Part shown: positions 1 through 64,000 of the stretch, piece by piece | How the letters are laid out: each line of letters opens with the position of its first letter | Position numbering within the stretch: position 1 is the first letter of the stretch | NCBI RefSeq assembly: GCF_003334305.1 | Contig: NZ_QOWS01000022.1 | Length of the DNA stretch: 64,000 nucleotides | Source: Escherichia coli | GTDB taxonomy: Bacteria; Pseudomonadota; Gammaproteobacteria; Enterobacterales; Enterobacteriaceae | Strand: one strand, 5' to 3' | Program-made: the position numbers and the translations under genes | The notes under the pieces: model-generated | What the model was told of the DNA's origin: nothing | Seen by the model: the letters and a program-made list of their open reading frames with translations, nothing else | The model's database searches: none

Positions 1-50
1 AACAACGCCGCGCTGTCCAGGGCATCGGCTCTTTTCAGAGGAATTGTTTG

Positions 51-332
51 ATGGCTACCCTCACCACTGGCGTGGTTCTTCTTCGCTGGCAACTTCTTAG
101 TGCCGTAATGATGTTTCTGGCCAGCACACTCAACATCCGTTTTCGTCGGTCTGATTATGTCGGGCTTGCGGTGATCAGCAGCGGTCTGGGCGTTGTTTCC
201 GCCTGTTGGTTCGCAATGGGGTTGCTTGGCATCACAATGGCGGACATCACCGCTATCTGGCACAACATCGAGTCGGTGATGATAGAAGAGATGAATCAGA
301 CACCGCCACAATGGCCAATGATTTTGACCTGA
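51..332 (+). CDS. yjcB: small hydrophobic inner-membrane protein, YjcB-like
   Basis: ORF 48..332 with in-frame Met codons at 48 and 51; hydrophobic ~93 aa product; sits beside ssb as in K-12. Confidence 0.55.
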   Translation: MATLTTGVVLLRWQLLSAVMMFLASTLNIRFRRSDYVGLAVISSGLGVVSACWFAMGLLGITMADITAIWHNIESVMIEEMNQTPPQWPMILT

Positions 333-430
333 TACGTAGAAGCCTCCATAACGGAGGCTTCTTTTTTATGGCTGGCAGATGCTTTAATCATCCACCTTAA
401 AACAATATAACCTATTGTTTTAATGACAAA

Positions 431-967
431 TCAGAACGGAATGTCATCATCAAAGTCCATCGGCGGCTCGTTAGACGGCGCTGCCGGAGCGGACTGCTGC
501 GGGCGAGACTGCGCGCCGCCGCTGAACTGATTGCCACCCTGCGGCTGCTGTGGCTGACCCCAACCGCCCTGCGGCTGACCACCACCGATATTGCCACCTG
601 CCGGAGCGCCACCACCCTGACGACCACCCAGCATCTGCATGGTGCCGCCAACGTTCACCACGACTTCTGTGGTGTAGCGATCCTGACCGGATTGATCGGT
701 CCATTTACGGGTACGCAGCTGACCTTCGATATAAACCTGAGAACCTTTACGCAGATATTCGCTCGCCACTTCTGCCAGTTTGCCGAACAGCACAACGCGG
801 TGCCATTCAGTCTGTTCTTTCATCTCGCCGGTCGCTTTATCACGCCAGGATTCGGAAGTAGCCAGCGTAATGTTGGCAACTGCGCCACCATTTGGCATGT
901 AGCGTACTTCCGGGTCCTGACCCAGATTACCAACGAGAATAACCTTGTTTACGCCTCTGCTGGCCAT
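431..967 (-). CDS. ssb: single-stranded DNA-binding protein
   Basis: Translation from [28 protein letters not shown] with Gly/Gln-rich tail ending [11 protein letters not shown] track over-extended 21 codons upstream; 178 aa from ATG at 967. Confidence 0.95.
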
Positions 968-1117
968 GTTCGTGTCTCCTGAAAAAAATCGTTCTGAATA
1001 AGTGTAAACGCGCGATTGTACCATTACCAATAGCGCTTTTACTATGTTGTGACCTCGGTTCCGGGAAACAAACCTGGCCAGACATTGTTACACAACACTC
1101 CGGGTAATGCATTCCAA

Positions 1118-1137
1118 TACTGTATATTCATTCAGGT
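1118..1137. promoter_or_regulatory. LexA (SOS) box in divergent ssb-uvrA promoter region
   Basis: TACTGTATATTCATTCAGGT matches CTGT-N8-ACAG LexA operator consensus, about 85 bp upstream of uvrA start. Confidence 0.85.
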
Positions 1138-1220
1138 CAATTTGTGTCATAATTAACCGTTTGTGATCGCCGGTAGCACCATGCCACCGGGCAAAAAAGC
1201 GTTTAATCCGGGAAAGGTGA

Positions 1221-4043
1221 ATGGATAAGATCGAAGTTCGGGGCGCCCGCACCCATAATCTCAAAAACATCAACCTCGTTATCCCCCGCGACAAGCTCAT
1301 TGTCGTGACCGGGCTTTCGGGTTCTGGCAAATCCTCGCTCGCTTTCGACACCTTATATGCCGAAGGGCAGCGCCGTTACGTTGAATCCCTTTCCGCCTAC
1401 GCGCGGCAGTTTCTGTCACTGATGGAAAAGCCGGACGTCGATCATATTGAGGGGCTTTCTCCTGCCATCTCAATTGAGCAGAAATCGACGTCTCATAACC
1501 CGCGTTCTACGGTGGGGACAATCACCGAAATCCACGACTATTTGCGTTTGTTGTTCGCCCGCGTCGGCGAACCGCGCTGTCCGGACCACGACGTCCCGCT
1601 GGCGGCGCAAACCGTCAGCCAGATGGTGGATAACGTGCTGTCGCAGCCGGAAGGCAAGCGTCTGATGCTGCTCGCGCCAATCATTAAAGAGCGCAAAGGC
1701 GAACACACCAAAACGCTGGAGAACCTGGCAAGCCAGGGTTACATCCGTGCTCGTATTGATGGCGAAGTCTGCGATCTTTCCGATCCGCCGAAACTGGAAC
1801 TGCAAAAGAAACACACTATTGAAGTGGTGGTTGATCGCTTCAAGGTGCGTGACGATCTTACCCAACGTCTTGCGGAGTCGTTTGAAACCGCGCTGGAGCT
1901 TTCCGGTGGTACAGCGGTAGTGGCGGATATGGACGACCCGAAAGCGGAAGAGCTGCTGTTCTCCGCCAACTTCGCCTGCCCAATTTGCGGCTACAGTATG
2001 CGTGAACTGGAGCCGCGACTGTTTTCGTTTAACAACCCGGCAGGTGCCTGCCCGACCTGTGACGGCCTTGGCGTACAGCAATATTTCGATCCTGACCGCG
2101 TGATCCAAAACCCCGAGCTGTCACTGGCTGGCGGTGCGATCCGTGGCTGGGATCGCCGCAACTTCTATTATTTCCAGATGCTGAAATCGCTGGCAGATCA
2201 CTATAAGTTCGACGTCGAAGCGCCGTGGGGCAGCCTGAGCGCGAACGTGCATAAAGTGGTGTTGTACGGTTCTGGCAAAGAAAACATTGAATTCAAATAC
2301 ATGAACGATCGTGGCGATACCTCCATCCGTCGTCATCCGTTCGAAGGCGTGCTGCACAATATGGAGCGCCGTTATAAAGAGACAGAATCCAGTGCGGTAC
2401 GTGAAGAATTAGCCAAGTTTATCAGCAATCGCCCATGCGCCAGCTGCGAAGGGACGCGTCTGCGTCGGGAAGCGCGCCACGTTTATGTCGAGAATACGCC
2501 GCTGCCTGCTATCTCCGACATGAGCATCGGTCATGCGATGGAATTCTTCAACAATCTCAAACTCGCTGGTCAACGGGCGAAGATTGCAGAAAAAATCCTT
2601 AAAGAGATCGGCGATCGTCTGAAATTCCTCGTTAACGTCGGCCTGAATTACCTGACACTTTCCCGCTCGGCAGAAACACTTTCCGGCGGTGAAGCCCAGC
2701 GTATCCGTCTGGCGAGCCAGATTGGTGCGGGCCTGGTTGGCGTTATGTATGTACTGGACGAGCCGTCTATCGGCCTGCACCAGCGCGATAACGAGCGCCT
2801 GTTGGGTACGCTTATCCATCTGCGCGATCTCGGTAATACCGTGATTGTGGTGGAGCATGACGAAGACGCAATTCGCGCCGCTGACCATGTGATCGATATC
2901 GGTCCTGGTGCGGGTGTTCACGGCGGTGAAGTGGTCGCAGAAGGTCCGCTGGAAGCGATTATGGCAGTGCCTGAATCGTTGACCGGGCAGTACATGAGCG
3001 GTAAACGCAAGATTGAAGTGCCGAAGAAACGCGTTCCGGCGAATCCAGAAAAAGTGCTGAAGCTGACAGGTGCACGCGGCAACAACCTGAAGGACGTGAC
3101 GCTCACGCTGCCAGTCGGTCTGTTTACCTGCATCACAGGGGTTTCAGGTTCCGGTAAATCGACGCTGATTAACGACACACTGTTCCCGATTGCCCAACGC
3201 CAGTTGAATGGTGCGACCATCGCCGAACCGGCACCGTATCGCGATATTCAGGGGCTGGAGCATTTCGATAAAGTGATCGATATCGACCAAAGCCCAATTG
3301 GTCGTACTCCACGTTCTAACCCGGCGACCTATACCGGCGTGTTTACACCTGTGCGCGAACTGTTTGCGGGCGTACCGGAATCCCGTGCGCGTGGTTATAC
3401 GCCAGGACGTTTCAGCTTTAACGTCCGTGGCGGGCGCTGCGAAGCCTGTCAGGGCGACGGTGTGATCAAAGTGGAGATGCACTTCCTGCCGGATATCTAC
3501 GTGCCGTGCGATCAGTGCAAAGGTAAACGCTATAACCGTGAAACGCTGGAAATTAAGTACAAAGGCAAAACCATCCACGAAGTGCTGGATATGACCATCG
3601 AAGAGGCGCGTGAGTTCTTTGATGCGGTGCCAGCTCTGGCGCGTAAGCTGCAAACGTTGATGGACGTTGGTCTGACGTACATTCGCCTGGGGCAGTCCGC
3701 AACCACACTTTCTGGTGGTGAAGCCCAGCGCGTGAAGCTGGCGCGTGAGCTGTCAAAACGCGGCACCGGGCAGACGCTGTATATTCTCGACGAGCCGACC
3801 ACCGGTCTGCACTTCGCCGATATTCAGCAACTCCTCGACGTGCTGCATAAACTGCGCGATCAGGGCAATACCATTGTGGTGATTGAGCACAATCTCGACG
3901 TGATCAAAACCGCTGACTGGATTGTCGACCTGGGACCAGAAGGCGGCAGTGGCGGCGGCGAAATCCTCGTCTCCGGTACGCCAGAAACCGTCGCGGAGTG
4001 CGAAGCTTCGCATACGGCACGCTTCCTCAAGCCGATGCTGTAA
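1221..4043 (+). CDS. uvrA: excinuclease ABC subunit A
   Basis: 940 aa ORF; two ABC ATPase modules (GLSGSGKSS and GVSGSGKST Walker A) and zinc-finger Cys clusters; N-terminus [17 protein letters not shown]. Confidence 0.97.
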
Positions 4044-4077
4044 TCGTTAAGGCCGCTTTCTGAGCGGCCTTTTCCTT

Positions 4078-4434
4078 TCAGAGTTGTACCAGCAATTTAC
4101 GCTTTTCTTCCGGTAGTAAATTCACTGCCTGCTGATAAGACGCATCCACCAGATAATAGATTTGCGAATCCGGCAGCGAACCGTCGAGATACACGGTGCT
4201 CCAGTGCGCTTTATTCAGATGGCGGCTAGGACGCACATCGCTGTGCTGCTGACGTAGCAGCTCCGCCAGCTCCGGGCTGGTTTTCAGCGAAACAGCTGGG
4301 CGATTTTCTACTTCTTTCACCATCGCAAACAGTACATCTTCCACTTTGATCTGCGTCGCTTTCCAGTCGTTATGCACGCTCTGTTCTGCGCCTGGTTTTG
4401 CCATGCAATATTGTAGCAACTCCGAAATGGTCAT
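4078..4434 (-). CDS. yjbR: conserved uncharacterised protein YjbR
   Basis: 118 aa ORF, recognised as YjbR by sequence recall and position downstream of uvrA. Confidence 0.8.
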   Translation of the reverse strand: MTISELLQYCMAKPGAEQSVHNDWKATQIKVEDVLFAMVKEVENRPAVSLKTSPELAELLRQQHSDVRPSRHLNKAHWSTVYLDGSLPDSQIYYLVDASYQQAVNLLPEEKRKLLVQL

Positions 4435-4437
4435 TTT

Positions 4438-4854
4438 TTACTCCCCTTGTAGTGTCGCGATGATGCGACGCGATCCACCGTGGATGCGATGTTCCCCCAG
4501 CCAGATGCCTTGCCAGGTGCCGGTCTGAATACGCCCTTTATGTAACGGCAATACAAGCGATGTTCCCAGCATTGAGGATTTGATATGAGAAGGCATATCG
4601 TCTGCTCCCTCATAGTCATGCTCATAATTTCCGTTGTCGGGAACGGTGCGGAGGAAAAAACGCTCCATGTCGTGGCGTACGGTGGGATCGCAGTTCTCAT
4701 TAAGTGTCAGAGAGGCGGAGGTATGTTGCAGCAACAGATGCAGTAAGCCGATGTTAACGCGCGGCATATCAGCCAGCTGATTCAGAATTTCATCCGTTAC
4801 CAGATGAAACCCACGAGATTTGGCGCTAAGCGTGAGCGTCTTTTGATACCACAT
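4438..4854 (-). CDS. yjbQ: UPF0047 family protein YjbQ
   Basis: 138 aa ORF, 3 bp spacing to yjbR suggests an operon; recognised by sequence recall. Confidence 0.8.
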
Positions 4855-4964
4855 GTGCTGCTCCTTGATAAAACTCTCTTAATCAGTTTGCAGCAAGACA
4901 GCGAAAGGATAAAGGTGTGATTAAAAAAACAGCATTCGGGAGAGTGTCACGCTCTCCCGCTCTG

Positions 4965-5957
<993 letters not shown>

Positions 5958-6040
5958 TTAATGAACTTAATGATACAGCATTACAAAAACAATCGAAGTT
6001 TATAAAGATGATTCCTGATTGACCAGAACCCTATCCTACA

Positions 6041-6466
6041 ATGGTGACTAATTTTATTACTCCCGATGGAGATGATGATATGAATATATCATATGTGAAT
6101 AGCAACAAAACGACATCTTTACCTGTTGAGCTAGATGCACTAAATAATAAAGATACCTCTTATGCCAAAGATTTTTCTTATGCTAAAGATTTCTTTTTAT
6201 ACATAGAAACACAGTTAAAAATTGCAAAAGATTTTTGTAGACCTGGAGAAGAAGTATCAAGTTCTATTGCAAGTAAAGTTTTTCACGCATTTATTGATTT
6301 AGTTAACAAAATCAGGGGTAAGAAAGACTTTATGTATATTTGCACGCTTTGCTGTTTTGCCGAGGAGGTTAAAGGTGATTATTCTCATTACAGGACCTTT
6401 TTATTTGATATTGGTAATCAATATAAGGTTAAACTTACACAAAGCGGAAAAAATAGCTCTCTTTAA
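6041..6466 (+). CDS. hypothetical protein in AT-rich aphA-tyrB spacer
   Basis: 141 aa ORF in strongly AT-rich DNA; contains tandem SYAKDF-SYAKDF repeat; no recognisable domain; may be non-coding. Confidence 0.3.
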   Translation: MVTNFITPDGDDDMNISYVNSNKTTSLPVELDALNNKDTSYAKDFSYAKDFFLYIETQLKIAKDFCRPGEEVSSSIASKVFHAFIDLVNKIRGKKDFMYICTLCCFAEEVKGDYSHYRTFLFDIGNQYKVKLTQSGKNSSL

Positions 6467-6804
6467 CATTAGAATTTAACGATACTATAATTGAATCTCA
6501 GAAAGTCACAGGTAATAAGGCAAAGCATATTCTTGAGGATATAGAAATATTCTATCGTAACAAACCCGATACTTATTATTAAATTTAATAATGGTTAGAT
6601 GTGCAGAAATTATTACTCCACACGAAAAAATAGGGAAAGGAATTCCAGATAATTGGGATAAACTTAACAATAAAAGAACTGACAACGTTTTATTATCTCT
6701 CACGTAGAACAACGGCATCAAAAAAATCATCTACAAAGAAATAGTGAAAGCGACGACAGTTTAATTTCACTGCAGGCTGGGTAACTCCAGCCTGCTTTCC
6801 TGCA

Positions 6805-7998
6805 TTACATCACCGCAGCAAACGCCTTTGCCACACGTTGTACATTTGCCGTATTTAACCCGGCGACACACATGCGACCGCTGGCGATGAGATAGACACC
6901 AAATTCTTCACGTAGTCGGTCAACCTGAGCGGCACTTAAACCGGTATAACTGAACATGCCGCGCTGATTAAGCAGATAATCGAAATTGCGTTCTGGCATC
7001 TCTGTGCTTAATACCTTCACCAATTCCTGACGCATTGCCAGAATGCGAGTACGCATCTCTTCTACTTCCGCCAGCCAGTTGGCTTTCAATGCCTCGTCAT
7101 TCAGCACTGCAGCCACCACCTGCGCACCAAAATTCGGCGGGCTGGAGTAGTTGCGGCGAACTGTTGCTTTCAATTGCCCCAGTACGCGGCCAGCGGCTTC
7201 GGCATCTTCACACATAACAGAAAGTCCGCCGACGCGCTCGCCGTAAAGGGAGAAAATTTTCGAGAACGAATTGCTCACCAGAGCGGGTAATCCAGCGCTG
7301 GCAATGGCGCGAATAGCGTAGGCATCCTCTTCCATACCGGCACCAAATCCTTGATAGGCAATATCGAGGAATGGAATAAGCTCGCGGGCTTTGAGAATTT
7401 CAATCACCGCATCCCACTGATCATTAGTGAGATCGGCACCCGTTGGGTTGTGGCAACATGGATGCAGCAACACAATACTGCGGGCAGGTAATGTTTTCAG
7501 CGTCGCCAACAGGTCATTAAAGCGCACGCCGTTAGTCGCTTCGTCATACCAGGGGTAAGTACTCACTTCGAATCCAGCCCCGGCGAATATTGCTACGTGG
7601 TTTTCCCAGGTAGGATCGCTGACCCAGACGCCTGATTCCGGGAAGTAGCGTTTCAGGAAATCCGCGCCCACTTTCAATGCCCCGGAGCCGCCAAGGGTTT
7701 GAATGGTTGCTACGCGCTGTTGTTTCAGTACCGGATGGTCCGCACCAAACAGCAGCGGCGCAATGGCATGGCGATAGCTGTTAAGCCCTTCCATCGGTAA
7801 ATAAAGCGAAGCGCCATGAGGCTGCGCATTCAGGCGCGCTTCCGCCTCCGCCACGGCTTGCAGTTGTGGAATAATTCCGTCTTCGTTGTAGTACAGACCG
7901 ATACTTAAATTCACTTTGTCGCTGCGAGGGTCTTCTTTAAAACGCTCCATAAGCGTAAGAATCGGGTCGCCAGCGTAGGCGTCAACTTTTTGAAACAC
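6805..7998 (-). CDS. tyrB: aromatic amino acid aminotransferase
   Basis: 397 aa from GTG at 7998 ([20 protein letters not shown]...); class I aminotransferase with [19 protein letters not shown]-lysine region. Confidence 0.93.
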
Positions 7999-8193
7999 GC
8001 GATGGTTCTCCAGGTTTACGGGCAGGTGGTTAAAACACAATAAACCGGAAGAAGGCGAAGATCGAGTGGATGTTCAGGAGCGAACGGCAATTAGCAACAG
8101 AGTGAGACTCATGACAAACGTACATCCGCCAGAGGCACGACCTTTATAAGAGCATGAAAGAACATCAACTTATTGAATTTTTAGGATTTTATT

Positions 8194-8226
8194 GGCCGGA
8201 TAAGGCATTCACGCCGCATCCGGCAC
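8194..8226. repeat. REP element (repetitive extragenic palindrome)
   Basis: GGCCGGATAAGGCATTCACGCCGCATCCGGCAC, canonical REP palindrome between tyrB and alr. Confidence 0.8.
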
Positions 8227-8250
8227 AGACAATCAAATATTACAGAACGA

Positions 8251-9330
8251 TTAATCCACGTATTTCATCGCGACCCTTGAAGTCAGGCGCGTAATAAGTT
8301 CGTAAGCGCTTACTTTCGTCATTTCAGCGATACGTTCTACGGGCAAACCTTCGCCCCATAAAATGACCGGATCCCCGGCTTTGTCCTGCGCCTGTGGACC
8401 TAAGTCTACGCAGATCATATCCATCGCCACGCGCCCGACAATCGGTACTTCGCGACCGTTCACCAGCACTGGCGTACCGGACGGCGCGGCGCGCGGATAA
8501 CCATCGCCATAGCCCATCGCGACTACGCCAAGACGGGTATCACGTTCGCTTACCCAGGTTCCACCATAACCAACAGGTTCTCCGGCTTTATGCTCACGCA
8601 CGGCAATCAGGCTGGAGGTTAGTGACATCACTGGCTGACAGCCAAAATCGGCACCGGTGGAGCGATCTTCCAGCGGCGAGACGCCATAAAGAATGATGCC
8701 CGGGCGCACCCAGTCAAAATGCGACTGTGGCCACAGCAGAATGCCACCCGATGCGGCAATGGAACGTTGACCAGGTTTGCCTTCGCAAAAGGTATTAAAG
8801 ATAGCGAGTTGTTTCTCGGTTGCGCCACATTTTGGTTCATCCGCGCGCGCAAAATGGCTGACGATATTCACCGGCTGACGAACGTTTTTGCACTGGGTCA
8901 GGCGATGATAAAACGCCTCAGCCTGTTCCGGCCTTACGCCCAGACGGTGCATACCGGTATCGAGTTTCATCCAGACGGTAACCGGCTCGTCCAGGCTAGC
9001 CTCTTCCAGCGCAGCCAGCTGTTCTTCGTTATGCACGGCGGTATGAAAATGTTGCGCAGAAATCGTCGGCAGATCTCTGGCATCAAAAAAGCCTTCGAGT
9101 AACAGTACAGGTTTGGTGATTCCCCCCGCACGCAGTCGCAGAGCTTCTTCGAGACGGGCTACGCCAAAGGCGTCAGCATCGGGGAGCGTTCGCGCGGTCT
9201 CAAGAAGACCGTGACCATAAGCGTTCGCTTTCACCACCGCAACCATTTTACTGGCAGGGGCCAGTTCACGAAGACGTTGCAGGTTGTGTCGCAGAGCGCG
9301 GCGGTTAATCACAACAGTTGCCGCTTGCAT
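8251..9330 (-). CDS. alr: alanine racemase, biosynthetic
   Basis: 359 aa; N-terminal PLP-lysine motif [10 protein letters not shown]. Confidence 0.95.
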
Positions 9331-9382
9331 TTGTGTTCCTTGATAAGTGTTTGCTTTAATTACCTAATTCATAAAATAATTA

Positions 9383-10798
9383 TTATTCGTCGTCGTACTG
9401 CGGCCCCGCATAGTTGTCGAAGCGCGACCATTGACCGTTAAAGGTCAGGCGTACCGTCCCGATTGGGCCGTTACGTTGTTTACCGATAATAATTTCCGCG
9501 ATGCCTTTTAAATCACTGTTTTCGTGATACACCTCATCACGATAGATAAACATGATCAAGTCCGCATCCTGCTCGATAGAGCCAGATTCACGCAGGTCGG
9601 AGTTGACCGGGCGTTTGTCGGCACGTTGTTCCAGAGAACGGTTCAACTGGGACAGCGCCACCACCGGCACGTTCAGTTCTTTCGCCAGTGCTTTCAGCGA
9701 GCGAGAGATTTCTGCAATTTCCAGCGTACGGTTATCGGAAAGCGCCGGTACGCGCATCAGTTGCAGGTAGTCGATCATGATAAGCCCGATGCCGCCGTGT
9801 TCACGGGCAATACGGCGTGCGCGGGAACGCACTTCCGTTGGCGTCAGGCCGGAGGAGTCATCGATATAGATATTGCGTTTTTCGAGCAAAATACCCATGG
9901 TGCCGGAAATGCGCGCCCAGTCTTCATCATCGAGCTGCCCGGTACGGATTTTAGTCTGGTCAACGCGCGACAGCGACGCCAGAGAACGCATCATAATCTG
10001 TTCTGAAGGCATCTCCAGCGAGAAGATAAGTACTGGTTTATCCTGCAACATCGCCGCGTTTTCGACGAGGTTCATCGCAAATGTTGTTTTACCCATCGAC
10101 GGACGCGCGGCGACGATGATCAAATCCGACGGCTGCAAGCCAGCGGTTTTTTTGTTGAGATCGTCATAACCGGTGTTTACTCCGGTAACGCCATCGTGTG
10201 GCTGCTGAAACAACTGCTCAATACGCGCCACGGTTGCGTCGAGCACATCGGCGATGTTCTTCGGCCCTTCGTCTTTGTTTGCACGACTTTCAGCAATTTT
10301 AAAGACGCGGGATTCAGCAAGGTCCAGCAGATCTTCGCTGGTGCGCCCCTGCGGATCAAAACCGGCTTCAGCAATCTCATTCGCAACCGAAATCATCTCA
10401 CGGACAACGGCACGTTCACGCACGATGTCCGCATAGGCACTGATGTTCGCCGCACTTGGCGTATTTTTTGACAGCTCTGCCAGATAAGCAAAACCACCGA
10501 CGCTATCGAGTTGCCCCTGGCGTTCCAGCGATTCCGCAAGGGTAATCAGATCGATAGGACTACCGCTTTCCTGCAAACGCGCCATTTCAGTAAAGATATG
10601 GCGGTGTGGGCGGGTGTAAAAATCGTCTGCCACCACACGCTCGGCTACATCGTCCCAGCGTTCGTTATCCAGCATTAAACCGCCCAACACCGACTGCTCC
10701 GCTTCGATCGAGTGCGGAGGCACTTTCAGCCCGGCAACTTGTGGATCGCGTTCGCGGGGTTCAGCCTGCTGTTTGTTGAAGGGTTTATTTCCTGCCAT
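9383..10798 (-). CDS. dnaB: replicative DNA helicase
   Basis: 471 aa; Walker A AARPSMGKTTFAMN, DnaB N- and C-terminal domains. Confidence 0.97.
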   Translation of the reverse strand: MAGNKPFNKQQAEPRERDPQVAGLKVPPHSIEAEQSVLGGLMLDNERWDDVAERVVADDFYTRPHRHIFTEMARLQESGSPIDLITLAESLERQGQLDSVGGFAYLAELSKNTPSAANISAYADIVRERAVVREMISVANEIAEAGFDPQGRTSEDLLDLAESRVFKIAESRANKDEGPKNIADVLDATVARIEQLFQQPHDGVTGVNTGYDDLNKKTAGLQPSDLIIVAARPSMGKTTFAMNLVENAAMLQDKPVLIFSLEMPSEQIMMRSLASLSRVDQTKIRTGQLDDEDWARISGTMGILLEKRNIYIDDSSGLTPTEVRSRARRIAREHGGIGLIMIDYLQLMRVPALSDNRTLEIAEISRSLKALAKELNVPVVALSQLNRSLEQRADKRPVNSDLRESGSIEQDADLIMFIYRDEVYHENSDLKGIAEIIIGKQRNGPIGTVRLTFNGQWSRFDNYAGPQYDDE

Positions 10799-10880
10799 AG
10801 TGAATGGAGTTACCGAGATAAAGAATGGGTCGAAACTTTACCATATGAAGCAGACCCTGACGATACGTTCTGGAGGACAC

Positions 10881-11864
10881 ATGGCAACACGAATTGAATT
10901 TCACAAGCACGGTGGCCCGGAAGTACTTCAAGCCGTAGAGTTCACTCCTGCCGATCCGGCAGAGAATGAAATCCAGGTCGAAAATAAAGCCATCGGCATC
11001 AATTTTATCGACACGTATATCCGCAGCGGCCTTTACCCGCCGCCATCACTACCCAGCGGATTAGGTACCGAAGCGGCAGGCATCGTGAGTAAAGTCGGCA
11101 GTGGTGTAAAGCATATTAAGGCAGGCGATCGTGTAGTCTATGCGCAGTCGGCGTTAGGCGCTTACAGCTCTGTGCATAACATTAATGCGGATAAAGCGGC
11201 GATTCTGCCTGCGGCAATTTCTTTTGAACAAGCTGCAGCATCTTTCCTGAAAGGCTTAACGGTTTATTATCTGCTGCGCAAAACCTATGAAATTAAACCC
11301 GATGAACAGTTCCTGTTCCACGCAGCGGCTGGCGGCGTTGGCTTAATTGCCTGCCAGTGGGCAAAAGCCCTGGGCGCGAAACTTATCGGCACCGTAGGAA
11401 CCGCGCAAAAAGCGCAGAGCGCGCTAAAAGCCGGCGCGTGGCAGGTTATTAACTATCGTGAAGAGAATCTGGTCGAGCGATTGAAAGAGATCACCGGCTG
11501 TAAGAAAGTGCGCGTAGTGTACGATTCCGTGGGCAGAGACACCTGGGAACGGTCGCTGGATTGCCTGCAACGCCGCGGCTTAATGGTCAGTTTTGGCAAC
11601 TCATCAGGTGCGGTTACCGGTGTGAACTTAGGCATTCTCAATCAAAAAGGCTCGTTGTATGTGACACGCCCTTCCCTGCAAGGCTATATCACCACGCGGG
11701 AGGAATTAACCGAGGCCAGTAATGAACTGTTCTCTTTGATTGCCAGCGGTGTGATTAAGGTCGATGTCGCCGAGCAGCAGAAATATCCGCTGAAGGATGC
11801 GCAGCGTGCGCATGAGATTCTGGAAAGCCGGGCGACGCAAGGTTCCAGCCTGCTGATTCCATAA
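10881..11864 (+). CDS. qor: NADPH:quinone oxidoreductase (zeta-crystallin family)
   Basis: 327 aa from ATG at 10881 (MATRIEFHKHGGPEVLQ) preceded by GGAGGA; Rossmann motif AAAGGVG; ORF track over-extended 36 codons. Confidence 0.93.
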   Translation: MATRIEFHKHGGPEVLQAVEFTPADPAENEIQVENKAIGINFIDTYIRSGLYPPPSLPSGLGTEAAGIVSKVGSGVKHIKAGDRVVYAQSALGAYSSVHNINADKAAILPAAISFEQAAASFLKGLTVYYLLRKTYEIKPDEQFLFHAAAGGVGLIACQWAKALGAKLIGTVGTAQKAQSALKAGAWQVINYREENLVERLKEITGCKKVRVVYDSVGRDTWERSLDCLQRRGLMVSFGNSSGAVTGVNLGILNQKGSLYVTRPSLQGYITTREELTEASNELFSLIASGVIKVDVAEQQKYPLKDAQRAHEILESRATQGSSLLIP

Positions 11865-11870
11865 AAGAAA

Positions 11871-11903
11871 TAGGGCTTCCACCTGGGAAGCCCTTTCTTT
11901 TTA
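11871..11903 (+). terminator. rho-independent terminator downstream of qor
   Basis: 8-bp GC-rich stem GGGCTTCC/GGAAGCCC followed by TTTCTTTTT. Confidence 0.75.
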
Positions 11904-12029
11904 TAGTTCGGCTGTATGTAGGGTACAGCACGATGAATCTGTTAGAGGCGCAATAGTGACAGATTTGATTATCAATTCCTATTTTGTTCTAAGGATAAAA
12001 CCTTAGGTTGTGATCATCCGCACAATCCC

Positions 12030-12272
12030 TTAGTAACGCCAGCGGTCATAACGCTGATATTTCGGCACTTTTGGTGCTTTAATCGCCTTAATAACCCACA
12101 CCACCGCAATCGCCAGTAGTAACCACGGCAGCAACTTAATCATCAATGCCAGCATACCGCCGAGGAACATAATGGCCGTCGCCACAACCAGCGCGGCGAT
12201 AATGCCCAGCAACGAAACGCCGGTGACCATCAGCATGACAAAAAAGCCAAACACAAAAAGTAGTTCCAGCAT
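12030..12272 (-). CDS. pspG: phage shock protein G
   Basis: 80 aa from ATG at 12272 (MLELLFVFGFFVMLMVTGVSLLG...), two TM helices; ORF track over-extended into dusA. Confidence 0.85.
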   Translation of the reverse strand: MLELLFVFGFFVMLMVTGVSLLGIIAALVVATAIMFLGGMLALMIKLLPWLLLAIAVVWVIKAIKAPKVPKYQRYDRWRY

Positions 12273-12305
12273 GATGCTCTCCCAAATATGAAATCTCTTG
12301 CTGGC

Positions 12306-12324
12306 ATTACAAGAATCATGCCAA
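12306..12324 (-). promoter_or_regulatory. candidate sigma54 (-24/-12) promoter of pspG
   Basis: Minus-strand TTGGCATGATTCTTGTAAT (TGGCAT-N5-TTGTA) about 35 bp upstream of pspG start; pspG is known to be sigma54/PspF dependent. Confidence 0.5.
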
Positions 12325-12405
12325 AAATAATCTATTGATTTAACAGCAAAACGCCCCGCGACGGTGCGCAGGGCGTGGTGAATTTGACTACTTTTTGGTG
12401 AAAAG

Positions 12406-13443
12406 TTAACGCTTATCCGCCACCAGTTTGAGCGCGTGTTCCAGCACATTAATGTCTGCACCCGCTTTATGGGCATTTTCACTTAAATAACGCCGCCACT
12501 GCCGCGCGCCAGGAATACCCTGGAACAAGCCCAACATATGCCGGGTAATATGGCCGAGATACGTCCCCTGGCTGAGTTCACGCTCAATGTACGGATACAT
12601 GGCGCGCACTACCGCCACCGGATCGGCATCGGTATCCGAGGAACCAAAGATCTCCCGGTCTACCGCCGCCAGAATACCCGGATTCTGATACGCCTCGCGC
12701 CCGACCATCACGCCATCCATATGTTGCAGGTGTGCTTTGGCCTCTTCCAGCGACTTGATACCACCGTTAATCGACATTGTCAGATGCGGAAAGTCACGCT
12801 TCAGTTGATACACACGCGGATAATCGAGCGGCGGGATTTCACGGTTTTCTTTCGGGCTTAACCCCGAAAGCCAGGCTTTACGTGCGTGGATGATAAACAT
12901 CTCACACTCGCCTTTGCCGGAAACGGTGTTGATGAAATCGCAGAGAAATTCATAGCTGTCCTGGTCATCGATGCCAATACGCGTTTTCACCGTCACTGGA
13001 ATCGACACCACATCGCGCATCGCTTTCACGCAGTCGGCAACCAGCTGCGCATTACCCATCAGACACGCACCAAACATGCCGTTCTGCACCCGGTCAGACG
13101 GGCAGCCGACATTCAGGTTGATCTCATCATATCCGCGCGCTTCTGCCAGCTTTGCACACTGCGCCAGCGCCGCCGGATCGCTACCGCCGAGTTGCAACGC
13201 TACCGGATGTTCTTCTTCACTGTACGCCAGGTAATCACCTTTACCGTGAATAATCGCCCCTGTGGTCACCATTTCGGTATACAGCAACGTATTGCGGGAA
13301 AGCAGACGCAAGAAATAGCGGCAATGTCTGTCCGTCCAGTCGAGCATTGGTGCAACGCTAAACCGACCACTCCAGTGAACGTCAGTTTTTTCAGGCATTG
13401 CGCTGGTTTGGTTGATTTTTTGCATTTCAGAATTACCGTGCAT
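12406..13443 (-). CDS. dusA: tRNA-dihydrouridine synthase A
   Basis: 345 aa from first ATG at 13443 ([12 protein letters not shown]...); Dus family TIM-barrel; the true start may be further downstream. Confidence 0.85.
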
Positions 13444-13805
13444 TTTCAAATGTAGAGATTATTTTATCGATATATCATGGGGTTATGTTATTCAGCATCA
13501 CTATTCAGGAGGCTCAATAGCGGGGTACTATACCATAACAACAGGAAGCGCCTGTCTCATTGCAAAAGAAAATTGAGATCCTCTCAAGGCATGAAGCTCT
13601 CACGAAGTGATGGAAATAATCTTATTAGCCGTTAACTTTGTTAAGGCCAATGATAAACAATCCAGGTTCGACGATAAATAAAAAATCACACATTAAACTC
13701 TGGTGATATATCTCCCTGCTAATAGCATTGATAGAGAAAAAAGAACCCAATAAATATTGGGTCCTTTTATATAATGCCTTCCATACCATCGAAGAACTTC
13801 ACATA

Positions 13806-14513
13806 TTATTTCTCCGATTTAACCCCGAACAAATCATAAATTAATTTAGAAGTGTCTGTAAGTATTTTAATCTCTTCCTTTGAGGTTGGGTCAAACGACT
13901 TCGCGAAGCTAATTAATTGTGGTGCAGCATCTCGCATTTTGCTTAAAATATCAGGATCGAGCGTTCCTTCATTCACCAGATGTGACATCTTATCCAGATA
14001 GCCATCAAAATTCATTTCTCCCCCATCAGCCAGACGCTTCATCTCTCCCAGGTACTTCTTCATATCACGTTGAGATAATTTTTCAAACTGAGCTTTCAGG
14101 TAGCTCTCATTATTTTCATTAATATACACTGTTTCTGATAAATCTGCGTAGGCACTAGAATATGAAAGTGAAATTAACAGCGAAGCAAATAATTTTAAGC
14201 TGTTGTCATCATGTTCCTGGCAGGCATTAACAAACGTTAAAAAACCAGAACCTATTGCTTGAAAATGTATATTCGCTAAAGGTTCATTATCCTTAGATTC
14301 CTCATAAAATAGCTGAACCGTGGAGGGAAGGCCATTCTTAGTTTCTACATCAAAAGTACATTGTTCAATGGGAGTCGCATCTTTATTATCCCCAGGATTA
14401 CATATACTATTAATCGCGAAATGAAAAATAGCCCGGTCAACAACTGATGCAATAAAGTCACGATCGTTTAAATCCTCATCAGTGCAATCGTCAATATACT
14501 TATTGACCCACAT
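13806..14513 (-). CDS. yjbM: uncharacterised protein YjbM
   Basis: 235 aa from ATG at 14513 (MWVNKYIDDC...); AT-rich; no recognisable domain; same position as K-12 yjbM. Confidence 0.65.
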   Translation of the reverse strand: MWVNKYIDDCTDEDLNDRDFIASVVDRAIFHFAINSICNPGDNKDATPIEQCTFDVETKNGLPSTVQLFYEESKDNEPLANIHFQAIGSGFLTFVNACQEHDDNSLKLFASLLISLSYSSAYADLSETVYINENNESYLKAQFEKLSQRDMKKYLGEMKRLADGGEMNFDGYLDKMSHLVNEGTLDPDILSKMRDAAPQLISFAKSFDPTSKEEIKILTDTSKLIYDLFGVKSEK

Positions 14514-14536
14514 TTTGAGATCATTTATTTGCTCAA

Positions 14537-14791
14537 TTAAAAACACATTTTTTTACGTGCATGCCATAAATTATGCGTGATTCGTTGAATAAACAAATCT
14601 ATTTTTGCAATAATTATATCCCGATGACGCAGCGCTGCATAATCAATAGATTTACCATATATATTATTTAATTTACCTTTGATTGAACCTCTATTATCTA
14701 ATTTATCTTTGATTGCATCTTCATTATCGAATTGATTTGAATTGAGTGTTTTATTAAAGTATCCAGTTGCACCGGGTATTATCTTCAACAT
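14537..14791 (-). CDS. yjbL: uncharacterised protein YjbL
   Basis: 84 aa ORF immediately upstream of yjbM in AT-rich DNA. Confidence 0.6.
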
Positions 14792-15108
14792 GATTCATCT
14801 ACCTTTTTTGTCGTACCGTGTCCTCCTTATAATTCTTTTGCCATCTGGTCACTATCAAAAATCGCTCATAATTTCTGAACTACAGGTATGCGTTTAAACC
14901 CAGTTAAATAAATAGCGAGTTAACTTGAAGCAATTTATTTAAAAATGAATTATTAATTATTATCGTGTTGATAATGGTACGACAAGGCAACACAACACCT
15001 TACCTACAAAACAGAAAATCAACATTACGGCAACAATAAGGGTTCTCGGTGTTTTTCCTGGAACATGGTAAAGTAAGGACATTCTTAACCCCCACTTTGA
15101 GGTGCCCG

Positions 15109-15624
15109 ATGGAAAAGACCACAACGCAGGAGTTATTAGCGCAGGCTGAAAAAATCTGCGCGCAGCGTAATGTGCGCCTGACCCCACAGCGCCTGGAAGT
15201 GTTGCGCCTGATGAGTCTGCAGGATGGCGCTATCAGCGCTTATGATCTGCTTGATTTACTGCGCGAAGCTGAACCGCAAGCCAAGCCGCCAACGGTTTAT
15301 CGCGCGCTGGATTTTCTGCTTGAGCAAGGTTTTGTGCATAAGGTGGAATCCACCAACAGTTATGTGCTCTGTCATCTGTTCGACCAGCCCACGCATACGT
15401 CAGCCATGTTTATATGCGATCGCTGCGGCGCGGTGAAAGAAGAGTGTGCAGAAGGCGTGGAAGACATTATGCATACGCTGGCGGCAAAAATGGGGTTTGC
15501 CCTGCGGCATAATGTGATTGAAGCACATGGGCTCTGTGCGGCATGCGTGGAAGTGGAAGCGTGTCGTCATCCTGAACAGTGCCAGCATGATCACTCTGTG
15601 CAGGTGAAAAAGAAACCGCGTTAA
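15109..15624 (+). CDS. zur: zinc uptake regulator (Fur family)
   Basis: 171 aa from ATG at 15109 (MEKTTTQELLAQAEKICAQRNVRLTPQRLEVL); Fur-family fold with C-terminal Cys/His metal sites. Confidence 0.92.
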   Translation: MEKTTTQELLAQAEKICAQRNVRLTPQRLEVLRLMSLQDGAISAYDLLDLLREAEPQAKPPTVYRALDFLLEQGFVHKVESTNSYVLCHLFDQPTHTSAMFICDRCGAVKEECAEGVEDIMHTLAAKMGFALRHNVIEAHGLCAACVEVEACRHPEQCQHDHSVQVKKKPR

Positions 15625-15665
15625 GAGGGCGTACATCCTTGTACACGTCGGGCAGGAGGGATTAA

Positions 15666-15875
15666 TTACCAGCGATATTCATTGCGGGTTTCCCAATCCA
15701 CGACCTCTTTTTCTGCCTGATCTTTCTGATAACCATAACGTTCCTGGATTTTACCGACCAGTTGATCACGTTTACCTTCAATGATCGTCATATCATCATC
15801 GGTCAGTTTGCCCCATTGCTCTTTCACTTTACCTTTAAACTGTTTCCAGTTACCGCCGGCTTCATCTTTATTCAT
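15666..15875 (-). CDS. yjbJ: stress-induced CsbD-family protein
   Basis: 69 aa from ATG at 15875 (MNKDEAGGNWKQFKGKVKEQWGKLTDDD). Confidence 0.88.
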   Translation of the reverse strand: MNKDEAGGNWKQFKGKVKEQWGKLTDDDMTIIEGKRDQLVGKIQERYGYQKDQAEKEVVDWETRNEYRW

Positions 15876-15990
15876 AATCAAGACCTCATCGTTAGGTTGT
15901 GAATGAGAGTACGTTCACTTTTCTTCTGAACGTGAGATTAAGTGTAGTCAGCAATTTGGCTTAGGATAATTTATTCAGAATTTTTAACCG

Positions 15991-17370
15991 TCACGTTGCG
16001 GCAAACCAGGTACCGTTGCGCCAGTGACGCCGCCAGATAGCCGCCAGAGAAAGCCCGCGCAACGCCAGAAAGACGGTTAATGCCAGCCACAAACCATGAT
16101 TACCCAGCCACGGCAGCGTAAGGAGCGTCAGCGCAAAACCTGCGGCGGCCACCGCCATACTGTTACGCATTTCGGCGGCACGCGTTGCGCCTATAAACAT
16201 GCCGTCCAGCAGATAACACCAGACGCCAACCAACGGCAAAATCACCTGCCAGATAAGATAGCGGTCAGCCAGCTGCTGAATCTGGGTTAACGACGTCAGC
16301 AACGCAATGATGTGTTCCCCTGCCAGCAAATAAACCACCGAAAACAGTAACGCTACAATCCCCGACTGGCGGCACGCTGCCCGCCATACATCCAGCAACT
16401 GGCTACCGTCGCGCGCACCGTATGCCTGACCGGAGTGCGCTTCAACCGCGTAGGCAAAACCATCAAGCGCATAGGCGGTAAAGGTGAGTAGCGTCATCAG
16501 AACCGCGTTAACAGCGATAATGTCACTCCCCAGTCGCGCACCAAGTACGGTGATCGCGCCGAAACAGAGTTGCAACAACAGCGAACGCAGCATGATATCG
16601 CGGTTAAGCGCCAGCAAGCGACGGAAGTTTCCTCGCCAGGCAGTTTTCAGTATTTCGCCGGAAATTCCGCGTAGTTTGAGGATTTTACGCACCATTAGCA
16701 GACCAATCAGCAATGTTGCATATTCCGCAATAACCGTCGCCAGCGCCGCGCCCTGCACGTTCATATGTAGCCCCATCACCAGCCAGACATCCAGCACAAT
16801 GTTGAGGATATTGCCGACCACTAACAAAATTACTGGCGCACGGGCATATTGCACGCCGAGTAACCAACCGAGTAATACCAGATTCGCCAGCGACGCCGGA
16901 GCGCTTAACCAGCGGATTTCAAGAAAGCGCCGCGCCTGTTCCAGGACCGCTTCACTACCGCCAACAATATGCAGCGCCAGATCGATAATCGGTGTACGCA
17001 GCAGCGCAATTAACGCCCCAGCCCCCAACGCCAACAGCAACGGTTGCACCAGCGCACGGGCTAATGCCTGAGGATTTTTGGCACCATAAGCCTGCGCAGT
17101 CAGCCCGGTGGTGCTCATGCGTAAAAACAGCAACAGCATAAAGAGAAAGCTGGTCGCCGTTGCACCAACCGCCACGCCGCCCAAATAAACCGGGCTATCA
17201 AGATGACCAATTACCGCCGTATCGACCAGTCCCAGCAACGGAACGGTGATATTGGAGAAAATCATGGGTAAGGCGAGATGCCAGAGTGCTTTATCAGATG
17301 AAGTGAGGAATGCCATGCAGACAAGCCTGATGAAGAGAGATGAAAAACAAACCGCGACGCCTGGCGGCAT
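15991..17370 (-). CDS. dinF: DNA damage-inducible MATE-family efflux protein
   Basis: 459 aa polytopic membrane protein, 18 bp downstream of lexA in the same operon. Confidence 0.9.
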   Translation of the reverse strand: MPPGVAVCFSSLFIRLVCMAFLTSSDKALWHLALPMIFSNITVPLLGLVDTAVIGHLDSPVYLGGVAVGATATSFLFMLLLFLRMSTTGLTAQAYGAKNPQALARALVQPLLLALGAGALIALLRTPIIDLALHIVGGSEAVLEQARRFLEIRWLSAPASLANLVLLGWLLGVQYARAPVILLVVGNILNIVLDVWLVMGLHMNVQGAALATVIAEYATLLIGLLMVRKILKLRGISGEILKTAWRGNFRRLLALNRDIMLRSLLLQLCFGAITVLGARLGSDIIAVNAVLMTLLTFTAYALDGFAYAVEAHSGQAYGARDGSQLLDVWRAACRQSGIVALLFSVVYLLAGEHIIALLTSLTQIQQLADRYLIWQVILPLVGVWCYLLDGMFIGATRAAEMRNSMAVAAAGFALTLLTLPWLGNHGLWLALTVFLALRGLSLAAIWRRHWRNGTWFAAT

Positions 17371-17388
17371 CGCGGTCTCAGAGATATG

Positions 17389-17997
17389 TTACAGCCAGTC
17401 GCCGTTGCGAATAACCCCAACCGCCAGCCCTTCAATGGTGAAGCTCTGCTGACGAAGGTCAACGACAATTGGTTTAAACTCGCTATTTTCTGGCAACAGT
17501 TCGACTTTATTGCCCTGTTTTTTCAGGCGCTTAACGGTAACTTCGTCATCAATACGTGCGACAACGACCTGACCGTTACGTACATCCTGAGTTTTATGCA
17601 CTGCCAGCAAGTCACCATCCATAATGCCGATATCTTTCATCGACATCCCGCTGACGCGCAGCAGGAAATCAGCATTCGGCTTGAACAAGGAAGGATCGAC
17701 CTGATAATGACCTTCAATATGCTGTTGCGCCAGAAGCGGTTCACCGGCAGCCACACGACCTACCAGCGGCAACCCTTCTTCCTCTTCCTGCAACAGACGA
17801 ATCCCGCGTGATGCGCCGGAAACAATTTCAATAACGCCTTTGCGTGCCAGCGCCTTCAGATGTTCTTCAGCCGCGTTTGGGGAACGGAACCCCAAACGCT
17901 GCGCGATTTCCGCACGCGTCGGCGGCATACCTGTCTGGCTGATGTGATCACGGATGAGATCAAACACCTCTTGTTGCCTGGCCGTTAACGCTTTCAT
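17389..17997 (-). CDS. lexA: LexA repressor
   Basis: 202 aa; [37 protein letters not shown]; autocleavage site region and S24 peptidase domain (SGMSMKD). Confidence 0.97.
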
Positions 17998-18003
17998 TCC
18001 GCC

Positions 18004-18023
18004 CCCTGGGTGTATATACAGTT
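18004..18023. promoter_or_regulatory. LexA box 1 of lexA promoter
   Basis: CCCTGGGTGTATATACAGTT contains CTGG-N8-ACAG, immediately upstream of lexA start. Confidence 0.85.
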
Positions 18024-18024
18024 A

Positions 18025-18044
18025 TGCTGTGAGTATATACAGCA
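18025..18044. promoter_or_regulatory. LexA box 2 of lexA promoter
   Basis: TGCTGTGAGTATATACAGCA, near-perfect CTGT-N8-ACAG palindrome. Confidence 0.88.
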
Positions 18045-18106
18045 AAAGGCGATTTTGGAACCATAAACTGCACAATAAACCAGAGATTTATCGAAATCTG
18101 GAAGGG

Positions 18107-18475
18107 TTATCCAAAATGCGACCATAACAGGATGCACCAGGTAATCACGGCGACGATAATGGCAATCAGCACCGCGGCGGATCCCATATCTTTTGCGCGT
18201 CCGGAAAGCTCATGGTATTCAGAGCCAATTCGGTCAACCACTGCTTCGATGGCGCTATTGAGGATTTCCACAATCATCACCAGCATCACGGAGCTGATAA
18301 GCAGCACGCGGGTAATTGCGTCCACATCCAGCCAGCAGGCGATGACCACCGCCAACAATACCGCTACGCCTTCCTGACGGAATGCCGCTTCGTTGATCCA
18401 TGCAGCGCGTAAACCTTTCCAGGAATAGCCAGCAGCTTTGATAATTCGGGTGAATCCAGTGGTATTATTGGCCAT
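18107..18475 (-). CDS. dgkA: diacylglycerol kinase
   Basis: 122 aa three-TM protein MANNTTGFTRIIKAAGYSWKGLRAAW. Confidence 0.95.
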   Translation of the reverse strand: MANNTTGFTRIIKAAGYSWKGLRAAWINEAAFRQEGVAVLLAVVIACWLDVDAITRVLLISSVMLVMIVEILNSAIEAVVDRIGSEYHELSGRAKDMGSAAVLIAIIVAVITWCILLWSHFG

Positions 18476-18645
18476 TGAAAGAACCTTTTTACATTATGAG
18501 CGTCAATATCAGTGTACCGTTAAATCCGATGATTCGGGTTTGCGTAACGCCGCGCGAAACATGAGCGGATACCACAGAATTTCCCATGACTTTCTGCTAT
18601 CCTTGCCGCGCATTTGCATTATTAACCAGAGGCTTTACATCGTTT

Positions 18646-21069
18646 ATGTCCGGCTGGCCACGAATTTACTACAAATTACTGAATTTACCATTAAGCATCC
18701 TGGTAAAAAGCAAGTCTATTCCGGCAGATCCTGCCCCGGAACTGGGGCTGGATACCTCTCGTCCAATTATGTACGTTTTACCGTACAACTCGAAAGCAGA
18801 TTTGCTGACGTTGCGCGCCCAGTGTCTGGCTCATGACTTGCCTGACCCGTTAGAGCCGCTGGAAATCGACGGCACGCTACTGCCGCGCTATGTGTTCATT
18901 CACGGCGGGCCGCGTGTGTTCACCTATTACACGCCGAAAGAAGAGTCTATTAAGCTGTTCCACGACTATCTTGATTTGCACCGCAGCAACCCAAATCTGG
19001 ATGTGCAGATGGTGCCAGTATCGGTGATGTTTGGTCGCGCGCCGGGGCGTGAAAAAGGCGAAGTAAACCCGCCGCTGCGTATGCTTAACGGCGTACAAAA
19101 ATTTTTCGCCGTACTGTGGCTCGGTCGCGACAGTTTTGTGCGTTTCTCGCCGTCAGTTTCTCTGCGCCGCATGGCCGATGAACACGGCACAGATAAAACT
19201 ATCGCTCAGAAACTGGCGCGCGTGGCGCGTATGCACTTTGCCCGTCAACGTCTGGCTGCTGTGGGCCCACGTCTGCCTGCTCGTCAGGATCTGTTTAATA
19301 AGCTGCTCGCCTCCCGCGCCATTGCCAAAGCGGTAGAAGATGAAGCGCGCAGCAAAAAAATCTCCCATGAAAAAGCGCAGCAGAACGCGATTGCGCTGAT
19401 GGAAGAGATTGCGGCGAATTTCTCTTACGAGATGATCCGCCTGACTGACCGCATTCTGGGCTTCACCTGGAACCGACTTTATCAGGGCATCAACGTCCAT
19501 AACGCCGAGCGCGTTCGCCAGCTGGCCCACGACGGTCATGAGCTGGTGTATGTGCCTTGCCACCGCAGTCACATGGACTACCTGCTACTTTCTTACGTGC
19601 TGTACCACCAGGGGCTGGTGCCGCCGCATATCGCCGCCGGGATCAACCTGAACTTCTGGCCGGCCGGGCCGATTTTCCGCCGTCTGGGGGCGTTCTTTAT
19701 TCGCCGTACTTTTAAAGGCAATAAACTTTATTCCACCGTTTTCCGTGAGTATCTCGGCGAACTGTTCAGCCGTGGTTATTCCGTCGAGTACTTCGTGGAA
19801 GGCGGTCGTTCCCGCACGGGGCGTTTGCTGGATCCGAAAACCGGTACGCTGTCGATGACCATTCAGGCGATGCTGCGTGGCGGCACGCGTCCGATTACGC
19901 TGATTCCGATCTATATCGGTTATGAGCACGTCATGGAAGTGGGTACTTACGCCAAAGAACTGCGCGGCGCGACGAAAGAGAAAGAGAGCCTGCCGCAGAT
20001 GCTGCGCGGTTTAAGCAAGCTGCGTAATCTCGGTCAGGGTTACGTCAACTTCGGTGAACCAATGCCGTTGATGACCTACCTTAACCAGCACGTACCAGAC
20101 TGGCGTGAATCTATCGATCCCATCGAAGCGGTGCGTCCGGCCTGGTTAACGCCGACGGTCAATAATATTGCTGCCGATCTGATGGTACGCATTAACAACG
20201 CAGGCGCGGCAAACGCCATGAACCTGTGCTGTACTGCGCTACTGGCATCACGTCAGCGCTCACTCACCCGCGAGCAGTTAACCGAGCAACTCAACTGCTA
20301 CCTGGATCTGATGCGCAACGTACCTTACTCCACGGACTCTACCGTTCCTTCAGCCAGCGCCAGCGAGCTTATCGATCACGCGCTGCAAATGAACAAGTTT
20401 GAAGTCGAGAAAGACACTATCGGCGACATCATCATTCTGCCACGCGAGCAAGCGGTGCTGATGACCTACTATCGCAACAACATTGCGCATATGTTGGTGC
20501 TGCCTTCGCTGATGGCGGCAATTGTCACCCAGCATCGCCACATCTCCCGCGACGTATTGATGGAGCACGTCAATGTGCTTTACCCAATGCTGAAAGCGGA
20601 GCTGTTCCTGCGCTGGGATCGCGACGAGTTGCCGGACGTTATTGATGCGCTGGCAAATGAGATGCAACGTCAGGGGCTGATTACCCTGCAAGATGATGAG
20701 TTGCATATCAACCCGGCGCATTCTCGCACCCTACAGCTGCTGGCCGCAGGCGCGCGCGAAACGCTGCAACGTTATGCCATCACCTTCTGGTTGTTGAGTG
20801 CCAACCCGTCGATCAACCGCGGTACGCTGGAGAAAGAGAGCCGCACCGTCGCGCAACGTCTCTCCGTGCTGCACGGCATCAACGCGCCGGAGTTCTTCGA
20901 CAAGGCGGTGTTCAGTTCTCTGGTGCTGACGCTGCGTGATGAAGGGTATATCAGCGATAGCGGCGACGCCGAACCGGCAGAAACGATGAAGGTTTATCAG
21001 TTGCTGGCGGAGTTGATTACATCAGACGTGCGTTTGACGATTGAGAGTGCGACGCAGGGCGAAGGGTAA
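18646..21069 (+). CDS. plsB: glycerol-3-phosphate acyltransferase
   Basis: 807 aa from ATG at 18646 ([16 protein letters not shown]...); HX4D acyltransferase motif CHRSHMDY. Confidence 0.93.
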
Positions 21070-21081
21070 TCAGAGAGAATT

Positions 21082-21183
21082 GCCGGATGCGGCGAAAACG
21101 CCTTATCCGGCCTTCCATAATCTGCAAATTCAATAAATTGCGATGTGTTGTGTAGGCCTGAGAAGCGCCGCGCATAAGGCAAC
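21082..21183. repeat. REP/BIME cluster between plsB and ubiA
   Basis: GCCGGATGCGGCGAAAACGCCTTATCCGGCC plus a second inverted REP-like unit GTAGGCCTGAGAAGCGCCGCGCATAAGGC. Confidence 0.75.
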
Positions 21184-21192
21184 CCAGAAGAA

Positions 21193-21217
21193 AGCCGGAT
21201 GATCATCCGGCTTTTTT
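21193..21217. terminator. hairpin terminator between convergent plsB and ubiA
   Basis: Perfect 10-bp inverted repeat AGCCGGATGA/TCATCCGGCT followed by TTTTTT on the plus strand; adjacent to ubiA stop. Confidence 0.7.
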
Positions 21218-21223
21218 ACATCA

Positions 21224-22096
21224 TCAGAAATGCCAGTAACTCATTGCCAGTCCTAAAAACAGTACCAGACCAACATAGTTATTATTCATAAATGCTTTAA
21301 AGCAGGCTTCACGCTCGCGGTTGGCAATCAGTTTTTGTTGATAAACAAACAGCGCGCCAGCCACCACAATTGACCAGTAATATCCCCAGCCTAAGCCATT
21401 TAACTCACCGATGATCGCCATCAGTGCCAGTACGCCAATCTGCAAAATACCAATAATCAATTTATCGTATTGGCCGAACAGGATTGCCGTGGATTTAATG
21501 CCAATCTTCACATCATCATCGCGGTCAACCATCGCATACTGCGTGTCGTAAGCCACCGCCCAGAGAATATTGGCGAGGAACATTAACCAGCAACTCAGTG
21601 GCACCGACTCACTCACAGCGGCAAAAGCCATTGGAATCGACCAGCCAAACGCCGCGCCCAGCACCACTTGCGGGAGATGGGTATACCGCTTCATAAACGG
21701 GTACACCCACGCCAACGCCAGAGCGGCAATCGACAACAGAATGGTCATCGTATTCAGCGTCAGTACCAGTAAAAACGAAATCAGTACCAGCACTACAAAC
21801 AGCGCGCGCGCCTCTTTCTCTGTTACCGCGCCGCTGGGAAGTGGTCGGTTCGCCGTGCGCTTAACATGACCATCAAACTTTCGGTCAGCATAATCATTCA
21901 CCACACATCCAGCAGCGCGCATCAGCCAGACACCCGCGACAAATACCGCCAGGATCCAGAGCTGAGGAACGCCCGGTGTCGCCACCCACAACGCCCATAA
22001 TGTTGGCCAGAGCAGCAGTAACGCGCCAATTGGCTTATCCGTACGCATTAAGCGATGAAACGCCAGCAGCTTATTCTGCGTCAGACTCCACTCCAT
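21224..22096 (-). CDS. ubiA: 4-hydroxybenzoate octaprenyltransferase
   Basis: 290 aa UbiA prenyltransferase with NDYADRKFD motif. Confidence 0.95.
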
Positions 22097-22108
22097 ATTT
22101 TTTTCCTC

Positions 22109-22606
22109 TTAGTACAACGGTGACGCCGGTAAAAACAGTTCTGTTAGCAACAGCGGTTTACCGCTTAATCGCAGGCGGGAACGTCGCCCCCACAGTCCGG
22201 CATCACGGCCTATCTCAATAAAGTCCCGGGTTAATGTCGATGATGTGAACAGATAGCGTCCTAACGGCGTTTTACCCAATTTTTGTAACGCCAGCTCCGG
22301 CCCGCTTAACGTTGACACAGGAACGACGGTACGACCGGCAAGCCACGGTTCACCATCGGCACATAACAAAATTTCACGTAACCAGTAACGAGACTCTTTC
22401 GGCAGCAGCGGCAGTTCTTCGGGGATTTCATTCTGCTCGACAAACCCTTCGCGGATCATCGTCACGCTTACCGTTTTTCCCTGCTGTTCAAAACGTTTTG
22501 TCATGGAATCCTCCAGCAACAGCCAGTCGAGCAGTTGCGGTTCCAGGGCAGGGATCTCTTTAAAATAGCGCAGCGCACGCAGTTGCGTTAACGCGGGGTG
22601 TGACAT
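22109..22606 (-). CDS. ubiC: chorismate pyruvate-lyase
   Basis: 165 aa from ATG at 22606 ([23 protein letters not shown]); 12 bp upstream of ubiA; ORF track over-extended 37 codons. Confidence 0.92.
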
Positions 22607-22828
22607 GCCGAACTCTCCGTTACATAACGTAAAGGCATTGTATCGCAGAAAAGTGTTTACGGGAGATGTAAAGCAAATTAAGTGATCTAATACGCAACAA
22701 AAACGCAACAATCGCATGAAGTGGTAAAACGCTGTTGAACCTTACGCTTTGCCGATGCCCGCGCTGGAGAGGGCAACCATAGGGGCATCACCGCCCAGGA
22801 TGCCAGGAACGGTGATGTTTTCCTTTAC

Positions 22829-24157
22829 TTAAACACCCTTATTCATTATACGATGAGCTCGCCAACTCGCAGTAAAAATGGGGAAAAGCGCATATTTACC
22901 ATGAGATTTGGAGCTGAAAAGTGTTTCCTGAGTAAGATTAACAGGCAACATCTCATGTCTGGATTTGTAGATATACGTGGAATTCCAATTGGTATCTTTT
23001 GTAGGATTCAACATATCATGTAAGCGCTGGGAGCTTACCACCATAACAGGCCCATCATCGACAGAGGAGAACAGGATAAATATATTATCGTTTCGTGTTA
23101 ATTTATTAGTGTTAAAGGTTCTTAACTTTTCTTCAGTTTCTATAAATATAGGTGAAACATCATCACTACGAATCCACTCTTTATAAAGATACCAGGCATT
23201 TGCTTTGATCATATCATCCGTTGATCGTAAGGCCTGATCGATAAGTTGGATAAAAAAATTGTTATTTTTATCAATCAGCCCTTTATTCATATTAAACCTG
23301 TTAATAAAATGGATCATCTGTTGGGTATCGAAATCCACCTTGCTGAATCGATGTTGACGCATAAAATCATCGAACTTGTTATCTTCACCAGAATGGATAT
23401 AACTGCGTATAATTGGATCTTTTATATAAGGACAATGGCTAAATGTTTTCTTCATATTCTCAATAAAGTTTTTATTAACAATATTAAGAATTTTTAATTG
23501 CATAACCAGTTTTACTGCCAGAACGGATTTCAATATCATTGCATTATCTGGCAATGTATCAATCATTTTTATAATGTTATTGATATAACCATCGAGATCT
23601 TCATTCCCAAATATATCTGAATAATCAATAGTTAATTCCAATTGTTCTGTAATGCAATCTTTAAAATTCCCTGTCGATATTCGCACATGATCAAACATAA
23701 CAGCTGTCATATTCGATTTAATAAATGATATTTCTTTGGCAGACAGAAACTCTGCTCTGGTGAAGTGCGAAGCGTAAAGATAACAATTATCGAAGTTTGA
23801 ATTTCTAATCTGACATTCGCGAAAATTACTCTGAGTAAGTTGACTCTGCGAGAAGTCAACTGTATCAAGAATATTTTTGCTGAAATCGACACATTCACCA
23901 CTCGCTTTGATAAAAATCACATTGTGTAAACGTCGACATCTAAATATGACATTATCAACTATTGCAGTAGTAAAATTGCAATCCCCAATTTCTTTACATT
24001 CGAATGTTACATGTTGTAGATTTGATGATAAAAAAGACACCTTCGATATAACGTCACCTTTAAAATGACAACTTGTTAAATCCAAATCAGACAGGTCGAT
24101 ATACCCCTGCGCATCTTTATCCATCAGAAAATTGCAAGCGCATTCAATTTTTTTCAT
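22829..24157 (-). CDS. yjbI: pentapeptide-repeat protein, SopA-effector-like
   Basis: 442 aa, AT-rich; N-terminal third has pentapeptide-type repeats (e.g. CHFKGDVISKVSFLSSNLQHVTFECKEIGDCNFTTAIVDNVIF); same position as K-12 yjbI. Confidence 0.65.
   Translation of the reverse strand: MKKIECACNFLMDKDAQGYIDLSDLDLTSCHFKGDVISKVSFLSSNLQHVTFECKEIGDCNFTTAIVDNVIFRCRRLHNVIFIKASGECVDFSKNILDTVDFSQSQLTQSNFRECQIRNSNFDNCYLYASHFTRAEFLSAKEISFIKSNMTAVMFDHVRISTGNFKDCITEQLELTIDYSDIFGNEDLDGYINNIIKMIDTLPDNAMILKSVLAVKLVMQLKILNIVNKNFIENMKKTFSHCPYIKDPIIRSYIHSGEDNKFDDFMRQHRFSKVDFDTQQMIHFINRFNMNKGLIDKNNNFFIQLIDQALRSTDDMIKANAWYLYKEWIRSDDVSPIFIETEEKLRTFNTNKLTRNDNIFILFSSVDDGPVMVVSSQRLHDMLNPTKDTNWNSTYIYKSRHEMLPVNLTQETLFSSKSHGKYALFPIFTASWRAHRIMNKGV

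Positions 24158-64000: not shown

Follow-up and report, generated by a model that had tools for sequence, protein, structure and literature searches.

The spacer between ssb and uvrA in the analyzed E. coli DNA (a stretch of 64,000 nucleotides, hereafter the window) contains, with a probability that we put at roughly 0.88, the classical uvrA/ssb SOS box, i.e., one 20-bp LexA operator placed in a 253-bp region of back-to-back divergent promoters. This analysis established the site itself and its conservation, showed that it is statistically significant and unique in the spacer, and placed it relative to the mapped transcription start sites (TSSs). The element was already known, and it is real; the interpretation given in an initial annotation of the window, i.e., a single LexA box shared by the two genes, is supported with two corrections: (i) the spacer is 253 bp long, and (ii) the main promoter of ssb does not lie under the box. 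The locus is a well-described case of a single repressor site shared by two divergent promoters, and nothing new is added to that description here. The coordinates of the distinguished features are collected in Table 1.

Table 1. Features of the ssb-uvrA region and the lexA operators of the window (window coordinates).
Feature	Position	Strand	Evidence
ssb coding sequence (178 aa; ATG at 967..965)	431..967	-	ORF listing, alignment, RefSeq annotation
Second proximal ssb promoter (candidate): -35 TTGGTA (1030..1025), 18-nt spacer, -10 TACACT (1006..1001), predicted TSS ~994	994..1030	-	Sigma-70 scoring (prediction)
Main constitutive ssb promoter: extended -10 TG-g-TACAAT (1023..1015), TSS 1009, 42-nt leader	1009..1044	-	SMRT-Cappable-seq TSS, sigma-70 scoring
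Distal ssb promoter P1 (candidate): -35 TTGACC (1140..1135), 18-nt spacer, -10 TGGAAT (1116..1111), predicted TSS ~1104	1111..1140	-	Sigma-70 scoring (prediction)
LexA operator (SOS box), TACTGTATATTCATTCAGGT	1118..1137	.	Sequence, PWM, conservation
uvrA -35 region TATTCA, 17-bp spacer, inside the box	1125..1130	+	Deduced from mapped TSS and -10
uvrA extended -10, TG-t-CATAAT	1145..1153	+	-10 of Mendoza-Vargas 2009; conserved offset
uvrA TSS (G), 62-nt leader	1159	+	SMRT-Cappable-seq and 454-based TSS
uvrA coding sequence (940 aa)	1221..4043	+	ORF listing, RefSeq annotation
lexA tandem operators, directly upstream of lexA (17389..17997, -)	18004..18023 (18.3 bits); 18025..18044 (19.6 bits)		PWM, ORF listing

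Genetic organization of the ssb-uvrA region

The window is a part of the E. coli chromosome, and alignment revealed that the ssb-uvrA spacer, together with 30 bp on either side, is base-for-base the same as in strain K-12 MG1655 (MG1655 coordinate = 4275092 - window position). A 271-bp query comprising the whole spacer (window positions 960..1230) was matched in 5426 of 5426 complete E. coli genomes, in many of them at 100% identity, and ssb and uvrA are annotated at its matches. Both the open reading frames and the RefSeq annotation agree with the initial annotation that the two genes are transcribed divergently (ssb from the minus strand and uvrA from the plus strand).

The limits that had been proposed for the spacer (1031..1220, 190 bp) were wrong, because the longest open reading frame, with a TTG start codon at position 1030, had been taken for ssb. 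This start was rejected: the annotated gene begins with the ATG at 967..965 and encodes the 178-aa SSB protein, and the real spacer, delimited by the RefSeq ssb start, spans positions 968..1220 (253 bp). The correction of the start codon matters, since the 63 bp omitted previously contain the principal ssb promoter (-10 hexamer at 1020..1015) and its TSS (1009), which the choice of the longest frame had concealed.

Identification of the LexA operator

The 20-mer found exactly where the initial annotation had placed a LexA box has the invariant CTG-N10-CAG core, spanning positions 1120..1135 (CTG at 1120..1122 and CAG at 1133..1135). It matches the 20-bp consensus TACTG(TA)5CAGTA at 15 of 20 positions, with five mismatches, and its right arm reads TCAG, not ACAG. 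Candidate sites were scored with a symmetrised position weight matrix (PWM) built from 23 other E. coli operators, with the uvrA/ssb site and the two lexA operators left out. The 23 training operators are taken to be those of the classical compilations (Fernandez de Henestrosa, 2000; Lewis, 1994).

The PWM scan, which had been suggested as a check of the box, gave a score of 18.5 bits (training operators, 12.9-26.8 bits), ranking this site second among the approximately 64,000 positions of the 64-kb window; one of the two lexA operators came first and the other third, and the fourth-best site scored 12.5 bits. In random Markov-1 sequences of 64 kb the mean maximum was 12.0 bits and only 1% reached 18.5 bits anywhere, and the chance of such a score in a 253-bp spacer, derived from the same sequences, is roughly 4e-5. 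The second-best score within 968..1220 was 2.3 bits, which leaves the operator as the sole LexA-like site of the spacer, in accordance with the single box claimed before. Sancar et al. reportedly footprinted LexA on the uvrA promoter in 1982.

Two simpler patterns were tried and rejected. Searching the whole window for the consensus TACTGTATATATATACAGTA with up to three mismatches produced no match, lexA's own operators included, because the uvrA/ssb operator agrees with the consensus at only 15 positions; this search was too strict, and the weight matrix was used instead. The pattern CTGT-N9-CAG yielded 12 matches in the window (5.4 expected), located mostly in coding sequence, and was too loose, as nine of the matches are coding-sequence sites with low PWM scores. 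The published heterology index of the uvrA/ssb box is 6.98 (Fernandez de Henestrosa et al., 2000, as quoted in PMC9505508) or 6.2 (PMC11228462).

Elsewhere in the window, weak LexA-like sites were found at positions 45434..45453 (12.5 bits) and 32761..32780 (10.9 bits). Their scores are comparable to that of the top site expected in a random 64-kb sequence, and both are probably chance matches.

The uvrA promoter

Two independent methods agree on position 1159 as the uvrA TSS. The primary transcript detected by SMRT-Cappable-seq occupies NC_000913.3 4271016..4273933 on the reverse strand and is represented by 96 reads in one sheet and 161 reads in a later one (PMC6131387, Supplementary Data 1), while the 454-based uvrA TSS listed in the supplement of Mendoza-Vargas (2009) is located at -62 from the ATG codon (window position 1159) and coincides with the known sigma-70 promoter uvrAp, whose -10 element is given there as GTCATAAT. 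Relative to this TSS the operator occupies positions -41 to -22 and covers the -35 region; an overlap of the box with the uvrA -35 has also been described in the literature (PMC9505508).

The LexA dependence of uvrA expression is taken from published data: RNA-seq revealed a 3.9-fold induction by AZT and a 4.4-fold lexA dependence (PMC11228462, Table 1), and the response of uvrA to UV is SOS-dependent (PMC9505508). Moreover, a published reporter plasmid carries the fragment as a uvrA promoter inducible by the SOS response. The mapped start and the LexA-dependent expression bear out the earlier claim that the box is positioned to regulate uvrA.

Promoters of ssb and their relation to the box

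The primary ssb transcript (MG1655 4274083..4274757, forward strand, 62 reads; SMRT-Cappable-seq, PMC6131387, Supplementary Data 1) places the main ssb TSS at window position 1009, and the operator corresponds to positions -109 to -128 relative to it. Because the box is more than 100 bp away, it cannot occlude the main ssb promoter, and transcription from this TSS is LexA-independent. Promoter mapping was the other check that had been suggested: the uvrA TSS puts the box on the -35 region, and the main ssb promoter is not under it.

The existence of three ssb promoters, of which only the most distal is repressible by LexA via the shared box, is taken from the literature (Brandsma 1983, 1985, as cited in PMC9505508). 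A built-in strict consensus promoter scan of 968..1220 found no sigma-70 promoter; its thresholds also miss the mapped uvrA and ssb promoters. Scoring of all hexamer pairs in the spacer with graded sigma-70 matrices recovered both mapped TSSs within 1 nt (predicted ~1008 for ssb and ~1160 for uvrA). The ~1008 candidate combines a weak -35 element, a spacer of 16-18 and the -10 hexamer TACAAT with an upstream TG. The three best-scoring candidates of the spacer, i.e., ~994 (the highest), ~1008 and ~1104 (the third), all face ssb and may correspond to the three ssb promoters known from the literature.

Of these, only the distal candidate (~1104) overlaps the box, which fills the spacer between its -35 and -10 hexamers and touches both of them. 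We propose it as the LexA-controlled distal promoter (P1), in line with the published statement that LexA controls only the most distal ssb promoter (PMC9505508); the exact position of this promoter and the mechanism of its occlusion are deduced here from sequence. The earlier statement that the box is positioned to regulate an ssb promoter as well is supported by the distal promoter of the literature and by a predicted candidate that brackets the box.

Conservation of the box in E. coli and Enterobacterales

For comparative analysis, 120 loci (one genome per species) were retrieved with a degenerate pattern for the first 13 uvrA codons, so that the box itself played no part in their selection. 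In 74 of them, nearly all from Enterobacterales, a divergent ssb lies within 1.5 kb. Each of these 74 loci contains exactly one site of at least 12 bits (range 13.0-22.4 bits), and the box is kept throughout while the surrounding spacer sequence is variable. The distance from the box to the uvrA ATG has a median of 103 nt (interquartile range 100-107 nt), and that from the ssb ATG to the box a median of 146 nt (range 114-362 nt).

In an ungapped profile anchored on the box, information content is highest in the box and in a TGnCATAAT element at a fixed spacing on the uvrA side, and the flank on the ssb side is weakly conserved. Among the 72 unique Enterobacterales sequences, a TGnCATAAT-like -10 lies at most 2 nt from the E. 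coli register in 68, and TATTCA, TATCCA or TATTTA is present at the uvrA -35 offset in 66. Conservation of the candidate P1 hexamers is restricted to near relatives: of the 72 sequences, 17 have TGGAAT and 4 have TTGACC.

Within E. coli, the segment 1106..1155 is perfectly preserved in 4661 of 5421 records and carries one or two mismatches in 760. The one variant inspected (strain EC12) has a C-to-T change, apparently a common polymorphism in E. coli, at position 1138, one base outside the box, which converts the -35 hexamer of candidate P1 from TTGACC to TTAACC and so weakens this putative element. The 20-mer of close relatives differs from that of E. coli by at most one or two bases in the sampled loci, and in E. 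albertii both the box and the uvrA promoter are identical to those of E. coli.

Two loci of the set deserve separate mention. In Candidatus Symbiopectobacterium endolongispinus (L116) the uvrA start is present, with no ssb in the 3.6 kb upstream and no LexA box in the 400 nt scanned. A metagenome-assembled genome labelled Hyphomicrobiales (L018) has the same 20-mer, at the same distance to the uvrA ATG, as Acerihabitans (L005), and is probably a mis-binned enterobacterial contig.

The ssb-uvrA region outside Enterobacterales

Outside Enterobacterales ssb is still divergent from uvrA, at a distance of 1.5-2.1 kb. In Aeromonadales, Alteromonadales, Shewanella and Idiomarina (loci L084, L121, L033, L066, L076 and L007) ssb is immediately preceded on its own strand by the gene of an MFS transporter (430-457 aa; gap of 14-78 nt), so that uvrA faces an MFS-ssb unit and not ssb alone. 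Two Aeromonadales genera, Zobellella and Oceanisphaera, have a box of 14-15 bits, GGCTG(T/G)CTATTCATCCAGTG, located 61 nt from the uvrA ATG and containing the TATTCAT core found in E. coli; they are the only ones, since the PWM detected no LexA box in the uvrA-facing spacer of the Alteromonadales, Shewanella and Idiomarina loci.

Six Vibrio loci (L014, L047, L082, L085, L110 and L112) resemble E. coli in the predicted LexA control of uvrA and in the divergence of ssb and uvrA, and differ in having intervening genes, i.e., a regulator-like gene and galU, both co-directional with uvrA. A box of 21-25 bits lies ~85 nt upstream of uvrA in these loci, and the PWM found no LexA site before ssb (best score at most 7.7 bits). 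Some species in which the pair is split have been described as keeping separate LexA sites for both genes (PMC3323433); the six Vibrio loci differ from that remark, as uvrA keeps the box and ssb is without one. Because of the patterns seen in Vibrio and in the other bacteria outside Enterobacterales, the comparison suggests that the box is maintained mainly for uvrA.

The layout that needs explanation is a LexA box placed ~150 bp upstream of ssb with constitutive promoters in between, and it may be an evolutionary leftover. One conceivable scenario, unlikely in our estimation, is that the LexA-controlled distal promoter P1 is a relic of the promoter of an ancestral MFS-ssb operon, that Enterobacterales lost the MFS gene, and that the box was kept by selection on uvrA alone. 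Such selection would fit the Vibrio loci, where the separated uvrA has retained the box.

Comparison with known systems

The closest known system is the uvrA/ssb SOS box of E. coli K-12, which is the same element: the spacer, the 20-mer, the overlap with the uvrA -35 and the layout with one of three ssb promoters under LexA control are identical. It was originally described by Brandsma et al. (1983, Nature 305:243; 1985, NAR 13:5095; both as summarized in PMC9505508), and a single SOS box between the oppositely transcribed ssb and uvrA genes was described again in 2022 (PMC9505508). The orthologous locus of another genus, Salmonella enterica, also has divergent ssb and uvrA with one common box (heterology index 6.99), and a high, LexA-independent basal expression of ssb has been reported for it (PMC8072944). 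More generally, a shared uvrA/ssb LexA site has been described for gammaproteobacteria (PMC3323433).

Within the window, the operators of lexA, a gene followed downstream by dinF (15991..17370), belong to the same motif class and have similar PWM scores (18.3 and 19.6 bits). They differ in arrangement: two adjacent boxes serve a single promoter (lexA-dinF), whereas in the case of uvrA/ssb one box serves two divergent promoters. The uvrA/ssb case of Sinorhizobium presumably involves the alphaproteobacterial LexA motif.

Disputed LexA control of ssb and alternative explanations

The published data on the SOS response differ between the two genes: the induction of uvrA is robust, and that of ssb is modest and disputed. 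In one alternative, the box is in practice an operator of uvrA only, its location beside a weak ssb-facing promoter would simply follow from the divergent arrangement of the genes, and control of ssb by LexA would be physiologically unimportant. Such an explanation would agree with RNA-seq data, in which ssb was induced 1.5-fold with a lexA dependence of 1.0 (PMC11228462), and with the equal ssb levels of the wild type and the lexA3 mutant during growth (PMC9505508). The position of the main ssb TSS, 109-128 bp from the box, points in the same direction, as do the conservation pattern, which follows the spacing of the uvrA -10 and not the hexamers on the ssb side, and the six Vibrio species, in which the box has remained with uvrA after the split and ssb has nothing above 7.7 bits.

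Other data speak against a uvrA-only function. In RT-qPCR experiments ssb was raised ~7-fold after gamma irradiation and ~18-fold after UV, the lexA3 mutant showed no such increase, and a lexA(Def) strain had strongly elevated ssb (PMC9505508). Furthermore, an inducible distal ssb promoter has been described (Brandsma 1983, 1985, as cited in PMC9505508), separate LexA sites for both genes exist in some species with a split pair (PMC3323433), and in E. coli a good sigma-70 candidate on the ssb strand brackets the box. Taken together, we regard an operator devoted to uvrA alone as quite improbable.

The remaining alternative, that the 20-mer resembles the LexA consensus by accident, within an AT-rich promoter region, and is not bound by LexA, is effectively refuted: it could draw on the five consensus mismatches, on the miss in the search with up to three mismatches and on the 12 mostly coding occurrences of CTGT-N9-CAG, but it is at odds with a score of 18.5 bits, compared with a mean maximum of 12.0 bits in random windows (P ~0.01 per 64 kb), with the presence of one box in all 74 orthologous spacers despite their variable surroundings, and with the LexA dependence of uvrA expression (PMC11228462, PMC9505508).

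Proposed mechanism

If the box acts, as we think, as one operator for two divergent promoters, a LexA dimer bound at 1118..1137 in an undamaged cell would cover the uvrA -35 element and hinder the binding of RNA polymerase, and uvrA transcription would be lowered, not abolished. The same bound dimer would fill the spacer between the -35 and -10 hexamers of the opposite-facing distal ssb promoter (predicted TSS ~1104). Once DNA is damaged, self-cleavage of LexA stimulated by RecA*, by which promoters are relieved in the established course of the SOS response, would free both of them. Most ssb transcription would arise from the proximal promoters (observed TSS 1009 and candidate ~994), which lie over 100 bp away from the operator and would be LexA-independent, and the SOS response would give ssb expression an increment only.

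The predominance of the proximal promoters would be accounted for by the essential character of ssb. The high basal expression of uvrA and its induction of only ~4-fold would result from the sub-optimal operator (15/20 consensus positions, heterology index near 7), whose deviation from the consensus is conserved, which is consistent with a highly expressed, modestly inducible uvrA. A weak operator combined with additional constitutive promoters would in this way allow the essential ssb and the housekeeping repair gene uvrA to keep a high basal expression and still gain an SOS increment.

Other elements of the window

A GC-rich hairpin with T-runs is located at positions 338..362. The genes on its two sides, yjcB (48..332, plus strand) and ssb (431..967, minus strand), are convergent. 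According to SMRT-Cappable-seq data (PMC6131387), the ssb transcript ends slightly beyond the hairpin, at MG1655 4274757 (window position 335), and the hairpin is probably a bidirectional terminator.

A search of Rfam gave no match in or near the ssb-uvrA spacer. Matches above the gathering threshold in other parts of the window include (i) a lysine riboswitch (41301..41497), (ii) the sRNA STnc430 (39257..39406), and (iii) three repeat-type elements of naRNA4 (CssrE), listed at 58870..59045 and 29856..29926.

Follow-up and report, generated by a model that had tools for sequence, protein, structure and literature searches.

The gap between dusA and pspG on the Escherichia coli chromosome raises the question of whether pspG has a sigma-54 promoter of its own and of where such a promoter would lie with respect to the end of dusA. 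An initial annotation, made from the sequence alone, had proposed a sigma-54-type pspG promoter embedded at the dusA 3' end. The stretch of DNA analyzed here, 64,000 nucleotides long and referred to as the window, is E. coli chromosome in reverse complement relative to MG1655. Positions 12273-12405 were found to be the whole dusA-pspG intergenic region (133 bp), 100% identical to that of E. coli K-12 MG1655; 7 mismatches with MG1655 were counted over 1591 bp, none of them between 12273 and 12405, and each of the 5,426 complete E. coli genomes carries the region. The downstream gene encodes a protein identical to the 80-aa pspG product named PspG on more than 1000 contigs, and the GGGAGAG sequence ahead of its ATG is conserved in the pspG orthologs of the Enterobacteriaceae. 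Almost certainly, 12273-12405 is the complete pspG regulatory region, a sigma-54 promoter that depends on an enhancer and belongs to the phage-shock (Psp) membrane-stress regulon. The elements, their positions, conservation and phasing, and the match with the pspA upstream activator sites (UASs) come from the present analysis, and sigma-54 occupancy and PspF dependence are drawn from the literature.

Table 1. Features of the dusA-pspG region and other features of the window.
Feature	Position	Strand	Basis or remark
dusA CDS	13443..12406	minus	RefSeq/PGAP annotation of 100%-identical genome and MG1655 annotation
dusA stop codon TAA	12408..12406	minus	ORF list, PGAP annotation, MG1655 annotation
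PspF enhancer (UAS), inferred, three half-sites CACCAA-aaa-GTAGTC-aaatt-CACCAC	12375..12400	minus	conserved block, pspA geometry, weight matrix
Putative dusA intrinsic terminator	12341..12376	minus	terminator scan, fold energy, covariation; between enhancer and IHF site
IHF consensus site AATCAATAGATTA, perfect WATCAANNNNTTR	12328..12340	minus	pattern search; -43..-31
Sigma-54 core promoter TTGGCAT-GATTC-TTGTA	12308..12324	minus	sequence, ChIP-seq site OS40, orthologs
Predicted transcription start G	12297	minus	inferred from -24/-12 geometry, 12 nt after -12 T
Shine-Dalgarno GGGAG	12279..12283	minus	sequence; 6 nt ahead of pspG ATG
pspG CDS, 80 aa	12272..12030	minus	ORF list, PGAP, MG1655 annotation
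Open 70-codon extension of pspG frame, non-coding	12273..12482	minus	ORF list; upstream open stretch varies in orthologs
Conserved block 1, TTCAC	-104..-100		
Conserved block 2, 17-bp dyad	12391..12375		-94..-78
Conserved block 3, both hairpin arms and the T-run after them	12376..12351 (arms)		
Conserved block 4, ATCAA/TTA of IHF site	12340..12328		
Conserved block 5, core promoter	-27..-10		
Rfam matches	58870-59045, 29856-29926	minus	
Rfam matches	41301-41497, 39257-39406	plus	

The surroundings of the region can be described briefly. An Rfam scan of 11800-12700 returned no known RNA family. By coordinate transfer, the sRNA PspH (pspH, b4758, MG1655 4263139..4263249) falls at window positions 11863-11973 on the minus strand, just downstream of pspG, and its end is a bidirectional hairpin (11872..11894) common to the convergent gene qorA. 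PspH was reported to be a sponge of the sRNA Spf; it overlaps the 3' UTR of pspG and may be transcribed from a promoter of its own (PMC5145812). The gathering-level Rfam matches elsewhere in the window were three copies of naRNA4 (REP-derived), a lysine riboswitch, which presumably belongs to lysC, and STnc430, all ordinary for this part of the chromosome. Upstream of dusA, the 100%-matching RefSeq genome (strain 600468, L001 1-295) has a gene annotated as a frameshifted DUF2713 pseudogene, corresponding to ~13.8-14.8 kb of the window.

On the minus strand, the core motif TGGCATGATTCTTGTA occupies 12323..12308, with the -24 GG at 12322-12321 and the -12 GT at 12310-12309, and its TGGCAT-N5-TTGTA spacing is correct for the sigma-54 -24/-12 class (TGGCAC-N5-TTGCW). 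Exactly 35 bp (12307..12273) separate it from the pspG ATG at 12272, as the initial annotation had estimated. The same annotation had located the element inside the 3' region of dusA, which did not hold: the coding sequence ends at 12406, and the motif begins 83 bp downstream of the stop. Its description of the promoter as embedded at the dusA 3' end can be upheld for the 3' flank only, in that the enhancer begins 5 bp past the stop and the putative terminator lies in the regulatory region, but not for the coding sequence.

A sigma-54 element within the dusA coding sequence would be an intragenic site, a reading that draws on the overlap between dusA and the six-frame ORF containing pspG and on the abundance of intragenic sigma-54 sites in E. 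coli (PMC4591121). However, the dusA frame is closed at 12408..12406, well ahead of the motif, and the in-frame TAA excludes a C-terminally extended DusA. The motif also follows the dusA stop in all 45 orthologs that we compared, and Bonocora et al. place the pspG site among the upstream-of-gene sites, not the intragenic ones (PMC4591121). We thus regard an intragenic origin as highly improbable; indeed, both the annotation and the reading frame refute it. The intragenic sites described by Bonocora et al. in 2015 belong to the same motif family, but they are found within coding sequences and for the most part have neither an enhancer nor a known output, whereas the pspG site is intergenic, is accompanied by an enhancer and an IHF site, and has a gene downstream.

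That pspG has a sigma-54-type promoter, as initially proposed, agrees with published data: the exact 17-mer TTGGCATGATTCTTGTA is the sigma-54 ChIP-seq site OS40, which is intergenic, in sense orientation and assigned to pspG (PMC4591121, Bonocora 2015). The published matrix score of the pspG site is modest (10.7), and pspG was among the few genes up-regulated by sigma-54 overexpression, with PspF as activator (PMC4591121). In Salmonella, the pspG sequence TGGCATGATTTTTGTAAG was a sigma-54 holoenzyme ChIP-chip site, for which the listed activator is again PspF (PMC3844500, Samuels et al. 2013). PspF is reported to bind UASs at both the pspA and the pspG promoter; induction of pspG is ~20-fold, and deletion of PpspG alters PspF dynamics (PMC3709507). 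The pspG transcription start is predicted at G12297 from the geometry of the promoter elements. Such a start would give a 25-nt leader, in agreement with the 'Distance 25' to pspG listed for OS40 in the table of Bonocora et al. (PMC4591121).

Taken by itself, the bare motif match is weak evidence and is not statistically remarkable in 64 kb: the pattern TGGCAY-N5-TTGYW occurred twice in the window compared to 0.36 expected, and at least two matches were obtained in 4 of 100 shuffles. The -12 element reads TTGT, compared to the TTGC of the consensus. One could thus suppose that the motif upstream of pspG is a chance match and that expression of pspG relies on dusA read-through or on a sigma-70 promoter, all the more since the second match lies inside a gene, aceB. 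We give this explanation very little credence. The motif goes far beyond chance because of its position, its conservation in 45 orthologous loci and the published ChIP data. It is deeply conserved along with an enhancer and an IHF site, a putative terminator is conserved between dusA and pspG, and no sigma-70-like promoter was found on the pspG strand within 11800-12700. Expression of yjbO (pspG) was reportedly found by Lloyd et al. in 2004 to be driven by sigma-54 RNA polymerase. In vivo occupancy by sigma-54 has been observed in both E. coli (PMC4591121) and Salmonella (PMC3844500).

The second sigma-54-like match, TGGCACATGGATTGCT, is located at 60906-60921 on the minus strand, in sense orientation inside aceB (ORF 62024..60405), and has consensus -24 and -12 elements; this string is absent from the main text of Bonocora 2015. 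The palindrome TGGCAT...ATGCCA (12323..12302), which overlaps the pspG core promoter, was evaluated as a dimer-binding site and rejected, its downstream arm not being conserved even within Escherichia.

For the comparison across Enterobacterales, one genome per species was scanned with PspG, which yielded 45 loci from Escherichia, Citrobacter, Salmonella, Enterobacter, Lelliottia, Silvania, Yersinia, Rahnella, Brenneria, Serratia, Prodigiosinella and Pantoea. The direct upstream neighbor of pspG was dusA in every one of them. TGGCAY-N5-TTGT was kept in 42 of the 45 loci, the exceptions being C. werkmanii (TGTCAT), Entomohabitans (TTGA) and S. diarizonae (TTGC), and the nonconsensus T at -12 was conserved in 43 of 45 orthologs and is present in E. 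coli pspA as well. Information content calculated on an alignment of 33 Enterobacteriaceae species peaked in five noncoding blocks, listed in Table 1. Judged from these alignments, the predicted enhancer, terminator and IHF site are conserved together with the core promoter in the 45 dusA-pspG loci, with the hairpin placed otherwise in Brenneria.

Some individual loci deviate. C. werkmanii NBRC 105721 (L021 1950-1965) has lost the near-invariant -24 GG through the change to TGTCAT, and Entomohabitans teleogrylli (L033 1943-1958) carries its TTGA at -12; these changes may weaken or inactivate the pspG promoter, or they may be sequencing errors. The pspG leader is ~34 nt longer than in E. coli in Salmonella enterica subsp. 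arizonae and diarizonae (L011 ~1932-1990 and L022 ~1933-1990), owing to a G+C-rich palindromic, REP-like insert (…gagtagacccggtaagcgc.gt.ccgccgggca…) between the sigma-54 promoter and the ATG.

An enhancer-dependent promoter would require binding sites for its activator some 70-150 bp upstream, and the initial annotation had proposed a scan for PspF UAS and IHF sites; both were found upstream of the core promoter, at 12400..12375 and 12340..12328, respectively. The putative PspF enhancer comprises a 17-bp dyad, GTAGTCAAATTCACCAC (GTAGTC-aaatt-CACCAC), at 12391..12375, that is, -94..-78 from the predicted start, and an extra upstream half-site, CACCAA, at 12400..12395, the two together spanning -103..-78. 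This block is conserved in 33 Enterobacteriaceae, and the same geometry was recovered in the 45 orthologs and at E. coli pspA. The arrangement R'(6)-N3-L(6)-N5-R(6), or 6-3-6-5-6, was fixed across all loci lined up, as illustrated by the arrays of Brenneria (GACTAA-ctg-TTAGTC-gtttt-GACTAA) and E. coli pspA (CGCCAC-ttg-TTAGTG-taatt-CGCTAA). R' agreed with the R half-site of the same locus at 4.2 of 6 positions, compared to 1.3 of 6 for spacer control 6-mers. The distance from the dusA stop to the dyad was 11-26 bp in all clades, usually 13-14 bp, so that the enhancer adjoins the dusA end throughout.

From 26 distinct dyads outside Escherichia we derived a weight matrix, which ranked 12391..12375 first in the 64-kb window with 20.6 bits, compared to 15.3 bits for the runner-up; shuffled sequence gave maxima of 14.0 bits on average and 19.5 bits at most. 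On the 2.5-kb pspF-pspA locus, the same matrix picked TTAGTGTAATTCGCTAA (L002 1432-1448) and ATGATGAAATTCGCCAC (1412-1428), both intergenic, at positions that we take to be those of pspA UAS I and II. Elsewhere in the window, a palindromic match at 56560..56576 scored 15.3 bits and was dismissed as lying inside the range of shuffled maxima. These comparisons point to upstream activator sites for pspG at -103..-78, where PspF binding is predicted; the roles of the individual half-sites are likewise predicted, from comparison between loci. The third half-site, CACCAA, is conserved in every clade and completes a 6-3-6-5-6 array like that of pspA UAS II/I. If pspA UAS II is taken as the model, the final dusA codon and the stop (CGTTAA, 12411..12406) would form a degenerate fourth half-site. 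Mehta 2013 counts 'one UAS' at pspG (PMC3709507), compared to the three conserved half-sites seen here, and our search of the literature for pspG UAS positions found nothing more precise than 'one UAS'.

Directly after the dyad, a hairpin (ACGCCCTGCG-cacCGT-CGCGGGGCGT) extends over 12376..12351 and is followed by the tail TTTTGCTGTT. Its stem has 10 bp, of which 8 are G-C pairs, and the TTTT tail provides a short T-run; the fold energy was -20.3 kcal/mol (z = -2.6). Among 33 species, 97% of cells in the hairpin alignment were paired and compensatory changes affected 7 of the 10 pairs, a covariation that none of 500 shuffles equaled and that no slid register matched. The hairpin is best read as the intrinsic terminator of dusA, a function predicted from its structure and covariation. 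If so, dusA transcription would cross the PspF sites and halt before the IHF site and the core promoter. Hairpin and T-run follow the dyad directly in Yersinia, Rahnella and Serratia too. Brenneria had no hairpin directly after the PspF dyad; in this genus (L038, L040-L044), an IHF consensus lies within a 10-11-bp inverted repeat (tcgctgataa-ATCAATAAG-ttatcagcga) ~30-60 bp upstream of TGGCAC, which may reflect a merger of the dusA terminator with the IHF site.

Between the enhancer and the pspG core promoter lies the IHF consensus site AATCAATAGATTA. Its ATCAA and TTA columns are conserved and its four middle bases are free, which corresponds to the IHF pattern WATCAANNNNTTR, and the site scored 7-9 of 9 in all 44 orthologs scored. 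The bare consensus was not enriched in the window (5 matches compared to 2.8 expected), and thus only positional conservation counts. Not only is the site present in the other clades, but its helical phase is kept. Between the center of the dyad and the -24 GG, Enterobacteriaceae have 61-63 bp, Brenneria, Serratia and Prodigiosinella 70-72 bp, and Yersinia and Rahnella 83 bp, in steps of ~11 bp or about one helical turn, and the distance from the IHF site to TGGCA shifted in step in the same clades from 17-19 bp to 27-28 bp (~10 bp). As far as spacing in the alignments can tell, this stepwise phasing is as predicted for DNA looping with face-of-helix constraints. Another perfect IHF consensus in the window, TATCAATAAGTTA, lies at 62148-62160 on the minus strand, ~125-135 bp upstream of the aceB start; aceBAK is known to be regulated by IHF.

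The initial annotation had also pointed out that the pspG reading frame runs 70 codons further upstream into dusA and would mislead annotation, and both points were borne out. A GTG-started 150-aa ORF (12482..12030, minus strand) consists of the 80-aa pspG plus 70 upstream codons and overlaps the final 77 nt of dusA. The exact 150-aa sequence is on record under the name 'phage shock protein G' (EGJ06527.1), a 148-aa version comes from a 'Myoviridae' MAG (DAF58539.1), and a 139-aa version has been deposited as 'yjbO' and is found on 40 contigs (KGM63259.1). Open codons and deposited entries could be taken to mean that a long PspG is indeed made from the GTG inside dusA, which would render TGGCAT coding. 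This has a negligible probability in our judgment. Among orthologs, the frame stays open for anything between 4 and 70 codons ahead of the pspG ATG, with 70 seen only in the window and in L006, and conservation across it is of a noncoding type, without 3-nt periodicity. The extension contains the promoter, the covarying terminator hairpin and the conserved GGGAG Shine-Dalgarno ahead of the ATG, and because of this content and the variation among orthologs we conclude that it is not coding. Curated annotation (PGAP, MG1655) uses the 80-aa form, the one present on the more than 1000 contigs. The 148-150-aa 'PspG' entries (12033-12482 translation) share a 90%-identity cluster with full-length DusA (345-aa representative) despite the different frames; this co-clustering is probably an artefact or results from bridging by a frameshifted fusion entry.

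Put together, these elements suggest the following scheme as the most likely one. RNA polymerase-sigma-54 would bind TGGCAT-N5-TTGTA (12323..12308) as a closed complex, and the AAA+ activator PspF would occupy the enhancer at 12400..12375, centered near -86. IHF, by bending the DNA at 12340..12328, would bring PspF to the polymerase. Membrane stress would then free PspF from inhibition by PspA, and its ATP hydrolysis would open the promoter. Transcription would start near G12297 and yield the 25-nt leader with its GGGAG Shine-Dalgarno, from which the 80-aa PspG would be translated. The founding paper, that of Lloyd et al. 2004 (JBC 279:55707), is said to have described dependence of yjbO (pspG) on sigma-54, PspF and IHF together with repression by PspA.

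The pspG sigma-54 promoter is thus already known and experimentally characterized, and the locus studied here is the same as the E. coli K-12 pspG (yjbO) promoter, with an identical intergenic sequence, the same 17-mer and the same 25-nt distance. To the K-12 description, our analysis adds the CACCAA half-site (12400..12395), the nested dusA terminator and the clade-wise helical phasing. The extra enhancer half-site and the terminator nested in the promoter region may be undescribed so far; they are modest refinements.

When the sequences upstream of pspG and pspA were aligned globally as a pair, the promoters fell out of register, the pspG -24 being matched to an upstream TGGCATG of pspA, and the comparison of the two was therefore anchored on motifs. 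E. coli pspA shares with pspG the same -12 variant (TGGCAC-GCAAA-TTGTA), the 6-3-6-5-6 enhancer, the activator PspF and a paralogous IHF-like sequence, AATCAAAAAGATA, at the same place just upstream of -24. The two differ in that the pspA dyads lie at ~-127..-91, compared to -103..-78 for pspG, and that the pspA IHF site is 6 bp from TGGCA with one consensus mismatch, compared to 4 bp at pspG. Moreover, the pspA enhancer overlaps the divergent pspF start, whereas that of pspG adjoins the end of a codirectional gene, and pspA has no terminator in the loop. Induction is ~100-fold for pspA, compared to 20-fold for pspG (PMC3709507). Salmonella Typhimurium pspG has the orthologous sequence bound by sigma-54 holoenzyme (PMC3844500), which differs from that of E. 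coli by one spacer base. Salmonella arizonae and diarizonae show the dusA-pspG arrangement of E. coli but differ by the ~34-bp leader insertion and, in S. diarizonae, by the consensus TTGC at -12.

As a discovery the promoter matters little, since the PspF regulon, with its two promoters, is textbook knowledge in the bacterium that has been studied best. The use of the analysis lies in correcting the location of the promoter, which is intergenic and not in the dusA coding sequence, in documenting a spurious 150-aa ORF in public protein databases, and in providing a base-resolved, phylogenetically supported map that runs from the predicted enhancer half-sites through the nested dusA terminator and the IHF site to the core promoter. 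Such a map could help to design mutations in a model promoter of the enhancer-dependent type. A more speculative reading, which we advance only tentatively and consider rather doubtful, is that the pspG enhancer is more elaborate than 'one UAS' and that the loop between enhancer and promoter retains the dusA terminator. If this arrangement were functional, dusA transcription would pass over the PspF sites before terminating, and dusA expression or its termination efficiency could be coupled to the inducibility of pspG, for example through transcriptional interference with PspF occupancy or through insulation of the sigma-54 closed complex.

Follow-up and report, generated by a model that had tools for sequence, protein, structure and literature searches.

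Tandem LexA operators upstream of lexA in an Escherichia coli contig correspond to the known pair of SOS boxes of the lexA promoter

Few negative feedback loops in bacteria have been studied as thoroughly as the LexA autoregulatory module of Escherichia coli. Two SOS boxes have been described at lexA (PMC2994835), and a sequence has been published for each of them. One is listed as the lexA entry of strain MG1655, TTTGCTGTATATACTCACAGCATAA (Table 4 of PMC3009722), and is the box 1 described below; the other is listed under 'lexA, dinF' as ACTGTATATACACCCAGG (Table 7 of PMC3009722) and is the box 2. The two genes form one continuous transcript that is induced by UV, and the induction of lexA has been confirmed by RT-qPCR (Fig. 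4 of PMC3009722). Likewise, ciprofloxacin induces lexA (PMC11002266), and dinF, which lacks an operator of its own, is co-transcribed with lexA (PMC6590174).

The window, by which is meant the whole 64-kb stretch of DNA that was analysed, carries this module at 15.9-18.6 kb. The region shows 100% identity to several E. coli chromosomes, and every complete E. coli genome searched, 5426 in all, has the locus. RefSeq names the genes in it dgkA, lexA, dinF, yjbJ, and zur; the order on the lexA strand, which is the minus strand of the window, is dgkA, lexA, dinF. A single assembly among the 5426 has dgkA-lexA-dinF on a record that bears a plasmid label instead of on the chromosome, perhaps through an oddity of assembly or labelling. 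An earlier note on this DNA had described tandem LexA operators here in the classic autoregulated lexA-dinF architecture, a description that is borne out by the identity of the locus, the match to the MG1655 sequence and the literature. Hence, the element is almost certainly the known pair of LexA operators, or SOS boxes, that belong to the lexA promoter of E. coli. Its parts, together with those of the promoter, are as follows.

18060..18055, minus strand: inferred -35 hexamer TTCCAA, assigned by sequence inspection, with a 17-nt spacer to TATACT
18044..18025, minus strand: LexA box 1, the promoter-distal operator, 20-mer TGCTGTATATACTCACAGCA, of the form CTGT-N8-ACAG
18042..18027, minus strand: 16-bp core of box 1, CTGTATATACTCACAG, which encloses the inferred -10 hexamer
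18037..18032, minus strand: inferred -10 hexamer TATACT, assigned by sequence inspection, inside box 1
18023..18004, minus strand: LexA box 2, the promoter-proximal operator, 20-mer AACTGTATATACACCCAGGG, of the form CTGT-N8-CCAG
18021..18006, minus strand: 16-bp core of box 2, CTGTATATACACCCAG, which fits CTG-N10-CAG
17997..17389, minus strand: lexA coding sequence, an open reading frame of 202 aa plus stop, named lexA by RefSeq and assigned to the NCBIfam equivalog TIGR00498

Read on the lexA strand, the 18001-18045 stretch up to the start codon is TTCCAAAATCGCCTTTTGCTGTATATACTCACAGCATAACTGTATATACACCCAGGGGGCGGA-ATG. Both boxes are imperfect palindromes of the form CTG-N10-CAG with TA-rich centres (ATATACTC in box 1 and ATATACAC in box 2), as the gammaproteobacterial SOS box with its consensus TACTG(TA)5CAGTA demands. 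The two cores are separated by 5 bp and lie 21 bp apart from centre to centre, and 8 nt separate the core of box 2 from the lexA ATG. The claim that the operators stand directly upstream of lexA is thus true on the lexA (minus) strand, the strand having been given inexactly. The earlier note had further written both boxes as CTGT-N8-ACAG; two adjacent LexA-type boxes do lie within 18001-18045, but only box 1 has this form literally, as box 2 ends in CCAG. The literal pattern has a single match in the 64-kb window, at 18027-18042, which is box 1, while the looser CTG-N10-CAG is matched by both lexA boxes and by 27 further sites. The bare CTGT-N8-ACAG is not significant alone because 40 of 100 shuffles contain at least one match as well, and since it is such a weak test, the full matrix was used.

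The matrix was a symmetrised PWM made from the 17 non-lexA SOS boxes of E. coli (Table 4 of PMC3009722), the lexA boxes being excluded, and the chance figures were taken from 500 base shuffles together with the exact score distribution. Box 1 scored about 19.2 bits and ranked first among the 64,000 positions, with a chance expectation of 0.012 per 64 kb; box 2 scored about 18.2 bits and ranked second, with a chance expectation of 0.024 per 64 kb. A scan of this kind had been proposed beforehand as the check on the operators, with scores below threshold as the outcome that would speak against them, and both boxes came out at the very top of it. The third rank was taken by a site that lay outside the training set and serves as an independent positive control.

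1118-1137, between the divergent uvrA and ssb: shared uvrA/ssb SOS box, TACTGTATATTCATTCAGGT, 17.3 bits

Three sites of at least 17 bits were therefore observed where 0.04 are expected per 64 kb, and the next match falls to 12.4 bits. That match, at 45434-45453, lies within the coding sequence of a slipin-family protein and is at chance level (0.7 per 64 kb). Similarly, a match of 10.9 bits at 32761-32780 runs across the start codon of xylE and is also at chance level (1.4 per 64 kb). The 17 reference boxes themselves, scored by leave-one-out, span 6.2-27.9 bits, and both lexA boxes are for this reason placed in the middle of the range. A heterology index of the Berg-von Hippel type, calculated from the same 17 sites, was 6.4 for box 1 and 8.0 for box 2; genes repressed by LexA are conventionally taken to lie below 15 (PMC11002266).

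The operator pair is strongly conserved within the species. The 45-nt operator stretch has at least 99% identity in 5339 of the 5426 E. coli genomes and 95-99% identity in another 77, and it was unmatched by megablast in the remaining 10. One divergent E. coli strain that was examined has three intergenic differences, all of which fall outside both 20-mers. Beyond the species, the tandem pattern CTGTATAT-N5-CAG-N5-CTGTATAT-N5-CAG was scanned against 100,044 species-representative genomes, where it was found at no fewer than 120 loci (at least 120), against about 0.03 matches expected by chance; as the pattern forces the half-sites, these figures tell where tandems occur and how well the unforced positions are conserved, not how often lexA lacks them. 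Among the matches listed, a LexA homologue of 66-100% identity begins on the same strand 7-18 nt downstream in 119 of 120, and the one other locus ends at the pattern. The taxa among the matches listed include many genera of Enterobacteriaceae, Budvicia and Pragia (Budviciaceae), Pasteurella and Bisgaardia (Pasteurellaceae), and an unclassified gammaproteobacterial MAG. The flanks of the more distant loci cannot be aligned, and both boxes, the 5-bp spacer, and the position before the ATG are retained there. Information content is 1.7-1.9 bits in the box columns that the pattern leaves unforced and 0.5 bits upstream of the -35.

The same alignments bear on the promoter. A generic sigma-70 consensus scan left the lexA promoter uncalled because its -35 fits TTGACA at only 3 of 6 positions, and with the scan silent the hexamers were therefore assigned by inspection and conservation. 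The GGTTCCAAAAT block is kept across the Enterobacteriaceae, and the sequence further upstream varies. The two Pasteurellaceae loci that were read (L026 and L035) have TATAAT at the -10 position of box 1. Conservation of this kind supports the assignment of TTCCAA and TATACT as the putative promoter hexamers, an assignment that also agrees with the promoter reportedly given in the 1981 lexA papers. Placed in this way, the -10 would lie within box 1 and the start of the leader under box 2.

The least improbable of the rival readings, although a very unlikely one, is that box 1 alone works as an operator, box 2 being a copy that is weak or in decay and contributes little. Box 2 deviates from the 20-bp consensus at 6 positions and has the half-site CCAG instead of ACAG, and in Salmonella the second lexA box was missed by a FIMO scan with the consensus (PMC8072944). 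Such a miss by a consensus-only scan arises because box 2 departs from the consensus; scored by the matrix, box 2 stands at about 18 bits, which exceeds the scores of the uvrA/ssb box and, under leave-one-out, of 6 of the 17 reference boxes. Moreover, about 100 distinct sequences among the matches listed share the sequence of box 2, the 5-bp spacing, and the distance to the ATG, and in Budviciaceae and Pasteurellaceae box 2 is closer to the consensus (CTGTATATAAAAACAG). The footprinting studies of 1981 reportedly found LexA protection at both lexA sites.

A third operator would make the pair a triplet, and to this we give even less credence. Upstream of the -35, at a distance of 26 bp from the box 1 core, the sequence at 18068-18083 fits CTG-N10-CAG; with a heterology-type index of 14.1, narrowly under the conventional limit of 15, it would be a weak third LexA site. 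However, the site (18066-18085) scores 6.8 bits and ranks eleventh, a level at which about 9 matches are expected per 64 kb by chance, and it has 10 mismatches to the consensus in 20 positions. The CTG-N10-CAG spacing is lost in Citrobacter, Klebsiella, and Kluyvera, and the columns carry about 0.5 bits each. The third operator was rejected on its chance-level score and its lack of conservation between genera. The idea that the same site is part of a terminator hairpin of dgkA was likewise unsupported, the folding z being -0.05.

That the palindromes arose by chance in an AT-rich promoter, or serve another regulator, deserves practically no weight: the bare CTGT-N8-ACAG turns up in 40 of 100 shuffles, yet this reading is effectively refuted by full-matrix scores far above chance for two matches 21 bp apart, by a tandem that precedes lexA in 119 of the 119 judgeable loci among the 120 listed, and by box sequences that are published LexA targets (PMC3009722).

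The reading of the pair as the two LexA operators of lexA leads to a simple regulatory model, for which we infer LexA binding, cooperativity, and repression at the boxes from the literature. As 21 bp is close to two helical turns, both boxes face the same side of the DNA. On established knowledge of LexA, each box would be bound by one dimer, the contacts being made by the winged-helix N-terminal domains. Binding of the two dimers may be expected to be cooperative and to block RNA polymerase at the -10 and at the transcription start; with the polymerase blocked, LexA would limit the synthesis both of itself and of the downstream product DinF. Upon DNA damage, RecA filaments on single-stranded DNA would stimulate the self-cleavage of LexA at Ala84-Gly85 through Ser119/Lys156, the boxes would be vacated, and transcription of lexA-dinF would rise. 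Once the damage signal is gone, fresh LexA would rapidly repress the regulon again. This model of derepression fits the reports that UV and ciprofloxacin both induce lexA.

The repressor that such a circuit needs is encoded by the window. Against NCBIfam TIGR00498, the model for the LexA repressor, an S24 self-cleaving peptidase, the LexA protein scores 289.5 bits (cut-off 110.95), with residues 1-199 placed on positions 1-202 of the 203-position profile. The open reading frame retains the Ala84-Gly85 cleavage site and the Ser119/Lys156 catalytic pair, and the protein is near-identical to solved structures of E. coli LexA, including the DNA complexes 3JSO, 3JSP, and 3K3R. Judged from its sequence, the LexA protein is intact, with the cleavage site and the catalytic residues present. 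According to the earlier note, the locus confirms that the SOS regulatory core is intact. This is so for the operators and for LexA, but recA, as the other half of the core, lies outside the 64 kb, and the statement therefore holds only for the LexA half.

Downstream of lexA, the distance to dinF depends on the start codon that is chosen, and the features that bear on it are the following.

17378..17349, minus strand: GC-rich stem-loop followed by UUUGUUUUU, terminator-like, with 13 pairs of which 8 are G-C
17370, minus strand: ATG start of the longest dinF open reading frame, 459 aa, which gives an 18-bp gap to lexA
17316..15991, minus strand: dinF coding sequence from the conserved start, which is Met19 of the long open reading frame; 441 aa in RefSeq, NCBIfam NF007690

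The dinF gene, which encodes a MATE transporter, is the next gene and lies on the same strand as lexA; dinF is the gene next to lexA in 51 of the 70 listed loci that have enough downstream sequence. A spacing of 18 bp between the two genes had been stated before, and this figure is correct for the longest open reading frame with its ATG at 17370, but the comparative start at 17316 gives 72 nt. DinF scores 909 bits against the NCBIfam equivalog NF007690, with residue 19 of the 459-aa open reading frame as the first to match the profile. Among 86 distinct orthologous lexA-dinF spacers, an ATG is found at the Met19 position in 74, and an ATG 18 codons upstream in only 3. The orthologous spacers are 58-277 nt long, with a length that is a multiple of three in only 28 of 86. 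As RefSeq, the NCBIfam model of DinF, and 74 of the 86 spacers all place the start at Met19, the lexA-dinF spacer is likely 72 nt long. The ATG of the long open reading frame (17370) sits inside the stem of the stem-loop, and the 459-aa annotation of DinF, starting within this hairpin, is probably wrong.

The stem-loop has a minimum free energy of -24.9 kcal/mol with z = -5.0, and none of 200 shuffles folds as well. Despite differing sequences, spacers with z of -2 or below are found at 74 of the 86 distinct orthologous loci. In appearance the element resembles an intrinsic terminator or an attenuator. Given the reported co-transcription of dinF with lexA, its simplest interpretation is a partial terminator or an RNA-stabilising hairpin. 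The conserved stem-loop would probably lower the read-through into dinF without abolishing it. It is a more speculative suggestion, and one we judge rather less likely than not, that it acts as a tuned partial terminator or RNA-stability element which sets the ratio of LexA to DinF, so that dinF would be only loosely coupled to lexA. The PWM scan of the lexA-dinF spacer found no LexA box for dinF.

Several further observations concern other parts of the window. The window is not collinear with strain RM10042 beyond about 6.4 kb, so for features away from lexA the coordinates were verified directly on the window. Between lysC and yjbD, at 43077-45969, there are three open reading frames; the annotation of RM10042 gives their counterparts as a zeta toxin family protein (plus strand), a nucleotidyltransferase-domain protein (minus strand), and a slipin family protein (minus strand). 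To our knowledge K-12 does not have these three open reading frames, and a PADLOC search of the three-gene island gave no meaningful match to a defence system. Two other regions differ from their annotation in RM10042 or show a split frame. The first, at 22829-24157 on the minus strand, is an uninterrupted open reading frame of 442 aa, the RM10042 counterpart of which is a 'SopA family protein' annotated as frameshifted. The second is the DUF2713 region at 13806-14791 on the minus strand, where the open reading frames 13806-14546 and 14537-14791 overlap in different frames; this two-frame structure fits the RM10042 annotation, where the region is a frameshifted pseudogene. Structured RNAs that scored above the Rfam gathering score include a lysine riboswitch just upstream of lysC (41301-41497), the sRNA STnc430 (39257-39406), and three copies of naRNA4 (29856-29926, 58870-58947, and 58968-59045).

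Taken as a whole, the lexA tandem operator is intact, ordinary, and already fully known. It raises no new question, and its value is that of a sanity check or positive control for motif scanning. The useful by-products are the corrected sequence of box 2, the shorter start of dinF, and the structured spacer between lexA and dinF.

The locus can be compared with other LexA-controlled promoters. With the lexA operators of E. coli K-12 MG1655 it shares the box sequences, the dgkA-lexA-dinF order, the spacing, and the distance to the ATG, and no difference is detectable. The promoters of recA, sulA, umuDC, and uvrA/ssb have the LexA motif and the promoter-blocking logic in common with lexA, but each of them has one box, whereas lexA has two, each of moderate strength in place of one near-consensus site. 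More than one LexA dimer per promoter is also expected at recN, which has three boxes, and at the colicin genes, which have two. However, the boxes of the colicin genes overlap each other and the three boxes of recN lie at spacings other than that of lexA, whereas the two boxes of lexA are separate, with a spacer of 5 bp between them.
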